The notes beneath the pieces were generated by a model. That model did not search any database. It was not told the origin of the DNA and was given only the letters and a program-made list of their open reading frames with translations. Below are positions 1-64,000 of a stretch of DNA of 64,000 bases, piece after piece. Numbering within the stretch: position 1 is the first letter of the stretch; the number at the start of each line of letters is the position of its first letter. A program made the translations under genes and the position numbers. Origin of the DNA: Bacteroidota bacterium (GTDB lineage: Bacteria > Bacteroidota > Bacteroidia > Palsa-965); contig JABDAO010000001.1 of NCBI GenBank assembly GCA_013289095.1, forward strand, positions 31,223 through 95,222, given 5' to 3'.

Positions 1-2
1 CC

Positions 3-833
3 ATTGACGAGCACGGAATAAAAAATATCGCAGCTTCCATACCCGCGCCGGGTAGGTCCGTAATCCAGCTCACTTCGTCCTTCCGAACAGGCGGCAAAGA
101 ACATGATCTTTCCATCGGCCGAGAATGCCGGGGCACCTTCGTTGTAAGGGGTATTCACTTCACTCACCGGCAGCGCCGGCTGCCAAACGCTGTCCTTTTT
201 CTCGCTGCAATAAAAATCTTCCTGCGAATCTGATCCCGAAGTCCTGAAATTTCGTGTGAACAGGAACTTCTTTCCATCCACGGTGATGGCCGGAAAATAT
301 TCATGGGCCTTTGTATTGATGTTTGGCCCCATGTTCACCGGTTTAAAATCAACCGGGTGCTGCATGGCATCAATGGCAAACTTGCAATTGATCAGGTTTT
401 TTCGGGCAACCAATTCCATATCGGGATCGAGGTATGGGGCCGACAGGTATTTTTCGAAATGAGTCTTGCTGTCTTCATAGTGCCCCCTTTTCAACTCGAT
501 ATTTGCACAGGCATAAAAAGATTCCCAGTGAGGCCGGGGGTTATGTTCAAAAACCTTTTTGTATTGTTCGATGGCTTTGTCAAATTCCCGGTGGTCCACA
601 AAAATATTTGCCCGGAGTTCATATACTTCCGAAAAATCGGGGTCTTTTTTCTCTGCCTCATCGAGCAGTCCGAGGGCATCTTTGTCGTTTCCTGTTTTGT
701 AATCCTTTAAGGCATTTTCAAAGTAGTGGATCGCCTTTTCATTCATGGTCGAATACTTGCCTGGAAGCGCTGTCTGCGCATAGGAAGAAAGAAAGAGAAA
801 GAGAAAGAGAAAGAGAAAACCATTTTTCTTCAT
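3..833 (-). CDS. Secreted TPR-repeat / PD40-like repeat protein, N-terminal part only (continues past the window start)
   Basis: Reverse-strand translation from the ATG at 833-831 gives MKKNGFLFLFLFLFLSSYAQ (a signal peptide) followed by TPR-like helical repeats and PD40/TolB-like motifs (DGKKFLFTRN, SADGKIMFFAA). It stays open to position 3, so the six-frame track did not report it. The listed plus-strand ORFs at 256-941 are its shadows. Confidence 0.6.
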   Translation of the reverse strand, partial: MKKNGFLFLFLFLFLSSYAQTALPGKYSTMNEKAIHYFENALKDYKTGNDKDALGLLDEAEKKDPDFSEVYELRANIFVDHREFDKAIEQYKKVFEHNPRPHWESFYACANIELKRGHYEDSKTHFEKYLSAPYLDPDMELVARKNLINCKFAIDAMQHPVDFKPVNMGPNINTKAHEYFPAITVDGKKFLFTRNFRTSGSDSQEDFYCSEKKDSVWQPALPVSEVNTPYNEGAPAFSADGKIMFFAACSEGRSELDYGPTRRGYGSCDIFYSVLVN

Positions 834-879
834 AAAAGCTTGGATTTGAAAAATAAAATGACAAAAACCGGATCCTGGT

Positions 880-1524
880 CTAAGGAATATGCATGTATTT
901 ATGGGTCTGCAAAGAAACATTCCATTTCGGGTGGTTCATGACATATTCAACAATAATCGGCATCATTTCGGCGGCCTTGCTCCACTCTGGCTGCAAGAAA
1001 AGTTTGCATCCCGTCCGTACGAGCGCAGCATACGTCTCGCCCCATTCCAGGTCGTGTTTGTTGTGTACAATCACTTTGAGCTCATCGGCCTTCTGAAGAC
1101 ATTCAGGCAGCGGAGCGGAGGTCTTTTTGGGAGAAAGACAGATCCAATCCCAGGTTCCTGTTATCGGATAGGCGCCTGATGTTTCGAGGAATGTTGCAAT
1201 GCCCTTTTTCTTTAATCCTTCGGTGAGGCATTGCAAGGGGTACATGGCAGGTTCTCCACCGGTCACCACCACCGCCTTGGCAGGATAGGCTGCTGCATGT
1301 GCAATGATTTCATCTACGGCAGTGGGCGGGTGCAGAGCCGCATCCCAGCTTTCTTTCACGTCGCACCAATGGCAACCTACATCACATCCTCCTACGCGGA
1401 TAAAATAGGCGGCTTTGCCCGAATGGTAGCCTTCGCCCTGTATCGTATAAAACTCTTCCATCAATGGGAGCACGCTTCCATCGGGAGGTATGATCGTTTT
1501 CTTTTCTTTCACAGTAGTTGTCAT
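880..1524 (-). CDS. queE: 7-carboxy-7-deazaguanine synthase (radical SAM, queuosine pathway)
   Basis: 214 aa with a Cys cluster GGCDVGCHWCD and a VVTGGEP motif, which is typical QueE size and motif content. Confidence 0.82.
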   Translation of the reverse strand: MTTTVKEKKTIIPPDGSVLPLMEEFYTIQGEGYHSGKAAYFIRVGGCDVGCHWCDVKESWDAALHPPTAVDEIIAHAAAYPAKAVVVTGGEPAMYPLQCLTEGLKKKGIATFLETSGAYPITGTWDWICLSPKKTSAPLPECLQKADELKVIVHNKHDLEWGETYAALVRTGCKLFLQPEWSKAAEMMPIIVEYVMNHPKWNVSLQTHKYMHIP

Positions 1525-2726
1525 TCCGTTCGGTTCAATTCATTCCAGGCCGTCCAGGCCATAAGCCCCATTCCGACGGCCAGTGCATTTTCATCGATGT
1601 CAAACGTATCTGTATGCACACCCGATGTAATGCCTTTTGATTTATTTCCGGTACCCAGTCTGTAAAAACAGGCAGGAACGTGGTGCGAATAAAAGGCAAA
1701 GTCTTCGCCGGTCATACGGAGCGGAAGCTCTTCCACATTTTCCTCGCCCAGGTATTGTTGTGCATACCCGATTGCCCTGGCTGTCGTTGCTTCATCGTTT
1801 GCCAGATATGGATAGCCTGCCCTGACCTCGAAGATACAGGCTCCTCCCCGCTTCATAGCTATTGTTTCGGCTATGGACACCATTTTCGAGTGGGCTTCCT
1901 TCCTCCAGGCTTCGTTCATCGTCCTGAACGTACCTTCAATCTTTACCTCAGCCGGAATGACATTGGTGGCGCCATTGGCAATAAACCTGCCAAACGCAAG
2001 AACAGAGGGGGCCGGGATATCCTTTCCAAATACATCTTGGAGCGTGCTTACTATTTCGGCTGCAATTAGAATCGGGTTATTATAATCAGCAGGCATAGCG
2101 GCGTGACCGCCTTTGCCTACGACAGTAACATAGAGCTCATCTGTCGAGGCCATATACATACCTTTACGGAAACCCACCTTACCTGTTTCCATAGAAGGGA
2201 AAACATGCTGGGCAATAATGGAGGCCGGTACCGGATTTTCGAGAACTCCGGCCTTGATCATCAGCGATGCACCACCCGGAAGTTTTTCCTCTCCCGGTTG
2301 AAAAATAAGACGTACCGTTCCTTCAAAGCTCTCCCTTAATTCCTGAAGAATGCGTGCAGCGCCGAGCAAGGAGGCGGTATGAACGTCATGACCGCAAGCA
2401 TGCATCACCCCCGGGTTTACGGAGCAATAATCAAGGTTGTTTTTTTCCAGAATAGGCAGGGCATCCAGATCGGCACGGAGTGCGATGGTCCGAACATCCG
2501 GATTACGTCCTTTGATTTCGGCCACAATACCGGTCTCTACAATACCTGTTTGAAAGGAGATGCCATAGCCTGTCAGTATGGACGCAACATAGGCTGCTGT
2601 TTTATACTCCTCGAACGAAAGTTCGGGATGGCGATGCAGGTGCCGTCTGACAACAATAAGTTCGGGAAGAAGTTGTGAAGCACGTTGCCGGATGGCGGAG
2701 AGTATCTGTTCCACGTTATTTTCCAA
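1521..2726 (-). CDS. M20D-family amidohydrolase (N-acyl-amino acid / hippurate hydrolase-like)
   Basis: 401 aa with the metal-binding MHACGHDVH motif and M20 dimerisation-domain pattern. It overlaps queE by 4 bp. Confidence 0.85.
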   Translation of the reverse strand: MENNVEQILSAIRQRASQLLPELIVVRRHLHRHPELSFEEYKTAAYVASILTGYGISFQTGIVETGIVAEIKGRNPDVRTIALRADLDALPILEKNNLDYCSVNPGVMHACGHDVHTASLLGAARILQELRESFEGTVRLIFQPGEEKLPGGASLMIKAGVLENPVPASIIAQHVFPSMETGKVGFRKGMYMASTDELYVTVVGKGGHAAMPADYNNPILIAAEIVSTLQDVFGKDIPAPSVLAFGRFIANGATNVIPAEVKIEGTFRTMNEAWRKEAHSKMVSIAETIAMKRGGACIFEVRAGYPYLANDEATTARAIGYAQQYLGEENVEELPLRMTGEDFAFYSHHVPACFYRLGTGNKSKGITSGVHTDTFDIDENALAVGMGLMAWTAWNELNRTE

Positions 2727-3117
2727 AAAACATTTTCAGGCTTACGAGCAGCAAGAAGGAGGCAAACACTTTCTTCACTGTTTGCTGATCGAGCGAGATG
2801 CTGATCTTCGATCCGATATAGCCTCCAACTACAAAAGTCGCCGCAATAACAAGCGTAGAAGGAATGTTCACATACCCTCCCTTATAATAATTCATGACCG
2901 CCAAAAAACCTGCAGGAAGGAGCAATACAGCCAGTGAAGTTCCCTGTGCATTGAGCTGCGAATAACCCAGAAAAAGCACCAGGGCAGGAACAATGATAAG
3001 GCCCCCGCCAATTCCAACCATTCCGCTCAGGATGCCCGAAGCAAGACCGATAAGCAGCAGGAGCAAGAGAGAAGTAGTATCCATAGCACGTTTTTTCATC
3101 GTCTGAAGGCGGATCAA
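2716..3117 (-). CDS. Small TauE/SafE (DUF81)-like membrane protein
   Basis: 133 aa, four predicted TM helices, a Gly-rich GMVGIGGGLIIVPALVLF motif. Its ATG overlaps the upstream stop as ATGA. Confidence 0.55.
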   Translation of the reverse strand: MIRLQTMKKRAMDTTSLLLLLLIGLASGILSGMVGIGGGLIIVPALVLFLGYSQLNAQGTSLAVLLLPAGFLAVMNYYKGGYVNIPSTLVIAATFVVGGYIGSKISISLDQQTVKKVFASFLLLVSLKMFFGK

Positions 3118-6100
3118 AAATCCTGTGAAAGCGATAAGTAGGTAATGCGTGGAAGGACCACACCATCCTCCACACCCCGTGCAAAGTCAAGTCTTACGAA
3201 ATAACCAAAGATGCGTGTCCGGAACCCGATTCCAAAACCTTCAACAATGGGGTTCTCATGGTTTTGGATCGTCACGGTGATGGGCATACCGGCATTTCCG
3301 CCAACAATGGTGGTATTGAGTGAGTTTTCGGCCGAATAGGGCGAAGCCCCGTTCCAGGCTGTTCCCGCATCGGCAAAAAGGATGACCTGGAAATTATTGA
3401 TGAAATCAGAACGGATCGGGCGGCTGATGAGGTATTTAAAAATAGGCCAGCGGATTTCTTCGTTCAAAAGCACATAGGAATTCCCGTTCCGGATGTTCTG
3501 ATAAAAACCGCGCATGGGTGTGGCAACGGTCTGAAAACCATAGTTCTGATCATCCGCAATCCGAACCGAGTGATCAAACTGAGGGTTGAACCAATTGTCG
3601 ACCCCACCCATGTAATAGATCAGTTTTTCGGCCCCGGTCGAAGTGCTTCCCGAAAGACGGCTGGCCCAGATCAGATCGCGGTGTATCTTTTGATAATACC
3701 TGAAATCGGCCCCGATCACGGTCATATCCGTTGCTTTGGCATCCACTTGTTTATAATATTCATAAAATATCTTAAAGCGCAAACCGTTATAGAGGTTCAG
3801 ACCTTTGTTCAGTGTATTGTCGAATACATAGGTCAGGTTACCGATGGCCCAGTTATCGTATTCCTGCGGACGGGTCAGACTGATGTCATCCGACGCAAGA
3901 TAGACCGTCTGATCGTTTCGGTAGGTAAGGCTGCCCTGTATCCTGCTTACTTCGCTGAATGGCCAGCGCAGGCGATAGATGGCTTCGTTGGTGTGAATCT
4001 TGATCAGGGAGCCATCGTCGGCGGTGACATCAAGCAGGGATTCGCGGTGAAAGACAAATTGTTTATCCAGTCGATTTGTCCTGTCGTCGTAGCTCAGGAT
4101 ATACTCGTTGCTGCTAAGATCGCCGGCAATACGCACTCCCCCTACAATCTTATGATCCTCGAGCAGATCGGTCATGCCAATTTTAAACAACCCGTCAATG
4201 CCGGGGTTGGTATACACCGGGCTGCCCCCCCCACTGAATTTCTGATAGCTTGCATTCAGAAAACTGTTATCAAGCTGTGTCACCACATATTCGGTGGTAT
4301 ACTGGATTTTATAGTTACGCTGAAGCGGGAGGATAAAATCATCTTTCGGCAAGAGGTGTTTGATTGAATCACGGCGGGCCGAGGTATCTTTTACCATTTC
4401 CGGATTTTTTAAGACGAGGCCGGGAGAGGTATCCTTTTTCTTCGTTTTATCAAAGTTGTAATTATTGATATTTACATTGCTTGTATCTTTCGAAGGCCCG
4501 TATTCGGTTACGTGTACAGTAACCTTCTCCATACCTCCCGCAGGTTTGGAAGGCGCCGGGGCTTCTGCTTTGGCGGCGTTTTTCTTGGCAGCAGCCGAGT
4601 CGGCCGAACTGGTGACTTTAGGCACCCGGAGGCTTTCATTGCGGAAAGGGGTTGTCTTGAGTTTCAGCCCTGCCGGTGGGAATGTCTGCTCATCAATGGG
4701 GCGTATATACATATGGTACTTCCCGTTTGAAAAAACCACTTCTGCATATTTGCCTGCTTTCAGGCTGACATCCTGTTCGATGATATTCCGCCGGTAGTTG
4801 GTTACCGGAACAGAGCTTACAAAATAATTGTAATGAGCTGCCGTATCGACATACGCAATGGTGCTGTCGAAATGCCCTACATACCGGTTCATCACCCCGT
4901 TCGCATCACTCAGGTAGGTGAACCGCTCTCCGTCAAAATCGGAGGGCATGACCTCATTTATTTTTGGCGTACGGGTAACACGGTAAAGTACGTTCGATTT
5001 TGTTTTGGTATTGTAGATAAACAGATCGGTAAAATGGCTCAGGTTGGTTTTGGGATCCTCCATATTACCCCGCAGGGTATCATTTACCCGGTTGGAAGAA
5101 AAAATGATCTGGGTTGATTTATTGATAAAGCGTGGATGCAGGTCGTCATAAATATCCTTGGTGATCTGTTCTGAATTATTTCCGGCAATGGAATAAATAT
5201 AAATATCACTTTGTCCCTTTTGCATGGCCGACATAACCATTTTCTTGCCCTCGTCATCGTATGACATATCGAGCACCTTATCGAAATTGTCGAGGGGCCG
5301 GCTTTCCTTTTCCCCGGTTTCGAGGGTGTAAAAGGTCAGAAAGGTACGGCCGTTTACTTCAGACACATAGGCAAACAGTTTGCCCGAAGGGTGCCAGGCG
5401 ATGATGGGGTAAGTGTAATCATTGATCCGATCGAGCTTGTGCCCGTATTTGAGGATCCTTTTCTTTTTTCCCTTTTCAATATCATAGAGCCAGAATTTCA
5501 CCTTACCCATTTCGTTGGTGACATAGGTGTAATATTTTCCATCAGGACTCAGTTTTAACTGACTGTAAACCCTGGCTGCTTTCACCTTTTTGGGTCTGAG
5601 CAGTTCGGGATCTTTGGGTTGAACCGCGGTGGTATCCGAATATTTGTACCGGTCGGAATAGTAGTTGATCCAGTCGGCAGTCAGGTTCTTGGTCGACACT
5701 CCGAGCACAAAAAGGAATGAGCTCTCGATATTGCGGCTCACCTTGGTCATGTACAGAATATTTGAGACCACGCCTTCACCATAGGTTTCCACAATGTAGT
5801 TCCAGATACTTTGCCCGGCTAGCGTTGCATCATCGCCTGTGAGACGATTGAATATTTTATACCTGCCGCTCAAAATACCATCCTTCACCCTGTTATCCAC
5901 ATCGGTATTCCACTTGCGGGAGGAATAAGCAATGAAGCCTTTTGTATACCACTCAGGCAGATTGAGCAGGGTCGAATTTTTGAGCATATCTTTCAAGGCG
6001 CCTCCGTACATCATATCGTTAAACAAGACTTCGCTGATCCCAGCCTTGATCTGCTCATCAAGCTTGACGTGATCTCCATCGAAATAAACGAACACTTTAC

Positions 6101-6488
6101 GGCCCACAATATGGGTTACACCGCCCACATTCGCTTGCCCGTCGCCTTCCAGGCCTATATTGCTTTGCCGGTATTCTTCGTATTTATTGTAAATGATGAA
6201 CTGGATCTTCTCTTCGGTGGAATGGTCCATAAACTTTTCGACCTCGTCCAGGTATTTCTTCGCTGCATGAGCCGTATAGATTGCAACCTCTCTTCCGCCT
6301 ACGTTGAAATAGGTTTCGAACCGATCGAATTTATAAACCGACCAGATAAAATCTTTGAACTGTAACCTGTTCTTTCCAAAATCCTGCTGGGAACCACTGT
6401 AAAACTGGGCATGAATAAAAGAGGAAGAAAAAAGCAAGAGAAACAGGAACAGGCGGGAAGGTGCGCTTTTTTTAGGATGAAAAATCAT
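3114..6488 (-). CDS. Outer-membrane protein: N-terminal PD40/TolB-like beta-propeller fused to a C-terminal Omp85 (BamA/TamA-type) beta-barrel
   Basis: Signal peptide MIFHPKKSAPSRLFLFLLLFSSSFIHAQ from the ATG at 6488 (the listed ORF start at 6614 is probably upstream of the true start). PD40-like blades (LSPDGKYYTYV, WHPSGKLFAYV). An Ala/Pro-rich linker. A C-terminal ~400 aa with Omp85-like barrel motifs ending LSLSQDF, a terminal aromatic. Confidence 0.7.
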   Translation of the reverse strand: MIFHPKKSAPSRLFLFLLLFSSSFIHAQFYSGSQQDFGKNRLQFKDFIWSVYKFDRFETYFNVGGREVAIYTAHAAKKYLDEVEKFMDHSTEEKIQFIIYNKYEEYRQSNIGLEGDGQANVGGVTHIVGRKVFVYFDGDHVKLDEQIKAGISEVLFNDMMYGGALKDMLKNSTLLNLPEWYTKGFIAYSSRKWNTDVDNRVKDGILSGRYKIFNRLTGDDATLAGQSIWNYIVETYGEGVVSNILYMTKVSRNIESSFLFVLGVSTKNLTADWINYYSDRYKYSDTTAVQPKDPELLRPKKVKAARVYSQLKLSPDGKYYTYVTNEMGKVKFWLYDIEKGKKKRILKYGHKLDRINDYTYPIIAWHPSGKLFAYVSEVNGRTFLTFYTLETGEKESRPLDNFDKVLDMSYDDEGKKMVMSAMQKGQSDIYIYSIAGNNSEQITKDIYDDLHPRFINKSTQIIFSSNRVNDTLRGNMEDPKTNLSHFTDLFIYNTKTKSNVLYRVTRTPKINEVMPSDFDGERFTYLSDANGVMNRYVGHFDSTIAYVDTAAHYNYFVSSVPVTNYRRNIIEQDVSLKAGKYAEVVFSNGKYHMYIRPIDEQTFPPAGLKLKTTPFRNESLRVPKVTSSADSAAAKKNAAKAEAPAPSKPAGGMEKVTVHVTEYGPSKDTSNVNINNYNFDKTKKKDTSPGLVLKNPEMVKDTSARRDSIKHLLPKDDFILPLQRNYKIQYTTEYVVTQLDNSFLNASYQKFSGGGSPVYTNPGIDGLFKIGMTDLLEDHKIVGGVRIAGDLSSNEYILSYDDRTNRLDKQFVFHRESLLDVTADDGSLIKIHTNEAIYRLRWPFSEVSRIQGSLTYRNDQTVYLASDDISLTRPQEYDNWAIGNLTYVFDNTLNKGLNLYNGLRFKIFYEYYKQVDAKATDMTVIGADFRYYQKIHRDLIWASRLSGSTSTGAEKLIYYMGGVDNWFNPQFDHSVRIADDQNYGFQTVATPMRGFYQNIRNGNSYVLLNEEIRWPIFKYLISRPIRSDFINNFQVILFADAGTAWNGASPYSAENSLNTTIVGGNAGMPITVTIQNHENPIVEGFGIGFRTRIFGYFVRLDFARGVEDGVVLPRITYLSLSQDF

Positions 6489-6722
6489 GGAAAGAGATGT
6501 GTACTGAATGCGAATGCGTTGCATACTCCCGATTTGAATTTCCTGTTTAGATTTCAAGAAAGCTAATTTACGGATGTTTGCCAGATTATCTCCTAATATC
6601 TGGCTAGAAAACATGTATTCCAGCCGATTGGGGAGAGATCGTCAAGCCCTGACCATGCCTCCCCTCGTCAACAAACACCGGGTGCCGAAACAATTCGTTA
6701 TTTTTGCGGCAAAACCGGTAAA

Positions 6723-7364
6723 ATGATAGCAATTCACTCCTTTTGTTTTTGTCCATTCCAGGAAAACACCTATATCCTTTCTGATGATACAAAGGCATGT
6801 ATTGTGATAGACCCAGGCTGTTATGACGACCGGGAGCTGAATGAACTGACGGAATACATCCATTCCAGGGGCCTCATCCCCACCCATCTGCTCAATACCC
6901 ATTGTCATATCGACCATGTTTTTGGCAATAAATTTGTGGCTGATCAGTATAAACTGGATCTGTCTATACACCGGAAAGACCTTACTACACTCGGATCATT
7001 GATGCAGGTGGCTGCCATCTATCAACTCAATGCCGAACCTTCGCCTCAACCCACGCATTTCCTGGACGAAGGCGACCGGGTACAATTTGGCGACAGCGTT
7101 CTGGATATTGTCTTTACCCCGGGCCATTCGCCCGGAAGCATTTGTTTTATCAGCCATGCTCAAAAATTTGTGATCGGGGGCGATGTGCTCTTCCGCGAAA
7201 GCATCGGCCGTACCGATCTTCCGGGCGGGAAACATGCCGATCTGATCAACAGCATCCGACAAAAACTCTTTACTCTGGGAGATGACTATACGGTCTACTC
7301 AGGCCATGGGCCAGCCACGACAATCGGTCATGAGAAAAAGCACAATCCGTTTTTAAAAGCGTAG
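6723..7364 (+). CDS. MBL-fold metallo-hydrolase (glyoxalase II-like)
   Basis: HCHIDHV (the HxHxDH motif), 213 aa. Confidence 0.8.
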   Translation: MIAIHSFCFCPFQENTYILSDDTKACIVIDPGCYDDRELNELTEYIHSRGLIPTHLLNTHCHIDHVFGNKFVADQYKLDLSIHRKDLTTLGSLMQVAAIYQLNAEPSPQPTHFLDEGDRVQFGDSVLDIVFTPGHSPGSICFISHAQKFVIGGDVLFRESIGRTDLPGGKHADLINSIRQKLFTLGDDYTVYSGHGPATTIGHEKKHNPFLKA

Positions 7365-7403
7365 GCATTAAAAGGCACGGCGGCCCGATCGAATTGATCT
7401 TGT

Positions 7404-8492
7404 TCAGGCAGGAATCGTCTTCATTTCCTGTAGGCTTTTCAGGCCTTTTTCCAATTCGGCTGCGAATTTCAGAATTTCATCACCCGTATGCTGCCCCATG
7501 ATAGCTATCTGAAGCTGGTTCCTCACCTTGAGGTAACCGCTGTTGTAACTGGTTTCAATCCCGGCCTTTTTAATCAGATCACCCAGTTCGGAAGCATTGA
7601 TCCCCTTTCCGGGAATGATGGTAGTAATATGCGAGTAAAAACGGTAGTCTTGATTGACAACCGTGATGTCTTTTATTTTCAGCACTTTTTCGAGCAACAG
7701 TTTCGAAAGCTCTTCCACCTTCTCAGTCTGGCTTTGACGGAGCGAGTACTCAACGGCCTTGTTCAGGGCCATGACCAGGTTTGAGGAAATGGTGAAGGGA
7801 ATACCTCCGTTTTTAAAGTAATGCCCCAGATCAAGATAGGAAGGAATGGCGGGGTTGGGTTCGAGTTCGGAACGGGTAAATACAATGGCTATACCTGCAA
7901 ACGAGGCCAGGCCCTTCCCGCTCGAACAGGTGGCCATAAAAATATCTTCCAGCCTAAGCGGGATATTCCCGATGGTGCTCATCGCATCGACACATACATT
8001 TATCCGGTATTTATTACCGAGTGCGCAGAGTGCGTCAAGATCGGCAACACATCCTGTTGACGATTCACAATGTGTAAAGAGCATCCAGCCTATTTCCGTT
8101 GCCTGTTTCAAAACATTTTCCACCAGGGCCAGATCATGTTCCTGCCCCCATTCTTTGCGGCAGACCTCAAAATCGGCCCCTTGTTTTTCGGCTTGCTGGA
8201 TCAGGCGGTTTCCAAACTCTCCGTTGGTGAGGATCAGGCCTTTTTTACCCGAATGCTTGAGTTGGGCAATCATGGCCTCGTTGGCCAGGGTGCCCGAACC
8301 GGTCATAAAAACAACGTGTTTGGCGCCGGTGGAGCTACAGATTTTATGCTCCAGATTTTTAAAGGCTGCGACAAAATCATCGGCACGGTGAGATACCGGC
8401 ATACGCCCGAATATTTCCCTGACATCGGGAGGAATAAAAATGGGTCCGGTGGTAAGGTTAATCGATTCTGAATTTTTCTGCATAACGCTCAA
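7404..8492 (-). CDS. Class V (serine-pyruvate / alanine-glyoxylate type) PLP aminotransferase
   Basis: 362 aa with the fold-type I class V pattern (TGSGTLANEAM near the N-terminus, an SSGKGL lysine region). Confidence 0.7.
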   Translation of the reverse strand: MSVMQKNSESINLTTGPIFIPPDVREIFGRMPVSHRADDFVAAFKNLEHKICSSTGAKHVVFMTGSGTLANEAMIAQLKHSGKKGLILTNGEFGNRLIQQAEKQGADFEVCRKEWGQEHDLALVENVLKQATEIGWMLFTHCESSTGCVADLDALCALGNKYRINVCVDAMSTIGNIPLRLEDIFMATCSSGKGLASFAGIAIVFTRSELEPNPAIPSYLDLGHYFKNGGIPFTISSNLVMALNKAVEYSLRQSQTEKVEELSKLLLEKVLKIKDITVVNQDYRFYSHITTIIPGKGINASELGDLIKKAGIETSYNSGYLKVRNQLQIAIMGQHTGDEILKFAAELEKGLKSLQEMKTIPA

Positions 8493-9003
8493 TAAATTTA
8501 TTCACGTCGAGGTACATGGGTTGATAAAGGGCATCCTCTTTCCCGATGAGTTTATAAAACCCGCAGAACCCTATCTTTTCGTAGAGCTTAATCTGCCTGG
8601 TTGTACCCGATATCAGGACAAGATTGTATTCGAGGTCATACCCCCATTCCACGATTTTCTTTGCCAGCAAAAAGAACACCTTTCCTCCCCGGTTCGAAGG
8701 CTTCACCGAAAGAAGCCGGATCTCGAGGGCCTTCTGAAACGGAGGCAGGTGTTGTTCAATCTCAGGGATTTTAAGATCCAGAGAAAAAGGCCGCTGATCA
8801 TTGATGGCCACCATACCTATAAGCTCTCCCCGGCACATAGCCACGATATATTTGTTTTTCTCGTGGAGCTTGTCAATCAATATTTTTCGGCCATTTGACT
8901 CATGCTGAGGTATTTCCTCCACAAAAGTCTCATAATTTAGCTTATGGACCTGGGCTAATTCGTCTTCCGTTTCGGCAAACTTAACGGTAATCTGATCTTT
9001 CAT
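8458..9003 (-). CDS. GNAT-family N-acetyltransferase
   Basis: 181 aa with an acetyl-CoA-binding-like motif (RGGKVFFLLAKK). It overlaps the downstream aminotransferase by 35 bp. Confidence 0.6.
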   Translation of the reverse strand: MKDQITVKFAETEDELAQVHKLNYETFVEEIPQHESNGRKILIDKLHEKNKYIVAMCRGELIGMVAINDQRPFSLDLKIPEIEQHLPPFQKALEIRLLSVKPSNRGGKVFFLLAKKIVEWGYDLEYNLVLISGTTRQIKLYEKIGFCGFYKLIGKEDALYQPMYLDVNKFIERYAEKFRID

Positions 9004-9090
9004 CTTCTAATATACTCTTTCTGAAACAGTAAATCAAACTGGGTCTGACTCTTGAATCTGATGATGGTTTAATAACTTTAATATCATCTT

Positions 9091-9336
9091 TTGCTTAAAC
9101 ACAAATATAGAAATTCTATGAATAGTATAAAACCAGGACTTTACCGTCACTACAAAGGAAAAGACTACGAAATCATCGGAATCGCCCGGCACAGCGAAAC
9201 GCTGGAAGAGTTTGCGGTGTATAAAGCGCTCTATCAGACCGAAGGACAAAACCTCTGGATCAGACCCATACAAATGTTCTCAGATATGGTGAAGGTTGAA
9301 GGGGTTGAACAACCCCGGTTTCGGTTTCTGGGTTAA
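9091..9336 (+). CDS. DUF1653-like small protein
   Basis: The GLYRHYKGKDYEIIG motif is characteristic of DUF1653. The true start may be the MNSIKPG Met at 9118. Confidence 0.5.
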   Translation: MLKHKYRNSMNSIKPGLYRHYKGKDYEIIGIARHSETLEEFAVYKALYQTEGQNLWIRPIQMFSDMVKVEGVEQPRFRFLG

Positions 9337-9565
9337 ACATGTGGCTTTACCTGGAAGCATGGGGCAGACCATCCGACGACGAGAACGAATTCTTTGAATG
9401 TGGGCATTTGCGCTGGTTGATAGAACGCGGATTATTAGGATGGTTATGATCTTTTAAGATTTCAGTGTAAATCATTTTTTATCATTGCAATCCTAATCAT
9501 TTGCGTTCTATCCTTTAGTAGTATACCCCACTCTTTTGGCCCCTTTTTCACAAAGCCCACTACCA

Positions 9566-9898
9566 TTACCCCGCTTGCTCCTGGCTCCCCGGCTCTTTTG
9601 CATATCCGTTTATCTCCAACACAATGGCCTTGCCTATTTCATCCAGCCCGTCTTTAATTGTGAGCAATGCTCCAAGTCTCAACTGTTTTCCAAACCCTAC
9701 AGGCGCTTCCAGCACGCCAGGTATGACCACCTGTTCTCCCTGTAGAATCTCTTTTTTATATACCTCGAGCTGCAGTGTTGTGCAATAGCCCTTGGTATCG
9801 ATGATATAGACTTGGGGGCGATAGATGCCAAAAATGGGTTTCTTTCTGAAACTCTCAAAAAGAAGGGTAACCTTCAGAAGGCCTTTGGTATAGATCAT
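9566..9898 (-). CDS. Hypothetical 110-aa protein translationally coupled to kmo
   Basis: Its ATG overlaps the kmo stop as ATGA at 9898. I recognised no family for it. Confidence 0.4.
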   Translation of the reverse strand: MIYTKGLLKVTLLFESFRKKPIFGIYRPQVYIIDTKGYCTTLQLEVYKKEILQGEQVVIPGVLEAPVGFGKQLRLGALLTIKDGLDEIGKAIVLEINGYAKEPGSQEQAG

Positions 9899-11241
9899 CA
9901 GATCAGACTGAGGAGTTTGTTTTCAACCTCCTGGCTGTCCCATTTGGTTTCAATGCCGGGTATCTGCATGATCTGTTGCATAATAGCTTCCTGTTTTTCC
10001 CCGGCTTTCAGGGCTTCTGAATAACGTATATCAGGACTGTAGGTCACCATCGAATAAAGCGGGATCCATTTCTCCGGGTATTTGCTGTTGAAACGGGCCT
10101 CGATTTTCTTTTGCAGCAAGAAACGCGGGTCGGCAGTTTTGTCGCGCATTTCCACAAAGTTGGCGATGGCCAGATCGGCAATGGCATCGGCATCGGGTTT
10201 ACGCAAGTGCTGGTATTCGGCAAAGATATGCGCCCAGTTTTCCTGATGTTTGTCAATAAGCTTATCGAGCACCACACAATCTTCAAAACCGCAGTTCATA
10301 CCCTGTCCAAAAAAGGGCACAATGGCATGGGCCGCATCGCCGATAAGGGCTATTTTATCATCAAAGGTCCAGGGCCAGCATTTCACGGTAACGAGCGAGG
10401 AGGTAGGGTTGTCGAAATAATCGATGGCCAGGGTAGGCATCAGTTCGAGGGCATCGGGGAATTCGGTTTTAAAAAACTCATGTACATCTTCTCTGGTCTT
10501 TAAGGCCTGGAACGATTTTTCGCCTTCGAACGGGAAGAACAAGGTGCAGGTAAAGCTTCCGTCGAAATTCGGAAGGGCAATCATCATAAAATTGCCGCGT
10601 GGCCAGATATGCAGGGCATTTTTTTCGATCAGAAAAGAGCCGTTGGGGCCCGAGGGAATGTTCAGTTCTTTATACCCCGCTTCGATGTAATGCTGCTTGT
10701 ATTCAAACCGGTCGGCACTCAGTTGCATGCTCAGACGAGAAGCCGCAAAGGCCCCGTCTGAACCAAAGATCAGGTCGCTCGGGATGCTCGTTTGCTTACG
10801 GGTTTCGCTGTTTTCAAAAACTGTTCTATTGCCTGCACGGTCAATTTGGGTGCAACGCTCATTAAAATGAATGTTTACATTGGCTTGCCGTTCGGCCAGG
10901 TCCATGAGTTTCATATTTATTCCTGCCCGTGATACGGAATAGATAGCCTGGTCATTTTTTCCATAAGGCTGATACGCCGACGACCCGTCGCGATGATGTA
11001 TCGCACGTCCATACATGGGTATTGCAATCTTGCGTATTTCACCGGCAATGCCAACGCCCTCCAACCCTCGCCAACCTCTGTCGCTCAGGGCCAGGTTGAT
11101 CGACTTACCGGCCGAGATATCGGCTTTGCGCATATCGCTGCGACGTTCGAACAGATCTACCTGATAGCCCCGTTTGGCAAGATAAATCGAGAGCAGAGAG
11201 CCGACAAGACCGGCGCCAACGAGTGTTACTTTCTTTTGCAT
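9898..11241 (-). CDS. kmo: Kynurenine 3-monooxygenase (FAD-dependent)
   Basis: An N-terminal VTLVGAGLVGSLLSIYLAKRG dinucleotide fold, then GDAAHAIVPFFGQGMNCGFEDC, at about 448 aa from the Met at 11241 (MQKKVTLVGAG). The 21 upstream codons in the listed ORF are probably not translated. Confidence 0.85.
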   Translation of the reverse strand: MQKKVTLVGAGLVGSLLSIYLAKRGYQVDLFERRSDMRKADISAGKSINLALSDRGWRGLEGVGIAGEIRKIAIPMYGRAIHHRDGSSAYQPYGKNDQAIYSVSRAGINMKLMDLAERQANVNIHFNERCTQIDRAGNRTVFENSETRKQTSIPSDLIFGSDGAFAASRLSMQLSADRFEYKQHYIEAGYKELNIPSGPNGSFLIEKNALHIWPRGNFMMIALPNFDGSFTCTLFFPFEGEKSFQALKTREDVHEFFKTEFPDALELMPTLAIDYFDNPTSSLVTVKCWPWTFDDKIALIGDAAHAIVPFFGQGMNCGFEDCVVLDKLIDKHQENWAHIFAEYQHLRKPDADAIADLAIANFVEMRDKTADPRFLLQKKIEARFNSKYPEKWIPLYSMVTYSPDIRYSEALKAGEKQEAIMQQIMQIPGIETKWDSQEVENKLLSLI

Positions 11242-11738
11242 AGTTTCCGGTTGATTTAGAAAGACGAATATAGGAACAAACCCGCTGATCGGTATACGGA
11301 ACAACTGTCAGAATCACTCTTTTCAGGTCGCTTTGAGTATGATTTTTCTCAGGCTTATGAGTAGCGGGTCTACGCCTTCTTTAAATTCCTCATACTTCCC
11401 GGCCAAAATCCTGAAATGGCTGTCCATGAGATCAGCGATGGATCGGACTAAACTAATACCAACATTGGAGAATAGGGGGCAAGGTCAAAAGTTGGGGAGT
11501 AGCCGACTTTCTGTATCAAAAACGTGAGGACAAAGATCGTTTGAGTGAAAAAATTCGGTCAAGCCTCCGGCAGAATCGTGATCTAAATCAGCATTTTTGT
11601 TAAACATGCTCCGATTTGTAAAAAAACTGGTTTTCCAGGACTAAGAGTGATTTTAGGCACGGAAGTGATTAGAGGACGTGCATCTTTAATGGGTATTCAT
11701 TCTGTTTGCTTACCACGGCTTCCAAACCTTTTGCCATG

Positions 11739-11905
11739 TACTTCGGTTTGATTTACCCGTACTTCAAACCTTTTTTCCTTTACTTCGGTTTGATTTACCC
11801 GTACTTCAAACCTTTTTTCCTTTACTTCGGTTTGATTTACCTGTACTTCAAACCTTTTTACCCCGCCTTCGGTTTGATAACCATGGTCTTCAAACCTTTT
11901 GCCAT
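11739..11905. repeat. 42-bp tandem repeat, about 3.5 copies
   Basis: TACTTCGGTTTGATTTACCCGTACTTCAAACCTTTTTTCCTT recurs at 11739, 11781 and 11823, with a degenerate fourth copy. The ORF at 11706-11966 is a translation artefact of this repeat. Confidence 0.8.
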
Positions 11906-11919
11906 GGCTTTCAAAATCA

Positions 11920-11978
11920 GTAACCCCGCACTTAGAATACGGGGGATGTCATCCCCCGTATTCTAAGCGCGGGGTTAC
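11920..11978. repeat. Long near-perfect palindrome (27-bp arms, 5-nt spacer) built on a REP-like core
   Basis: GTAACCCCGCACTTAGAATACGGGGGA-tgtca-TCCCCCGTATTCTAAGCGCGGGGTTAC, with one mismatch between the arms. Confidence 0.85.
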
Positions 11979-12120
11979 TGATTAGGTCTGTGAGGCGAAA
12001 AATGGGAGAGGCAGAAACATTTCCGTTAATTAAATGACATTGCGCTAAAGCGCGGGGTCACTTATTTCAATACACTCCGTATTAAAGAATCATTGAACCC
12101 TATGACTGTCTGAAACATAC

Positions 12121-12345
12121 TAGCTGCACGCGTTTTAACCCGCATTTTTCAGTTGAAGATGGCTAACCCGCCAGCTCTCAGGAGCAGCGGCCTGCCTGCC
12201 GTAGCTTAGAGGCTTGCGCGACGGCAGGCAGGGATAACCCATCCCGATGAATATCGCGACTGCACAAAATCCAAACGCGCCGAACCCGCCCGGCCAGGGC
12301 ACGTCAGTGATTTGCCGTTCGGACGGGCAGTAGTGCACTACGTTT
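12121..12345. ncRNA. GC-rich structured island inside a 1.6 kb gene-free region; candidate small RNA or leader (class not identified)
   Basis: About 60% GC against a ~40% GC background. It contains a 12-bp perfect stem, CCTGCCTGCCGT...ACGGCAGGCAGG, and has no credible ORF. I found no tmRNA, RNase P or SRP hallmark motifs. Confidence 0.25.
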
Positions 12346-12887
12346 CTACTGTTCATTTTGGGTTTATCTAAAAAGGGTAAATCCCAGAAAATGACGTTGA
12401 CCCGAGAATAGAGGTAGGATGTAAGTAAGATTTAACGAGTAGGCCTGAACTGTGATTCTTGTGATTACAAAGATTGAATGATTAAAATGCTTTTCTGTTT
12501 GGCAATTAGTAAGATGCTACCCACCCGGTCAGATGCAATCAAAACCAGTATAAAATCAGGATAATCAACTCAATCATACCAATCACAGTTCAGACAGTTG
12601 TTACAGGCTGGGTTCAAGCTGATGCCGGACAGATCAAGGGCAGGAAGACAGAGGCTTTTGTGGGTGTCCGGATAGACACTTCCCGGCTTCGGATTGCCTC
12701 TATCCCGGTAGGCTAAGTGATTTCCCCGGAGTATGTTAAATCAATTTCAATCCTGAAGATCCGCTAAAACTGCGTTCCATCGCACAAAAATTTACAAAGC
12801 GGTATCTATATGAATTAATAATATGGAGTGAGATACTTGAAGGAATCTCTTTCATGTTCCCAAATCGCAACTTTAAAATTTCAAATC

Positions 12888-13907
12888 TTACACAATATTG
12901 ACTTCCCGCTCCAGTCTTACCCCAAATTTTTCCAGAACCGAATCAAGTACTTGTTGGGATAGCTCAAAGATCTCCTTCCCCGTTGCTTTTCCATAATTGA
13001 CCAGCACCAGGGCCTGCAGCTTGTGTACACCTGCATCGCCCAAAGTCCTTCCCTTCCATCCGGCCTGTTCGATGAGCCAGCCGGCAGCTAATTTCACACG
13101 GCCATTATCGAGCGGATAGCCAACGATGCCCAAAAAACCGGTCTGGAGCAACGCAAATGTTTCGGCAGAAACTTCGGGGTTCTTAAAAAAACTCCCGGCA
13201 TTGCCGATCACTGCCGGATCGGGAAGCTTGCTCCGGCGTATGTTGCAAACAGCCTGACTGATAGAAGCAACGCTCAGTTCTGTTGCCCCCATCACCTCCA
13301 GTTCTTTGGCGATGGCCCCGTAAGCCGTATTAAATACCGGTTTTTTGCGCAGCCGAAGCGTCACCGATGTGATGACGTACCAGCCCCTGGCTTCGCGTTT
13401 AAAAACACTTTCCCTGTATCCGAACCGGCATTGGGCCGCATTAAACCGTTCAATATGGTCTTCTGCTATATGGAGGGCTTCGAGTTCGTGGAAGACCTCT
13501 TTAAATTCAACCCCGTATGCCCCGATGTTCTGCATCGGCCCAGCCCCCACATTGCCCGGGATGAGCGACAGATTTTCGATGCCCCCATACCCCTTGCCGA
13601 TGCAGTGCATCACCAGCCCGTGCCAGTTCTCGCCTGCTCCGGCCCGGATGTAGACAAAATCTGCATCTTCTTTTACTTTTTCAATACCCGTGATGTTGTT
13701 TTTCAGGACCAGGTAATCAAGCTTGGTCTGGGTAAAGAGCAGATTACTTCCTCCACCCAGGATCATGTTGCGGGCCTGATTGAATCGGGGATCCTTCAAT
13801 ACCCCCCGTAGTTCGGCAACCGATGCAGGTTCTGCAAAATAACGTGCATAGGCTTCTATACCAAAGGTATTGAGCGTACGCAAGGGGTGGTTCTCGAAGA
13901 TTTTCAT
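12888..13907 (-). CDS. murB: UDP-N-acetylenolpyruvoylglucosamine reductase
   Basis: 339 aa with the FAD-binding GGGSNLLF motif and the MurB C-terminal domain pattern. Confidence 0.9.
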   Translation of the reverse strand: MKIFENHPLRTLNTFGIEAYARYFAEPASVAELRGVLKDPRFNQARNMILGGGSNLLFTQTKLDYLVLKNNITGIEKVKEDADFVYIRAGAGENWHGLVMHCIGKGYGGIENLSLIPGNVGAGPMQNIGAYGVEFKEVFHELEALHIAEDHIERFNAAQCRFGYRESVFKREARGWYVITSVTLRLRKKPVFNTAYGAIAKELEVMGATELSVASISQAVCNIRRSKLPDPAVIGNAGSFFKNPEVSAETFALLQTGFLGIVGYPLDNGRVKLAAGWLIEQAGWKGRTLGDAGVHKLQALVLVNYGKATGKEIFELSQQVLDSVLEKFGVRLEREVNIV

Positions 13908-14021
13908 CGGCTCAAATGTAGGAATGAATACCCGGCATAGCCATGAAAGGAACCGGTTTTATACACAACCCGATATTCATATCTTGGTGTATCTTTGCCC
14001 CTTGCCCAGCCCCTGCGAAGA

Positions 14022-15158
14022 ATGAGAGTAATCGTATCTGTAATAAACGACCTGACTACCGATCAGCGTGTACATAAGGTATGTACCACTTTGCACAGCA
14101 TGGGCTATAAAGTTACCTTGATCGGGCGTCTGCAACGCAAAAGCCTGAAACTCGACCCGCGCAGGTATTATACGCACCGCATGTCGCTCTGGTTTGAAAC
14201 GGGCCCTCTGTTCTATGCCACCTTCCAATTCAGGCTTTTCTGCTTTTTACTCTTTCACAAAACAGATCTGCTCGTTGCCAACGACCTCGATACCCTACTG
14301 CCAAACTATCTGATATCGCTGTTAAAACGCATCCCGCTGGTGTACGACACCCACGAACTCTTTTGCGAAGTGCCCGAACTACAGGCGAACCCAGGTAAGA
14401 AAAAGATCTGGAAACGGGTGGAGCGATGGATCTTCCCAAAGCTCAAACGGGTTTTTACCGTGAATGATTCCATCGCAAAGATCTATGCCGAAGAATATAA
14501 GGTACCGATAAAAGTGGTCCGCAACATGCCACGAGCAGCCTTCTCGGCATTTGAACTGCCCCCCGCCACCCGTGTTGAATACGACCTGCCCCTTGACAAA
14601 AAGATTGTGCTCCTCCAGGGGGCCGGAATAAATATCGACCGGGGAGCCGAGGAAGCTGTACTGGCCATGAAATATCTGGAGGATGTCCTCCTTCTCATCA
14701 TAGGCGATGGTGATGTGATCCCGCTTTTGAAAGAAATGAGCGGCAAACCAGGACTTACCGGAAAAATCCGGTTCATCCCCAAACTTCCCTTTGCCGAGCT
14801 GAAACGATGCACCCAACTGGCCGATCTGGGGCTCACGCTCGATAAGGATACAAACATCAACTACCGATACAGCCTGCCCAATAAATTGTTCGATTATATA
14901 CTGGCCGGGGTACCGGTCATTGCCTCCAACCTGGTGGAAGTAAGGAACATTGTTGACCAGTACCAGATTGGATGCATCATACCCGATCATGACCCTAAAA
15001 CACTGGCGCGGGTGATCAGCACAAGCCTGGAGAATACCGGACAACTGAAAATATGGAAGGAAAACACTAAACTTGCAGCCGGAAATTGTTGCTGGGAGAA
15101 CGAAGAGAAGGTGCTTATCGGAGTCTATGAACCATTCCTGAAAAAAAAGAGCTTTTAA
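14022..15158 (+). CDS. Glycosyltransferase, GT4-like (RfaG/WcaL-type)
   Basis: A C-terminal GT-B domain with the EX7E-like region and a GVPVIAS motif. The start is probably MRVIVSV at 14022. Confidence 0.75.
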   Translation: MRVIVSVINDLTTDQRVHKVCTTLHSMGYKVTLIGRLQRKSLKLDPRRYYTHRMSLWFETGPLFYATFQFRLFCFLLFHKTDLLVANDLDTLLPNYLISLLKRIPLVYDTHELFCEVPELQANPGKKKIWKRVERWIFPKLKRVFTVNDSIAKIYAEEYKVPIKVVRNMPRAAFSAFELPPATRVEYDLPLDKKIVLLQGAGINIDRGAEEAVLAMKYLEDVLLLIIGDGDVIPLLKEMSGKPGLTGKIRFIPKLPFAELKRCTQLADLGLTLDKDTNINYRYSLPNKLFDYILAGVPVIASNLVEVRNIVDQYQIGCIIPDHDPKTLARVISTSLENTGQLKIWKENTKLAAGNCCWENEEKVLIGVYEPFLKKKSF

Positions 15159-15216
15159 CGGTCACAATCCTCTCCGGTATACAATACCTGGGAGGAAAAA
15201 ATCAATTCAACAAGTC

Positions 15217-16332
15217 TTGACGGCCAAATATCTGCATATTGTTTCGTTTGATGTTCCGTTCCCTCCCAATTATGGAGGAGTGATCGATGTGTTTTACAAA
15301 ATAAAGGCATTGCACGAAGCCGGGGTAAAAATCATCCTTCATTGTTTTGAGTACGGGCGGGAAGAGGCGCGCGAACTGGAAACCTATTGTGAACAGGTTT
15401 TCTACTACAAACGGCAGATGAACCGTAGCCTGTTGTTTCATACGCTCCCTTATATTGTGGTTTCTCGTCGCTCGGAAGTATTGATGGAGCGCTTGCTGAA
15501 TGATCAACATCCGATTCTGTTCGAAGGACTGCACAGCTGCTACCACCTGAACGATATACGTCTGCGCGGAAGGATCTGTCTGGTCCGTAACCACAACATC
15601 GAACACGATTATTACAACAGCCTGGCCCAGGTCGAAAAATCGGTGTTCCGAAAGATGTATTTCAAACGTGAAGCCGTAAAGCTCCGGGCCTTTGAAAAGG
15701 TGATGACACTTGCATCATCGGTACTCGCTATTTCGCGGGCGGATGAAGAAACCTTAAAGAAACGCTATTCAAATGTACAGCTGGTTTCGGCATTCCATCC
15801 CAACGGGCAGGTTTCGATATGCACCGGACAGGGAAACTTTGCTCTCTACCATGGAAACCTCGAAGTGGGAGAAAACAACGAAGCAGCCATTTATCTTGCC
15901 ACCCAGGTATTTTCCGACAGCAATGTGCCCCTTATCGTGGCCGGTAAAAACCCATCGGCCGAACTGGTGGATGCCATCTCCAAACAAAAAAACATTACAC
16001 TCCAGGGAAATATCCTGACAAACGAAATTGACGTCCTCATCCGGGAGGCGCAGATCAATGTGCTGCCTACGTTTCAGGCTACCGGCATAAAACTTAAGTT
16101 GCTTGCCGCGCTTTTCAATGGACGGCATTGTCTTGTCAATTCGCCCATGGTAAGCAATACCGGTCTGGAAACACTTTGCTCGATTGCCGACACCCCGGTA
16201 TCGATGCGTGCTGAAGTAGACCGGTTGTTTAATCTGTCTTTTGAGCCCGGCGCTATCATCCGGCGTGAACAGGTGCTTTGCCCCGCATTTTCGAATAGGG
16301 AGAGCCTGCAAAAGCTATTGAAACTTATTTGA
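15217..16332 (+). CDS. Glycosyltransferase family 1 protein
   Basis: 371 aa with a GT-B fold pattern (FPPNYGGVIDVFY near the N-terminus). It lies downstream of the GT4 gene. Confidence 0.7.
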   Translation: MTAKYLHIVSFDVPFPPNYGGVIDVFYKIKALHEAGVKIILHCFEYGREEARELETYCEQVFYYKRQMNRSLLFHTLPYIVVSRRSEVLMERLLNDQHPILFEGLHSCYHLNDIRLRGRICLVRNHNIEHDYYNSLAQVEKSVFRKMYFKREAVKLRAFEKVMTLASSVLAISRADEETLKKRYSNVQLVSAFHPNGQVSICTGQGNFALYHGNLEVGENNEAAIYLATQVFSDSNVPLIVAGKNPSAELVDAISKQKNITLQGNILTNEIDVLIREAQINVLPTFQATGIKLKLLAALFNGRHCLVNSPMVSNTGLETLCSIADTPVSMRAEVDRLFNLSFEPGAIIRREQVLCPAFSNRESLQKLLKLI

Positions 16333-16496
16333 GCGCAAGCCCCCGATCCGGGAACAACATCAAACAGCGTTACGCTACAGCGACTGACAACTCCGTTTAA
16401 AATTTAACTTCGGTTGGATCTACCACGGTTTCCGTTTCCCCCTTCATGGAGGGGCCAGAACGACAACAACGATTGGATGTTTTTCATTCCTGAACA

Positions 16497-17183
16497 CTAC
16501 TCCACAACCAGCGCCGAATCGAGCACCGCCCCATTCTCACATTTCAGTATACGCGAAGGGAACTTTTGGTACATCATGATATCATGGGTGGCAATAAGTA
16601 CGGCCCTGCCGGTGCGGCTGATATCAAGCAGGAGGTTGATGATGCCTTCGGATGTTTCGGGATCGAGGTTTCCGGTAGGCTCATCGGCCAGGATCACTTC
16701 GGGATCGTTGAGCAGGGCCCTTGCAATGGCAATACGCTGCTGCTCCCCGCCCGAAAGCTCATGTGGCGATTTATGCGATTTGGTGACCATGCCCACCTTG
16801 GTGAGCACATCTTCTATGCGCTTTTCCATATCCGTCTTGCTCGTCCACCCCGTAGCTTTGAGCACGAAACGCAGATTCTCCTGCACAGAACGGTCGGTAA
16901 GCAACTGAAAGTCCTGGAATACGATACCCAGTTTTCGCCGCAGGAACGGAATTTCTTTGCGCTTGATCGTGCGCAGGTTATACCCGGCAATGCTTGCTTC
17001 GCCCTGGCTCAGGGACAGATCGGCATACAAGGTCTTGAGCAAACTGCTTTTCCCGCTTCCGGTGCGGCCCAACAGGTACACCAGTTCGCCTTTGTTGATA
17101 CCGAACGAAACGGCACTCAGTACAAGATTGTGTTCCTGAAAGATGGAAATATTTTCGAGTGAAATGCTCTGGTCGAGGGTCAT
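16497..17183 (-). CDS. ftsE: FtsE-like ABC ATP-binding protein (cell division / lipoprotein-release type)
   Basis: Walker A GRTGSGKSS, signature LSGGEQQR, Walker B ILADEPTGNLD, H-loop ATHD, at 228 aa. No ftsX is adjacent. Confidence 0.75.
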   Translation of the reverse strand: MTLDQSISLENISIFQEHNLVLSAVSFGINKGELVYLLGRTGSGKSSLLKTLYADLSLSQGEASIAGYNLRTIKRKEIPFLRRKLGIVFQDFQLLTDRSVQENLRFVLKATGWTSKTDMEKRIEDVLTKVGMVTKSHKSPHELSGGEQQRIAIARALLNDPEVILADEPTGNLDPETSEGIINLLLDISRTGRAVLIATHDIMMYQKFPSRILKCENGAVLDSALVVE

Positions 17184-17354
17184 GCGGTGCTGTTTGCGAG
17201 AATGGAAAGTACGAATTTAGTCCCCATTTACAGACAAATACCCCCGATGCAACACAATAATCTTAACAGCTGTGCGTTCATAACTTAGAATCAAACCTCA
17301 AACCCACCCCTACGATAGAACGTACCTTTACCTATTAATTTTTTCATAAAAGAA

Positions 17355-20300
17355 ATGAATAAAATGAGTGGTGTAAGATGGGTGTTGGCAGTTGTCCTGA
17401 TGTGCGGTTTTAACCAAACGCTTCAGGCACAGAAAACAGCTATCTATACCGATAAGGATGCTGAATTTAAGCAGGGCCTTGATCTATTCGAAAAACAGCA
17501 ATATGCCTCGGCCCAGCATTGTTTTATTGAAACAACGCTCGGGCTCACCGACCGCAATACGCTAGTCTGTTCTGAAGCCGACTATTACTCTGCGCTCTGC
17601 TCCATGGAGCTTTTTCACCGCGATGCCGAGTACCTCCTTAAAAAGTTTCTCAAAGACCATCCTGAAAGCCCTCGGGTAAAGAGTGTTTATCTCAACCTGG
17701 GCCGGTATAACTACCGCAAGAAAAACTACCACGATGCCATCGAGTGGTTCAACCACGTTGATAGTTATGACCTCAATGCCTCCGAGCGGTCGGAGTACTA
17801 TTTCAAACGGGGTTACAGTTATCTGCAAAACAATTCGGATGAAAAGGCAAAGACCGATTTTGCAGAAGTAAAAGATGAACCGGGAGTATACGCTGTACCT
17901 GCGCTGTATTACCACGCCCATGTGCTTTATACCGAAAAGAGCTATGAATCGGCCTTGCAGGAATTCCAGAAACTGATCAAAGACCCCACCTTTGGCGCGG
18001 TGGTGCCGTATTACATCGCCCAGATCTTTTACCTACAGCACAAATACGAGGAAGTGATCCAGTATGCCCCCGATCTGCTCGATTCGGCCAGCACCAAACG
18101 GGCTCCGGAACTGGCCAGGATCCTGGGAGAATCGTATTTCAAGACAAACCGCTACAAAGAAGCCATCCCCTACCTCGAACGGTACCACAAATCGGCTCTG
18201 CTCAACAGGCCCGACTCGTATGAGCTGGGATATGCCTACTTTATGTCCGATAATTTTGATGCGGCCCTGCTTTCGTTTAAAGATGCCATCGGCCCCGACG
18301 ACAGCCTGAGCCAGAATGCCTCCTATCACCTGGGTTGTTGTTATCTGAAAAAAAACAACAAACAACTTGCGCAAAATGCCTTCAGCGAAGCCTCCCGCAT
18401 GCATTTCAGCAGGGAGATCCGCGAAGATGCCCTGTTCTCGTTTGCTGAACTTACTTATGAACTTTCCTACAGCCCCTTCAATGAAGCCATCAAGGCCTTG
18501 CAACAATATATTGCCGAATATCCGGGATCCCCGAAGGCTGATCAGGCCTATGCATTCCTTGTCAAGATCAATTTGGTGACCAAGAATTACGAAGAAGCAC
18601 TCAAATCCATAGAAAGCATCAAGCTATTGAAAGAAGAACTCAAACCCGTCTATCAACAGATTGCTTACAACCGGGGGGTGGAACTTTACAACAATTTTGA
18701 GTACGATCCCGCCATCGCGCTTTTCAGGAAAGCCATGAAATACCCCGTTGATCCGGTTACGAATGCACTTGGCAAATACTGGACCGCAGAGGCTTCCTAT
18801 CAAAAAGCCGAACGAAAACCGGATCCGCAGCTGTATGAAACCGCCCTCGACAACTACCGATTGTATATGGTAGCTCCTGGAGCTCCCCGCACACCCATGT
18901 ACAACACCGTTGATTACGAAATCGGGTATGCGCTTTTCCAACTGAAACAATATCCCGAAGCGGTCATCGCCTTTCGCAAATACGTGCTTCAAAAAGAAGA
19001 ACCGGCCGAAAAACGCTGCAATGCCTATATGCGTATTGGAGACGGCTACTATGTGACAAAAGATTTTCTGAATGCCGCCGATTATTACGACCTGGCGTTC
19101 AGTACAAAGACCGATAAGGGTTCGGAAAAAGATTATGCCCTCTACCACAAAGGAATGGCGCAAGGCCTGGAGAAGAAATATGAAAAGAAAATCGCTACGC
19201 TTGTTGCCTTGCTGAAGCTTTACCCCCAGTCGCCCTACACCGTTGCCTCCAAATATGAAGTGGCCCATACCTGTCAGCTCATCGACAAGCTCGATGAGGC
19301 CATACCCTATTACCAAAGCCTCATTACTGAAAACAACGGAAGCCCCTATGTACGTAAGTCGTACGATCAGCTCGGGCTGATCTATTACAATAAAAACGAC
19401 TACGACAATGCCCTGCAGAGCTATGAAAAGGTGGTGAGCATGAACATCAATTCAGAGGAAGCCATAAACGACATCCCCCAGATACAGCATATTTATGAGG
19501 ACATCAAAAAAGATCCCGAAGGTTATGCCACCTGGTTGAAACAGCATGGCAGGGATGTGGCGGCCTCACACCTCGATTCGGCCACGTACCAGATCGCAAA
19601 CAGGTATTATACCGATGGAGACTGCGGGAAAGCGGTGGAGGCACTCGGAAAATACATTTCCAAGTACCCTTCCGGCATCTTTTGTACCGAATCAAATTTC
19701 ATGAATGCCGAATGTAAACTCAAGAACAAAGACCTGGATGGGGCCCTGGGCGGATATAGCTATGTACTCAACCAGCCTTCCGGCAAATATACCGAGCCTT
19801 CGCTGAGAAGGGCTGCTGCCATCTGTTTCAACAAAGGCGATTTTAAAACAGCCTACGACGATTATTCAAAACTCGAAGCCTGGCCCCAGGATGCAAACGA
19901 TGCTCGCATAGGCATGATGCGTGCTGCCTGGGCGCTGAAAGATTATGACAACGCCCCCATTGCTGCAAACAAAATACTTACCTCAGACAATGTCTCTGCC
20001 GATCTGGCTACCGAAGCCCATCTGGTGCTGGCCCGCTCGGCTATGCAAAAACAGAACACAGATCTGGCTTATAACGAATACGCATTGGCCAAGGCAGGCT
20101 CCAAAAATGAAAATGGGGCTGAAGCAGCCTATAACATTGCACTGATACAAAACATCCGAAAGGATTATAAACTGTCAGAAAAAAGTGTGTTTGAAATCAT
20201 GAAGGAACAAGCCGGGTATAAGGTATGGGTGGGGAAGTCATTCCTCCTGCTTTCCGACAATTACATAGCCTTGAACGATACCTTCCAGGCCAAATATGTG

Positions 20301-20489
20301 TTGAACAATTTTATAGCCCATACCGATTTGGCCGATCTGAAACTACAGGCCCAGGATAAACTCAACAAAATACAGGAAGCCGAAAAAGCGAAGGCACTGG
20401 CAAAACCCGAAAAAGACATTACCATTCCGATGGATACTCCGGAAGATCAGAAACTGTTTGAGGACGATAAAAAAGAAACCCCGCAATGA
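17355..20489 (+). CDS. Large secreted tetratricopeptide-repeat protein (possible lipoprotein)
   Basis: 1044 aa. A signal peptide with Cys (VVLMCG). TPR motifs throughout. A Lys/Glu-rich C-terminus. Confidence 0.75.
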   Translation: MNKMSGVRWVLAVVLMCGFNQTLQAQKTAIYTDKDAEFKQGLDLFEKQQYASAQHCFIETTLGLTDRNTLVCSEADYYSALCSMELFHRDAEYLLKKFLKDHPESPRVKSVYLNLGRYNYRKKNYHDAIEWFNHVDSYDLNASERSEYYFKRGYSYLQNNSDEKAKTDFAEVKDEPGVYAVPALYYHAHVLYTEKSYESALQEFQKLIKDPTFGAVVPYYIAQIFYLQHKYEEVIQYAPDLLDSASTKRAPELARILGESYFKTNRYKEAIPYLERYHKSALLNRPDSYELGYAYFMSDNFDAALLSFKDAIGPDDSLSQNASYHLGCCYLKKNNKQLAQNAFSEASRMHFSREIREDALFSFAELTYELSYSPFNEAIKALQQYIAEYPGSPKADQAYAFLVKINLVTKNYEEALKSIESIKLLKEELKPVYQQIAYNRGVELYNNFEYDPAIALFRKAMKYPVDPVTNALGKYWTAEASYQKAERKPDPQLYETALDNYRLYMVAPGAPRTPMYNTVDYEIGYALFQLKQYPEAVIAFRKYVLQKEEPAEKRCNAYMRIGDGYYVTKDFLNAADYYDLAFSTKTDKGSEKDYALYHKGMAQGLEKKYEKKIATLVALLKLYPQSPYTVASKYEVAHTCQLIDKLDEAIPYYQSLITENNGSPYVRKSYDQLGLIYYNKNDYDNALQSYEKVVSMNINSEEAINDIPQIQHIYEDIKKDPEGYATWLKQHGRDVAASHLDSATYQIANRYYTDGDCGKAVEALGKYISKYPSGIFCTESNFMNAECKLKNKDLDGALGGYSYVLNQPSGKYTEPSLRRAAAICFNKGDFKTAYDDYSKLEAWPQDANDARIGMMRAAWALKDYDNAPIAANKILTSDNVSADLATEAHLVLARSAMQKQNTDLAYNEYALAKAGSKNENGAEAAYNIALIQNIRKDYKLSEKSVFEIMKEQAGYKVWVGKSFLLLSDNYIALNDTFQAKYVLNNFIAHTDLADLKLQAQDKLNKIQEAEKAKALAKPEKDITIPMDTPEDQKLFEDDKKETPQ

Positions 20490-22174
20490 TGAACGCAACG
20501 AAATGGATACTCGTCCTGGTGTTTGTTGGTTTCGGCGCAACGACCCGTGCACAGAACGCTCCGATACCCGATGATCAGATAAAGACCATTGTCATTTCTG
20601 AATACATCCCTTCGATCAATGATCATCCGAAAAAAATTACGGAAACCCCCTCTATTCTCGATACCGTTGTGCATGCACCAAATACCGAGTACAAACTTGT
20701 TCCACGAAAATTCGACACCTACTACGCCGTTGACCCAATCAAGTCGGCAAAGATGGAAGGCGAACGTTTGGATGCATTAAATAAATTATACCTTAAAGGC
20801 GGGATAGGGAATTATCTGAGCGCTTATGGAGAAGGATTTTACAGCGCCGGACGTTCGAAAGACGATGACTACGGCATCCATGTCAGGCATTTCTCCTCTT
20901 CTTCGTCCGTGGGCGGCACACCAGGGTTTAGCGGGTACAGCGATGATGATGTGAACCTGTTTGGAACGAAATTCATCGGAAAACACTCGCTCGATGCCGA
21001 CATTAATTATACACGCAACTCCGTGTATTTTTATGGCGATGACCTGGGCAGTTTCCAGCATGCCAAAGACTCTATTCATCAGTATTTCAATTGTGTTTCG
21101 GCCAATCTTGCCCTGCTCAGCCATTATCCCGACTCAACCAAGCTCAACCACAGTGTGAAGCTGAACTATTATTTCATGGACGATCATTACAAAACCAGCG
21201 AAAATAATCTAAAAGTTTCGGGTACTATGTGGCGTTACCTCCACGACGAGTTGGTTGGCATGGATCTCTCGGCTGATTACTACAGCGATCATGCCTTGCG
21301 TGACACAAACACCATGACCATCCTCCACCTCCACCCCTATATGGCTGCGGAAGGCGAAAAATGGGAAGTGAAAGTGGGTCTTTCGGCCTATGCCGAATTT
21401 AGCAAACAAGCCCCGTTTTATTCATTCATGCCCGATGCCGAGGCCAGTTATGACATTTACAAACACATTCTGACCCCATACGTTGCTTTCGAGGACGGCG
21501 ACGTACGGAACAGTTACCGCTACCTGACATCCGAAAACCCGTTTGTAAACCCCGATGTTGTGGGAGGCATTCAAAACACACGGTATAAATACTCGGTCGT
21601 TGGGGGATTGCGTGGAGTGCTGAGCTCAAGCTTATCGTACGATGCACATGCATCCTTTGGAGAGGTTGAAAATGCGGCATTCTTCGTGAATGACACAGCT
21701 GATGCGCAGCACAATAAATTTACCGTTGTTTACGACGACGGGACCCTGTTCAAGGCCCATGGCGAAATCGGGTACCAGAAAACAGAAAAGCTCCATTTCC
21801 TGGTGAAGGCCGATTATATAAAATATTTCCTCTATCATGAATTGCATCAATGGCATACCCCGACAACACGCCTGACACTCAGCGCCAACTATAACCTCCG
21901 CGAAAAATTTCTGATCAAGGCCGATCTGTTTGCATTGAACGAGCAATATGCACCCGTTTATGCCCGCAGCGCCGGAGCCCCACATGCAGTGACGCTTACC
22001 ACCAAGACCCTGGGCCCCTTGGTGGATGCAAACCTGGGTGTAGAATACCGTTACTCAAAATATCTTTCGGCCTTTCTGACCTGCAATAATATCGGGGCCT
22101 TAAAATATTATCAATGGAATGACTACCCTACCCAGGCCTTCAATTTACTTTTGGGTATCTCCTACATTTTCTAG
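20486..22174 (+). CDS. Predicted outer-membrane beta-barrel protein
   Basis: Signal peptide MMNATKWILVLVFVGFGATTRAQ, alternating amphipathic beta-strand pattern, C-terminal ISYIF. Its start overlaps the TPR gene's stop (ATGA). Confidence 0.55.
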   Translation: MMNATKWILVLVFVGFGATTRAQNAPIPDDQIKTIVISEYIPSINDHPKKITETPSILDTVVHAPNTEYKLVPRKFDTYYAVDPIKSAKMEGERLDALNKLYLKGGIGNYLSAYGEGFYSAGRSKDDDYGIHVRHFSSSSSVGGTPGFSGYSDDDVNLFGTKFIGKHSLDADINYTRNSVYFYGDDLGSFQHAKDSIHQYFNCVSANLALLSHYPDSTKLNHSVKLNYYFMDDHYKTSENNLKVSGTMWRYLHDELVGMDLSADYYSDHALRDTNTMTILHLHPYMAAEGEKWEVKVGLSAYAEFSKQAPFYSFMPDAEASYDIYKHILTPYVAFEDGDVRNSYRYLTSENPFVNPDVVGGIQNTRYKYSVVGGLRGVLSSSLSYDAHASFGEVENAAFFVNDTADAQHNKFTVVYDDGTLFKAHGEIGYQKTEKLHFLVKADYIKYFLYHELHQWHTPTTRLTLSANYNLREKFLIKADLFALNEQYAPVYARSAGAPHAVTLTTKTLGPLVDANLGVEYRYSKYLSAFLTCNNIGALKYYQWNDYPTQAFNLLLGISYIF

Positions 22175-22425
22175 CCTGGTTTGAGCCTGGCATTGCATGC
22201 AATTACCACTTGATAATTTTGATGAGGGGCAGCAGATCAGGACTGATACCGGTTAGATTAAACCGAGGCGGATCAAGAAGTAAATCCTACAAAATTTAGT
22301 ATATTTTCTATTTACTCTTTCCTGCACGGATTACCAAGCATATAGTCTTGTTTTTTATGAACAAATGTTCATAAAACAAGAGCATTTTCACCCCCTTCCG
22401 CACCTTCTAAACCCTTAATATTCAC

Positions 22426-22433
22426 TATATTTG
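22426..22433 (+). promoter_or_regulatory. Candidate Bacteroidota sigma-A -7 element (TAnnTTTG) for gyrB
   Basis: TATATTTG lies 38 bp upstream of the gyrB ATG. I saw no clear -33 TTTG. Confidence 0.3.
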
Positions 22434-22441
22434 AAGGATAA

Positions 22442-24442
<2,001 letters not shown>

Positions 24443-24461
24443 CCGGATCAATTCAAAAAAA

Positions 24462-24496
24462 GAAGCCCTTCTGATCATCAGGAGGGCTTTTTTTGG
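24462..24496 (+). terminator. Rho-independent terminator after gyrB
   Basis: AAGCCCT...AGGGCTT stem followed by a T7 run. Confidence 0.6.
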
Positions 24497-24540
24497 GCGG
24501 TTAAAATCAACAATGTCAATCCCTGTTCCACGAAACGAAA

Positions 24541-24580
24541 AAGCCCTGCTCCGTAAGAGCAAGGGCTTTTTCGTTTTAAA
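24541..24580. terminator. Bidirectional hairpin terminator between convergent gyrB and the SprB-repeat gene
   Basis: AAGCCCTGCTC-cgtaa-GAGCAAGGGCTT stem with an A-run upstream and a T-run downstream. Confidence 0.55.
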
Positions 24581-24589
24581 GAACAATGG

Positions 24590-27500
24590 CTATTTCATCA
24601 GATTCAGCATCCCGGTATAAACATGTTTGTTGCCCTGGAAGTCGAGTACATTCACCCGGTAAACATAGACATCTATCTGGGAAATATTGGGGCCATGGTT
24701 GGCTCTTCCATCCCAGCCTTCATCCCATACCGTACTTTCGTACAACTCATTTCCCCAGCGGTCGAAAATGTATAAAGTATATTGGCTGAAATCAATTCCG
24801 ATCCCGTTCGGACGCCAGACATCGTTATGCCCATCGCCGTTTGGAGTAAAGGCATCGGGAGCATAGAATTCATATTCAGGCTGGATGCATACTTCCGAAT
24901 GTGTTGAATCTTTACATCCGAATGCGTTTTGAACGTACAGGGTCACCCGATAGCATCCTGTGTCCGGGTAGGTATAATGTGTATTCTGCAAAGTATCGCC
25001 GGCGTTGACCACATCACCGAAGTTCCACGTCCATTTGTTGGCTCCAATACTGGTATTTGTAAAAGCGATAGAGGGATTAACGATGGAGGCAACGGCAGGG
25101 GTAGCGTTAAATGCTGCGATCGGCACCGGAAATTCAGTCATGTATCCCGGCTTACTGGTAACCGAAGTACAACCATGAATATCTTGTATCGTCAGTCCGA
25201 CGGTAAAGAAGGTAGCCACGGTGTCAGAAGGGTAACAGTGGTGTATCACACCACAACCGCTGCCCGTCGTACCATCGCCAAACACCCACTGAGCGCTTTG
25301 ACAGGCCGGCGTGGAAGTGGCCTGGAAGTTGGCGCAGAGCGGCGAGCAGCCAATTGTATCGGTAGCTGTAAAGGAGATGATCGGAGGGGCATACAGGGTG
25401 ATGGTCACAAATGCCGAATCTGAAGGTGTGCCGCAGTTATCTGTCACATGTACCGTATAGGTGGTGGCAATGGCAGGTGTTGCAGTTGGGGTAGCTGTAT
25501 TGGCCCCGGTTAAATTTGCTCCGGGTGTCCATACATACGTGTATTGATTATCCCCACCTGTAGCGCTTGCAAAAAGCGCAGTGGAATTACCCGGACAGAT
25601 TGAGGTATCATTCGAGACCGCGACAGTAAGCGACGGGTTTACCGTTACCTGTACATTTACCAGGGTGCTTGCACACTGGTTGGCATCGGTACAAACAACC
25701 ATATAACTGGAGGTAACCAGGGGCGAAACAGGAGGCGTTACCGGGGCCCCGGCCGAATTGATCCAGGCATAGGTATAGCCAGGTGTGCCTCCAGCGCCTT
25801 GTGCAATAAGGGGGGTATTTTGCGAGATACAAATGGTAGCGGCAGTAGTGGTTACCGTCACCGCAGTCGGCTGGGTGATCTGTATGGTTTGAGCATTAAA
25901 ACAGCCACTTGCATCCTTGATCGTGCAGGTATAAAATCCTGCTCCCAAACCGGTGGCGGTAGCGGTAGTATTTCCGCCTGGCACCCATGAATAAGTGTAA
26001 GGTGCAGCGCCACCAACAACACCGGCAGTGGCAGACCCATTGATACCATTAAAACAGCTGTCGTTTACAGAGGCAAGGATGGAAACCGTAATGCCAGGGA
26101 GGTTATGCACGGTGGAGGTGTCATGTACCTGACAGTTTTTGGAATCGGTTACGGTGATGGTATAGACCCCGGGAACCAGATTGTCATAACCGGGTGTTGC
26201 ACTACCGGGCGTTGGAGTCCAGGAATAGGTGTAAGGCACGGTGCCACCGGCAACACTCACAGAATCGGAGCCATCGGGCAGGTTGCAATTTGCACTCTTC
26301 GGAAACAGGGTGAGCGCCATGGCAGCAGGCTGACCCACTACGGTAGTACCCGGAATGGTACATCCCGAGGCATCGGTAACCGTGATATTATAATTTCCTG
26401 CACAGATGTTATTGCAGCTCGGCGTGGTACAACCCGAATTCCAGGAATAAGTATACGGACTCGTACCTCCGGCAGGAATACAAATAAGCTGTCCGTTGCA
26501 CCCCCCGTTGCAACTGGCATTGATCCCTGCAACATTGATGGTCAGGGCAAGTGGTTGCAGGACGCTGTCGATTTGCGTAGCCGTACATCCTTTGGAATCG
26601 GTCATGGTGCAGGTATAATTACCGGCGCAAAGAGCTGTGGCCGAGGCGGCAGCGCCTCCGGATGGGGCCCAGGCATAGGTATAGGGAAGTGTGCCTCCGG
26701 TGGCGTTCACATTCGCCACACCATTACAGAGCCCGTTGCAGGTGATATTTGTTTTTGTTCCCGTACTTGCCAGTACGGCTGGCTGGTTGATATTTTGACT
26801 GGCCGAAACTTTACATCCGTTGGCATCGGTCACAGAAACAGTATACAAACCAAAGGTCAGTCCATTTTCTACATTCGTAATCCCGGCCCCGGGGGTCCAG
26901 GAATAAGTAAGAGGAGCCGCCCCACCGGTAACAGTAGCTGTGATGGAGCCATTGTTCCCCCCAAAACAGGTCACGTTTGTAAAGGCCGAAATGACCATCG
27001 TCGGGCCACCGGTATTGCTTACGTTTACGGTGGCCGTTTGCGAGCAACCGCCAGAAGTAACTGTTACGGAGTAGGCTCCTGCCGGAATATTAGTCAATGT
27101 GGCAGCAGTACCGGCAACCGGGCTCCAGGAATAGGTGAAAGGCCCGGCTCCGGGAGCTGTAACGGTGGCAGAGCCATCGCTCTGGCCACAGGTGGCTCCT
27201 ACAAACGAAGTAGTCAAGACGGGCGGTGCACCCACGGTAATCGTACTCGTGGCAGTGCCCGTACAAGCTCCGGCAGTTCCGGTAACGGTATAGGTAGTAG
27301 TACCTGTTGGTGTTGCAACAACCGTGGCGCCGGTTGAGGCGCTGAGTGTACCGGCCGGGCTCCAGCTATACGTTGTTGCCCCAGCGGCGGTAAGCGTTAC
27401 AGTGCCTCCTGGACAAACAGTGGAGGTAAGTGGGGTTACGGTAACAGGCGCTGCTCCTACGGTAACCGTGGCAGTAGCAGTACCGGTACAACCTCCGCTG

Positions 27501-28642
27501 GTTCCGGTAACAGTATAGGTAGTTGTCCCGTTAGGCGGGGTGGCTACAACGGTAGCGCCGGTTGATGAACTCAGGGTACCAGCCGGGCTCCAGCTATACG
27601 TAGTGGCTCCGGCAGCGGTGAGGCTAACGGTTCCTCCATTACACAAGGTGGTGGTTACAGGCGTCACCGTGACGGCTGTTCCGCCTACGGTTACGGTTAC
27701 ATTGCTGGTCAAATTTATCACAGAACCATCGCAACTTGTATTTTTAAGATTTGCTGTATATGTTGTGGTTGTAGTTGGACAAACGTTTATAGTGGGGGTT
27801 GTTCCGATGCTCGTTCCGGCTGCATTCGTCCAGTTTAAGGTATAGCTCGGAGCCCCTGTAGGCGAAAATCGCCAGCCTTCGTTGGTGGCCGACCATTGTG
27901 TACTGTTGCGTCCGGGCACGGTAACACAACTGGTATAGGTCGTATTCTGAATCCCTAAAATACCAGCCCCCGCATTCCAGCTGGCGCAGAGTGGCCTGCT
28001 TTGAATATAGACATCAATATAATTGGTTGTTTCGTTTAGTACACACTGCTGTGTAGCGATGAGGTTGTTGCAGGAATAATCGGGTACCACATCCCAGTTG
28101 ATGACAAACTGACGGCAGGGAGCAGTTCCATAGATAGCCCATGTAATATTGCCCGACACGGCCGGATCAATATCGACGTAGGGAGCCATAATATTGGTAG
28201 GGTAGCTTGAATTCGGGATCGGTCCGGGCGACTGGCTCCAGGGATCGGTGTTGTTGGCCTGGGTCAGATCGAATGTAATATCACCATTTGCACCAATCAC
28301 TAATTGATTATAGGAGGTGCCATAATAACAAAAGTTAAAGGGGATGTTAAGAACAGGTGAGAACCAATCATCAATTCCAATCAAAACTGCCGTTCCGGCA
28401 GTAAATGAAGTAGGATTATAGGGAATCGCCGCCACCGAATAAGAGGCCGTACCCAAAGTGCCCTGAACAGTGGTAGTAAGGTTGGTGCAATTTCCGGGAC
28501 AAACCGTAGAAGGGCTGCCAACAGCAATCGAGGCCGCAACTTCGGGACATCCCGTTGTCTGAGAATAAATCCCAAACGGGAGAAAAAGAAGGCACGCAAA
28601 CACGATGAGTTGCGCGACGAAGGAATGTCTTCCTGACTTCAT
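24590..28642 (-). CDS. Giant cell-surface adhesin-like protein: SprB repeats and Ig/PKD-like domains, with a T9SS type-B (gliding-motility-associated) C-terminal domain
   Basis: 1350 aa. Signal peptide MKSGRHSFVAQLIVFACLLFLPFG. At least eight SprB-type repeats (G..PYTYSW / TTYSWSP). A C-terminal ~90 aa matching the CHU_C / gliding C-terminal domain pattern (FTPNGDGHND...). A ~210-bp internal direct duplication. Confidence 0.8.
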   Translation of the reverse strand: MKSGRHSFVAQLIVFACLLFLPFGIYSQTTGCPEVAASIAVGSPSTVCPGNCTNLTTTVQGTLGTASYSVAAIPYNPTSFTAGTAVLIGIDDWFSPVLNIPFNFCYYGTSYNQLVIGANGDITFDLTQANNTDPWSQSPGPIPNSSYPTNIMAPYVDIDPAVSGNITWAIYGTAPCRQFVINWDVVPDYSCNNLIATQQCVLNETTNYIDVYIQSRPLCASWNAGAGILGIQNTTYTSCVTVPGRNSTQWSATNEGWRFSPTGAPSYTLNWTNAAGTSIGTTPTINVCPTTTTTYTANLKNTSCDGSVINLTSNVTVTVGGTAVTVTPVTTTLCNGGTVSLTAAGATTYSWSPAGTLSSSTGATVVATPPNGTTTYTVTGTSGGCTGTATATVTVGAAPVTVTPLTSTVCPGGTVTLTAAGATTYSWSPAGTLSASTGATVVATPTGTTTYTVTGTAGACTGTATSTITVGAPPVLTTSFVGATCGQSDGSATVTAPGAGPFTYSWSPVAGTAATLTNIPAGAYSVTVTSGGCSQTATVNVSNTGGPTMVISAFTNVTCFGGNNGSITATVTGGAAPLTYSWTPGAGITNVENGLTFGLYTVSVTDANGCKVSASQNINQPAVLASTGTKTNITCNGLCNGVANVNATGGTLPYTYAWAPSGGAAASATALCAGNYTCTMTDSKGCTATQIDSVLQPLALTINVAGINASCNGGCNGQLICIPAGGTSPYTYSWNSGCTTPSCNNICAGNYNITVTDASGCTIPGTTVVGQPAAMALTLFPKSANCNLPDGSDSVSVAGGTVPYTYSWTPTPGSATPGYDNLVPGVYTITVTDSKNCQVHDTSTVHNLPGITVSILASVNDSCFNGINGSATAGVVGGAAPYTYSWVPGGNTTATATGLGAGFYTCTIKDASGCFNAQTIQITQPTAVTVTTTAATICISQNTPLIAQGAGGTPGYTYAWINSAGAPVTPPVSPLVTSSYMVVCTDANQCASTLVNVQVTVNPSLTVAVSNDTSICPGNSTALFASATGGDNQYTYVWTPGANLTGANTATPTATPAIATTYTVHVTDNCGTPSDSAFVTITLYAPPIISFTATDTIGCSPLCANFQATSTPACQSAQWVFGDGTTGSGCGVIHHCYPSDTVATFFTVGLTIQDIHGCTSVTSKPGYMTEFPVPIAAFNATPAVASIVNPSIAFTNTSIGANKWTWNFGDVVNAGDTLQNTHYTYPDTGCYRVTLYVQNAFGCKDSTHSEVCIQPEYEFYAPDAFTPNGDGHNDVWRPNGIGIDFSQYTLYIFDRWGNELYESTVWDEGWDGRANHGPNISQIDVYVYRVNVLDFQGNKHVYTGMLNLMK

Positions 28643-29098
28643 TTATTCAAGGATAACTGGAGACGTTGGAATTACTATTGGTACTACAAGTTCGGAATAA
28701 AACAGAACAGCGCAAAGAGAATCAGTGTTTTTAGACGAACATCAATTATTTTATGACGAATCTCGTATTTTTTATGTCCAATATTGAGAATTGAAAAAAA
28801 AAACACGACTGATTTATGCATTCTATCCGGCAAAGCTTTATACAGCTAATTTTATAAGCAGCTGATTTCTACATCACTTTCTATTCCTTTGTACAGGAAA
28901 TGGGTCCAAGTTATTCGTCTGTTATTGTGAATTGGTGAAAATACCGCTGACATTTTTACTGCCGGAGACAGCGTATGTGTGCGGATTTCTCGTTTCAAAT
29001 CCTGAAGTTCAGAACTGATCTAATCATGGATTCGGTGGGTTCTGCATTCACTCCCTTATTTCAAAAGAAGTTTTTGTACAGCTACCGTTTTATCGGTA

Positions 29099-29389
29099 GT
29101 TAGGGTTCACTCAAAAGGTCGGCAATCTAGTGGAGGACTTTTTGAGTGAACACTAAGTAACCCCGCGCTTTAGCGCGGGGTATAAATACCCCACATCCGC
29201 GGGCTTTAGCCCAATAAGCATGCACCTGGCGTTCTCTTTTGGGCTGAAGCCCAACGTTCAAAGGGATGACATACCCCGCGCTAAAGCGCGGGGTTACTAA
29301 TTGATGCAGGTAACGTACCTTTTAATAGGTTGATAAATACACGCAAGGAAGCCTATCGTGTTCTGACTTTTTGAGTGAACCCTAATTAA
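29099..29389. mobile_element. MITE-like non-autonomous element with 17-bp terminal inverted repeats (TTAGGGTTCACTCAAAA) and two REP-like palindromes inside
   Basis: Left end TTAGGGTTCACTCAAAAGGTCGGCAATCTAGTGGAGGA (itself a hairpin with CTTTTTGAGTGAAC). Right end TTTTGAGTGAACCCTAA at 29369-29385. Interior carries ACCCCGCGCTTTAGCGCGGGGT and its partner. A second copy is at 47396-47729. Confidence 0.5.
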
Positions 29390-29472
29390 TATTTACCCGA
29401 ATCTCGCTCAAAACATGAATCTTTTCTACCTTAGCTACCGATTATTCAGAACATCATCTAAACTATCAAGCT

Positions 29473-30414
29473 ATGAAAGTTACCGTAGTAGGAGCAGGAA
29501 ACGTAGGAGCTACATGCGCCGATGTAATTGCCCACAAAGAGTTGGCCAATGAGGTTGTATTGGTTGACATCAAAGAAAATTTTGCCGAAGGAAAAGCGCT
29601 GGACATCTGGCAGACCGCTCCGATCAATATGTACGATACCCGGATAACCGGATCGACCAACGATTACTCAAAAACAGCAAACTCAGATGTGGTGGTGATC
29701 ACCTCCGGTCTTCCGCGTAAGCCCGGCATGAGTCGTGATGACCTTATTTCGACAAACGCCGGGATTGTAAAAAGCGTGACCGAAAACATCATCAAGCATT
29801 CTCCAAAAGCAATCATCATCATCGTATCCAATCCGCTGGATGTAATGACCTATTGTGCCTACCTGACCGCTAAAATTGATTCAAAACGCGTGTTTGGTAT
29901 GGCCGGCATACTCGACACCGCACGTTACCGCGCATTCCTGGCCGAGGCCCTGAACTGCTCGCCGAAAGATATACAGGCTGTGTTGATGGGCGGGCATGGT
30001 GATACCATGGTTCCACTCCCCCGTTACACCACCGTAGGCGGGATTCCGGTTACCGAACTCATCTCCAAAGAAAAACTGGATGCCATCATCGAACGCACCA
30101 AAAAAGGCGGGGGCGAAATCGTCAACCTGCTCGGCACATCGGCCTGGTATGCTCCCGGAGCTGCTGCTGCACAGATGGTGGAAGCCATCCTACGCGACCA
30201 GAAACGCATCTTCCCGGTCTGCGCGATGCTGAACGGTGAATATGGCCTGAAAAATATCTACCTCGGAGTTCCGGTGAAACTGGGCAAGAACGGTATCGAA
30301 GAAATCATAGAACTGAAACTGAACAAGGAAGAAAAAGAACTGCTCGATGCTTCGGCAAAATCGGTCAAGGAAGTCATGACTGTGCTTGACAACATGAATA
30401 TGGCAGTTAAATAG
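29473..30414 (+). CDS. mdh: Malate dehydrogenase (LDH-like MDH family)
   Basis: VVGAGNVGAT Rossmann motif, the catalytic region with the DTARYR segment, 313 aa. Confidence 0.95.
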   Translation: MKVTVVGAGNVGATCADVIAHKELANEVVLVDIKENFAEGKALDIWQTAPINMYDTRITGSTNDYSKTANSDVVVITSGLPRKPGMSRDDLISTNAGIVKSVTENIIKHSPKAIIIIVSNPLDVMTYCAYLTAKIDSKRVFGMAGILDTARYRAFLAEALNCSPKDIQAVLMGGHGDTMVPLPRYTTVGGIPVTELISKEKLDAIIERTKKGGGEIVNLLGTSAWYAPGAAAAQMVEAILRDQKRIFPVCAMLNGEYGLKNIYLGVPVKLGKNGIEEIIELKLNKEEKELLDASAKSVKEVMTVLDNMNMAVK

Positions 30415-30436
30415 CCCGGCCCCGCTTTAATAACAA

Positions 30437-30469
30437 CGTCCCGGTATCCCCGGGACGTTTTTTTTTGCC
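30437..30469 (+). terminator. Rho-independent terminator after mdh
   Basis: ACGTCCCGG-tatc-CCCGGGACGT followed by T11. Confidence 0.75.
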
Positions 30470-30595
30470 TCCTCTTTATTTCTGGATAACTGTCAATTAT
30501 CAGACAAAACCGATACCCTGGTTTTGCAAAACATACATTATTCTTCGTAAATTCGTTTAAATTGTGATGTCCTGTTTGTTCTGATTAGCTGAAAT

Positions 30596-31081
30596 ATGGG
30601 GAAATCTGTTTTAAAAATTCGTTTTGTCAGGCTAAATGATTTTGGTTGTCATTTGCTCATCCGGGTTAAAATCAATGAAAAACCTGCCACCCTTCTTATC
30701 GACACCGGTGCATCCAATACGGTATTCGACAAAGCCCGTATTGAGACCCTCATGGGCGTTTCAAGGTTCAAGGCCAACCGCCGAAAGAGCACAGGGTTAG
30801 GCACCAACTCCATGGAAAGCCATGAGGTGAGCCTGGCTTCTTTTGAGCTTGGGACGCTCGTCCTTCTGGATTATTATACCATCGCCCTCGATCTGAGCCA
30901 TGTAAACCATTCGTATAAAAAGATGAAGATCAAACCAATTGACGGGGTGCTCGGAAGCGATCTGCTCAGCCGTTTTCATGCCGTTGTTGATTATAAACAG
31001 AAGACATTGACCCTGGAATTTCCTGTAGCCACCATCGTGGCAAAAAAGCCGGCAAGAAGAAAAAGACCCGTTCTTTCATAA
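30596..31081 (+). CDS. Retropepsin-like (clan AA) aspartic peptidase
   Basis: LLIDTGAS active-site motif in a 161-aa protein. It is a single gene flanked by terminators. Confidence 0.6.
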   Translation: MGKSVLKIRFVRLNDFGCHLLIRVKINEKPATLLIDTGASNTVFDKARIETLMGVSRFKANRRKSTGLGTNSMESHEVSLASFELGTLVLLDYYTIALDLSHVNHSYKKMKIKPIDGVLGSDLLSRFHAVVDYKQKTLTLEFPVATIVAKKPARRKRPVLS

Positions 31082-31093
31082 AAGGGATTCTTT

Positions 31094-32185
31094 TCAGCAC
31101 AGGGCTTTTGCCTCGCGGTAATACTTCAAGGCTTCCTTTACAAGCGAAACATCTGCGGTCCGGTTCACCTCGCAGGAACCGATGCCCGAGAGCAATGTAA
31201 AATTCAATTGCCCCTTCACATTCTTTTTATCGTGCTTCATTAACTCGAGCAATCGATGATCCACAAACGGATCGATAGGCATATGCCCGAAACGTTCGAG
31301 GATAAAGCTTCGGATCAACTCCAGCTCCCCGGCCGGAAGTTTGTTTTTGATAAACGAAATATAGGCTTCGGCCAGCATACCGATTGCAACGGCTTCGCCA
31401 TGAAGCAGGCTGCGCGAAGAGTTTTCCAAAAAATAACTTTCGATGGCATGCCCAATGGTATGGCCAAAGTTGAGGGCCTTCCTTCCTCCCGCTTCAAACG
31501 GATCGGCGGATACAATCTCATTTTTGATGCGGATGGATTGCTCGATAATTTCTTCCCAAACGGCTCCATCGGCTATGTTCGCCGTACGTACAAACTCCCA
31601 ATACGACCTGTCGGCGATGAGTGCATGTTTAACCACCTCGGCAAAACCGCTCATCATTTCCCTTCTTCCCAATGTCTTCAGAAAATCAGGATAGATAAAA
31701 ACGGCCCTGGGCGAGTTGAATACCCCAATTTCGTTCTTGAGATGTTCAAGATCAATACCCACCTTGCCCCCTACCGATGCATCCACCTGGCTGAGCAAGG
31801 TGGTTGGTACGTTGATGAACGGTATTCCGCGTTTAAATGTAGATGCTACAAACCCGCCCAGATCGCCAATTACACCTCCGCCCAGATTGAGAAGCAGGGA
31901 AGAACGATCGGCGCCCATTTCGCCCAGGGCTTTCCATAGGCGGGTGCAGACTTCAATGTTTTTGCTGGCTTCTCCGCTTTCTATCTCCAGCACCTGCAAC
32001 TCCCCGGCACGTGCAAGCGAGGCGCTCAGCACAGGCAGACAATGCGAAGCTGTATTTTCATCGACCAGCACAAACAGCCTTGCCTGTTTGTACTCCGGTT
32101 TAGACAACAACAGATCCAGATCATGCATGACATTGTTGCCGATAAAAATGTCATAACCGTTGGATTTTAAGATAGATTTGGCCAT
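31094..32185 (-). CDS. aroB: 3-dehydroquinate synthase
   Basis: GGGVIGDLGGFVASTFKRGIPFINVPTT NAD-binding motif. The probable start is MAKSILKS at 32185; the listed ORF extends 36 codons further upstream. Confidence 0.88.
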   Translation of the reverse strand: MAKSILKSNGYDIFIGNNVMHDLDLLLSKPEYKQARLFVLVDENTASHCLPVLSASLARAGELQVLEIESGEASKNIEVCTRLWKALGEMGADRSSLLLNLGGGVIGDLGGFVASTFKRGIPFINVPTTLLSQVDASVGGKVGIDLEHLKNEIGVFNSPRAVFIYPDFLKTLGRREMMSGFAEVVKHALIADRSYWEFVRTANIADGAVWEEIIEQSIRIKNEIVSADPFEAGGRKALNFGHTIGHAIESYFLENSSRSLLHGEAVAIGMLAEAYISFIKNKLPAGELELIRSFILERFGHMPIDPFVDHRLLELMKHDKKNVKGQLNFTLLSGIGSCEVNRTADVSLVKEALKYYREAKALC

Positions 32186-32448
32186 TGTAGAGCAAAGAAA
32201 CGAAATAATCACAAAGTACTGATGGTGTATGAACAATCGGTGTACCTGCCATTTCAAGCAGACTTCTCCTTCAGAAAACAGCGGCAGGCACACCCTGTTT
32301 TATTGTTTTTGAAGCTGTCCGCTCAACAACTCCCCAGATTGCCAACCTGTATCTCTGATGAAGGACCTCTATCTATAGATTGAGTGTGGGGTAATGTCAA
32401 AAGCTGGGGGGCAGAGATCGAATGACTGCTGCATGTTGGTCCAGCCAG

Positions 32449-33040
32449 AGACACGTTCCCCCGGGGTTCCCGACACATTCCCGAAGGTTCCCGACATGTT
32501 CCCTAAGCTTCCCGACATGTTTACTAAGCTTCCCGACATGTTCCCTTAGGTTCCCGACATGTTTCCTAAGCTTCCCGACACGTTCCCCAAGGTTCCCGAC
32601 ATGTTTACTAAGCTTCCCGACATGTTCCCCAAGCTTCCCGACATGTTTACTAAGCTTCCCGACATGTTCCCCAAGCTTCCCGACACGTTTACTAAGCTTC
32701 CCGACATGTTTACTAAGCTTCCCGACACGTTTACTAAGCTTCCCGACATGTTTACTAAGCTTCCCGACATGTTCCCCAAGCTTCCCGACATGTTCCCCAA
32801 GCTTCCCGACATGTTTACTAAGCTTCCCGACACGTTTACTAAGCTTCCCGACATGTTTACTAAGCTTCCCGACATGTTCCCCAAGGTTCCCGACATGTTT
32901 ACTAAGCTTCCCGACATGTTCCCTAAGCTTCCCGACATGTTCCCCAAGGTTCCCGACATGTTCCCTTAGTTTCCCGACATGTTCCCCGAGGTTCCTTACA
33001 CGTTCCCTGAGGTTCCCGACATGTTCCCCGAGGTTCCTGA
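32449..33040. repeat. 21-bp tandem repeat array of about 28 units, core TTCCCGACAYGTT with a 7-bp variable tail
   Basis: Units [C/G]TTCCCGACA[T/C]GTT[TACTAAG / CCCCAAG / CCCTAAG...] in head-to-tail order with degenerate edge units. Each carries an ACATGT palindrome. Four of six frames are open through the array: listed ORFs 32397-33062(-), 32422-33261(+), 32559-32969(+), 32546-32959(-). Confidence 0.92.
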
Positions 33041-33540
33041 TTCTTTCTCCTAATCGAATCACATTCTATACACACTTTATCACATTCTATCCAGTCTTTA
33101 TACCAAGCATTACAGTTTCCAGACACTTCTATACATCCTTTATCGGCTGCAGGAGAGCTTTCTCCCATTTAAAGGCTCATCCCGGGAGGCATCGGGTCTT
33201 TAAAATGACCAAGAAAAGGTATAAAACAGGTTACTCCCCGGAAAATGACTTTGACCCTTGAGTGTCTGCATCTATAGATGCAGCACAGATAATCACTTCC
33301 CTACATGCCGAAGCTCTGTCAATCACAACAGCAGACAGGTGTGACTAAAATCATTCAGTGATCATAACGTTCTCAATAAGGCGTGATTTGCAACACCGTT
33401 TCTCTCCATTTTGAAGACTTAAAGATAATTTCGGTGAGCATGTAGTCTTCGCTGAGCGTGCTTTTTATGCCATCAGACAACGATTGCCCTTCCTCAACTA
33501 ATTCCAAATCAATATCTTTGCGCCCAAATCCATCTCCAAC

Positions 33541-34707
33541 ATGGTTTCATTCGACAATACAGAGATCGCTTTTTCGGGAAAAACACAAAAAGACCTGAAC
33601 CGTTCTTACTGGCTTTTCAAAATGGTGAGTAACCCGGGCCTGGTAAATTTCGGGAAGAGCATGACCGATTTCGCCCTTCGTACCCATCTTCCTATACGGG
33701 GTATCATCAAGGCCACCATTTTCAGACAGTTTGTGGGAGGTGAAGACATTGAAGAATCAAAAAAGACCATTGCCGAGCTTGGCAAATACCAGATCGGCAC
33801 CATCCTCGATTATTCGGTTGAAGGCGCAGAAACCGAAACAGCATTTGAGGCCTGTACCAAAGAAACCCTTGCTACCATTGCATTAGCCAGCGTCAATGCC
33901 CATATCCCCTTTTGTGTTTTTAAGGTAACCGGTCTGGCCCGTTTTGCCCTCCTGGAGAAGGTGAGCGCTCAGACAGCGCTCAGCGGGGCCGAAGCGGTTG
34001 AATACGAAAAAGTAAAACAACGTGTTTCGAACATCTGTGCCCGGGCTGCCGAAGCCGGTATTCCCATTTTTATTGATGCCGAAGAAAGCTGGATACAACC
34101 GGCCGTTGACGAATTGGCCGTTGAAATGATGAAACGTTTTAACCAGCAAAAACCCTTGGTTTACAATACCTTTCAACTGTATCTGAAAACCCGGCTCGAA
34201 TACCTTCGTCATTCATTTGCCCAGGCCCAGGCCGAAGGATACCTTATCGGCGCCAAACTCGTGCGCGGAGCGTACATGGAAAAAGAACGAGAAAGGGCCA
34301 CATCCATGAACTATCCAAGCCCCATACAGAATACCAAGGCCGATACCGACCGCGATTACAATGCAGCGCTTGAATTTTGTTTAGAACATATCCCCCGCAT
34401 CGGTCTCTGCGCCGGGACCCATAACGAAGACAGTTCCATGCATCTTGTCCGGGGCATGGAAAAGAACAACATCCCACACAACCATCCGCATATCTGTTTT
34501 TCACAGCTTTTTGGGATGAGCGATCACATCAGCTTTAACCTGGCCAAAGACGGGTATCATGTTGCCAAGTATGTTCCCTATGGTCCGGTAAACGAAGTGC
34601 TTCCATACCTAATCCGCAGGGCCCAGGAAAATACTTCTGTAAAAGGACAGACCGGGAGAGAGCTTTCGTTGATTATGAAGGAAAAGGAAAGACGGAAGAA
34701 AAAGTAG
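33541..34707 (+). CDS. Proline dehydrogenase (monofunctional PutA-like PRODH)
   Basis: PRODH TIM-barrel motifs (LVRGAYMEKER, FAQLFGMSD), 388 aa. Confidence 0.85.
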   Translation: MVSFDNTEIAFSGKTQKDLNRSYWLFKMVSNPGLVNFGKSMTDFALRTHLPIRGIIKATIFRQFVGGEDIEESKKTIAELGKYQIGTILDYSVEGAETETAFEACTKETLATIALASVNAHIPFCVFKVTGLARFALLEKVSAQTALSGAEAVEYEKVKQRVSNICARAAEAGIPIFIDAEESWIQPAVDELAVEMMKRFNQQKPLVYNTFQLYLKTRLEYLRHSFAQAQAEGYLIGAKLVRGAYMEKERERATSMNYPSPIQNTKADTDRDYNAALEFCLEHIPRIGLCAGTHNEDSSMHLVRGMEKNNIPHNHPHICFSQLFGMSDHISFNLAKDGYHVAKYVPYGPVNEVLPYLIRRAQENTSVKGQTGRELSLIMKEKERRKKK

Positions 34708-34802
34708 GGATTGGTGGCGTATCTGTTTTTTTATTCTGATTTTAAATTTCGGATTCGAACATTTTTCTGTACACATGCCTGCATTTTCATCATTAATCTT
34801 GA

Positions 34803-34891
34803 GGGCATCTCTAATAATCCCTTCCAAACATTCCCTCTCCTTGGGAGAGGGTCAGGGAGAGGTCAAGAAAACGGGGGTATTAGAGATGCCC
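34803..34891. repeat. ~90-bp hairpin element with GGGCATCTCTAATAA / TATTAGAGATGCCC termini (copy 1)
   Basis: Terminal 13-14-bp inverted repeats, an internal CCCTCTCC..GGAGAGGG stem, and a GGTCAGGGAGAGGTCAAG core. A near-identical copy sits at 45859-45948. Confidence 0.6.
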
Positions 34892-35095
34892 TTGATTAAA
34901 ATTCTGTTCCAGCAAACAAGTCTATTTCATATATTTGATAGTATCAAATGATACCATCATGATGATGAAAAGACCGTTCGCATTTATATTTCGCCGGACG
35001 GAAAAATAGTCAAAACAAGCTATACTGCCTGATTGGGCTCTGAACCGATGCTGTGCCTGGAGGATTCCAAGGTAGGTGGATAAAAAGCATGCCCC

Positions 35096-35509
35096 TTATT
35101 TACAGTCGCAGGTATCTGTCTTCAACCCCAGATCAATGGCGGTGATGAGTTCTGTCTTGCCCTCGCAGGCCCCGCAGATGAGACGCAGGTGGTGACCGTT
35201 TTTGGTAGTTCCCTCGATGGCGTATTTGGGGCAGGGTGTGGCATGCACTTCGCTTTTGCCATAGTTCACTTCACCATGTTTGATGATGTCTTTGATCTGT
35301 TCCTCGGTGATGCCCCGGCAGTACATTCTGCACTCGGCATGTTTGCTCAATACCAGTTTGTTGGTATCGAGTTGCATAATGATGCGTTGGGTAGGCAACC
35401 AGGAAGTAAGCGCATTGTCGGGCCGGTTCTTCATCAGACCGAACCAAACAATCAGGGCACCGATGCCGAAACCAAAGAGATATAAAAGAAGACGTCGTCC
35501 GAAATTCAA
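35096..35509 (-). CDS. DUF4258-like domain protein with an N-terminal transmembrane helix
   Basis: An HAECRMYCRGITEEQI motif resembling DUF4258, plus an N-terminal TM helix (LLLYLFGFGIGALIVWF). Confidence 0.4.
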   Translation of the reverse strand: MNFGRRLLLYLFGFGIGALIVWFGLMKNRPDNALTSWLPTQRIIMQLDTNKLVLSKHAECRMYCRGITEEQIKDIIKHGEVNYGKSEVHATPCPKYAIEGTTKNGHHLRLICGACEGKTELITAIDLGLKTDTCDCK

Positions 35510-35585
35510 GAGGGGGAGGTATCAGTACAAGGAATGAAAGGAAATACTCAATGAAATATTCAATTTAACTGTCGCGCTGGTTTTA

Positions 35586-36803
35586 TCAGATTGCTGCCAT
35601 CAGCAGGTCTATATCGGTATAGGGCAGATGAAAACAATCGGCCAGGTATTTGTTTGTGAGCGAACCATAATACATATACACCCCGTAACGCACCCCCATA
35701 TCGCTTTTCAGCATTTTGTCAACCCCTCCCTCTTCGCCGATGTTGAGCAGGATGGGTGCAAAGATGGTGCTGAATGCATAGCTGGCGGTACGTGCAACAC
35801 GCGAAGCGATGTTGGGCACACAGTAGTGAATAACCCCGTGTTTGCGGAATACCGGTTTGGTATGGTTGGTTACTTCGGATGTTTCGAAACAACCGCCCTG
35901 ATCGATGCTTACATCCACGATTACCGAGCCTACCTTCATTTCGCTCACCATTTCTTCGCTTACCACACAAGGCGTACGGCCCTGAGGCACACGCATGGCC
36001 CCGATCACTACATCGGCTGTTTTTAGGTGCTTGGCCAACACCCGGGGTTGAATAATAGAGGTAAAGACACGGGTACCGATGGCACTTTGCATACGGCGTA
36101 AACGGTACACCGAATTATCGAACACTTTTACGGAAGCGCCTAGTCCCAGTGCGGCGCGTGTGGCAAACTCGCCAACGGTACCCGCTCCGAGTATGACCAC
36201 TTCGGTAGGCGAAATACCCGAAATGCCTCCCAGGATAGATCCCTGGCCATTGTTGGCATTGCTTAAATATTCGGCCGCAATAAGTATAGAGGTGCCACCG
36301 GCAATTTCGCCCATGGAACGGATTACCGGAAAAATGCCGTCTTCATCCTTGATCCAGTCGAATGCAATGGCGGTGATCTTTTTGGCCATCAGCTCCTTTA
36401 CAAAATTCTCGGGTTGAACCGAAAGCTGCAGCGCAGAAAGAAGTGTCTGGCGAGGTTGCATGAGTTCGATTTCCTGAAGCGAGGGAGGGGCCACTTTCAG
36501 GATTACATCGGCTTTATAAACTTCCTCGGCGGTGTTTACGATCTGGGCTCCGGCTTCGCTGTAGTCATGATCCTGAAAATTGGCCATGCGTCCGGCATTG
36601 CTTTCGATAACCACTTCGTGACCATCGTTTACAAGCAAGGCAACGGCATCGGGAACAAGCGCAACCCGGTTTTCCTGAAACGAAATTTCTTTGGGAATGC
36701 CAATAAACAGTTTACCTTTTTTTCGGCCCACTTCCAGCATTTCTTCCTGGGGCAGCAGCGCAGTCTGGGCAAGTGTGGCAAGCAATGATTTTGTTTTGCT
36801 CAT
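35586..36803 (-). CDS. ald: Alanine dehydrogenase / PNT-family NAD(H)-binding protein (probable alanine dehydrogenase)
   Basis: An IGIPKE..ENRVALVP N-terminal domain and a GAGTVG Rossmann fold. The start could be the Met at 36740 (MLEVGRKKGKLFIGIPKE). Confidence 0.72.
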   Translation of the reverse strand: MSKTKSLLATLAQTALLPQEEMLEVGRKKGKLFIGIPKEISFQENRVALVPDAVALLVNDGHEVVIESNAGRMANFQDHDYSEAGAQIVNTAEEVYKADVILKVAPPSLQEIELMQPRQTLLSALQLSVQPENFVKELMAKKITAIAFDWIKDEDGIFPVIRSMGEIAGGTSILIAAEYLSNANNGQGSILGGISGISPTEVVILGAGTVGEFATRAALGLGASVKVFDNSVYRLRRMQSAIGTRVFTSIIQPRVLAKHLKTADVVIGAMRVPQGRTPCVVSEEMVSEMKVGSVIVDVSIDQGGCFETSEVTNHTKPVFRKHGVIHYCVPNIASRVARTASYAFSTIFAPILLNIGEEGGVDKMLKSDMGVRYGVYMYYGSLTNKYLADCFHLPYTDIDLLMAAI

Positions 36804-36887
36804 GGTATTTTTGATGAACCGGGGATACTTTTACATCAGTTCTGGGTTCGGCCAACAAATATACCGAAAGTACCCGAACCCGCATCT

Positions 36888-37310
36888 TCAGATAGTGCGA
36901 AAAGAAAGGATACGCTCCTCGTCCTGGAGGGTGATCTGGAGGTGAAGACAATCAGCCGGCAGCAAGCCGTCTATCTTTTCGGGCCATTCAATAAAGCAGT
37001 AATGGCCCGAATCGAGGTATTCTTCAAAACCCATATCGAGGGCTTCGAGGGGGGTAAGGATGCGGTAGAAATCGAAATGAAAGATCCGTATCCCTGCCCT
37101 GCCCTGGTATTCATTCACTAATGAATACGTAGGACTGGCTGTAGGACCCTCCACCCCCAACATCTGGCAGAGGGTTTTGATAAAGGTGGTTTTGCCGGCA
37201 CCCATCTGACCGTGGAATGCAAAGATGCGTTGCAGGGGGTGTTCCTGCAGTAGCTGTGCGGCTGCTGCCGGCAGATCGGAAAGCTGATGAATTGCAATAT
37301 TTTTTGACAC
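36888..37310 (-). CDS. tsaE: tRNA threonylcarbamoyladenosine biosynthesis ATPase TsaE
   Basis: GQMGAGKTT P-loop in a 140-aa YjeE-like protein. Confidence 0.8.
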   Translation of the reverse strand: MSKNIAIHQLSDLPAAAAQLLQEHPLQRIFAFHGQMGAGKTTFIKTLCQMLGVEGPTASPTYSLVNEYQGRAGIRIFHFDFYRILTPLEALDMGFEEYLDSGHYCFIEWPEKIDGLLPADCLHLQITLQDEERILSFRTI

Positions 37311-37369
37311 AGAGAGCTGCTTTACACCATCATCTACCCAACCAAATGAAGGATATAGACAAGGCTGAT

Positions 37370-38923
37370 CTATTTCGGACTCATCACAACAAACGGAATA
37401 ATCATCTCCTCCAGCGAAATGCCCCCATGCTGGAAGGTGTTTTTGTAATAATTCACGTAGTAGTTGTAGTTATTGGGGTAGGCAAAGAACTTGTCTTCCT
37501 TAATAAAAATGAAGGCCTGACTAACATGTTGCTTGGGCAGATAGGCTTCTTCGGGTTTGCGTACTTCGAACACATCGCGTTTTATATAGTCCAGGCTCTT
37601 GCCTTGTTTATAGCGTAAATTACTGTTTACGTTTTTATCGCCTACCACTTTCGATGGTTCGGTTACCTTGATGGTGCCATGATCGGTAGTGATAATGAGC
37701 TTGCCTTTTTTATCGGCTATTTGTTTGATGATGTCATGCAGCGGAGAGTGTTCGAACCAGCTCACGGTAATAGAGCGGTAAGCCGCTTCATCATCTGCCA
37801 ATTCACGGATCACTTCCATCTCGGTACGGGCGTGACTCAGCATATCCACAAAGTTATAGACAATCACATTAAGCTTGTTGCCCATGAGGTTGTTGAAATT
37901 CTCGCTCAACCTTTTACCCGCAGCATGATTGGTTATTTTGTTGTACGAATGTTTTACATCCTTGCCCAGCCGTTTGAGATTGGCAGCCAGAAACACATCT
38001 TCGAACTGGTTCTTGCCTCCCTCCTCTTCATCATTCAGCCATTGGTTGGGGAACATCTTTTCGATTTCGGATGGAAGAAGCCCTGCAAAAAGTGCATTTC
38101 GTGCATATTGGGTGGCAGTAGGCAGGATGCTGAAGAAGAGGTCTTCCTGATCGGTTTTGAAATAAGAATGAAGGATGGGTTGCAACATTTTCCATTGATC
38201 GTAACGCAGGTTATCAATAAGGATGAGGAACACCGGTCCATCGCCTTCCAACTGGGGGATGACTTTGTTCTTCAGGAGCGTATGCGAGAGTGTTGGAGGA
38301 TTCTTTTCCTTGCCGTTGAGCCAGCTGAGGTAATTGTTTTCGACAAATTTGCTGAATTGGGCATTTGCTTCATGTTTCTGCATGGCGAGCACTTCAGACA
38401 TGCTTTGATCGGAAGAGCGTTGGAGTTCGAGTTCCCAATACACCAGTTTTTTATAGACCTCTACCCATTCGGAATGCGAGAGACGGTCGCTCAGGGTCGT
38501 GCCTATGCTCCTGAATTCCTGCTGATAACCCGAAGTGGTTTTTTCGCTCACCAGTCGTCGGTTATCAAGTATCTTTTTGAGAGAAAGCAGGATCTGATTG
38601 GGGTTCACCGGCTTGATCAGATAATCGGCAATTTTCGACCCGATTGCGTCTTCCATGATCCGTTCTTCCTCGCTTTTGGTGATCATCACCACAGGCAGGT
38701 CGTTTTTCATGCTTTTGATGCGGGCCAGGGTTTCTATTCCCGACAGACCAGGCATATTCTCGTCGAGGAAGACTATATCGAAATTTGTGGTTTTGATCAG
38801 ATCCAGGGCGCCGTCTCCACTGATTGCTGTCTGGACATCGTATCCTTTTTCTTTGAGAAACAAGACATGGGGCCGGAGAAGTTCTATCTCGTCATCGGCC
38901 CAAAGAATCTGTATTTTGTCCAT
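37370..38923 (-). CDS. porX: PorX-like response regulator: CheY-type receiver domain plus PglZ (alkaline-phosphatase-superfamily) domain
   Basis: An N-terminal receiver (ILWADDE...DIVFLDENMPG...ADYLIKP) and a C-terminal PglZ-type domain ending ...YYKNTFQHGGISLEEMIIPFVVMSPK. It is 517 aa, the size and architecture of the T9SS regulator PorX. Confidence 0.75.
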   Translation of the reverse strand: MDKIQILWADDEIELLRPHVLFLKEKGYDVQTAISGDGALDLIKTTNFDIVFLDENMPGLSGIETLARIKSMKNDLPVVMITKSEEERIMEDAIGSKIADYLIKPVNPNQILLSLKKILDNRRLVSEKTTSGYQQEFRSIGTTLSDRLSHSEWVEVYKKLVYWELELQRSSDQSMSEVLAMQKHEANAQFSKFVENNYLSWLNGKEKNPPTLSHTLLKNKVIPQLEGDGPVFLILIDNLRYDQWKMLQPILHSYFKTDQEDLFFSILPTATQYARNALFAGLLPSEIEKMFPNQWLNDEEEGGKNQFEDVFLAANLKRLGKDVKHSYNKITNHAAGKRLSENFNNLMGNKLNVIVYNFVDMLSHARTEMEVIRELADDEAAYRSITVSWFEHSPLHDIIKQIADKKGKLIITTDHGTIKVTEPSKVVGDKNVNSNLRYKQGKSLDYIKRDVFEVRKPEEAYLPKQHVSQAFIFIKEDKFFAYPNNYNYYVNYYKNTFQHGGISLEEMIIPFVVMSPK

Positions 38924-39230
38924 AAATCTGATTTTGAAGCTTGAGGATTGGATTATACCGCTTTAAAGATACGATATTAGGCAGTGGTTGAATCTACAAA
39001 CGTGCAGAAGCCTGGTTTATTGTGTATTTATTAAACCTTAACTTTGATCTCGTTTCACGCAAACCAGGAGGTGATGAAACACAGCTCAAATAAGATGATT
39101 AGGATGGGTTTCAGTATTTACGGGCTGCAAAAATCATCCTAATCTTAAAGATCAGCGCCTGTCCAGCTGAAAGCGGGGTTCTATCAACACCTGGGTTTTC
39201 TTCAAATTGTTTCTTCTTAACCTATACATA

Positions 39231-39413
39231 ATGAAACCAAGCGTGTTAAAACAAAAAATATCCAGCCTTTTAAGCCGGATCGACAATGCCGAATTTCTCG
39301 AGGCATTGCAGATTACCCTGAAGGAACAACTTGACATCGAAAATAAGGAAACCTTACTGGGCGAGAGCATTCAGAAGATGCACAAAAGACAGGGCGCCAA
39401 CCCGAAAAAATGA
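39231..39413 (+). CDS. Hypothetical small helical protein (61 aa)
   Basis: Open frame from MKPSVLKQ, 120 bp upstream of the HD-domain gene. There is no family assignment. Confidence 0.3.
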   Translation: MKPSVLKQKISSLLSRIDNAEFLEALQITLKEQLDIENKETLLGESIQKMHKRQGANPKK

Positions 39414-39551
39414 TAAATTTGCCCACCTGCAAGGCTTCGAAACACGTTCGGATTTTATACCGGAATGAGGTTCCTGCCTTGAGTCGGGTGAGATGAATGT
39501 GAAAGATCCGGATGTCCCCATCCGGCGAGCGAAATGTGTGAATACAAATCC

Positions 39552-40808
39552 ATGAAACCAGCATCATTAAAACGTAAAATATTCAACGATCCCATCTATG
39601 GTTTCATCACCGTGCCCGATGAGTTAATCTTCGCCCTGATCAATCATCCCTGGTTTCAGCGTCTGAGACGGATCAAACAACTTGGGCTGACCAACCTGGT
39701 TTATCCGGGGGCGCTGCATACGCGATTTCATCATGCCCTCGGAGCCATGCACCTGATGACCGAAGCCATTGAAGCGCTCCGTTCCAAAGGCCATTCCATA
39801 ACCGACGACGAAGCCCAGGGAGCAACCATCGCCATCCTTTTACATGACATCGGGCATGGTCCGTTCTCGCATGCGCTGGAGCACAGCATTGTGAACAAGA
39901 TCTCGCACGAGACCATTTCGGAGTTGTTCATGGCCCAACTCAATACTGAATTCAAAGGAAAACTTTCGCTCGCCATCCGTATTTTCAGGGATGAACACAA
40001 AAAAAAATTCCTGCACCAACTCGTCAGCAGCCAACTGGATGTTGACAGGCTGGATTATCTCAAACGCGACAGTTTTTTCACCGGCGTTTCCGAGGGGATT
40101 GTCAGTTCAGACCGTATCATTAAAATGATGAACGTAGTCGATGACGAACTGGTGGTTGAAATAAAAGGCATTTATTCGGTCGAAAAATTTATCATTGCCC
40201 GCCGTCTGATGTATTGGCAGGTTTATCTTCATAAAGCGGTGTTGAGCGCCGAAAATCTGCTGGTCAATATCCTGGCCCGAGCCAAGGAACTGGCCCTGAA
40301 ACAGAAAAAGGAACTATTCTGTACCCCGGCCTTGCATACATTTCTGTATTCCAAACTGACAAAGGAAGATTTTTCGGTCAGACCAGAACTATTGCAGATT
40401 TTTTCTGAACTGGATGATAACGACATCATGGCTTCGGTAAAGGTCTGGACCAAACACTCCGATAAAATCCTTTCCCGGCTTTGCACCAACCTGGTCGACC
40501 GCCACCTGTACTGCGCAGAGCTTCAAAAGCTGCCGTTTGAAAAAAGCCTGATTGCTTCGCTCAAACGCAAAACCCAGCAAAAATATGGGTTGACTGAAAA
40601 GGAAGTCGGTTATTTTGTCTTCACGGCCTCGGTCTCGAATGATACGTACCGGCCGGATAAGATAAAGATCAAAATCCTGACAAAAGATGGGTCTGTGCTC
40701 GATCTTGCCAAAGCATCCGATCAGCTTGGCATCGGTAGCCGGACACATACCATCAGCAAATCCTTTCTCTGCTATCCCAAAGAGTTCAGGACGGGTATTT
40801 CTTCCTGA
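39552..40808 (+). CDS. HD-domain phosphohydrolase
   Basis: H..HD metal-binding signature (RFHHALGAMHL ... LLHDIGHGPFSH) in a protein of about 418 aa. Confidence 0.75.
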   Translation: MKPASLKRKIFNDPIYGFITVPDELIFALINHPWFQRLRRIKQLGLTNLVYPGALHTRFHHALGAMHLMTEAIEALRSKGHSITDDEAQGATIAILLHDIGHGPFSHALEHSIVNKISHETISELFMAQLNTEFKGKLSLAIRIFRDEHKKKFLHQLVSSQLDVDRLDYLKRDSFFTGVSEGIVSSDRIIKMMNVVDDELVVEIKGIYSVEKFIIARRLMYWQVYLHKAVLSAENLLVNILARAKELALKQKKELFCTPALHTFLYSKLTKEDFSVRPELLQIFSELDDNDIMASVKVWTKHSDKILSRLCTNLVDRHLYCAELQKLPFEKSLIASLKRKTQQKYGLTEKEVGYFVFTASVSNDTYRPDKIKIKILTKDGSVLDLAKASDQLGIGSRTHTISKSFLCYPKEFRTGISS

Positions 40809-41049
40809 TTCTGCTCGTCCGGTCTTTCTGAACCGAACCGCCCTGCTGATTCCCGCTCCTGCTTCAATATTAAAGGTACAGGAGGGTATTTAATCTATTT
40901 TGAGTATTTTTGGTCTCACAGAAAATTTCATTGGGTCCGACAGACCGTTTTAACCGTGACAGACAGGTTAATAGAGTGCCGTCAACCGCGATTCAGTGAA
41001 TGACACAGATAAAAAGCACACAGCACACAAAACGCGTAGCTTCTAGCAA

Positions 41050-42471
41050 ATGGATAAACAACACACCCTTAAATCCCCGGTCACGATCTCCGGCGTTGGT
41101 CTTCATACCGGAAAATTTACCACCATCACCTTTAAACCGGCCCCTCCACATCATGGTTTTCAATTTCAGCGCATAGATATCGACGGGAAACCTATTATTC
41201 TGGCCGATGTCGACAATGTGGTTGACACCGCCCGCGGAACAAGTCTTGAACAAAACGGGGCCAGGGTAAGCACTACCGAACATGCATTGGGTGCGTTGGT
41301 AGGCCTGGAGCTTGACAACATACTTATTGAACTCGACGGGCCCGAAGTACCCATCATGGATGGAAGCTCCTGGCCATTCATTCAAGCACTCGAAAAGGCA
41401 GGCCGGGTAGAACAGGATGCCGAACGCGAATATTACGTGCTGAAAGAAAATCTGACCTACGAAGACCCGGTCAAGAAAGTGGAGATGCTGGCCGTGCCCC
41501 AGGATGAATACCGCATCACCGTCATGGTAGATTATAACTCAGACCTGCTGGGCACCCAACACGCCAGCATGTACAACATCCGCGAATTTAAAGAACAGAT
41601 ATCGCCCTGCCGCACCTTCGTGTTTTTGCATGAACTCGAAGCCCTGCTCAAACACAATTTAATAAAGGGGGGTGACCTGAACAATGCCATCGTCATGGTA
41701 GACAAACCCATTTCGGATGAATCCATGCAACACCTCCGAAAGGTGTTCAACAACCAAAGCGTGGAAGTAAAAGGAAGAGGGGTGCTGAACAATACTCAAC
41801 TCCATTTTTACAATGAGCCGGCCCGGCATAAACTGCTTGATATTGTGGGTGATCTCGCCTTGATCGGTGTGCCGCTCAAAGCGCATATCCTTGCCGCAAG
41901 ACCCGGTCATGCCGGAAACGTGTCTTTTGCAAAAAAGATAAAAGAGCTGATCAAAAAGGAACGCTCCAGGAAACCCGCCTTTCATTACGATCTGAACAAG
42001 GAGCCCCTTTACAACATTCATGACATCATGGGCATGTTGCCCCACCGTCAGCCTTTTCTGCTCATCGATAAAATCATGGAGCTCACCTCCGACTCCGTTG
42101 TCGGGGTCAAGAATGTGACGATGAACGAGGATTTTTTCAAAGGCCATTTTCCGGGCAACCCGGTCATGCCCGGTGTGTTGCTTATTGAAGCCATGGCTCA
42201 GACCGGAGGCATATTAGTGCTCTCCACCGTTCCGGATCCTGAAAACTACATTACCCTGTTTATGAAAATAGACAATGTCAAATTCAAACAAAAAGTGATA
42301 CCAGGCGACACGGTAGTGTTTAACCTGAAGCTGCTAAGCCCTATCCGTCGCGGCATTTGCCACATGTCGGGCATTGCCTATGTAAAGGGCAAGGCTGTGA
42401 TGGAAGCCGAAATGATGGCTCAAATCGTGAAAGTTAAAAACATTTCCAAACCCATGGCCATTACAGCCTAA
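41050..42471 (+). CDS. lpxC/fabZ: Bifunctional UDP-3-O-acyl-GlcNAc deacetylase / 3-hydroxyacyl-ACP dehydratase (LpxC-FabZ fusion)
   Basis: An N-terminal LpxC fold (ISGVGLHTG, HALGALVGL) and a C-terminal FabZ hotdog domain (FFKGHFPGNPVMPGVLLIEAMAQ). Confidence 0.93.
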   Translation: MDKQHTLKSPVTISGVGLHTGKFTTITFKPAPPHHGFQFQRIDIDGKPIILADVDNVVDTARGTSLEQNGARVSTTEHALGALVGLELDNILIELDGPEVPIMDGSSWPFIQALEKAGRVEQDAEREYYVLKENLTYEDPVKKVEMLAVPQDEYRITVMVDYNSDLLGTQHASMYNIREFKEQISPCRTFVFLHELEALLKHNLIKGGDLNNAIVMVDKPISDESMQHLRKVFNNQSVEVKGRGVLNNTQLHFYNEPARHKLLDIVGDLALIGVPLKAHILAARPGHAGNVSFAKKIKELIKKERSRKPAFHYDLNKEPLYNIHDIMGMLPHRQPFLLIDKIMELTSDSVVGVKNVTMNEDFFKGHFPGNPVMPGVLLIEAMAQTGGILVLSTVPDPENYITLFMKIDNVKFKQKVIPGDTVVFNLKLLSPIRRGICHMSGIAYVKGKAVMEAEMMAQIVKVKNISKPMAITA

Positions 42472-42476
42472 AGCCT

Positions 42477-43253
42477 ATGCCCAACCCCGCCCCTTACATA
42501 CATCCTGAAGCCATCATCGGCCAGAACGTAACGATCGAACCATTCGCCTTTATCTCAAAAAATGTGGTCATCGGCGATGGTTGCTGGATCGGGCCACATA
42601 CCAGCATCATGGAAGGAGCACGCATCGGTAAAAATTGCAAAATTTTTCCGGGCGCCGTCATCTCCGGAATACCTCAGGATCTTAAATTTCACGGAGAAGA
42701 AACCACCACCGAAATTGGCGACAATACGGTGATCCGCGAATGTGTCACCGTAAACCGGGGAACGGAAGATAAACTCAAAACCGTTATCGGCAAGAATTGT
42801 CTCCTCATGGCCTACGTACACATTGCCCATGACTGTATCATCGGCGACAATGTGGTTCTGGCCAACAGCGTAAACCTGGCCGGTCATGTTTGCATCGAAG
42901 ATTTTGCGATTCTCGAGGGCTATGTCGGCGTTTCTCAGTTCGTATCCATCGGAGCTCATTCCTTTGTATCCGGACAGACAGGAGTGCGTAAAAATGTACC
43001 TCCGTTTACCAAAGCCGCCCGCGAACCGCTTCAGTATGTAGGCATCAATTCGGTTGGTTTGCGCCGCAGAGGGTTTACGAACGAAAGCATCATTCAGATA
43101 GAGGATATCTACCGCACACTCTATGTCAAGGGCCTGAATGTCACCAATGCCACAGCGGTCATTGAACAAGAAGCGCCTTCTTCCAAAGAAAAAGATCAGA
43201 TCCTGAAATTCATCCGCAATTCAACAAACGGGATTATGCGCGGGTTGTCTTAA
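42477..43253 (+). CDS. lpxA: Acyl-ACP:UDP-GlcNAc O-acyltransferase
   Basis: Left-handed beta-helix hexapeptide repeats at 258 aa, sitting directly downstream of lpxC/fabZ. Confidence 0.93.
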   Translation: MPNPAPYIHPEAIIGQNVTIEPFAFISKNVVIGDGCWIGPHTSIMEGARIGKNCKIFPGAVISGIPQDLKFHGEETTTEIGDNTVIRECVTVNRGTEDKLKTVIGKNCLLMAYVHIAHDCIIGDNVVLANSVNLAGHVCIEDFAILEGYVGVSQFVSIGAHSFVSGQTGVRKNVPPFTKAAREPLQYVGINSVGLRRRGFTNESIIQIEDIYRTLYVKGLNVTNATAVIEQEAPSSKEKDQILKFIRNSTNGIMRGLS

Positions 43254-43293
43254 AGCCGGGAACTACAATCTACCATTTAATCCTTTCTCCTGC

Positions 43294-43914
43294 TTGAAAA
43301 TCACCCTGACAAATATTGGGAAGCGCTTTAACCGCGACCGGATCTTCGGTGGAATAAACCATCTGTTTACGCAGGGAGCACATACTGTAATCCAGGGGTC
43401 GAACGGTTCCGGAAAATCAACCTTACTTCAGATTATCGCAGGAAATACAGCGCCCAGCGAAGGCAGCCTAAGCTATGAGCTCCATGGAAAACCGCTGCCT
43501 CAGGAAGATCTCTTCCGTAACATAAGTTTTGCTTCCCCTTACATGGAGTTGCTCGAGGAACTCACCCTGAAAGAACATGTGGCCTTTCATGCCGGGCTGA
43601 AAGCCTTCAGGGATGGGGTTGAACCTGCAGCCGTTCCCGAACTGGCAGGGCTGAGCCGTTCGGCAGATAAACAGATCCGGCATTTTTCATCGGGCATGAA
43701 ACAACGCGTACGGCTCAGTCTTGCTATCCTGAGCAACACCCCCTTGCTCCTGCTGGATGAGCCTTGCAGCAACCTCGACCCACTGGCAATTACCTGGTAC
43801 CAGGAACTCATCGCCGCACATACTTCTGACCGCATTATCCTGGTTTGTTCAAACCAGCAGGAGTTTGAATATGGTTTTTGTAAGGAACGGTTGAGGATGG
43901 AAGACTTTAAATGA
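43294..43914 (+). CDS. Compact ABC transporter ATP-binding protein (no cognate permease in the window)
   Basis: Walker A GSNGSGKST, signature FSSGMKQR, Walker B LLLLDEP, at 206 aa. Confidence 0.8.
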   Translation: MKITLTNIGKRFNRDRIFGGINHLFTQGAHTVIQGSNGSGKSTLLQIIAGNTAPSEGSLSYELHGKPLPQEDLFRNISFASPYMELLEELTLKEHVAFHAGLKAFRDGVEPAAVPELAGLSRSADKQIRHFSSGMKQRVRLSLAILSNTPLLLLDEPCSNLDPLAITWYQELIAAHTSDRIILVCSNQQEFEYGFCKERLRMEDFK

Positions 43915-44138
43915 GCCGGACACGTTGCAAGCCGAATCGGTAAAGAGCTCCGTTCATCCCTGCCACAGGCCGTAATCATTCAGATTGACTGCTTTCAACC
44001 CTTTTCCAAACAACTTTCTCGGTCAAAACAGGGTTAATTGAGTATTCCTCTTACCTTTGCAATCCTCCGGAAAGGGCCTTTCGGGAGATTATTGAGCTAC
44101 CTAATTAATATTCGAAACCCAAAAACTCACACATTCGC

Positions 44139-44699
44139 ATGGCAGATACAGGTGATATCAATATCGGCACCGTGATTCGTTTCAACGGTGAACTTTGTAA
44201 AATAGAAGAATACCAACACCGTACACCTGGAAATCTTCGCGCCTTTTACCAGGCCAAGATGCGTAACCTCAAATCGGGGAAACTGGTCGAAAACAGGTTC
44301 CGTTCGGGCGAGCTCGTTGAGATTGTAAGGGTTGATTACAAGGTGCTGCAATACATCTATCCCGAAGGCGAATTCATTGTATGTATGGACAATGAGAATT
44401 TCGAACAGATCTATCTTCCCGCAACCATGCTGGGCAGCGGAATGAGCTTTTTGAAAGAAGGCATGGAAGTCAAGATTTCGTTTGAAGGCGATAACCCGAT
44501 CCTGGCCGAAGCCCCGGTATTTGTTGAACTCGAAATAACCTACTGTGAGCCCGGCATGAAGGGCGACACAGCCACCAACACACTCAAACCGGCCACACTC
44601 GAAACAGGCGCGGTGATCAATGTACCCCTTTTTGTAAATCAGGGCGAACGGGTGAAGATTGATACCCGTACCAACTCCTATGTGGAGCGTGTGAAATAA
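44139..44699 (+). CDS. efp: Translation elongation factor P
   Basis: 186 aa with the KOW-like N-terminus and OB domains (GTVIRFNGELCKI). Confidence 0.95.
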   Translation: MADTGDINIGTVIRFNGELCKIEEYQHRTPGNLRAFYQAKMRNLKSGKLVENRFRSGELVEIVRVDYKVLQYIYPEGEFIVCMDNENFEQIYLPATMLGSGMSFLKEGMEVKISFEGDNPILAEAPVFVELEITYCEPGMKGDTATNTLKPATLETGAVINVPLFVNQGERVKIDTRTNSYVERVK

Positions 44700-44718
44700 T
44701 ATTTCCTGAAAGAATTCA

Positions 44719-44751
44719 AAAAAGCCGATTTAACAAGACCGGCTTTTTTTG
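44719..44751 (+). terminator. Rho-independent terminator after efp
   Basis: AAAGCCG...CGGCTTT stem followed by T7. Confidence 0.5.
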
Positions 44752-44782
44752 TTTGTTGCACGGATTCTGTCAATTCAAAAGA

Positions 44783-45715
44783 ATGCCTATGAAAATTCCC
44801 GCTCATACAGTTGAAGAGATTGCCCGTATGTTGAATGCGGAATTTATCGGGAATGCAGCACATCCGATTACCGGCGTCAATGAAATCCACATGGTGGAAG
44901 CAGGTGATCTGGTTTTTGTTGATCATCCCAAATATTACGACAAGGCGCTTCTTTCCAAAGCCACAACCATACTCATCAATAAGGTGGTGCCCTGCCCCCC
45001 AGACAAGGCGCTGATCATCAGCAGCGAACCTTTTCGTGATTACAACATCCTGGTCGGGCATTTTCATCCATTGGCATATAGCACATCCACACAAAAACCG
45101 GCACAGGTGGGAGCAGGCACCCAGATTATGCAGGGCGTATACCTGGGCTATAATGTGACCATCGGAAAAAACTGCACCTTGTTTCCAAATGTGGTGATCT
45201 ATGACAATTGCATTGTTGGCGACAACGTGATCATTCATGCAAATACCGTGATCGGTTCGGATGCCTTTTATTATAAAAAAAGCCCTGGACAACTCAATAA
45301 GCTCATTTCCTGCGGAAGGGTTGTGGTCAAAGACGAAGTAGAAATCGGGGCCGGATGTACCATCGACCGCGGCGTATCGGGCGATACGGTTATCGGAACA
45401 GGCACCAAGATCGACAACCAGGTACAAATCGGTCATGACACGGTCATTGGAGAGCGCTGCTTGTTTGCATCGGGTGTAGGCATAGCCGGTGTCTGCATCA
45501 TCGAAGACGACGTGACCCTCTGGGGCCAGGTAGGCGTGAAAAGCGATGTACGCCTTGGAAAAGGATGCACCGTGCTTGCCCAATCGGGTGTTGGCGATGA
45601 TATCCCTCCCGGCAAGACCTGGTTCGGAAGCCCGGCAGGCGAAGCATCCGAAAAAATGAAGGAACTATTCCTGGTTCGTCGCATTCCAGACATCCTCCAA
45701 AAACTCAATAAATAG
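44783..45715 (+). CDS. lpxD: UDP-3-O-(3-hydroxyacyl)glucosamine N-acyltransferase
   Basis: An N-terminal LpxD domain plus hexapeptide-repeat beta-helix. The start is probably MPMKIP at 44783. Confidence 0.9.
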   Translation: MPMKIPAHTVEEIARMLNAEFIGNAAHPITGVNEIHMVEAGDLVFVDHPKYYDKALLSKATTILINKVVPCPPDKALIISSEPFRDYNILVGHFHPLAYSTSTQKPAQVGAGTQIMQGVYLGYNVTIGKNCTLFPNVVIYDNCIVGDNVIIHANTVIGSDAFYYKKSPGQLNKLISCGRVVVKDEVEIGAGCTIDRGVSGDTVIGTGTKIDNQVQIGHDTVIGERCLFASGVGIAGVCIIEDDVTLWGQVGVKSDVRLGKGCTVLAQSGVGDDIPPGKTWFGSPAGEASEKMKELFLVRRIPDILQKLNK

Positions 45716-45858
45716 CCCCCCCCGTTCTTTTCCAGAATAATACTTCTTTCTGCCCTATTGGCTGGGCAAAACCGGGGATTGGTCTAATTTAACATGGATT
45801 AAATATCAAAATCTGAAATTTAATTAACTTTGGTTATTACCTGTAATAAACAAATGCC

Positions 45859-45948
45859 GGGCATCTCTGCTAATCTCTTCCAAACATTCCCTCCGCCCCT
45901 TGGAGAGGGTTAGGTGAGGTCAATAAAATGGGGTTGTTAGAGATGCCC
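45859..45948. repeat. ~90-bp hairpin element, copy 2 (GGGCATCTCTGCTAAT ... TTAGAGATGCCC)
   Basis: About 85% identical to 34803-34891, in the same orientation, in the lpxD/PP2C intergenic region. Confidence 0.6.
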
Positions 45949-46018
45949 TGGCGCTGCCACATTACCGCACACACGGTCTGGAGCCTTGCTCAGAATCCAA
46001 AAATAATAGTAGCCAGCT

Positions 46019-47251
46019 ATGTCAGAAGATACCCGGGGGAAAGAATCGGCTTCAAGACCGAAGATAAAAGACATCAAATTAAATTCTATCCTGGAGGTCA
46101 CCAAGGCCATCAACAATAATTTTTCGACCGAAAAACTGCTGGAGATCTTTGAAACCGTGTTAAAAGACCAGCTCAACATTGGCAAGCTCGTTCTTTTTAG
46201 TTACAACAGCGGTTGGAAATGCATCCTCAAATACGGCGTTGAAGACGAGATGGCCGCCATTGATGTGGCCAAAGAATTTGGCCAGATCAAAGAAATAAGC
46301 ACGATAGACTATACCTCGTCTGCAGCCCGTCATACCTTCGAAATTGTGGTGCCCGTATATCACAAATCAAGCCCTCTTGCCTATGTGCTCATCGGCGATT
46401 TGAACGAGGACAAGCTTGAGGTCAGCGCAGCCATCAAACACCTGCCCTTTGTGCAGACCCTGGCCAATATCATTGTAGTGGCCATCGAAAACAAAAAACT
46501 GGCAAAGGCAAACATACGCCAGGCCGCCATGAACAAAGAACTTGAGCTGGCTTCGGAAATGCAGAACATGCTTTTCCCCAGTACCCTGCCCAACAATGAA
46601 CGTTTGCAGATCAGCGCATTCTATCTGCCCCATCAGCAAGTTGGGGGCGATTATTATGATTTCATCCAGCTCGACGAAAACGAAGTGGCTTTTTGCATGG
46701 CCGATGTATCGGGCAAAGGAGTCCCGGCAGCGCTGCTCATGTCGAACTTCCAGGCCAATCTCCGCATCCTGTTGCATACCATGACCTCGCTCACCGATCT
46801 GGTCAAGGAACTTAACACCAAGGTGACACAAAATGCAAAGGGCGAAAAATTCATTACCCTCTTCATCGCCCGTTACAATATCCTGACACGGGTTCTGACC
46901 TATATCAATGCCGGGCATAACCCCCCGTTATTGGCTACAGAAAACAGCATTTCCCTGCTCCGCGTGGGGTGTACAGGCCTTGGAATGTTTGATGAACTGA
47001 GCAAAGTAAAAGAAGGCGTGGTAAGTGTTGACCCCGGTTCGGTTATCCTCTGTTATACCGATGGGGTGGTAGAGATAGAAAACGAAGCCGAAGAAGAGTT
47101 CGGAGTCAATTCTCTGCGTCAAACACTCCGTTCAAATTTCAAGCTGAATATGGAGACCCTCAACGACACTATTATTTCGGAAGTCATCAGGTACAAAGGC
47201 GATATGCCTTATATGGATGATATTGCACTGTTTAGTTGCAGGGTGTTTTAA
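46019..47251 (+). CDS. PP2C-family Ser/Thr phosphatase with an N-terminal sensor (GAF-like) domain (SpoIIE/RsbU-type)
   Basis: C-terminal PP2C motifs (GGDYYDF, MADVSGKGVPAALLMS, YTDGVVE). Confidence 0.85.
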   Translation: MSEDTRGKESASRPKIKDIKLNSILEVTKAINNNFSTEKLLEIFETVLKDQLNIGKLVLFSYNSGWKCILKYGVEDEMAAIDVAKEFGQIKEISTIDYTSSAARHTFEIVVPVYHKSSPLAYVLIGDLNEDKLEVSAAIKHLPFVQTLANIIVVAIENKKLAKANIRQAAMNKELELASEMQNMLFPSTLPNNERLQISAFYLPHQQVGGDYYDFIQLDENEVAFCMADVSGKGVPAALLMSNFQANLRILLHTMTSLTDLVKELNTKVTQNAKGEKFITLFIARYNILTRVLTYINAGHNPPLLATENSISLLRVGCTGLGMFDELSKVKEGVVSVDPGSVILCYTDGVVEIENEAEEEFGVNSLRQTLRSNFKLNMETLNDTIISEVIRYKGDMPYMDDIALFSCRVF

Positions 47252-47395
47252 GTATCCCATCCGATGATACCGATGTCTGCCATTCTATCCCGGCATACAG
47301 CACTCCGTTGCAATGGTTCGCCTTTGGCCAGGGCATCCGAAAAGACACCCTCCGTCTGGTTAAAGTTCGCAGATCTGTATCTGCATCCTTTACCC

Positions 47396-47729
47396 TATAT
47401 AGGGTTCACTCAAACACCTGCAACCATCACCCAATCAACACATCATGTCTCATTTTCATCATTGAGATGCAATACTAAATACCGTTTCCAATCAAAACCC
47501 TTGCACCAAGCAGTACGTGGACGAACGTTGTGTTCAAAGGAATTTTTGCTTTCACACATGCCCGCTCAAAGACCTGCCAGGTCTTTGCCGCTTTTTGCTT
47601 GCCCAACCCCGCCTGCCGACGCGCAGGAAGCTTGAGGGGCGGGGCAGGAAAGTAACGCAAAAAAGGCCTCACGCGGAGAGCGATTCGTCCTCCACTAGAT
47701 TGCCGACTTTTTGAGTGAACCCTAATTAA
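47396..47729. mobile_element. MITE-like element, copy 2 (TIRs TAGGGTTCACTCAAA / TTTGAGTGAACCCTAA)
   Basis: It shares the TIR and the adjacent GTCGGCAATCTAGTGGAGGA module (here reverse-complemented next to the right TIR) with 29099-29389. The interior differs and contains several GC-rich hairpins. Confidence 0.45.
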
Positions 47730-47785
47730 CTCATTATCATCAAATTACCGTTAAAAAAAATCAATTTGGAGCATTTCCACCCATT

Positions 47786-48034
47786 ATGCATGCAAAATGA
47801 CTTGAAATGCATGTATAATGATCCATTATTCTTGAATAATAGATTGAAATGCTTGCATACTGATTTAAAATGCATGCATAATGATCCTTTATTCTTGAAT
47901 AATGGATTGAAATGCATGCATAATGATCCTTTTTGCATGTATACTGGTTTGAAATGCATGCATAATGATCCTTTTTGCATGTATACTGGTTTGAAATGCA
48001 TGCATAATGATCCATTATGCTTCATTCGTAAACG
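47786..48034. repeat. AT-rich 42-bp tandem repeat array of about 6 units, each carrying ATGCATGCAT-type palindromes
   Basis: TTGAAATGCATGCATAATGATCCTTTTTGCATGTATACTGGT appears twice perfectly with four to five diverged units. GC is about 33% against the ~48% window average. Both strands give Cys/Met/His-rich repeat ORFs: 47766-48041(+) and 47726-48091(-). Confidence 0.8.
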
Positions 48035-48179
48035 TAAATGAACTGATCGGGGTTCGGAAACAAGGAAGACACATGAAGCACTACTGAACATGATTTGTCA
48101 GTACCTGAACATTCATCAGGAGAAACAGACAATTGAAGTTCAGAGAGCGTATTCCCGAAGAATAACCGAAGTATGTTCT

Positions 48180-49631
48180 TTACCCGGCTATCAGCCCGGG
48201 TGTTTTTTCCTCTGCAGATGCACCCCGGTGATAAATATCGGCCGCTACGAGGATAGCGATAAACCCCCAGAAGGGAACCGAGGCCTTGTCGGTATCCAGG
48301 AAATTGTTCAACCCTCCATGCACCATATACGTTACAAGACCCAGCAGCACAGCCAGGGTGGTGCTTCGCAGATCGCCTTTGGGAAGGCGGTAAAACAGTC
48401 TTGAACCGGTCCAGATGACACAGATAAGGATAGCCACAAACGAACCGGCTCCGAGCATTCCCGATTCGCAAAGCGGGCCTATGTATTCGCTGTGCGCATT
48501 GCCCTTGTTGCCGGCGTTGGTACTGATGCTTGTTTTCTCGCTCGATAACTGGAACGGGGCATATTGAAAACTATAGGTTCCGGGCCCCCATCCTAAAATG
48601 GGGCGTTCGTGAAACATACGCATGGCCGAATTCCAGCGGTTGAGTCGCTCCAGGTTTGAGGCATCGGTCGAAATATTTGAGATCGACTGAACGTGTTCGG
48701 TGAGGTTGGTGGAAGAATCCTGGCGGTTTTTTTCGAGCTTGCGTACAAGATCACCCCAAACCATAGCCAGGATGATGGCAATAGCAGCAGCGCTGATCAG
48801 TAACGTGCGGATCCCTACACGGAACATATAAATGAGCCACAAGGCAAGGGCAATCAGTAGGCTTACCCAGGCAGCACGTGTATACGAAAAGATAAGGGCA
48901 ACGGTAAAAATGCAGAAGAGGATGAGCGAAAAGATCCGGCCGCTGGGTGAGAGAGAGCGATTAAAAATAAACGATACCACGAGCGGGAAAAACATAGCCA
49001 AAATGGCCCCATAGGCAGTGTGGTCGTTAAAAAACGGGGCCATGACCCAGTGGGCAGGGTCTTCGCGGAACCCAAACTGGCTGTGGTTATACAGGGTATA
49101 CCCAATGACAATAACCAAGGGGATGATATACAACCAGATGAATCTACGGATTTGGGCTTGTTTTTGAAAAACCTGGACGGCAAGGAAATAAAAACAGGTC
49201 ACGAACCACAAACGGGCCAGCAGGAATTTGAATGAAATGACCGGCATCTCGCTGGTGACAGCAGTCACAAAAATCCAGCCCAGGTTTATCAGCAAGGCGA
49301 TGGTTACCGGGTGACGGATGATCCGCATATCGTATTTGCCTTCGTACAACATCTTGAAAAAATACAGAAGCATCACCCCGATCATCAGGGGTTCGGTTGG
49401 CAGGCTTAGCCCCAGCCTGAACTCGGGATCGGTAATAGTGATCGAGAGCGGGGTAAAAAAGACAATGATGAGCAGTAAGGTATCGACCGAAACAAAAGCG
49501 AGGTAGATAATGATGCAGACTACCGGCAGGAGGTTGAGCCAGTAGAATTCAAAAAAACAACAGAGGGTGTTGAGCACCACAAAAGCAGCGCTTAAACTAA
49601 AAATCCAGCGAAGTTTTAGGGTCTGGTTCAA
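48180..49631 (-). CDS. O-antigen ligase / Wzy_C-family polymerase-like membrane protein
   Basis: About 12 TM helices with a periplasmic loop bearing the YTRAAWVSLLIALALW motif, at 483 aa. Confidence 0.72.
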   Translation of the reverse strand: MNQTLKLRWIFSLSAAFVVLNTLCCFFEFYWLNLLPVVCIIIYLAFVSVDTLLLIIVFFTPLSITITDPEFRLGLSLPTEPLMIGVMLLYFFKMLYEGKYDMRIIRHPVTIALLINLGWIFVTAVTSEMPVISFKFLLARLWFVTCFYFLAVQVFQKQAQIRRFIWLYIIPLVIVIGYTLYNHSQFGFREDPAHWVMAPFFNDHTAYGAILAMFFPLVVSFIFNRSLSPSGRIFSLILFCIFTVALIFSYTRAAWVSLLIALALWLIYMFRVGIRTLLISAAAIAIILAMVWGDLVRKLEKNRQDSSTNLTEHVQSISNISTDASNLERLNRWNSAMRMFHERPILGWGPGTYSFQYAPFQLSSEKTSISTNAGNKGNAHSEYIGPLCESGMLGAGSFVAILICVIWTGSRLFYRLPKGDLRSTTLAVLLGLVTYMVHGGLNNFLDTDKASVPFWGFIAILVAADIYHRGASAEEKTPGLIAG

Positions 49632-49632
49632 C

Positions 49633-50592
49633 TTACTCTGGCTTGATGAAACGCTCTTTGTTTTCGAAAACGATGATCACCAGCAGCGCAAAGGCAAACG
49701 AAGAAAAAGCAGAAATACAAATGACAAACCAACGGATTGGCGACGATTTACGGTCGGCCGGTATCGGAGTCGTTACCACATTTGCATAGGTAAGCACCTT
49801 ACGGCTGTCGCTCAATGCCTTGTCGTACTGGGCGCGTATCTCCGAATAGGTCTCGAACGATTTCTGGTGGATCTGTTTGAGCGATACCGACTCCGCACCC
49901 TTATCTTCCAGGTTTTTCATGATGGTATCGAGTGTCCTGAGCTTATCTGCCGACACATTGCCGGAGGTGATGAGCTTATAATATCTTTTCAGGGCCTCCT
50001 TGCTCTGGATGTAATAATCGAGCAGTCCGTATTTTTCGCGAAGCACACGAAGCGCGGTTTCCAATGAATCGATCTGTGCATGTTTGAAATCAAGCTCGTC
50101 TTTCAGAAGTTTTACAACTTCGGTTGTTTTGGAACGTTGCAGGGCCCTGGCTTTGAGATTCATCAGTTCCATGATGGCATTGACGATCAGACAGGCCTGA
50201 TTGGGATCGGTATCATAGACATCTATCTTCACTGATTCGAATTCAGTCCTGCGGATATCCACATTTTCATTGTACTGATCAAATAAAACCGACTGGGCTC
50301 CTTTTTTGGCGAGGTTGATATTGTAATGATCAGCCAGGTTGAACCGTTCGCAAATGGCAGTACGGATATCGGCCGACTGCAGCAGCTGCAACATTTGTTC
50401 TGTAGCCGTTTCGTTTCCGTAGGGTGTCAGATTGGCCGGGTATAGCACAGCGCTCGACTTGTACTTGGGTTTCACAATCCACTCGGCCGAAAAGATTGTG
50501 CCAAGCAAGATGGCTGCGCCAACCACGACTGTCAGATGCCACTTCCATCTGAACAGTACCTTTAGGAATGAGATATTGTTAAATGCGTTCAC
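49633..50592 (-). CDS. Wzz-like polysaccharide chain-length determinant (paralog 1)
   Basis: An N- and a C-terminal TM helix flanking a coiled-coil periplasmic domain, at 319 aa. Confidence 0.6.
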   Translation of the reverse strand: MNAFNNISFLKVLFRWKWHLTVVVGAAILLGTIFSAEWIVKPKYKSSAVLYPANLTPYGNETATEQMLQLLQSADIRTAICERFNLADHYNINLAKKGAQSVLFDQYNENVDIRRTEFESVKIDVYDTDPNQACLIVNAIMELMNLKARALQRSKTTEVVKLLKDELDFKHAQIDSLETALRVLREKYGLLDYYIQSKEALKRYYKLITSGNVSADKLRTLDTIMKNLEDKGAESVSLKQIHQKSFETYSEIRAQYDKALSDSRKVLTYANVVTTPIPADRKSSPIRWFVICISAFSSFAFALLVIIVFENKERFIKPE

Positions 50593-51614
50593 TTTTTTTC
50601 TGATTTACGGAACCGGTTTAAACTATCCAGGATAATTATGCAAATAATTGCAATCAGGATGGCAGAAGAGGTTGAACCTGCCACGATAACCCACCGCACA
50701 GGATAGGATTTTCGTTCGGCCGGAAAGGCATTGTTTACGATAAATTTATGGGGGATTTCTTCTTCGGCATCGACCTTGGCTTCTTCGAATTTGATCTTGA
50801 GCATGTTCAACTGCTTGGTCTGCAGGGTGAGGTTATCGCGTACCGATAAATAGGCGCTTCCGTACCGGGAGATGATCTTGAGTTTTTCTTCCAGGCTCTT
50901 GATGGCGCGTTCATCACCCTTGGAGATGGCAATGACATATTGCTGGCTGGTAACCTCCGACTGCGATTCGTAGTCATACATCCCCTTTTCGTTCAGTTTG
51001 TTCATCGAATCGGCAATCACCTTTACGTCGCGCACCTTTTTCTCATACTCATTTCCAACAATGTGAAAAGCCTTGATCGCCCGTTCACGCTGCATATGTG
51101 TTACGGCAGTATCGAGCAGACCGGCAATACAATTGGCAATATGTGCAGCAGTGTCGGGGTTGATATCAAGCACCTCTATCTTGACCGACATAAATTCGGT
51201 ACGCTTAAAGGTGATGTTGTTTTCAAAGTCGTCGTATAAACGCGTGCGTTTGAATTGATCGGTGGTGTCTATTTTGTAATGTTTCAGGAGATTGAATTTG
51301 TGACAGATCTTGTCGCGTATCTCATCCGAGTTTAGGATCTGGAGCATCTGCTCGGCCTCTTCTTCCTGTCCAAACTGAAGTACATCGGCCTTGGCGCTGG
51401 GGTTTTCGGTCAGCAGGGCTTTAGAAAGCGAACTGGTTGTTGCCGGGAACATCACCACGGTTGATTTGTACCGGGAGGGTATCATGATCGAAACCAGGGA
51501 AGACACCACCAGCGCAATGAGGCCAATAGTCAACAGCGGTTTACGCCATCTGTAAAAGAAAAAAATAAGGTTCGTTGAATCGAAATCCGTCAACTTACCG
51601 GCATCATTCATCAT
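50589..51614 (-). CDS. Wzz-like polysaccharide chain-length determinant (paralog 2)
   Basis: Same architecture as the neighbouring paralog, with recognisable similarity in the N-terminal segment (SAVLYPAN vs TVVMFPAT). It overlaps the downstream paralog by 4 bp. Confidence 0.6.
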   Translation of the reverse strand: MMNDAGKLTDFDSTNLIFFFYRWRKPLLTIGLIALVVSSLVSIMIPSRYKSTVVMFPATTSSLSKALLTENPSAKADVLQFGQEEEAEQMLQILNSDEIRDKICHKFNLLKHYKIDTTDQFKRTRLYDDFENNITFKRTEFMSVKIEVLDINPDTAAHIANCIAGLLDTAVTHMQRERAIKAFHIVGNEYEKKVRDVKVIADSMNKLNEKGMYDYESQSEVTSQQYVIAISKGDERAIKSLEEKLKIISRYGSAYLSVRDNLTLQTKQLNMLKIKFEEAKVDAEEEIPHKFIVNNAFPAERKSYPVRWVIVAGSTSSAILIAIICIIILDSLNRFRKSEKK

Positions 51615-51800
51615 GGTACGAGTGTATTTGTCTTCATTACTAGGGAAGGCAAAAATAGGAAAATTTACGTAAACAGCTGAAAACAGGAAAAACGCAGTAA
51701 ACTAACTGGATATCAAAGGAGTATGATGGTCATTCCGAAAATGGATGTAGGATTGAACAATACAGAATTTTTTACCCTACAAGACAACTTAGCCTTGCCC

Positions 51801-53363
51801 TTATCCGTACTTGATCATCCTGAAGATCGACTTGATGCTGATTTGTTTGATCAGGAAAGCCCAGAGTACAGATGCCCCGGCCATGATCAGGAAATTGATC
51901 ACCCATCGGTGGTGATCGCTATGAAACCCAAACATCTTGCTCAGGATATTGATCCCTATGATGCCAACGATAAAAACTCCCAGGGTAATGATCAGCCGGT
52001 AGTTGACCCGGAACCGGAACACATGCTGTACGATCAGCACCTGGCTCACCGCCATGATCACCTGTGTTGCAAGGCTTACAAAGGCCGAACCGACCGCATG
52101 CAGATAGGGGATCAGTATTAGATTCAGCGACATATTGATAATCATACAAATTGCTGCCAGGATATTGAGCTGTTTCATATTGCCGTTTGCCGTGAGCAGG
52201 GTGCCAAAGATGTAATTGGTGGAGATGGCCACAAAACAACACATCAACGGGGCAAAGACTATGGCCGCCTGCTCGATATGGTCTTTGTACAAAAGACCCA
52301 TGATCTCGTTGCTGTAAAAAACACACCCGATGGCAATGATCAGCGCCGGTGTGATAATAAGGGTAAACGACAGCTTGACCAGGGCCTCCACCGATTCTTT
52401 GTATTTGAGCATCCTCGAAAAGGTAGGCAGCAGGATGACCGAGAAAAGATAGGCAATCATGTTCGTTGCATCCAGCAACCTGAAAGCCTTGGCATAGATA
52501 CCTGCCTGATCGGCCCCGTTTTGCATGGCCTGTACATCCAACCGGTCGATCATTGCATGAAAGGGTTCGGTATGATAGCCTGGCAAGGTCTTGAGGTGTG
52601 TCACCTTTTCGGCGAGCGCTGCATCATACCGAGGAAGAATCCGTTCTACCATCACTGCATCGATGCGGTTATAAAATGTCATCAACAGCACAAGAATAGC
52701 AAACGGAAAACTTTTCTTGAGGATCATGAGCGCGAACGGATAGCTCCAGGCCAGTTTCAGCGTTTCGGTCTTGCGGGCCACAATCATAAAGGCTACCAGT
52801 GCCGTGATAAAATAAGCCCCGGTCTGGATGTAGGCAAACAGCATGATGTCCATCTGTATTTTAAACACATGGCCCCAGAGTATCAGGGCACAAATGGTGA
52901 TCATGATCAGCCGGTCGAGCACCGAAACAATACTGTCGGTCTTGAACAAGTGCAGACCCTGCAGGTTCGAACGCAGGTAGAGCACCATCGAGATAAGAAA
53001 CTGATTGAAGCCCAACAGGAGCAAGAGCTTGGTCAAGCGTGTATCATAGCCTATGGCCAGACCCACGACCACCGAACCCAGGATATAAATAAGCGCAAGG
53101 ATCAGCTTCAGCACAAACAGACTCGAAAAATGTTTTGTGAGCAGGTGGTTGTTCTGGGCTATGTTTTTGTTGTTGAAATTGGTGATCCCAAAATCAAGGA
53201 TAATATTGAGGAGGAAGGAGAAGTTGAACAGGGCAAAAAATTCACCAAAGTTCTGATTTCCTACCTGCTCCTGAACAGCAGGCTCGATGCCAAGCATCCA
53301 GAATGGCTTGACCAGAAGGTTAAAAAAAAGGAGAATGGCTAAATTGGTAAGAAACTTCTTTTG
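51801..53363 (-). CDS. Wzx-like oligosaccharide flippase (polysaccharide biosynthesis protein, MOP superfamily)
   Basis: About 14 TM helices at ~520 aa. The probable start is MQKKFLTNLAILLFF at 53363. Confidence 0.72.
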   Translation of the reverse strand, partial: QKKFLTNLAILLFFNLLVKPFWMLGIEPAVQEQVGNQNFGEFFALFNFSFLLNIILDFGITNFNNKNIAQNNHLLTKHFSSLFVLKLILALIYILGSVVVGLAIGYDTRLTKLLLLLGFNQFLISMVLYLRSNLQGLHLFKTDSIVSVLDRLIMITICALILWGHVFKIQMDIMLFAYIQTGAYFITALVAFMIVARKTETLKLAWSYPFALMILKKSFPFAILVLLMTFYNRIDAVMVERILPRYDAALAEKVTHLKTLPGYHTEPFHAMIDRLDVQAMQNGADQAGIYAKAFRLLDATNMIAYLFSVILLPTFSRMLKYKESVEALVKLSFTLIITPALIIAIGCVFYSNEIMGLLYKDHIEQAAIVFAPLMCCFVAISTNYIFGTLLTANGNMKQLNILAAICMIINMSLNLILIPYLHAVGSAFVSLATQVIMAVSQVLIVQHVFRFRVNYRLIITLGVFIVGIIGINILSKMFGFHSDHHRWVINFLIMAGASVLWAFLIKQISIKSIFRMIKYG

Positions 53364-53515
53364 CATGATCCGATCTGAAGAGCACAAACTTACGCTTTTT
53401 CTGACGAACCGGTTGATGCCGGTCGGGCGGGGCTTATGCTGAACAAGCTATTCACTTAGTGAGCTCCAGGAGAAAACTCTGAATGCCTGCTATGCAGTAT
53501 TGTTGCCTATAGCCA

Positions 53516-54415
53516 CTACCCCTGTTTACCTAAGCGATGAATGCCTGTATTTCCCTGCACCCCTCCGGTATGGATTGCCAACAGACGGGCTCCTTTCTGA
53601 AAATGATCTTTACGTACAAGGTCAAGAATGCCGTACATCATCTTTCCGGTATATATGTAATCCAATTGAACCTGATAAAGAACAGAAAACTCGTCCACCA
53701 TCCGAATGAGTTCGGGGGGTGTTTTTGCATAGCCCCCAAAATGATAATCGCCGCTGATGCGGGTTTCTGTTGCAACGGCATCGCCCGCAAAGCAACGAAG
53801 CGCATCTTCAAAAAAGGAAATGTCTTTCAACGCCGGGAATCCCATGGTCTTGCCTCTTCCCTTTTCAGACAAAGCAATGCCGGCCAGGGTTGCGCCAGTT
53901 CCGCACGAACAACAAACCACATCGGGGTTATAGTTCAGACCATCCAGTATTTCGCTGCAGCCTTTTACCGCCAATTGGTTTGAGCCGCCTTCGGGCAGGA
54001 AATAGGCATCATTCCCAAACTCTTTTTCGGCCCAGGCCATCAGCTTCGGTTTATCGCGATAGGTAATCCGGTCTATATACTGAAGCTCCATCCCTTGTTT
54101 AAAGGCCAGTTCGAGTGTAGGATTGCGAGGAAAATGTTCCTCTCCGCGTATCACTCCCACCGTTGGGATACCATGCTGTTCACCAGATGCTGCCAGGGCG
54201 GCAAGATGATTTGAAAAGGCTCCGCCAAAGCTTACCAGAAATTTTTTTCCTGAACTCCGGAACGCTTCGATATTGTATTTGAGTTTGTACCATTTATTTC
54301 CGTTTACCGGACCCTGGATCTGATCGAGGCGGAGCAATTGTAATTCTATCCCCTTTTGTTCCAGCAGCAGGCTGCGGATAATTGTGGTTTGGACAAAAGG
54401 GTTTACTTCCTGCAT
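53516..54415 (-). CDS. PLP-dependent 1-aminocyclopropane-1-carboxylate deaminase / D-cysteine desulfhydrase family protein
   Basis: FGGAFSNHLAALA lysine-region pattern and GGSN...CSCGTGATLAGIA, at 299 aa. Confidence 0.78.
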   Translation of the reverse strand: MQEVNPFVQTTIIRSLLLEQKGIELQLLRLDQIQGPVNGNKWYKLKYNIEAFRSSGKKFLVSFGGAFSNHLAALAASGEQHGIPTVGVIRGEEHFPRNPTLELAFKQGMELQYIDRITYRDKPKLMAWAEKEFGNDAYFLPEGGSNQLAVKGCSEILDGLNYNPDVVCCSCGTGATLAGIALSEKGRGKTMGFPALKDISFFEDALRCFAGDAVATETRISGDYHFGGYAKTPPELIRMVDEFSVLYQVQLDYIYTGKMMYGILDLVRKDHFQKGARLLAIHTGGVQGNTGIHRLGKQG

Positions 54416-54486
54416 TTGTTAACTTTACCGGGCAAAGATAGGCTGAAGCGCTGATCATCCTAAATACTGTTTTCATTTTATCAATC

Positions 54487-54663
54487 ATGTCAGAATACGA
54501 AAACCCAAAAAAACTCGATCCGGAGGATTTTTATCATACACCCGAAGGCTATATTGTCTTTACGGCCAGATATCTGCTAAAAAGGGGCTATTGCTGCCAG
54601 AACGGGTGTAAACATTGCCCATATGGTTTTAATAAGAAAACCGGTACTTTTGATTTAAAGTAA
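54487..54663 (+). CDS. Small Cys-rich protein (58 aa) upstream of hutU; not in the six-frame track because it is under 60 aa
   Basis: MSEYENPKKLDPEDFYHTPEGYIVFTARYLLKRGYCCQNGCKHCPYGFNKKTGTFDLK. It has CC..GC.HC spacing, and the same small-protein pattern is found widely in Bacteroidota (DUF5522-like). Confidence 0.5.
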   Translation: MSEYENPKKLDPEDFYHTPEGYIVFTARYLLKRGYCCQNGCKHCPYGFNKKTGTFDLK

Positions 54664-54738
54664 AACTATTTTTGCCCAAACCGCGACAGGGGTGTTGACG
54701 CCAAACGTCGCTCCAACTGTTCAAAATCTTCCATTTCG

Positions 54739-56748
54739 ATGACTACCTCTGAATTCAAAAAACTTATAAGACAAGGCATCCCAGCTGTCCTCCCCAGGAT
54801 AAAACCACGGGATCTCACCCTGAACCATGCACCCAAACGCAAAGACATACTATCCGGTGATGAGAAAAAACTGGCCATACTAAATGCCCTGCGGTATTTC
54901 GAGAAGAAACACCATGCACTTCTCAGCAGAGAATTTGCTGAAGAACTGAAAACCTACGGACGCATTTACATGTACCGGTTCCGGCCCGATTACCAGATCT
55001 ACGCCCGCCCCATCACACAGTATCCTTCCCGTTGCAAACAGGCTGCGGCTATCATGCACATGTTGAGCAACAACCTCGATTATGCAGTGGCGCAACATCC
55101 ACATGAACTGATCACCTATGGAGGCAATGGAGCTGTTTTTCAAAACTGGGCACAGTATCTGCTCACCATGAAGTACCTGAGCGAAATGAGCGATGAGCAG
55201 ACCCTTGTTCTCTATTCAGGGCATCCCCTGGGGCTCTTCCCCTCAAACAAAGACGCCCCGCGTGCCGTCATCACAAACGGCATGATGATACCCAACTACA
55301 GTAAACCCGACGACCTGGAGCGATACAATGCCCTGGGTGTTACACAATATGGGCAGATGACTGCCGGTTCGTTTATGTATATTGGTCCTCAGGGCATCGT
55401 ACATGGCACAACACTCACTATACTCAATGCCGGAAGAAAATTTTCGAGATCGGCTGGGGCCGGTTTACCAGGACAGGTTTTTGTTTCAGCCGGTTTGGGC
55501 GGAATGAGCGGCGCACAACCCAAGGCAGCAAAAATAACCGGCGCCATCGGAGTAATTGCGGAAATCAACCCCAAGGCTATTCATACCCGGCACAGCCAGG
55601 GTTGGGTAGACGAAGTTTATACCGACCTCGACAAACTCATTGCCCGGGTCGAAAAAGCCCGTAAAGCCAAAGAAGCCCTTTCTATTGCTTATCAGGGAAA
55701 CATCGTAGACCTCTGGGAAAAACTTGCTCAACAAAATATCAAGATAGAGTTGGGCACCGATCAGACTTCGTTACACAACCCCTGGGCAGGCGGGTATTAT
55801 CCTGCCGGTTTTACCTACGAAGAATCAAACCGCATGATGGCGGCAGAACCAGAACGCTTCCGGAAGGAGGTGCAGAAATCACTCATCCGGCAAGTAAAAG
55901 CCATCAATACGCTTACAGCTCAGGGTATGTATTTCTTTGATTACGGAAATGCCTTCCTGCTCGAAGCCGGGCGGGCCGGGGCTGATGTAATGGGTAAAAA
56001 CGGAAAATTCAGATATGCCTCTTATGTACAGGATATCCTGGGCCCCCTGTGTTTCGACTATGGATTCGGGCCCTTTCGTTGGGTATGCACCTCTGCTGAC
56101 CCGAAAGACCTGGAAACAACCGATACCCTGGCCTTGCAGGTTTTCGAGAAGATGTATAAAACGGCGCCTAAAGAAATCAAACAACAACTCGCCGACAACA
56201 TCCTCTGGATACGCGAAGCAAATAAAAACAAACTCGTTGTAGGTTCACAGGCACGCATACTCTATGCTGACGCCGAGGGCAGGATAAAGATTGCCCAGGC
56301 CTTCAACAAAGCCATACGCAGCAAAAAACTTTCGGCCCCGGTTGTGCTTGGCCGTGATCACCACGATGTCTCGGGCACCGATTCGCCCTACCGCGAGACA
56401 TCAAACATCTATGACGGTTCCCAGTTTACAGCCGATATGGCCGTTCAGAATTTTGCCGGCGATGCCTTCCGTGGGGCCACCTGGGTATCACTTCACAATG
56501 GAGGCGGTGTTGGATGGGGCGAGGTTATCAACGGAGGTTTCGGGCTCGTACTCGATGGCAGTGCAGACGCCGAACGTCGTTTAAAATCCATGCTTTTCTG
56601 GGATGTAAACAACGGCATTGCCCGCCGCGGATGGGCACGCAATCCGGAAGCCCTCTTTGCCATCAAACGGGAGATGAAACGCAGCAAAAAGCTACAGGTG
56701 ACGCTACCAAACCTTGTGAATGAAAACCTGCTGAACGGGCTGTTTTGA
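54739..56748 (+). CDS. hutU: Urocanate hydratase
   Basis: 669 aa with the urocanase NAD-binding and catalytic-region pattern (GGMSGAQPKAA, YQGNIVDLWE). Confidence 0.92.
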   Translation: MTTSEFKKLIRQGIPAVLPRIKPRDLTLNHAPKRKDILSGDEKKLAILNALRYFEKKHHALLSREFAEELKTYGRIYMYRFRPDYQIYARPITQYPSRCKQAAAIMHMLSNNLDYAVAQHPHELITYGGNGAVFQNWAQYLLTMKYLSEMSDEQTLVLYSGHPLGLFPSNKDAPRAVITNGMMIPNYSKPDDLERYNALGVTQYGQMTAGSFMYIGPQGIVHGTTLTILNAGRKFSRSAGAGLPGQVFVSAGLGGMSGAQPKAAKITGAIGVIAEINPKAIHTRHSQGWVDEVYTDLDKLIARVEKARKAKEALSIAYQGNIVDLWEKLAQQNIKIELGTDQTSLHNPWAGGYYPAGFTYEESNRMMAAEPERFRKEVQKSLIRQVKAINTLTAQGMYFFDYGNAFLLEAGRAGADVMGKNGKFRYASYVQDILGPLCFDYGFGPFRWVCTSADPKDLETTDTLALQVFEKMYKTAPKEIKQQLADNILWIREANKNKLVVGSQARILYADAEGRIKIAQAFNKAIRSKKLSAPVVLGRDHHDVSGTDSPYRETSNIYDGSQFTADMAVQNFAGDAFRGATWVSLHNGGGVGWGEVINGGFGLVLDGSADAERRLKSMLFWDVNNGIARRGWARNPEALFAIKREMKRSKKLQVTLPNLVNENLLNGLF

Positions 56749-56951
56749 ACAATGATCCTCTCTGAAGCCCAGTCTGTTTGGTGACAATTGAAACCTTTAT
56801 GCAAAGCCCTCGTTATAGTTTCTGTGAAGTATAATTTTTATTAATAATTATTAAAATAGAATGCCAAAGCTTTCCGGCGAAAAAATTGAACCCGGTTTAG
56901 CTTTGATTGTTGTCTGACCACTTCTGTTATTCAAACAAAAAATAGCCTTCT

Positions 56952-58907
56952 ATGAGAAAAACGTACTTTCTGTCTCTGCTCCTTCTGCTTCTCGCCTCCC
57001 AACAAATACATGCTCAGCTCGTAATAAGCCTTGGAAGTTCAAGCAATGTACAATGTAACGGAGCAGCCACGGGGACTGCAACAATAACCGTAGTCGGCGC
57101 CCTGGGGCTTTGCTCCTATACCTGGGTGCCAGCCCCTGGTGGAGGACAAGGAACGGCAACGGCCACCGGTATGATAGCCGGTACTTATACCTGTAACGTT
57201 CGTGATTCGATTTTTGGGACCGGAAGCCAGGTCGTGACAATTACACAACCTCCTGCATTGACAGCCACGGCTGTAGTCTACAAAGTATCCTGCTTTGGAG
57301 CGGCAACAGGGTCGGTAACGCTTTCTGCGTCAGGCGGTGTTCCTGCCTACACCTATTCATGGACCCCTGCGCCCGGGAGCGGGGCAGGAACCTCTGCTAT
57401 TTCATCCCTTACTGCTGGGAATTATACTTGTTTAATCAAGGATTCTCATGGATGTACGCATAGCACACTAGCTACAGTAACACAAAACCCAAAGATCATA
57501 CTTACCCCGAGTGTTGTAAATGCCAGTTGTTATGCCACCTGCAATGGGTCTATTTCTACCACAGTTAGCGGGGGTGTACCTGGCTATACATACGGATGGA
57601 CACCCAATCAGGTTTATACCCCAGGCATTACTTCGCTTTGTGCTGGCACTTATACATGCCAGGTTTATGACAGCATAGGCTGCACCACCACTGCAACTGC
57701 TACCGTTGCACGTCCGGCTCCACTTGTCAACACACTGGCGGCCACCAACGCTTCCTGTGGTATGCCTTGCGGGGGCAACCTGACAAGCACGGCTACCGGC
57801 GGTGTAACTCCCTATGCTTACCACTGGATACCTGCCGGGACCCTGGCCGCTGTTGACACCGCTCTCTGTGCCGGTACTTATTCCTGCATCCTCGCTGATG
57901 CGCATGGGTGTAAGGATACAACCGCCGGAACTATCACCGCCCCGCCATCACCTGTCATTACTGGCTTGGTGAGCGATACTACCGGGCCCATTAATTCAGG
58001 CATGGCCTATCTGCTGCTGTATGATTCTGTTCCAAAACATCAACATGTGATAGATAGTGTGGCTATCATTTCCGGACGCTATACCTTTAATACAAGTGTT
58101 GGAGGAAAATTCCTGGTCTATGCGGTGGCCAACGCAGCCTCCTACCCCAATGTGGTGAAAACCTATAGCCCCAGGGATGATCAATGGAAACTTGCCACCA
58201 TTGTAAGCGCTCCCTGCGGCACGCTGGATACGGCAAATATCCACATGTTTAAATTGGTCCAGGCTACAGGCTTCGGCGCAACTTTTTCGGGGACGGTTAC
58301 CCAGGGCAGCGGGTATGTATTTAGGCTGATACCCGGGATACCCAGTGTGCAGAGTCCCGGAGACCCGGTACCCGGTCTGGATGTCAATCTCGAACAACAT
58401 CCCGGAGGCATCATTGCCACCACAACAACAGATGCTGTACAAGGTGCATATCAATTCAACAATGTACCTCCGGGCACGTATTCTGTTTATGTTGACATCC
58501 CAGGGCTGGGCATGGTATCTGAATATACCCGGTCGGTTGTTTCCACCGAAACCTTTACAAACCTCAACTACGTAGCTGATTCTGTAAAAATATATAAAGA
58601 CTCTACGCTGGCTGCAGGTATTCTCAACCAGGGAGCAACGCTTTCACCGAATCTGGCTCTTGCACCTAATCCCTTCAAGGACCTACTGTCAGTCAGCTAT
58701 ACACTCCAGACCGAGGGCGATGTGGTGTTTCAAATCAATAACTTGCTGGGCGAGCGGATTGCAGGAATTACCCGGACCCATCAGGATGCAGGCGCCTATA
58801 CGCTTCTCTTGAACACGGGTGAGTATAACCTGAGCCAGGGGGTCTATTTGTTCCAAATGACGAGCGGGTCAAATACCATCACCCGAAAAATCGTAAGCAT
58901 CAAGTAG
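56952..58907 (+). CDS. SprB-repeat surface protein with a T9SS type-A C-terminal sorting domain
   Basis: Signal peptide, six N-terminal SprB-type repeats (PAYTYSWTP, PGYTYGWTP, PYAYHWIP), a central beta-sandwich-like region, and a C-terminal ~80 aa matching the Por-secretion sorting-domain pattern (...LYPNPFKD..., terminal ...KIVSIK). Confidence 0.8.
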   Translation: MRKTYFLSLLLLLLASQQIHAQLVISLGSSSNVQCNGAATGTATITVVGALGLCSYTWVPAPGGGQGTATATGMIAGTYTCNVRDSIFGTGSQVVTITQPPALTATAVVYKVSCFGAATGSVTLSASGGVPAYTYSWTPAPGSGAGTSAISSLTAGNYTCLIKDSHGCTHSTLATVTQNPKIILTPSVVNASCYATCNGSISTTVSGGVPGYTYGWTPNQVYTPGITSLCAGTYTCQVYDSIGCTTTATATVARPAPLVNTLAATNASCGMPCGGNLTSTATGGVTPYAYHWIPAGTLAAVDTALCAGTYSCILADAHGCKDTTAGTITAPPSPVITGLVSDTTGPINSGMAYLLLYDSVPKHQHVIDSVAIISGRYTFNTSVGGKFLVYAVANAASYPNVVKTYSPRDDQWKLATIVSAPCGTLDTANIHMFKLVQATGFGATFSGTVTQGSGYVFRLIPGIPSVQSPGDPVPGLDVNLEQHPGGIIATTTTDAVQGAYQFNNVPPGTYSVYVDIPGLGMVSEYTRSVVSTETFTNLNYVADSVKIYKDSTLAAGILNQGATLSPNLALAPNPFKDLLSVSYTLQTEGDVVFQINNLLGERIAGITRTHQDAGAYTLLLNTGEYNLSQGVYLFQMTSGSNTITRKIVSIK

Positions 58908-58975
58908 AACCGTTGTCAGACGGTTTGAGGGGAATCAATCAGACGAGTGTTACGCGGTGCAGACCCGGTTCGCCT

Positions 58976-59653
58976 TTACCGCTCAAAGCGGTAGCCTATG
59001 CCTTTTACGGTAGTAATACAATCTTCCCCGATCTTTTCACGGAGTTTGCGTATATGGACATCGATGGTGCGGTTGCTCAAACCCATCTCTCCTCCCCAGA
59101 CCTCGTTATAGATTTCTTTCCGTGTAAATACTTTGCGTGGAGAGAAAAACAAGAGCGACATGAGTTCAAACTCCTTCCGGGGCAATAACAGCTCCTGGGT
59201 TCCCTTTTTTACCACATAACGCTCCCGGTCTATAGCAATGCCATTCAATGGGCGGCTTGTTTCAGTACGGACCTTGAACCTGCGCAGAAGCGCTTTGACA
59301 CGCGAATAGAAAATCTGATTACGACAGGGCTTTAAGATATAATCATCGGCCCCGGCATTGAAACCCGCTATTTGCGAATAATCTTCATTGCGGGTAGTAA
59401 AAAACGCAATGAGGGTGTCCTTGAGTTGTTCAGAACCCCGGTATTCGGAGCAGATCTCTATTCCGTCCATCTCGGGGTTCAGGATATCCATGATAACCAG
59501 GTTGGGAGCTATCTGAAGAGAATGATCAAGCCCTGTCCGTGGTGAGCTGAAAAAGTGAAGTTCTGCATGAAGCGCCTGTAGACTTTGACGGATAAATTCG
59601 TGAACACGAACATCGCTGTCGATCACGACTATCTTTGTTTTTCCGGCTGCCAT
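58976..59653 (-). CDS. OmpR-family response regulator (orphan)
   Basis: A receiver domain (VIDSD...DILNPEMDG...ADDYILKP) plus a winged-helix trans_reg_C. The start is MAAGKTKIVVID at 59653. No histidine kinase is adjacent. Confidence 0.8.
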   Translation of the reverse strand: MAAGKTKIVVIDSDVRVHEFIRQSLQALHAELHFFSSPRTGLDHSLQIAPNLVIMDILNPEMDGIEICSEYRGSEQLKDTLIAFFTTRNEDYSQIAGFNAGADDYILKPCRNQIFYSRVKALLRRFKVRTETSRPLNGIAIDRERYVVKKGTQELLLPRKEFELMSLLFFSPRKVFTRKEIYNEVWGGEMGLSNRTIDVHIRKLREKIGEDCITTVKGIGYRFER

Positions 59654-59770
59654 AGTATCCTGCTTTATTTTTGAGCAAAATAACACTAAACATGTTGCCG
59701 GGATGTTAAATCGGATTTAACGAAAGATTAATAAACCCATACTGCATCAACATCGTCACCCAGATCTATG

Positions 59771-60136
59771 CTATCCTCCTGTTTGAAAAATGGTGTATAT
59801 CTTGAAAAAGAGAAGAGAAACGATAATTCCAAGCCCGATCAGGGAACAGATAAGGATGGTCTGCTGTTTTCGCTTCGACCTGCTTTTCCGTTCTTCCAGA
59901 ATGGTATAGCCTCCGCTGCGGATAAAACGCACTCCATTTCTTGTAATACTCAGATACAGTCCTTTTTCGGAGGCTGTCTCTTGTAGCTGCGCATAACCAT
60001 CCGCTATCAACTTGTCAGAGTAATCCCTGAATTCAATAATTGACAGATAATTGTTGAGCGCCTGGTGGGCAATGGGATTCTCGGCCCCTTTCTCATTCAT
60101 TAGCGACAATAGGGTATCTAGTTTGGCAACATTCAT
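59771..60136 (-). CDS. Hypothetical protein with a C-terminal TM anchor
   Basis: 121 aa with a hydrophobic C-terminus (ILICSLIGLGIIVSLLFF). Confidence 0.35.
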   Translation of the reverse strand: MNVAKLDTLLSLMNEKGAENPIAHQALNNYLSIIEFRDYSDKLIADGYAQLQETASEKGLYLSITRNGVRFIRSGGYTILEERKSRSKRKQQTILICSLIGLGIIVSLLFFKIYTIFQTGG

Positions 60137-60960
60137 CTGCTGGTAAATTCTTAGGGGATGACACTAAAGCAAGGAATTGTCCTGAAAGGGTGAGGCTGGG
60201 TTAGATCTTGTTCTGAGCCGAAACCCTGCACGTCTAGCTTTCTGAAGAGTGCATAGCCGGAAGATGTAAATTACTCCGGAAGGATCAGGCGACAAAGCCC
60301 CGGTCAGGCAACCGGAGGAGCCCTGGTGCCATACAAGGACAATACAGACAGGAGAGAAAAATCAAGCGTGTTTATTCTCCCCGCTACACCTGTAGGCAGA
60401 TTGAACAACACAAAAGATTGGAATACGATGGGATCAAAATGAAGAAGAACCGTTTTGGGACGAAATTTTCTGAACTTTACAATGCAGTTTTGAACATTAT
60501 TCGTTACAAGGAGCCCAGTCCTTTTTTGAATTGTTCCAGACACCTGTTTTGTTGGGACAAAGGCGGCAGACGTTTCTGCTGTAGGAATAAACGCGAAAGC
60601 AACTCCGCTCCCTGTTAATAAAGTGAGCCCGATGAACAGAAAAAAATATTTCCAGTGTCTCACGGTTGAGGAATGATGTTTTATTAGAATTTCATTAGAT
60701 TGATTCCACAAATTTGCAACATTCACACAATATATACAAGTGAAGTTAATAAATATTCCCGTGTTTGGATTTCCTTGTCTAAAAAAACAAACAAAACAGG
60801 GTACAATTTTCAGGACCATAAAATCTTTGATAGCTTCTCCTATCAGAAAACATTACTTTGTACAAATCAGGAAACCGATACTGTCTGTTGAAGATAAAAT
60901 TGTCTTGCAACCAATCTTTAGGTACAAATACGAACAGGTCTTCAGACGCTCTGACAGCAT

Positions 60961-62055
60961 TTAAGGTTTAATAACCTCTTCATCCTTGATCTCATCGTTT
61001 GCTTGTTTAAGTACGGCATCGCCCTCTTTCAAATCGCCATAGACTTCTACTTTATCACCTGCGCTGTTTCCTTTCTGTACACTCACCCAATGAACCTTGC
61101 TGTAAGCATCGACCTTTTGAACAAAACATTTTTCCATGTTTGTCACCACCGCTGTTTGTGGCACGTACAGGCTTTTCTCGGCGCGTCTTGAATCGAGCAT
61201 TACGCTGGCAAACATACCGGGAATCAACTGCCCTTTCTGATTGTCTATTAAGATCTCGATGACCTCTGATCGTGTCTTGGTGTCCACATTTTTTGAGATG
61301 CGGTTGATATTCCCCGTAAAGATCTGAGCAGGATAACTTTTTACATTGAACTTAATTTCATTACCTTCCTTCACCTGGCTCACCATTTTCTCGGGTATGG
61401 CAATGTGCAGACGGAGTTTACTTTCATTGTTCAGCTTCAGGATCGGGATGATGGAACGTTCGCCAGGGCCCACAAAATCGCCCGGGGCCAGCTGCCGTTC
61501 AGTGATGATGCCATCGAAAGGGGCCGTTATCCTCAGATAACCGGCTGTCTGTTTAGCTGCGTTGTAATGAACCGTTGCTGAAACCAGTTGCAGGCTATCT
61601 GACACAGCGTTCGCCTTTGCAAATTCAAGATCATTCAGAGAAACCGAACCCGGGGTTTTGTTTGTCTGCAACAACCGTCTGTAGTTTGCTTGTGTGGCGC
61701 CATAAATGGCCTCGGCTGATTTCATCTTTGCAAACGATTCAGACAATTGACTTTCTATTTCCGGCGCTTCAAGCTCGACGAGCAACTGCCCTTCCTTGAC
61801 CTGATCGCCAATGTCGACCAGGATGGTGCGGATATAGCTGTTGAGCTTGGGATAAATAGCTGTCGCATAAAACCCTTCGAGTTCGCCTGGAAGTATCAGC
61901 GAATGTTCGGGTTGAAGCAATTCTATCTTTACGATTTCAACAGCCGGTCTTTCAGTTTCTGTTTGATGTTCAGATTTTTTACCGGACGAAGAGCAAGCAC
62001 ACAGGGATGCGGTGGCAAGCACACTCAGCAGGGTATATTGAAATATTGTTTTCAT
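60961..62055 (-). CDS. RND efflux periplasmic adaptor (membrane fusion protein) lipoprotein
   Basis: Lipobox ASLCAC, then biotinyl-lipoyl/beta-barrel motifs of the HlyD/AcrA family, at 364 aa. Confidence 0.85.
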   Translation of the reverse strand: MKTIFQYTLLSVLATASLCACSSSGKKSEHQTETERPAVEIVKIELLQPEHSLILPGELEGFYATAIYPKLNSYIRTILVDIGDQVKEGQLLVELEAPEIESQLSESFAKMKSAEAIYGATQANYRRLLQTNKTPGSVSLNDLEFAKANAVSDSLQLVSATVHYNAAKQTAGYLRITAPFDGIITERQLAPGDFVGPGERSIIPILKLNNESKLRLHIAIPEKMVSQVKEGNEIKFNVKSYPAQIFTGNINRISKNVDTKTRSEVIEILIDNQKGQLIPGMFASVMLDSRRAEKSLYVPQTAVVTNMEKCFVQKVDAYSKVHWVSVQKGNSAGDKVEVYGDLKEGDAVLKQANDEIKDEEVIKP

Positions 62056-62064
62056 CGGAGCTGT

Positions 62065-64000
62065 CTAAATGGGTTGAGAAAATGTATTTGGAATACTGCC
62101 TTCGTCATAGAATTCGCTGCCGGCATCTTCGGGGTTGAGTGAAACCGATTTAAAGTCTGTTTTTCGTTGAACGGAAGCAAAGACAACAGGCAAGACCAGC
62201 AGTGCGGCAAAAGTGGAAGCAACCAACCCACCTATTACAGCAATACCGAGCGGGGCTGATTGTTCTCCTCCTTCTGTAAGGCCGCTTGCCATCGGCAACA
62301 TGCCTGCCACCATGGCAACGGTAGTCATTATGATCGGCCTCAACCTTACCGCTCCCGACACCCGTGCTGCCGTAAATGCATTTTGGTATTTCATCCTCAG
62401 CTGTTCGGCATTGGTTATCATCAGCACCGCATTGGCCACCGACACGCCCACCGACATAATAATACCCATATACGATTGCAGGTTCAGCGTACAACCTGTC
62501 ATCACCAGCAACAAAACAGAACCCGCCAATACGGCAGGTATCGTAACGAGAATTACAGATGCCACCCGGAACGACTGAAAATTGGCGGAGAGCAATAAAA
62601 AGATCACCACAATGGCCAGCAACAAACCCGACTGCAGGCTTGAGAGTGTTTCCTGCAACAATTTCACAAGACCTTTGAGCTCAACCACCGCTCCCCGCGG
62701 TGGTTTACCCGCCTTTGTAATGGCTGTAGCCACATCGGCCGCAGCTGTGCCTAAATCTTTTTTAAAAATATTGGCCGAGACGGTTATGATCCTTCTTGGC
62801 CCAGCCCTGTCATATTCGGCCGGAACGGTATCGGCCTTTATTTCGGCTACATCGCCCAGTGTTGGCCTCAGCTGGGTGGGCACCAACGGAATATTTTCGA
62901 GATCGGCAACCGATTGCATTTGATATTCGGGCAGCTGCACCTGCACCTGATAGGCAAATCCTTTGCGTGTATCAAGCCAGAAATTTTTTTCCGTAAACCG
63001 GCTGGATGAGGTGGCCACCACCAGCGATTTTGCCACTTCATCAGGGTTAAGCCCCATTTGCGCAACCCGCTCCCGGTCCATCTTGATGTTCAGGATCGGG
63101 TAACGGAGCGGTTGATTGATACGTATGTCGCGCAGGTATTCAATCTTATTCAATTCGTTGATCACTTTCAAGGCATAGCGCTGTCCGTCATCCAGGTCTT
63201 TCCCGCCTATGACTATCTCAATCGGGGTGAGGGCTCCCTGGCTCATGATCTTATCGGTGAGCTCAATGGGTTCGAACGAAAGATGCACATCTTTCAACAG
63301 CAGTCCTGCCTTCTGACGGATACGGTCTTTGAGCTCGTCCAGATTATCAACATGATAGGCGTGATCCAGATCAATCTGCAACACGGCTTCATGCGGGCCC
63401 GAGTTAAACACATACAAGGTATTGGTCCCATAACTGGAAGGGGTGTTGCCAATAAAGGCCGAAGTGATGGCCACATTTTCTTTTCCAACCAGACTTTCGA
63501 TGATATGCGTTACGGCAATCACACGGTCTTCGGTACGCTCAATACGCATGCCCGGCGGGCACACCACACGTATCTGAAACTGTCCTGAATGCCAGAGCTT
63601 GGGCATCATGTCTTTTCCGATCAGCAACACACCGCTGATCAGTACCGCGATACTGACAATGAAATAGAACCCGATTACTTTTTTCCGGTTGTTGAGGCAC
63701 TTATCCAGTATACCCAGGTATTTTAGTTTAAACCGCTCGAAGAGCGAGATCTTGGCTGGGTTTTTATGTTCGAAATTTTCCATCCGCTGTTCTTCATTGC
63801 CGCTCAGATCGGGCAGGATTTCGAGTGCATGCACCGAATGAACAGCATGTCCTTTCAGCCACCAATTGCCCAACACAGGCACGAGCGTTTGCGACAGGAG
63901 GAAGGAAGCCAGCATCGAGAACCCGACGGCAAGCGACAAGGGAAGAAACATGCCCCGGGGTACTCCTGTCATTAGAAATGCGGGCGCAAAGACAGCCAGG
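62065..64000 (-). CDS. RND efflux permease (AcrB/HAE1-like), C-terminal ~645 aa; the 5' end lies beyond the window
   Basis: Large periplasmic loop plus TM7-12 pattern ending ...PVVFASVQRK. The frame remains open at 64000. Confidence 0.9.
   Translation of the reverse strand, partial: LAVFAPAFLMTGVPRGMFLPLSLAVGFSMLASFLLSQTLVPVLGNWWLKGHAVHSVHALEILPDLSGNEEQRMENFEHKNPAKISLFERFKLKYLGILDKCLNNRKKVIGFYFIVSIAVLISGVLLIGKDMMPKLWHSGQFQIRVVCPPGMRIERTEDRVIAVTHIIESLVGKENVAITSAFIGNTPSSYGTNTLYVFNSGPHEAVLQIDLDHAYHVDNLDELKDRIRQKAGLLLKDVHLSFEPIELTDKIMSQGALTPIEIVIGGKDLDDGQRYALKVINELNKIEYLRDIRINQPLRYPILNIKMDRERVAQMGLNPDEVAKSLVVATSSSRFTEKNFWLDTRKGFAYQVQVQLPEYQMQSVADLENIPLVPTQLRPTLGDVAEIKADTVPAEYDRAGPRRIITVSANIFKKDLGTAAADVATAITKAGKPPRGAVVELKGLVKLLQETLSSLQSGLLLAIVVIFLLLSANFQSFRVASVILVTIPAVLAGSVLLLVMTGCTLNLQSYMGIIMSVGVSVANAVLMITNAEQLRMKYQNAFTAARVSGAVRLRPIIMTTVAMVAGMLPMASGLTEGGEQSAPLGIAVIGGLVASTFAALLVLPVVFASVQRKTDFKSVSLNPEDAGSEFYDEGSIPNTFSQPI

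Follow-up and report, generated by a model that had tools for sequence, protein, structure and literature searches.

Introduction

MITEs have been described in Bacteroidota both in Cardinium, where the element is derived from IS982 (PMC9769881), and in Porphyromonas gingivalis, where they include BrickBuilt, whose defining feature is a 23-nt minisatellite enclosed by a leader and a tail that bear the inverted ends, and others (PMC4596501). Among autonomous insertion sequences (ISs), ISMae6 of Microcystis aeruginosa belongs to the IS5 family, is 1686 bp long and is present in eight copies in NIES-843 (PMC2779907). REP/REPIN doublets are mobilised by RAYT tyrosine transposases and carry a conserved GTAG or CGTC tag; GTAG-type REPs are listed by Di Nocera et al. 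outside Bacteroidetes, which are catalogued with the CGTC type only (PMC3733652).

In this study, we analysed a window of 64,000 nucleotides (64 kb) from a Bacteroidota bacterium (GCA_013289095.1; JABDAO010000001.1, 31223-95222), in which two copies of a MITE-like element had been proposed from the sequence alone (the original prediction); all coordinates without an accession or locus label count from the first letter of this window. We consider it highly probable that both elements are non-autonomous MITE-type derivatives of an IS5-family IS of an ISMae6-like clade, which is widespread among Bacteroidota. The MITEs of Cardinium and P. gingivalis are alike in being short, intergenic and transposase-less, in having inverted-repeat ends and in owing their origin or their mobility to a resident IS, whereas the parent in Cardinium is IS982 and that of the window elements is IS5/ISMae6-like. 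A BrickBuilt-type architecture was considered and rejected: tandem arrays were looked for inside both copies and neither encloses one, and the array at 47786-48040 lies outside copy 2.

Correia elements of Neisseria are about 100-150 bp long, end in inverted repeats, use a target that is AT-rich and contains TA, and are often found near promoters, forming hairpins in transcripts. They have no known parent transposase. The window elements differ from them in that a parent IS is identified and in having no known sequence similarity to them. Within a known IS5 clade, the family forms a Bacteroidota branch that has no name; it is an ordinary kind of mobile DNA, and no new mechanism is revealed. 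What the analysis gives is an identity (IS5, ISMae6-like, with a 1601-bp parent and a TA-NN-TA target) for an unannotated repeat that fragments Bacteroidota MAGs. Knowledge of the ends helps to close contig breaks and to avoid spurious ORF calls in such spacers, and flags possible promoter-proximal insertions, for example upstream of mdh.

Terminal repeats and positions of the two copies

The 17-mer TTAGGGTTCACTCAAAA has six matches in the window at three mismatches or fewer, against 0.24 expected, and none of 100 shuffles reached six. This is far above chance and bears out the two-copy family with a 17-bp terminal inverted repeat that had been proposed. The sixth match (35654, three mismatches) falls within an ORF of 405 aa and is probably due to chance.

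Copy 1 measures 284 bp from TAGGG to CCCTA (29101-29384) and occupies the divergent intergenic region between a SprB-like gene and mdh, with its right end about 88 nt upstream of the mdh ATG. The arms of the whole element are 24 nt long (92%). The left terminal inverted repeat TTAGGGTTCACTCAAAA (29100-29116, plus strand) is exact and, as predicted, the copy ends in its exact reverse complement at 29369-29385 (minus strand); a third, internal terminal repeat is present at 29140-29156 (minus strand) with one mismatch. Copy 2 measures 325 bp from TAGGG to CCCTA in the sequence (47400-47724), with a SpoIIE-domain gene (46019-47251) on one side and a Wzy_C gene (48180-49631, minus strand) on the other. 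Its left terminal repeat ATAGGGTTCACTCAAAC (47399-47415, plus strand) is of the left-end type and has two mismatches, with 15 nt exact from TAGGG, and its right terminal inverted repeat (47709-47725, minus strand) is exact.

The right ends of copies 1 and 2, GACTTTTTGAGTGAACCCTAATTAA, are identical over 25 nt. In addition, a module of 39-42 nt, TTAGGGTTCACTCAAAAGGTCGGCAATCTAGTGGAGGAC, is common to 29097-29138 and 47687-47728, inverted and 95% complementary. In the inverted-repeat comparison of the two copies, the subterminal module GGTCGGCAATCTAGTGGAGGAC of copy 1 (29117-29138, minus strand) is of the right-end type, and its inverted counterpart is the right-end module GTCCTCCACTAGATTGCCGAC of copy 2 (47687-47708, plus strand). 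The claim that copy 2 shares the termini and the inverted module of copy 1 is upheld for the right terminus and the module, while the left terminus is shared with two mismatches. The interiors do differ, since BLASTN of one against the other gave no match anywhere, and tblastn with the matching transposases described below gave a best E of 0.6, in agreement with the claim that the window has no transposase.

An autonomous insertion sequence with the same ends

An exact scan for the 20-nt end TAGGGTTCACTCAAAARGTC, with one genome per species, returned 54 loci, the source genome not being among those returned. Of these loci, 53 come from about 25 Bacteroidota MAGs, which bear the labels Flavobacterium, Saprospiraceae, Cytophagales, Bacteroidia or Bacteroidota; the termini are thus repeated widely. 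The remaining match, in Pluralibacter (L009), has no TA flank and was rejected as a chance match; about two such matches are expected, by estimate, for a 19.5-nt pattern in 596 Gb. The identity of the 20-nt end across the Flavobacterium, Saprospiraceae, Cytophagales and Bacteroidia MAGs points to a horizontal spread of one IS lineage within Bacteroidota. More than half of the loci (30/54) lie 250 nt or less from a contig or tile end with the interior of the element pointing outward, 11 of them at 50-55 nt, and massing of this kind at contig ends marks a repeat whose many copies interrupt assemblies made from short reads. In the MAG JBBTBZ, 12 such ends share one subterminal sequence.

Loci with both ends on one contig fall into two size classes, of about 1.6 kb and of 290-400 bp. 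Elements of the 1.6-kb class, among them the full-length L045 (851-2453) and L013 (3537-5121), code for one protein only, of 490-506 aa. ENA and Logan assemblies yielded eight further copies, L071-L078, all measuring exactly 1601 bp from TAGGG to CCCTA. The 1601-bp IS begins with TAGGGTTCACTCAA and ends with TTTTTGAGTGAACCCTA; the termini as tested for inverted repeats are TAGGGTTCACTCAA.../...TTGAGTGAACCCTA, the end also being written TAGGGTTCAC. The 15-17-nt ends in the window are identical to those of the 1601-bp IS in L045 and L071-L078, so that the termini match those of an autonomous IS, and the lengths of 284 and 325 bp without transposase coding capacity lie within the size range of MITEs (below about 600 bp).

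The protein contains the Pfam domains DUF772 (PF05598) and DDE_Tnp_1_2 (PF13586). Both full-length transposases score above the cut-off of 275 bits on the NCBIfam model NF033578 (IS5 family), with 358.5 and 360.2 bits. Assignments to IS1182 (model scores 49-60 against a cut-off of 270) and to ISNCY (110-122 against 325) were rejected. In L045 the transposase has 506 aa and ends in ...RRSATF, and the transposase stop codon is a TGA inside the right inverted repeat (...ACT TTT TGA GTG AAC CCT A). A transposase with matching ends, for which a search had been suggested, hence exists, as an IS5-family DDE gene between TAGGGTTCACTCAA and TTTTTGAGTGAACCCTA in other metagenomes; all copies of this parent IS that were found come from genomes other than the source genome. 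The autonomous element, 1601 bp long, encodes a single DDE transposase of about 500 aa, and the stop codon of this gene falls within the right repeat.

Several public contigs with the 506-aa transposase (L071-L078; Logan contigs of 1602-1663 bp) have about the length of the IS. Because they are almost exactly 1601 bp long, the IS is assembled in them as a collapsed repeat.

Target site and duplication

TA is found at -4/-3 outside TAGGG at 48 of 53 ends and at all 16 ends of L071-L078, and all 16 flanks of these eight 1601-bp copies follow the arrangement TA-NN, IS, NN-TA. The dinucleotide NN is perfectly duplicated in 5/5 elements of the MAG JAJRTW and in 2/2 of MEPB01. The duplicated dinucleotides are TT (L010 and L024), AT (L026, L038, L046 and L021), AA (L042) and TA (L053) in MITEs, and AT (L045, L071, L075 and L078) and CT (L074) in ISs. 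Because non-palindromic dinucleotides (TT, AA and CT) are duplicated, this is a direct duplication and not an extension of the inverted repeat; its length may be taken as 2, 4 or 6 bp, since TA-NN-TA is palindromic at its edges. Inverted repeats together with a duplication at a TA-containing target, besides the NF033578 score, are features of the IS5 family. The 1601-bp IS thus inserts at TA-NN-TA and duplicates at least the central NN. The unequal flanks of L072, L073, L076 and L077 look like chimeric joins across the collapsed repeat; L073 and L074 have a common left flank.

TA directly precedes GGG and follows CCC at every end, and such TA flanks would also be expected if the MITEs stemmed from an element of the IS630/Tc1-mariner type. 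The gene enclosed by these ends, however, encodes a transposase of the IS5 family and not of IS630, which excludes an origin of this type, and the duplication takes in a variable NN between two TAs, unlike the simple TA duplication of IS630; we give this reading next to no credence.

In the window, copy 1 is flanked by TA-GT (29097-29100, plus strand) and AT-TA (29385-29388), and copy 2 by TA-TA (47396-47399, plus strand) and AT-TA (47725-47728). Both copies follow the TA-NN flank rule, with an outer TA on both sides, and neither has a clean NN duplication, the inner NN being unequal (GT/AT in copy 1 and TA/AT in copy 2). This mismatch points to age or rearrangement in both copies.

Comparison with ISMae6

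The nearest named relatives of the transposase are the cyanobacterial ISMae6 and ISAcma17, with about 42% aa identity. A copy of the ISMae6 family on a Microcystis plasmid (L070) has the ends TTAATTAGGGTTTGCTGAATAA...TTTTTCAGCAAACCCTAATTAA and measures 1686 bp from TAGGG to CCCTA, equal to the published length (PMC2779907). The ISMae6 ends TAGGGTTTGCTGAA...CCCTAATTAA are near-identical to those of the Bacteroidota IS. Both encode a single DDE transposase of about 450-500 aa of the NF033578 clade (358 bits), both have termini that start with TAGGGTT and a right end of the form GACTTTTT-N7-AACCCTAATTAA, and ISMae6 shares with the Bacteroidota family the TA-AT / AT-TA flanks and, about 70 nt inward of the left end, a subterminal ATGCA. 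The two differ in that their aa identity is only about 42%, in their hosts (Cyanobacteria against Bacteroidota), in the inner half of the repeat (CACTCAAAA against TGCTGAAAA) and in the position of the stop codon, which is inside the right repeat in the Bacteroidota IS, whereas the CDS of the ISMae6 copy ends about 36 nt before the repeat.

Short derivatives and their mobility

Six loci of short transposase-less derivatives with one common interior were found in JAJRTW, five of them complete and about 287 bp long, and five loci with another common interior, of 362-396 bp, in MEPB01; each locus in these two MAGs lies in different flanks. Since interiors are shared in different flanks, transposase-less derivatives of the 1.6-kb IS do amplify. 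The MITE interpretation of both window elements is supported in this way by a parent IS with the same ends and by derivatives amplified in other MAGs. Of the three checks suggested with the original prediction, two turned out favourable to it, and the third was not decisive. One MITE copy of MEPB01 (L023, 2345-4104; MEPB01000070.1) carries an IS110-family insertion in its interior, with the transposase at 2823-3896 (183 bits on NF033542).

The window copies retain what would be needed in cis, namely the terminal repeats of 15-17 nt and the right-end subterminal sequence (GTC...), to which copy 2 adds the left-end subterminal GATGCA at its canonical offset. Because the gene is lost, they could be moved only by a related transposase made elsewhere in the genome, and we infer such mobilisation in trans in the source genome. 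When the two interiors were compared by BLASTN with the window and with all fetched loci, matches were obtained at the termini only, so neither window copy is shown as a member of an amplified subfamily. Scans of the JGI metagenomes gave no matches for CTCAAAARGTCGGCAATCTAGT or for the degenerate pattern GGGTTCACTCAAAMASYYRSAACMM, which represents the right end of copy 1 and the left end of copy 2, and the window subfamilies were thus not traceable. A scan of viral contigs for the generic end returned no matches, and a literature search for the end sequence returned no papers.

Two Logan contigs of sample SRR8422484 contain the genes adjacent to the elements, and the encoded proteins are identical. 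One of them (L001) ends precisely 30 nt within copy 1, at its right end, and the other (L069) precisely 30 nt within copy 2, at its left end. In the Logan k=31 graph, a unitig stops where the next 31-mer occurs at another locus. On this reading, the two stops imply that the sample holds further copies which share 12-15 nt beyond the generic repeat, and the source genome presumably does as well. Exact look-ups of the genes flanking copy 2 returned a single Logan contig, broken within the element, and nothing for the Wzy_C gene.

These data also bear on the serious rival, according to which both loci are dead relics, that is, full-length IS copies or solo ends which decayed in place, or underwent deletion and rearrangement there, which never moved as short elements and which are immobile now. 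Such a history would account for the mismatched flanking dinucleotides, the two mismatches in the left end of copy 2, the unique interiors, the composite build of copy 1 with its extra inverted end and nested insertion, and the lack of a transposase in the window. It is at odds with the finding that neither interior has residual similarity to a transposase gene (tblastn E>0.6), that both ends are kept with near-perfect terminal repeats, that the Logan contigs break at the element boundaries, implying at least 30 nt of the ends in common with other loci of the sample, and that short derivatives of this IS have clearly been amplified in other MAGs. On balance we regard dead relics as unlikely and prefer the derivation of both elements as MITEs of the IS5-family IS.

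The orthologous spacers

Relatives with 97-98% identical Mdh keep the SprB-mdh synteny, and the terminal repeat was sought in their orthologous SprB-mdh spacers and found in none. About 70 nt upstream of the mdh ATG can be aligned among the relatives, and copy 1 is inserted just upstream of this block; the exact empty site is not definable because the intergenic DNA of the relatives is too diverged. The comparison of empty and filled sites that had been recommended thus produced spacers without the terminal repeat, but the exact empty site was not recovered.

The absence of the element from the orthologous spacer in all close relatives also speaks against a conserved regulatory hairpin or small RNA family, such as a terminator, an attenuator or a protein-binding site. 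Such a role would suit the intergenic position of both elements and the very stable DNA fold of copy 1 (z -12.9) at its distance of about 88 nt from the mdh ATG. The same ends, however, border a transposase gene and are found at unrelated loci in several Bacteroidota orders. Rfam gave no gathering-score matches in the whole window, the best sub-threshold score in 28640-29480 being 23 bits against a cut-off of 50, promoter-like and terminator-like sites were not enriched over shuffles, and the interior of copy 2 has no more structure than expected by chance. The regulatory reading is therefore already largely refuted and we consider it very improbable, against the preferred MITE-type derivation.

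As a separate observation on this intergenic region, in one close relative (L061, 347-1831; PLXK01000064.1, GCA_003151415.1) the SprB-like gene is separated from mdh by a gene of 494 aa for which no Pfam hit is recorded. Other relatives have only spacer at the place of this gene, and the L061 spacer also contains an NN gap.

Left end and interior of copy 2

Copy 2 is a simple element with one left end and one right end. The first 100 nt of the left ends of two full-length ISs, five MITEs, copy 2 and ISMae6 were aligned, and an invariant T-CA (columns T69, C71 and A72) was found in GATGCA, about 66-68 nt from the terminus. The offset of GATGCA from the left end is constant in the full-length ISs, the MITEs of other MAGs, copy 2 and ISMae6. 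In copy 2 the motif is located at 47466-47471 (plus strand), 67 nt from the left terminus in the left-end alignment, and since it is aligned, copy 2 possesses at least about 72 nt of genuine left end and not a mere 15-nt match. The interior of copy 2 had been described as hairpin-rich, which was not confirmed by folding against shuffles (z +0.97 and -0.96). An ORF that overlaps copy 2 (47264-47635) gave no hit in a Pfam search.

Composite structure of copy 1

Copy 1 is a composite and not a simple MITE. Its left 39 nt are right-end-type sequence, and the complement of its module (29117-29138) reads ...SSTRLPTF-stop, like the transposase C-termini ...SATF and ...LSTF. The left foldback (29100-29156) is 57 nt long, and its stem, for which 12 bp had been predicted, in fact comprises 20 bp with one mismatch; its DNA fold has an energy of -15.3 kcal/mol (z -6.8). 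The foldback is followed by a 141-nt palindromic unit (29157-29297) and then by 84 nt that end in the canonical right end. Direct copies of TAA (29154-29156 and 29298-29300) border the 141-nt unit.

In this arrangement, the right-end-type sequence at the left end folds back on an extra terminal repeat, and copy 1 would later have been hit by the 141-nt REP-doublet-like palindrome, with duplication of TAA. We infer this order of events from the arrangement of the parts; copy 1 also allows parsing as a 57-bp mini-element, a REP-like doublet and a solo right end.

The nested palindromic unit

The 141-nt unit nested in copy 1 folds with -52.8 kcal/mol (z -10.1) and consists of two inverted GTAA-CCCCGCGC-TTTA-GCGCGGGG-TAT hairpins that enclose a spacer hairpin. 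Two perfect palindromes had been predicted inside copy 1. Both are present, as the ends of this single unit, and are of the type GTAACCCCGCGC, but the first had been misplaced at 29165-29186; they lie at 29160-29181 and 29273-29294. The sequence ACCCCGCGCTTTAGCGCGGGGT occurs twice, inverted, in the unit, as in REP repeats, whose palindromic units measure 20-40 nt and are often paired as inverted doublets.

The resemblance to REP/REPIN repeats comprises a G+C-rich perfect palindrome of 22-26 nt with an unpaired 4-nt tag at one end and the occurrence of inverted doublets that fold into one long hairpin, besides singlets. The difference lies in the tag of the nested unit, which is GTAA and not GTAG or CGTC. 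A near-perfect palindrome of 69 nt at 11915-11983 (z -14.1), with GTAACCCCGC ends as in the nested unit of copy 1, is a variant inverted doublet of the same small repeat family, to which a single GT(A/G)ACCCCGCGCTTTAGCGC unit at 12042-12066 (minus strand) also belongs. The family is thereby represented in the 64-kb window by five units at three loci, with the tag GTAA, or GTGA in the singlet at 12042. The GTAA-tagged palindrome pattern was absent from the 68 fetched loci, and the REP-like palindrome had no matches in viral contigs.

A GTAA-tagged REPIN-like doublet that was inserted with TAA duplication into an IS5-derived MITE might represent a second, undescribed mobile system. Judged from the nucleotide sequence, this is a tentative suggestion to which we attach a rather low probability. 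If hundreds of units and a cognate RAYT-type tyrosine transposase were present in the genome, the units would constitute a GTAG-like REP system in Bacteroidota; if true, this would, together with the hairpin repeats of about 91 nt and the 21-nt arrays described below, denote an unusually repeat-rich environmental Bacteroidia lineage.

Other repeats in the window

Three tandem arrays with mutually unrelated units were noted. At 32341-33166, 27 tandem copies of the 21-nt unit TTCCCGACATGTTYMCYAAGC occupy a 1.25-kb gap between genes. The minus strand of this array (32397-33062, 221 aa) encodes a near-perfect heptad L-[SG]-[KE]-H-V-G-K about 27 times, for which Pfam gives coiled-coil-type families only, so that it is a candidate coiled-coil gene or a non-coding minisatellite. 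The arrays at 47786-48040, which lies beyond copy 2 at a distance of 61 nt from its right end, and at 11700-11906, which abuts the REP-like doublet at 11915, have a period of 21/42 nt and lie in long intergenic gaps; the ORFs through these two gave no hit in a Pfam search. A period of 21 nt equals two helical turns, which suggests that the 21-nt arrays are putative phased binding sites.

A hairpin element of about 91 nt, with 20-nt inverted ends AGGGCATCTCTAATAATCCC / GGGGGTATTAGAGATGCCCT, is present at 34802-34892 and 45859-45949, both intergenic. The two copies have 85% column identity over aligned stretches of 116 nt, flanks included, and their RNA folds have energies of -51.7 and -42.8 kcal/mol (z -5.6 and -3.6), respectively. 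Finally, a gene-free stretch of 1.58 kb (11305-12887) holds a G+C-rich hairpin near 12190-12235 and a 22-nt inverted-repeat pair (12445-12466 and 12572-12593; 86%, 105 nt apart), which is possibly a small element.

Follow-up and report, generated by a model that had tools for sequence, protein, structure and literature searches.

What is the array of 21-bp tandem units that separates two divergently transcribed genes in an uncultured Bacteroidia lineage, and how did it come to lie there? In the window, the whole 64-kb stretch of DNA analyzed here, Pfam assignments place aroB at 31094-32185 on the minus strand and proline dehydrogenase (Pro_dh) at 33541-34707 on the plus strand, with a spacer of 1355 bp between them; the other neighbor genes are an aspartyl protease-like gene, DUF4258 and alanine dehydrogenase. 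An initial annotation of this DNA had located the array between aroB and Pro_dh, which is borne out, and had described it as filling the spacer, of which it occupies 0.6 kb out of 1.35 kb. We consider it likely, with a probability of about 80%, that the spacer hosts a non-autonomous transposable element (MITE), hereafter element A (32388-33257, 870 bp), with the array as its internal minisatellite.

Structure of the array and of element A

Tandem Repeats Finder (TRF) detected the 21-bp array at 32467-33028, with 26.8 copies, 86% matches, no indels and a score of 753. When read in register, it is composed of 27 full units (32467-33033) with a degenerate unit at each end. Beyond the last full unit the periodicity fades out to about position 33160, with lag-21 identity of 0.4-0.6 at 33034-33160 compared to a background of about 0.25. 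The head-to-tail array with degenerate edges that had been described is therefore real, with 27 in-phase units and decayed units on both sides, and we agree that it is not a CRISPR, since the units follow each other without spacers. The consensus of the homogeneous core is TTCCCGACATGTT(TAC/CCC)(T/C)AAG(C/G), and the full 21-nt unit is TTCCCGACATGTTTACTAAGC. The palindrome ACATGT, supposedly present in every unit, is found in 21 of the 27; five units carry the non-palindromic ACACGT and one carries ACACAT. Two properties had been overlooked. A second 6-bp palindrome, AAGCTT, occurs at 18 of the 27 unit junctions, and the unit itself consists of two diverged half-units of 10/11 bp (TTCCCGACATG / TTCCCCAAGC), with two 6-bp palindromes per unit spaced 10/11 bp. 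This substructure is found in place of a 7-bp periodicity, which is absent inside the unit (lag-7 identity 0.10-0.19).

Variation between units is concentrated in the tail, where 5 of 8 positions are polymorphic, compared to 1 of 13 in the core (P-value about 0.01, our own Fisher estimate). The constant core and variable tail thus appear mildly non-random, which may leave some room for a sequence-specific role. The search for the core and for ACATGT outside the array, suggested by the initial annotation, returned little: allowing up to two mismatches, the 13-nt core TTCCCGACATGTT has 28 matches in the 64-kb window, 26 within the array and 2 elsewhere (1.9 in shuffled sequences), and ACATGT occurs 12 times in the rest of the window, with about 10 expected. 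Given this expected frequency outside the array, we rejected a role of ACATGT in restriction-site avoidance or as a decoy.

Element A is made of a 58-nt leader, the 21-bp array (approximately 34 units, 27 of them homogeneous) and a 97-nt tail. Its features and those of its target site are:

32367-32384, no strand: first of the two palindromes in the target site before insertion (CTCTATCTATAGATTGAG, with its core ATCTATAGAT at 32371-32380), outside the element
32380-32387, plus strand: left copy of the 8-bp target-site duplication, TTGAGTGT; the identical 8-mer abuts both ends of element A
32388-32445, plus strand: leader, including the left terminal inverted repeat GGGGTAATGTCAAAAGCTGGGGGGCAG (32388-32414); left end identical to that of element B at 22/27 nt
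32446-32466, plus strand: first, degenerate 21-bp unit (CAGAGACACGTTCCCCCGGGG), in array register; lag-21 identity climbs here
32467-33033, plus strand: homogeneous minisatellite core, 27 units of 21 bp in 12 variants (TRF score 753, unit table, per-position variation)
33034-33160, plus strand: decayed older units that retain the 21-bp phase (for example ATCACATTCTATACACACTTT, about 2 copies; TRF row 33058-33101)
33161-33257, plus strand: tail, including the right terminal inverted repeat (33231-33257, ending in GAAAATGACTTTGACCC); right ends of A and B identical at 21/27 nt
33258-33265, plus strand: right copy of the 8-bp target-site duplication, TTGAGTGT, abutting the right end
33266-33283, no strand: palindrome 2 of the pre-insertion target site (CTGCATCTATAGATGCAG, a perfect 18-mer), outside the element

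The 8-mer TTGAGTGT has exactly two plus-strand occurrences in 64 kb, which are the flanks of element A, and ATCTATAGAT also occurs exactly twice in 64 kb, once on each side of the element. When element A is removed, the reconstructed junction reads CTATAGATTGAGTGTCTGCATCTATAGAT and brings the two ATCTATAGAT cores exactly 21 bp apart, start to start. Judged from this sequence, the ATCTATAGAT palindromes are part of the target site and not of element A. They had been taken to bound the array and turn out to bound the transposon insertion that contains it; similarly, the TGAGTGT motifs proposed as array boundaries correspond to TTGAGTGT, the 8-bp target-site duplication of a MITE-like element. 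A separate candidate, an invertible promoter or MITE bounded by a 17-nt inverted repeat (32294-32310 and 33214-33230), was rejected, as one arm lies outside the element and the other inside, and the flank-to-flank alignment scores only at shuffle level.

The same spacer can be followed in other genomes. About 45 relatives retain the divergent aroB/Pro_dh pair, with spacers mostly of 100-500 bp and without the array. In the three nearest of them, whose Pro_dh is 75-82% identical, the spacers measure 146, 119 and 172 bp and lack the element, while downstream synteny and the boxes CAAAGAAAC and ATCAATATCTTTG are in common with the window. These boxes mark the two predicted promoters:

32193-32200, minus strand: conserved promoter-proximal aroB box (TTTCTTTG on the minus strand, CAAAGAAAC on the plus strand), kept in the three nearest relatives (L101-L103; motif scan)
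33513-33520, plus strand: proline dehydrogenase -7 box of Bacteroidetes type, TATCTTTG, inside the conserved ATCAATATCTTTG, kept in the same relatives (motif scan)

Each predicted core promoter is situated about 30 bp or less from its gene, and the distance to the array is more than 260 bp for the aroB promoter and more than 480 bp for that of Pro_dh. Element A sits between two intact, conserved and gene-proximal promoters. The empty site expected for a MITE is found in the relatives, although at Pro_dh identity of 82% or less its exact sequence is not visible. The Pro_dh cluster of the source organism has a single member sequence, and the next relative is 82% identical. On these alignments, the insertion of element A is lineage-specific, as none of the relatives examined has it in the orthologous spacer. 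The comparison of the locus between relatives, which the initial annotation had recommended, hence showed the array to be missing from all orthologous spacers examined.

We also looked for support to the assembly. The Logan contigs of run SRR8422484 are 100% identical to the window and span the left and right junctions of element A and the right junction of element B (described below), and stop before the array interior. Because this interior lies outside the independent Logan contigs, the copy number and the order of the units may depend on the assembly. The ends of Logan contigs at 32422 and 33230 were considered as a sign of multi-copy termini and are suggestive, not conclusive: another SRR8422484 contig reaches 16.8 kb, which favors the multi-copy reading, but the contig of element B continues 63 nt beyond the terminus.

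A second element with the same ends

The window hosts a second member of the same MITE family, element B. The two elements lie 21 kb apart and both are intergenic. The features of element B are:

11468-11475, plus strand: left target-site duplication, 8 bp, GAGAATAG (exact 8-mer)
11476-12403, plus strand: element B, second member of the MITE family, 928 bp; ends as in element A (GGGGCAAGGTCAAAAGTTGGGG ... GAAAATGACGTTGACCC), interior different
11700-11906, plus strand: internal array, with a 42-bp unit equal to two diverged 21-bp units (CTTCGGTTTGATTTACCCGTA / CTTCAAACCTTTTTTCCTTTA); TRF periods 21/42/84
12404-12411, plus strand: right target-site duplication, 8 bp, GAGAATAG (exact 8-mer)

The four termini of the two elements align without gaps, with 22/27 (left end) and 21/27 (right end) positions identical between A and B. 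Within each element, the left end matches the reverse-complemented right end at 16/27 positions (P-value about 1e-4 each), forming imperfect (about 60%) terminal inverted repeats of approximately 27 nt. GGG..AA.GTCA......GGG is invariant across all four termini. The family termini are GGGGTAATGTCA / TGACTTTGACCC, the terminal repeats begin with GGGKYAANGTCA, and members can be searched for as GGGKYAANGTCANNNNYYGGG and its reverse complement within 2 kb. With no mismatch allowed, only the four ends of A and B match the terminus consensus in 64 kb (0.46 matches in shuffled sequences). Moreover, exact 8-bp duplications flank the elements at two independent loci and differ in sequence (TTGAGTGT and GAGAATAG), with a chance of 4^-8 per locus. 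Both elements therefore have the terminal inverted repeats and the abutting, copy-specific target-site duplications that define MITEs. They are also small (870 and 928 bp) and devoid of a transposase gene, the only long ORFs of element A being read-throughs of the array with non-specific Pfam matches. Target duplications of 8 bp would fit several of the insertion sequence families in ISfinder, among them IS1595, ISL3, IS66, IS6, IS256 and IS1.

The family counts two members within this 64-kb window of the genome. We detected no further members in 103 loci of other organisms, viral contigs and plasmids, no parent insertion sequence or transposase for the family, and no match to the termini in plasmids. 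Between their ends, A and B share no sequence. A third 21-bp array in the window (47786-48040) shows no family termini around it, and homology among the arrays of A, B and this third array was rejected since the best rotations match at 8-12 of 21 positions, which is the random level. From their sequences, we infer that A and B form one family whose array turned over.

We extended the search for the core to metagenomes, looking for CCCGACAYGTT repeated at a 21-bp offset. The scan returned 18 contigs with a G+C content ranging from 32% to 71%, many of them with real 21-bp arrays. A functional core conserved across phyla was rejected as the result of chance and search design, because the 18 contigs share only the 11-mer that was demanded. 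In the loci of the relatives (0.90 Mb), exact 11-mers recur at offset 21 at 17 places, and at that density about 20 metagenome matches are expected for any given 11-mer (our rough estimate).

Protein, operator and spacer readings of the array

Could the array be a gene? An ORF on the minus strand (32397-33062) encodes the heptads LSKHVGK/LGEHVGK, and it could be seen as a coiled-coil-like repeat protein: its 221 amino acids are open over the entire array, V and L occupy a/d-like positions, and there are weak matches to many coiled-coil profiles of Pfam and NCBIfam. We give almost no credence to this reading, which had been doubted already at the outset. Any 21-bp unit is expected by chance to leave 4.3 of the six frames open ((61/64)^7 per frame), and the openness of the array is at this level, as the initial annotation rightly suspected. 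Four open frames had been claimed; two are without stops throughout, and the other two carry 2-3 stops. The ORF consists essentially of the array alone and lies entirely within the transposon; it begins with GTG, lacks flanking domains and has two glycines in each heptad. The variants between units are radical at the protein level (SK or GE in the two main unit types, H or R). The profile matches are generic coiled-coil noise spread over 130 families, the ORF is not called as a gene in the 15-billion-protein collection, where none of the array ORFs is found, and a chimeric query of four frames against 5.8 billion protein clusters returned one unrelated low-complexity protein and no relative. 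Homologues, purifying selection on the frame and non-repeat flanking domains, as expected of a heptad-protein gene, were thus not found, and no array reading frame looks coding. A structured RNA was also rejected, since neither the gathering threshold nor E <= 1 gave an Rfam match for the array region. The fold of the array has z = -6.9 on the plus strand and z = -1.9 on the minus strand, the former because the two short palindromes of each unit pair between units.

Three further readings give the array a role in the DNA itself. The initial lead was a phased operator array, where a dimeric regulator would bind the ACATGT core and control the aroB and Pro_dh promoters. The 21-bp period corresponds to two helical turns, core positions 1-13 are almost invariant and the two palindromes of each unit lie 10/11 bp apart, but the array came as transposon cargo and is missing from the orthologous spacer of the relatives although the promoter boxes are conserved. 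Six of the 27 units have lost ACATGT, which elsewhere is as frequent as expected, the core does not recur in the window beyond the two inexact matches, and unrelated arrays in the window share the period. With no adjacent regulator gene, and with neither the conservation across orthologous loci or a regulon nor the nearby cognate binding-protein gene that operators and iterons show, the lead is unsupported and we regard it as extremely unlikely. Slightly less so, though still very unlikely, is that the array serves the element or a DNA-organizing protein of the host, for example as binding sites for a transposase or nucleoid protein, which would explain a 21-bp period kept despite different units. 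Two copies with matching ends and non-homologous arrays of equal period speak for it, as do the target-site palindromes, likewise 21 bp apart. Yet binding sites are expected to conserve sequence and not period alone, only two copies are available, the third array has the period without the family termini, and the relatives are generally enriched in repeats at offsets 14, 21 and 28, which points to a mutational bias. A functional contingency locus, where slippage alters the copy number and thereby tunes or insulates the promoters, is very unlikely as well. Recent slippage is indicated by the homogeneity of the units and by duplicated blocks, the two promoters on either side of the array are divergent, and the repeat number of the BrickBuilt elements varies among Porphyromonas gingivalis strains (PMC4596501). 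The core promoters are nevertheless close to their genes and far from the array, no TAnnTTTG box or Bacteroidetes-type -7 box was found within element A, where sigma-70-like matches are at shuffle level (motif scan), and elements of the same family occupy other intergenic contexts. A spacer of variable copy number is compatible with the data.

Origin of the probable MITE family and known systems

Returning to the MITE reading, element A may have been mobilized in trans by a transposase making 8-bp staggered cuts. The array would have grown through replication slippage or unequal recombination, as suggested by its homogeneous central units, its decayed edge units and the duplication of 42-bp blocks. 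In A and B the 21-bp period would have been kept while the unit sequences drifted apart, possibly by concerted evolution; alternatively, a clade-wide slippage bias to multiples of 7 bp could account for the shared period. Heptanucleotide multiples are reported as dominant among prokaryotic long simple-sequence repeats (Mrazek et al. 2007, as summarized in PMC4679880). The array is probably non-coding and devoid of a sequence-specific cellular function, and its main effect may have been to leave the promoters of the two genes, as well as the pair of ATCTATAGAT palindromes, separated by about 880 bp.

What looked like an exotic phased palindrome array thus becomes a concrete and testable object, a new minisatellite-carrying MITE family of an uncultured lineage within Bacteroidia. 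Short-read assemblies break at elements of this type, which also yield spurious repeat-protein ORFs, can separate promoters and operators, and provide natural strain-typing markers. A single point stands out as unusual, namely that two members carry unrelated arrays of identical period; with n = 2, this is no more than a lead. It is improbable that the family bears a 'period-locked' satellite cargo, in which the ends and the two-turn period of 21 bp, with palindromes every 10/11 bp, are kept and the unit sequence is fully replaced; if true, selection would act on the geometry of the array over its sequence, for example through wrapping by a transposase or nucleoid protein. As part of this same improbable reading, element A would also have split a pre-existing pair of ATCTATAGAT operators, 21 bp apart, which could rewire the regulation of aroB and/or proline dehydrogenase.

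Several known systems resemble parts of this architecture. Plasmid iterons and ParR/omega centromere repeats are helix-phased direct repeats of 7-22 bp, often made of 10-11-bp half-repeats. They occur in 3-13 copies beside the gene of their binding protein and are conserved between relatives, whereas the 27 or more copies of element A belong to a transposon that lies in a housekeeping spacer of the chromosome, without a cognate gene. The BOX elements of Streptococcus pneumoniae, also named in a review (PMC10969869), are modular intergenic mobile repeats, where the end modules boxA and boxC are conserved and the number of tandem boxB modules is variable. Conserved ends and a variable tandem interior are common to BOX and to A and B; BOX differs in the phylum, in the 45-nt internal module common to all copies and in having no known canonical 8-bp target duplication.

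Simple-sequence repeats with periods multiple of 7 are found in Cyanobacteria, Beggiatoaceae and some Bacteroidetes (PMC4679880). Like the array of element A, they are intergenic and related strains have shorter spacers without repeats; unlike heptanucleotide repeats, the unit of element A lacks a 7-bp periodicity of its own. According to PMC4596501, P. gingivalis has a MITE with 41-nt tandem direct repeats, MITEPgRS / MITE464; the 42-nt higher-order unit of element B is comparable. The terminal repeats of MITEPgRS / MITE464 are IS5-like, unlike those of A and B, and it is flanked by repetitive DNA.

The closest precedent is BrickBuilt of P. gingivalis, a strictly intergenic MITE of up to 991 nt composed of a leader, a 23-nt minisatellite in 1-22.8 copies and a tail (PMC4596501; Klein et al. 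2015). Like A and B, it is a non-autonomous element of Bacteroidota with short terminal inverted repeats and an uninterrupted, spacer-less minisatellite between leader and tail. The sizes are close (up to 991 nt compared to 870-928 nt, and up to about 23 units compared to 27 homogeneous ones), and in both cases one half of the unit is more variable and the elements are strictly intergenic and hard to assemble. The sequences are unrelated, both in the unit (23 nt, AGAYCATARTATCCTCTCRTRTG, compared to 21 nt) and in the IS5-type terminal repeats of BrickBuilt (GAGACCTTTGCA / TGCAAAGGTCTC). Target duplications are short and irregular in BrickBuilt and clean 8-mers here, and BrickBuilt copies share one unit, whereas A and B carry unrelated units of equal period. 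Bidirectional promoter activity was measured experimentally for BrickBuilt, while element A has no detectable promoter motif. Minisatellite-bearing MITEs are therefore already known in Bacteroidetes, and the fairly ordinary finding reported here is a new family of this known kind.

Array architecture and probable insertion in the aroB/Pro_dh spacer

The 21-bp tandem array of the initial annotation is real. Tandem Repeats Finder returned 26.8 copies at 32467-33028 (86% matches, 0 indels, score 753), and read in register, 32467-33033 holds 27 full units in 12 sequence variants, most commonly TTCCCGACATGTTTACTAAGC (n = 8) and TTCCCGACATGTTCCCCAAGC (n = 4). One degenerate unit lies on either side, and a decayed 21-bp phase persists to approximately 33160, as in ATCACATTCTATACACACTTT, which is present in about two copies. 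The palindrome ACATGT had been assigned to every unit; we found it in 21 of 27, while five carry the non-palindromic ACACGT and one ACACAT. Two features had been overlooked, namely a second 6-bp palindrome, AAGCTT, at 18 of the 27 unit junctions, and a 10/11-bp half-unit substructure (TTCCCGACATG / TTCCCCAAGC) within each unit. With at most 2 mismatches allowed, the near-constant 13-nt core of the unit has 26 occurrences in the array and two in the rest of the window (1.9 in shuffles). Rather than filling the 1,355-bp spacer, the array takes up 0.6 kb of it.

Main features of the locus and of the two insertions
31094-32185, minus strand: aroB (3-dehydroquinate synthase; Pfam)
33541-34707, plus strand: proline dehydrogenase (Pro_dh; Pfam)
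32388-33257: element A, the 870-bp insertion holding the array, with termini and 8-bp target-site duplication
11476-12403: element B, 928 bp, with termini and 8-bp target-site duplication
11700-11906: tandem array of element B, 42-bp unit composed of two diverged 21-bp units

The motif TTGAGTG pointed us to the elements. The left TTGAGTGT is followed by 22 nt (GGGGTAATGTCAAAAGCTGGGG) that have a counterpart at 11476 (GGGGCAAGGTCAAAAGTTGGGG), and the right TTGAGTGT is preceded by 17 nt (GAAAATGACTTTGACCC) that have one at 12387 (GAAAATGACGTTGACCC), with identical order and orientation of both end motifs at A and B. Directly outside the ends of element B lies an identical pair of 8 nt, GAGAATAG, which is a different 8-mer from that of element A. 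A gap-free alignment of the four termini shows A and B agreeing at 22/27 positions on the left and 21/27 on the right; within each element, the left end and the reverse-complemented right end share 16/27 positions (p ~1e-4 each). The terminus consensus with zero mismatches retrieves only four sites in the window, which are the termini of A and B. Judged by these ends, A and B are best read as a transposable element family with imperfect terminal inverted repeats of approximately 27 nt and 8-bp target-site duplications. Both are too small to accommodate a transposase and are therefore MITE-like. Logan contigs of run SRR8422484 match the window at 100% identity and cover junctions but not the array interior; they span the left (to 32422) and right (from 33230) junctions of A and the right junction of B (to 12341). 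Since these independent contigs cross the junctions, the latter are not artefacts of one assembly. We conclude that the array is likely, with a probability of roughly 0.8, a minisatellite carried inside a MITE-like insertion.

The host belongs to an uncultured Bacteroidia lineage. Its best Pro_dh identity is 70% among species-level relatives in the genome collection, and 82%, 78% and 75% in a collection of 5.8 billion protein clusters. The divergent aroB/Pro_dh pair is kept in approximately 45 relatives; most of their spacers measure 100-500 bp, and such an array is absent from them. In the three nearest relatives the spacers are 146, 119 and 172 bp long. These three share with the window the downstream genes (DUF4258, alanine dehydrogenase, TsaE, PglZ response regulator), the CAAAGAAAC box adjoining aroB, and the ATCAATATCTTTG box adjoining Pro_dh with its Bacteroidetes-type -7 box TATCTTTG. 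Given this conservation, both promoters are intact and proximal; between them lies approximately 1.2 kb of lineage-specific DNA.

The palindromes previously taken to bound the array both belong to the target spacer and were separated by the insertion of element A. Removing A together with one of the two duplicated 8-mers rebuilds the empty site, ...CCTCTATCTATAGATTGAGTGTCTGCATCTATAGATGCAG..., in which the two ATCTATAGAT cores start 21 bp from each other. An 18-bp palindrome surrounds each core (32367-32384 and 33266-33283 in the window), and the two palindromes differ by a compensatory G-C to C-G change at one outer position. They would thus be a feature of the target spacer that the insertion moved approximately 880 bp apart, possibly a paired operator or hairpins. 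We found no such 18-bp palindromes in the aroB/Pro_dh spacers of the relatives.

Coding, binding and structural readings

A repeat protein had been raised as a possibility on the grounds that four of six frames are open. Only two frames run through the array uninterrupted and two others contain 2-3 stops; for a random 21-bp unit, 4.3 of 6 open frames are expected by chance. The fully open minus-strand ORF (32397-33062, GTG start) consists essentially of the array alone; its SK versus GE variants derive from the two main unit types, and H versus R from the T/C polymorphism. None of seven candidate ORFs occurs in a collection of 15 billion proteins, and a chimeric query of all four frames matched only one unrelated low-complexity protein among the 5.8 billion clusters. 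Matches of the minus frame in Pfam and NCBIfam are scattered across 130 coiled-coil families and are compositional noise. Frame openness at chance level, radical unit variants, lack of protein relatives and non-specific profile matches all indicate that the array is not coding.

The tail of the unit (the remaining 8 positions) varies somewhat more than the core, which is weak evidence for a binding role, as it amounts to roughly twelve mutational events that duplication then spread. ACATGT is as frequent as expected in the window outside the array, and no Bacteroidetes-type -7 box was found inside element A. Rfam returned no matches, even at E<=1. The favourable fold of the plus-strand RNA (z = -6.9; minus strand, z = -1.9) arises solely because ACAUGU and AAGCUU pair across different units. 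The two palindromes lie 10/11 bp apart in each unit, which allows the array (32593-32802, +), as single-stranded RNA or DNA, to close into a long imperfect hairpin (z = -6.9). Such pairing may favour slipped structures and expansion.

Recurrence of the 21-bp period

Periods of 21/42 bp characterise each of the window's three sizeable non-coding arrays. The units of B resemble those of A at 8-12 of 21 positions, the same as random 21-mers. The third array (47786-48040; periods of 21, 42 and 63 bp; ATGCATGCATAATGATCCTTT and variants) is flanked by convergent ORFs, one of 123 aa (47264-47635, no Pfam match) and a Wzy_C (48180-49631), and no A/B termini were found around it. Exact 11-mers in the relatives' loci (0.90 Mb) recur at offset 14 in 19 places, at 21 in 17 and at 28 in 7, compared with 0-10 places for other offsets between 12 and 35. 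Tandem repeats with periods of 7, 14, 21 and 28 are in excess clade-wide in these loci (L002-L081), and several aroB/Pro_dh spacers (for example, L004, L011 and L013) carry heptamer arrays as inverted pairs. Mrazek et al. (2007), in the summary given by PMC4679880, described a preference of prokaryotic simple repeats for heptanucleotide units. The period shared by A and B fits either a mutational bias or an ancestral 21-bp array that underwent concerted evolution, and neither account requires a function.

Scanning metagenomes for cores spaced 21 bp apart retrieved 18 contigs of very diverse G+C, approximately the number predicted from the density of such repeats, with nothing in common beyond the 11-mer demanded by the search. 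Many unrelated organisms (L084-L100, G+C 32-71%) have short-ORF or intergenic 21-bp arrays that contain CCCGACAYGTT by chance; some of those in high-G+C contigs translate into (L/I)xGNVSG heptads and could be coding.

Other repeats in the window include REP-like G+C-rich hairpins at 11918-11982, 12040-12060, 29160-29185 and 29265-29298 (GTAACCCCGCGC-TTTA-GCGCGGGGTTAC forms and a nearly perfect palindrome of 65 nt); element B encloses two of these hairpins. A dispersed element of approximately 37 nt, CCTCCACTAGATTGCCGAC(T/C)TTTTGAGTGAACCCTAA, occurs at 29100-29137 (-) and 47683-47722 (+), with partial copies at 29131-29160 and 29360-29389. At 29100-29160 two copies face each other as an inverted pair, another lies approximately 60 nt upstream of the 47786-48040 array, and a split, degenerate version is present in the leader of element B. 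A 228-bp tandem duplication (27252-27691, 1.9 copies, 74% matches) within a 1350-aa minus-strand ORF (24590-28642) presumably encodes a repeated protein domain.

Comparison with known MITEs

BrickBuilt of Porphyromonas gingivalis is the nearest precedent, a MITE in which a leader and a tail enclose a spacer-less minisatellite of 23-nt units (1-22.8 copies). It is up to 991 nt long, with 19 intergenic copies, strain-variable repeat numbers and bidirectional promoter activity (PMC4596501). The same species hosts MITEPgRS, with 41-nt repeats (PMC4596501). BrickBuilt and the A/B family share the same architecture but differ in unit, terminal repeats and duplication length, so A and B are not BrickBuilt members; they would represent a new family of the same kind. 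The sole unusual feature of the family is that its two copies visible in the window combine unrelated units with the same period.

What the first reader, a model, noticed from the sequence alone, without database searches (positions are those of the whole stretch)
47252..48179. 930-bp gene-free convergent intergenic region with an AT-rich 42-bp tandem array of ATGCATGCAT palindromes that also encodes Cys/Met/His-rich repeat peptides
Two convergent genes, a PP2C phosphatase ending at 47251 and an O-antigen-ligase-like gene ending at 48180, are separated by 930 bp. That is unusually long for this otherwise compact window. The right half (47786-48034) is a ~33% GC array of a 42-bp unit (four helical turns), TTGAAATGCATGCATAATGATCCTTTTTGCATGTATACTGGT. 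Two copies are perfect and four to five are diverged. Each unit contains an ATGCATGCAT-type palindrome and a second TGCATGTA half-site. On the plus strand it reads as a 91-aa ORF (47766-48041) with a repeated 14-aa module LKCMHNDPFCMYTG / LKCMHNDPLFLNNG and a basic tail FIRKRK. The minus strand gives KGSLCMHFKPVYMQ repeats. A repeated Cys/Met/His core resembles multi-core peptide precursors or a metal-binding peptide. I see no modifying enzyme nearby and the codon usage is atypically AT-rich, so a non-coding role (regulator-binding array or horizontally acquired remnant) is at least as likely.
Basis: partly seen in the sequence, partly recalled or inferred. Interest (0 to 1): 0.55.

Follow-up and report, generated by a model that had tools for sequence, protein, structure and literature searches.

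The report
Orphan AT-rich minisatellite in inserted DNA
The repeat array is real, but it is most likely non-coding junk-type DNA (a 21-bp palindromic minisatellite next to a small mobile element) that landed between two conserved genes in this one lineage. The odd Cys/Met/His "peptides" are a by-product of the DNA palindrome ATGCATGCAT.

Summary
Window 47786-48037 has about 12 head-to-tail units of a 21-bp motif, organised as 42-bp and 63-bp super-units, at 31% GC. It lies in a 928-bp gap between a SpoIIE/PP2C gene and a Wzy_C gene.

The main new result is comparative. The convergent gene pair is conserved in more than 90 related Bacteroidia loci, and the ten closest (83-87% aa identity) have a gap of -9 to 36 bp. 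So the whole 47252-48179 block is a lineage-specific insertion. It sits between the PP2C stop codon and what looks like its old terminator.

The block also holds a 325-bp MITE-like element (47400-47724), with a second copy at 29101-29389.

The coding idea fails every test I could run:
- no true homologue in 5.8 billion or 1.84 billion proteins
- negative codon-usage scores in all three open frames
- a neutral synonymous fraction
- no Bacteroidetes -7 promoter box
- no tailoring enzyme within about 11-13 kb

The Cys/Met/His richness follows from ATGCATGCAT in any frame on either strand.

Best reading (about 0.7): a neutral or selfish minisatellite of quasi-palindromic units that expanded by slippage. 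A protein-binding array is not excluded (about 0.1).

One oddity is unexplained: the three largest gaps in the window each carry an unrelated 21-bp-period array.

The parts
46019..47251 (+). SpoIIE/PP2C-type phosphatase gene, the left flank. It is conserved and collinear in relatives.
   Evidence: Pfam PF07228, E=1.4e-42. 83-87% aa identity in the ten closest loci.
47252..48179 (.). Lineage-specific 928-bp insertion between the PP2C stop codon and the 3' end of the Wzy_C gene.
   Evidence: The ten closest relatives have -9 to 36 bp here. No similarity to any relative across 47250-48224.
47252..47399 (.). Unique 148-bp segment of the insertion (GC 0.51). Origin unknown.
   Evidence: No match in the window, the loci, plasmids or phages. 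Confirmed in Logan contig L001.
47400..47724 (.). MITE-like element with perfect 15-bp terminal inverted repeats, TAGGGTTCACTCAAA.
   Evidence: Inverted repeat I9. Its 38-nt right end matches the left end of a second copy at 29101-29138 with one mismatch. The short-read contig breaks at 47429.
47567..47597 (+). Terminator-like hairpin plus T-run inside the MITE. It is the first candidate stop for PP2C read-through.
   Evidence: Consensus scan only.
47725..47785 (.). AT-rich linker (GC 0.28) containing an A8 run. It ends in the half-palindrome CATTATGCATGCA, which leads into the array.
   Evidence: (I11-I13).
47786..48037 (.). Minisatellite of 12 units of 21 bp, each a roughly 20-bp quasi-palindrome around an ATGCATGCAT-type core. 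It has 42-bp and 63-bp higher-order repeats and degenerate end units.
   Evidence: Single-strand folds give z = -7.9 (RNA +), -7.5 (RNA -) and -7.9 (DNA).
47912..47995 (.). Two identical 42-bp copies, the most recent duplication in the array.
48038..48179 (.). Unique 142-bp segment of the insertion (GC 0.42). Origin unknown.
   Evidence: Present in Logan contig L085, which ends at 48041. No match elsewhere.
48181..48212 (+). Hairpin plus T-run overlapping the last codons of the Wzy_C gene. Probably the ancestral PP2C terminator, now 930 bp from the PP2C stop.
   Evidence: Terminator scan. In relatives the homologous ACCCGGCT... spacer, or other hairpin/T-run sequences, directly follows the PP2C stop. 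That it functions as a terminator is an inference.
48180..49631 (-). Wzy_C (O-antigen ligase/polymerase-like) gene, the right flank.
   Evidence: Pfam PF04932, E=1.6e-20. Called as 466 aa in the Logan contig.

Best explanation
The region is a lineage-specific block of non-coding repetitive DNA. About 0.93 kb of foreign or mobile sequence was inserted exactly between the PP2C stop codon and its terminator, at a convergent gene junction where an insertion does little harm.

One part is a MITE copy. Another part is an AT-rich stretch in which a roughly 20-bp quasi-palindrome was duplicated in three steps:
1. a 21-bp unit
2. a 42-bp pair of diverged units
3. 63-bp and 42-bp blocks

The likely mechanism is replication slippage or unequal recombination. 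The hairpins that the palindromic cores can form on single strands probably helped. The array has no protein product. The three open frames and their Cys/Met/His repeats are side effects of a stop-free 21-bp unit built around ATGCATGCAT.

The only likely consequence is passive. The array is probably read through as a long, strongly self-pairing 3' tail of the PP2C and/or Wzy_C transcripts.

Shown: the insertion, the MITE, the unit anatomy and the lack of coding signal. Inferred: the slippage mechanism, the neutrality and the read-through.
For: Insertion:
- The gene pair is conserved and convergent in more than 90 loci. The gap is -9 to 36 bp in the ten closest. In 14 kb of otherwise collinear synteny, 47250-48224 is the only large difference.
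- No array was found downstream of PP2C in any of 138 loci.

Repeat-rich context:
- A MITE with a second copy lies 18 kb away.
- Short-read contigs break at the MITE and at the array edge.

Minisatellite anatomy:
- No indels, hierarchical 21/42/63 periods, two identical copies in the core and degenerate edge units.

No coding signal:
- No hit for the + 91-aa or the - 121-aa ORF among 5.8e9 proteins.
- The 62 phmmer hits in 1.84e9 representatives are other translated heptad-period repeats at 17-52% identity.
- Codon log-likelihood is -0.16 to -0.39 per codon, against +0.15 to +0.46 for 29 genes. GC3 is 0.26-0.37, against 0.49-0.65.
- The synonymous share of unit variants is at most 3/17 in every frame, close to the 0.16-0.18 expected without selection.
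- None of four candidate products is on record as a called gene.
- There is no TAnnTTTG box in the gap on either strand, although 16 of 37 genes have one within 200 nt.

No known RNA family or tRNA.
Against: - Absence of function cannot be shown from sequence.
- Every unit keeps a dyad-symmetric core in the same register. 72% of cells pair, against 28-50% when the register is slid. Two pairs change on both sides. This could mean selection for a dimer-binding site or a hairpin. However, the shuffle control is weak (30/500), and template switching at quasi-palindromes gives the same pattern without selection.
- The exact two-helical-turn period is shared with two unrelated arrays in the same window. 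Pure neutrality does not explain that.
- No second strain exists to show copy-number drift. The PP2C protein is a singleton at 90% identity among about 15 billion proteins.
- The copy number of the perfect 42-mers could be collapsed in the assembly.
Confidence: 0.7

Rival explanations
1. Cis-acting protein-binding array. About 12 dyad-symmetric sites at exactly 21-bp (two-turn) spacing would place a dimeric DNA-binding protein on one face of the helix, as in plasmid iterons or the sopC centromere of F. The array would act as a recruitment, silencing or structural site.
For: - Each unit has a 10-20 bp quasi-palindrome in a fixed register.
- Positions 1-14 of the unit are conserved and positions 15-21 are variable.
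- There are no indels over 12 units.
- The array is AT-rich.
- Two other arrays in the window share the 21-bp period.
Against: - No partner gene. There is no Par, Rep or obvious regulator within about 11-13 kb, or among the window genes scanned. The region is housekeeping chromosome.
- The array is absent from all relatives, so it serves no conserved function.
- The motif is not enriched elsewhere in the window.
- It sits between two 3' ends, not at a promoter.
- There is no DnaA-box cluster and no GC-skew switch.
- Covariation is not significant.
Confidence: 0.12
2. Functional structured RNA. The array would be transcribed, as a 3' UTR of PP2C or Wzy_C or as its own sRNA, and its long imperfect hairpin would act as an RNA stabiliser, a terminator, a dsRNA source or a protein sponge.
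For: - Very stable folds on both strands: z = -7.9 and -7.5, with 0 of 100 shuffles as good.
- The PP2C terminator-like hairpin now lies beyond the array, so read-through is plausible.
- The G-C, G-T and T-A variants at core pair 3/8 are all allowed pairs on the + strand.
Against: - Any tandem array of palindromes folds this well, so the z-score is not evidence of selection.
- No Rfam match and no promoter box.
- A terminator-like hairpin inside the MITE at 47567-47597 may stop PP2C transcripts before they reach the array.
- There is no conservation outside this genome.
Confidence: 0.08
3. Small repeat protein: a multi-core RiPP precursor or a metal-binding Cys/Met/His peptide, encoded by the 91-aa + ORF or by one of the minus-strand ORFs.
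For: - Three frames are open across the array.
- The + frame shows 5 synonymous against 12 non-synonymous differences between higher-order blocks, slightly above the 16% expected.
Against: - A stop-free 21-bp unit makes open frames automatic.
- The residue bias is dictated by ATGCATGCAT on both strands.
- No true homologues.
- Negative codon scores and low GC3.
- Unit-variant synonymous fraction is at the neutral level in all frames.
- No promoter box. None of the four candidate ORF products tested is on record as a called gene.
- No radical-SAM, YcaO, lanthipeptide or other tailoring gene within about 11-13 kb. The only radical-SAM ORF is 46 kb away.
Confidence: 0.03
4. Assembly artefact. The interior of the gap (47430-48040) would be mis-assembled or chimeric repeat sequence.
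For: - Independent short-read contigs stop at both repeat borders and do not cover the interior.
- The 65-nt exact offset-42 repeat cannot be resolved by short k-mers.
Against: - Both outer flanks of the insertion (47252-47429 and 48041-48179) are reproduced at 100% identity in the independent assembly. They are themselves absent from relatives, so an insertion is real.
- The array units are diverged in an ordered, hierarchical way that assemblers do not invent.
- At most the copy number of the two perfect 42-mers is uncertain.
Confidence: 0.03

Closest known systems
Bacterial intergenic minisatellites / VNTRs, e.g. mycobacterial MIRUs (from general knowledge, not retrieved here)
   Same: Head-to-tail repeats of tens of bp in intergenic DNA. 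The unit length is a multiple of 3, so small open frames run through them. Evolution is hierarchical and homogenised, and they are lineage-specific.
   Different: MIRUs are a dispersed family with about 40 loci per genome and lie inside operons. This unit was seen at one locus only, between convergent 3' ends. It is AT-rich and palindromic. Copy-number polymorphism could not be tested.
REP / BIME clusters of enterobacteria and pseudomonads (from general knowledge)
   Same: Arrays of imperfect palindromic units in extragenic regions at gene 3' ends, often between convergent genes. They form hairpins in RNA and can be read through as 3' UTR structures.
   Different: REPs are GC-rich, 35-40 bp, alternate in orientation, occur hundreds of times per genome and are tied to a RAYT transposase. 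Here the units are AT-rich, 21 bp, all in direct orientation and at a single locus in 64 kb. No RAYT-like gene was found in the window.
Pneumococcal BOX elements (boxA-boxB(n)-boxC) (from general knowledge)
   Same: A small non-autonomous mobile element associated with a tandemly repeated module of about 45 bp. It is intergenic and strongly self-pairing.
   Different: In BOX the repeated module lies inside the element. Here the array begins 61 bp outside the right terminal repeat of the MITE, and the second MITE copy (29101-29389) has no such array.
sopC centromere of plasmid F (twelve 43-bp direct repeats, each with a short inverted repeat bound by SopB) and plasmid iterons (17-22 bp) (from general knowledge)
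   Same: Tandem direct repeats of about 42 bp or 21 bp, each carrying a dyad-symmetric core in phase with the helix. AT-rich surroundings.
   Different: There is no parA/parB or rep gene and no replicon context. The array is embedded in housekeeping chromosome that is collinear with relatives lacking it.

Membership tests
Bacterial minisatellite / VNTR | Head-to-tail repeats of a 10-100 bp unit, more than chance would give | tested here: met
   TRF scores 124-260. 12 units of 21 bp with no indel. A 65-nt exact offset-42 match.
Bacterial minisatellite / VNTR | No protein-coding constraint on the repeat | tested here: met
   Negative codon scores, neutral synonymous fraction and no homologues.
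Bacterial minisatellite / VNTR | Copy number varies between strains | not testable with these tools
   The species is seen once. The PP2C protein is a singleton 90% cluster, and the 20-mer of the unit is absent from JGI metagenome contigs.
MITE (for 47400-47724) | Short element bounded by terminal inverted repeats, with no transposase | tested here: met
   15-bp perfect terminal inverted repeats spaced 295 bp apart. No ORF with a Pfam hit.
MITE (for 47400-47724) | Several copies in the genome | tested here: met
   A second copy at 29101-29389 shares 38-42 nt ends at 95-100% identity. The short-read contig breaks inside it.
MITE (for 47400-47724) | Target-site duplication | tested here: inconclusive
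   The flanks read TA/TTA-like at both copies, but no clear duplication was seen.
MITE (for the array itself) | The array lies inside the terminal repeats of the element | tested here: not met
   No further terminal-repeat copy with 4 or fewer mismatches in 47200-48300. The array starts 61 bp beyond the right repeat.
REP/BIME | Palindromic units in extragenic 3' regions | tested here: met
   72% of unit cells pair in register. The location is between two 3' ends.
REP/BIME | Many dispersed copies of the unit, plus a RAYT gene | tested here: not met
   The core motif occurs outside the array at chance level in 64 kb. No transposase-like Pfam hit in the window. The rest of the genome is not available.
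sopC-type centromere / plasmid iterons | Tandem direct repeats with a dyad-symmetric core at helical phasing | tested here: met
sopC-type centromere / plasmid iterons | Adjacent parA/parB or rep gene, on a plasmid or other mobile replicon | tested here: not met
   The neighbours are lpxC/A/D, efp, SpoIIE, Wzy_C, Wzz-like, a flippase and others. The region is collinear with relatives' chromosomes. No plasmid or phage match.
Chromosomal replication origin | DnaA-box cluster and a GC-skew switch | tested here: not met
   15 boxes with 1 or fewer mismatches against 15.4 expected, none in the gap. No skew inflection.
RiPP multi-core precursor | Tailoring enzyme gene nearby | tested here: not met
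   None within about 11-13 kb on either side.
RiPP multi-core precursor | Expressed, selected ORF with homologues | tested here: not met
CRISPR array | Identical repeats separated by unique spacers, plus cas genes | tested here: not met
   The 'spacers' are themselves repeated and related to the repeats. The period is only 21/42 bp. No cas gene was seen.

The most novel reading that the evidence does not exclude
The array is one of a set of unrelated 21-bp-period arrays. The three largest intergenic gaps of this window each carry one, and there are none in about 1.2 Mb of relatives' loci. This set could reflect a dedicated process or a protein in this lineage. One example would be a DNA-binding or nucleoid protein that selects for, or a repair or recombination activity that generates, dyad-symmetric sites spaced exactly two helical turns apart. 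The ATGCATGCAT array would then be a functional cis-element rather than junk.
Probability: 0.1. Interest if true: 0.55.

Novelty: new member of a known kind. Interest (0 to 1): 0.22.

Why it matters
The practical value is as a caution. A Cys/Met/His-rich repeat 'peptide' can be produced simply by translating a palindromic DNA repeat, so such ORFs should not be taken as RiPP or metal-binding candidates without coding evidence.

The locus also gives a clean example of how a tight convergent gene junction grows. Insertion occurred exactly between a stop codon and its terminator. A MITE is also present in the block, and a minisatellite expanded there. The order of these events was not determined.

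The one point of wider interest is the recurrence of the 21-bp period in three unrelated arrays of the same genome. If it holds genome-wide, it would point to a lineage-specific mechanism or binding protein.

Tried and rejected
- **Known RNA families and tRNA/tmRNA:** nothing at gathering scores. Only junk eukaryotic miRNA/snoRNA hits appear at E-value thresholds.
- **Homologues of the + 91-aa and - 121-aa ORFs:** none. The 62 phmmer hits are other translated heptad-period repeats (CVHNEAV, ACIDNES, LSCLHPD and similar), not relatives.
- **Exact look-ups of four candidate products:** none is on record as a called gene.
- **Unit 20-mer in JGI metagenome contigs:** 0 hits. Looser unit patterns in IMG/VR gave only three single chance hits.
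- **Whole insertion against plasmids and phages (blastn):** no match.
- **Insertion against the genes that fill the same gap in distant relatives (tblastx/blastn):** nothing.
- **A TGCATGNATAATGA match in relatives:** it turned out to be the conserved CMDNE codons of efp, a coincidence.
- **A 9-bp direct repeat GGGTGTTTT at 47241 and 48198:** considered as a target-site duplication and rejected. Removing the sequence between the copies would destroy the conserved PP2C stop, and the right copy is part of the ancestral terminator.
- **oriC, centromere/iteron, CRISPR and RiPP readings:** each fails a defining feature (see the membership test).
- **Literature searches for the motif and for 21-bp intergenic repeats:** nothing relevant.
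- **MITE end and array-2 unit in IMG/VR:** 0 hits.

Full report
**1. The observation**

TRF reports three nested periods: 21 bp (10.8 copies), 42 bp (4.1 copies, 89% matches, score 260) and 63 bp (2.3-2.5 copies).

In a 21-nt register, 12 units run from 47786 to 48037 without a single indel. They fall into several forms:
- an A form, ATGCATGCATAATGATCC(T/A)TT
- B forms, TTGCATGTATACTGGTTTGAA and ATTCTTGAATAAT(G/A)GATTGAA
- degenerate units at both ends

The 42-mers 47912-47953 and 47954-47995 are identical, and the exact offset-42 match is 65 nt long. GC is 0.31, against 0.477 for the window. The flanking genes are a SpoIIE/PP2C phosphatase and a Wzy_C protein.

Two details need correction. 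The base unit is 21 bp, not 42. The window is not otherwise compact: six gaps exceed 800 bp and this one ranks third.

**2. The gap is an insertion**

I fetched 80 genome loci and 53 metagenome loci that encode relatives of the PP2C protein. All are uncultured Bacteroidia. The convergent PP2C/Wzy_C pair is conserved in more than 90 of them.

In the ten closest (83-87% aa identity) the distance between the ends of the two protein matches is -9 to 36 bp. In L040 the two ORFs overlap. Across 14 kb the window is collinear with these ten loci. The only large block with no counterpart is 47250-48224.

Junction alignments show the following:
- In relatives, the PP2C stop is followed directly by a short spacer with a hairpin and T-run.
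- In the window, the homologous piece (TACCCGGCTATCAGCCCGGGTG + TTTTTT, 48181-48212) sits at the Wzy_C end.

So about 928 bp (47252-48179) entered exactly between the PP2C stop codon and what was probably its terminator. The terminator function is inferred.

More distant relatives with large gaps at this junction carry ordinary protein genes there. Those genes are unrelated to this insertion.

**3. What the insertion contains**

- **47400-47724** is a MITE-like element with perfect 15-bp terminal inverted repeats. Its 38-nt right end matches the left end of another copy at 29101-29389 with one mismatch.
- **The array** starts 61 bp to the right of the MITE and lies outside its terminal repeats.
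- **The remaining segments** (47252-47399 and 48038-48179) match nothing in the window, the loci, plasmids or phages.
- **Independent Logan contigs** from run SRR8422484 are 100% identical to the flanks. They end at 47429 (inside the MITE) and at 48041 (the array edge). This is what repeats do to short-read assemblies. It confirms the outer parts of the insertion but leaves the interior supported by this contig only.

**4. Coding tests**

Three of the six frames are open. That is automatic for a stop-free 21-bp unit.

The Cys/Met/His bias is also automatic. ATGCATGCAT reads M-H-A, C-M-H or A-C-(M/I) in its three frames. Because it is a palindrome, it reads the same on the other strand.

| Test | Result |
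|---|---|
| + 91-aa and - 121-aa ORFs against 5.8 billion proteins | no hit |
| phmmer against 1.84 billion representatives | 62 hits at E <= 1e-3, all other translated heptad-period repeats, 17-52% identity |
| Four candidate products on record as called genes | none |
| Codon log-likelihood per codon | -0.28, -0.39, -0.16 for the three ORFs; +0.15 to +0.46 for 29 window genes |
| GC3 | 0.26-0.37 for the ORFs; 0.49-0.65 for genes |
| Synonymous changes among unit variants | at most 3 of 17 in any frame; 16-18% expected without selection |
| Bacteroidetes -7 box TAnnTTTG | within 200 nt upstream of 16 of 37 genes; absent from the whole gap on both strands |
| RiPP-type enzyme | none within about 11-13 kb on either side |

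I therefore reject the peptide reading.

**5. DNA- and RNA-level features**

Each unit is a quasi-palindrome in a fixed register. With a 10-pair dyad, 72% of cells pair, against 28-50% when the register is slid by 1-3 columns.

Two pairs change on both sides: G-C to T-A at core positions 3/8, and T-A to C-G at the outer pair. The shuffle control is weak (30 of 500 shuffles reach the observed covariation score). Template switching at quasi-palindromes would give the same result without selection.

The array folds into long imperfect hairpins on either strand. The z-scores are -7.9 and -7.5 as RNA and -7.9 as DNA. This is expected for tandem palindromes.

There is no Rfam match, no tRNA, no DnaA-box cluster and no GC-skew switch. 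The window is housekeeping chromosome (gyrB, murB, mdh, aroB, lpxC/A/D, efp). No transposase, Par, Rep or cas gene appeared among the ORFs scanned.

**6. Interpretation**

Best reading (0.7): a neutral or selfish minisatellite that expanded by slippage or unequal exchange inside a lineage-specific insertion. That insertion also holds a MITE.

The hierarchical 21/42/63 structure, the identical central copies and the decayed edges fit this reading. The likely passive effect is that PP2C and/or Wzy_C transcripts now carry a long self-pairing tail, unless the hairpin inside the MITE (47567-47597) stops them first. That effect is an inference.

Rivals:
- protein-binding array, 0.12
- functional RNA, 0.08
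- peptide, 0.03
- assembly artefact of the interior, 0.03

**7. Comparison with known kinds**

- It behaves like a bacterial intergenic minisatellite (MIRU/VNTR type).
- It shares with REP/BIME clusters the palindromic units at convergent 3' ends.
- It is not a member of REP/BIME, because it is a single locus with no RAYT.
- It is not a sopC/iteron array, because there is no par or rep gene and no replicon.
- It is not a CRISPR array or a RiPP precursor.

The sequence family itself is new, with no match anywhere I could search. The kind is known.

**8. What remains odd**

All three arrays of the window have a 21-bp base period but unrelated sequences:
- 11700-11906, 42 = 2x21
- 32467-33028, 21 bp x 26.8
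- this array

They occupy the three largest intergenic gaps. TRF found no array of 21- or 42-bp period in about 1.2 Mb of relatives' loci.

This is a post hoc observation on three cases. It is the only reason the score is not lower.

Noticed in passing
window 32467-33028 (ORF 32397-33062, minus strand): 27 tandem copies of the 21-bp unit TTCCCGACATGTT(TAC/CCC)(T/C)AAGC lie in the 1.25-kb divergent gap between aroB and a proline dehydrogenase gene. One minus frame reads as perfect heptads (LSKHVGK / LGEHVGK, with V and L at core positions) in a 221-aa ORF that hits many coiled-coil Pfam models. Its codon score is weakly positive (+0.08). The only database hit is a 48-bit match to a similar repeat in a coral-metagenome contig (L139).
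   Followed up: partly
window 11700-11906 and 11915-11983: A 42-bp (2x21) tandem array of about 5 copies (TTCGGTTTGATTTACCCGTAC TTCAAACCTTTTTTCCTTTAC) lies in the largest gap of the window (1583 bp). It is followed directly by a 34-nt-arm, 97% complementary hairpin.
   Followed up: no
window 11305-12887, 32294-33540, 47252-48179: The three largest intergenic gaps of the window each hold an unrelated tandem array with a 21-bp base period. TRF found no array of 21- or 42-bp period in about 1.2 Mb of relatives' loci.
   Followed up: partly
window 29097-29389: A second, composite copy of the TAGGGTTCACTCAAA MITE. Its left end is followed at once by an inverted partial end (29136-29160). The interior carries a pair of REP-like hairpins.
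   Followed up: partly
window 29151-29183, 29271-29303, 12042-12066 (related: 11915-11983): A GC-rich REP-like hairpin family, (T)AACCCCGCGCTTTAGCGCGGGGT(T)A, recurs in long intergenic regions.
   Followed up: no
window 34803-34892 and 45859-45949: A palindromic element of about 90 bp (GGGCATCTCTAATA ... TATTAGAGATGCCC) is present twice. The second copy is just upstream of the PP2C gene, in a spacer about 200 bp longer than in relatives. The Logan contig with PP2C appears to end inside the first copy.
   Followed up: partly
window 48181-48212: A hairpin plus T-run on the + strand overlaps the last codons of the minus-strand Wzy_C gene. Relatives have similar hairpin/T-run sequences directly after the PP2C stop. 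The terminator seems to be embedded in the neighbour's C-terminal coding sequence, and here it is displaced by 930 bp.
   Followed up: partly
loci L091, L096, L011/L098, L092/L093, L068-L071, L075, L080 (gap after the PP2C gene): In more distant relatives the same convergent junction holds different inserted protein-coding genes (for example a 271-aa lipoprotein-like ORF and a roughly 290-aa ORF). The junction is therefore a recurrent landing site.
   Followed up: partly
window 24590-28642 (minus strand), repeats at 25680-27700: A 1350-aa ORF contains 228-bp (76-aa) tandem domain repeats. This looks like ordinary repeat-domain protein coding and is unrelated to the finding.
   Followed up: no
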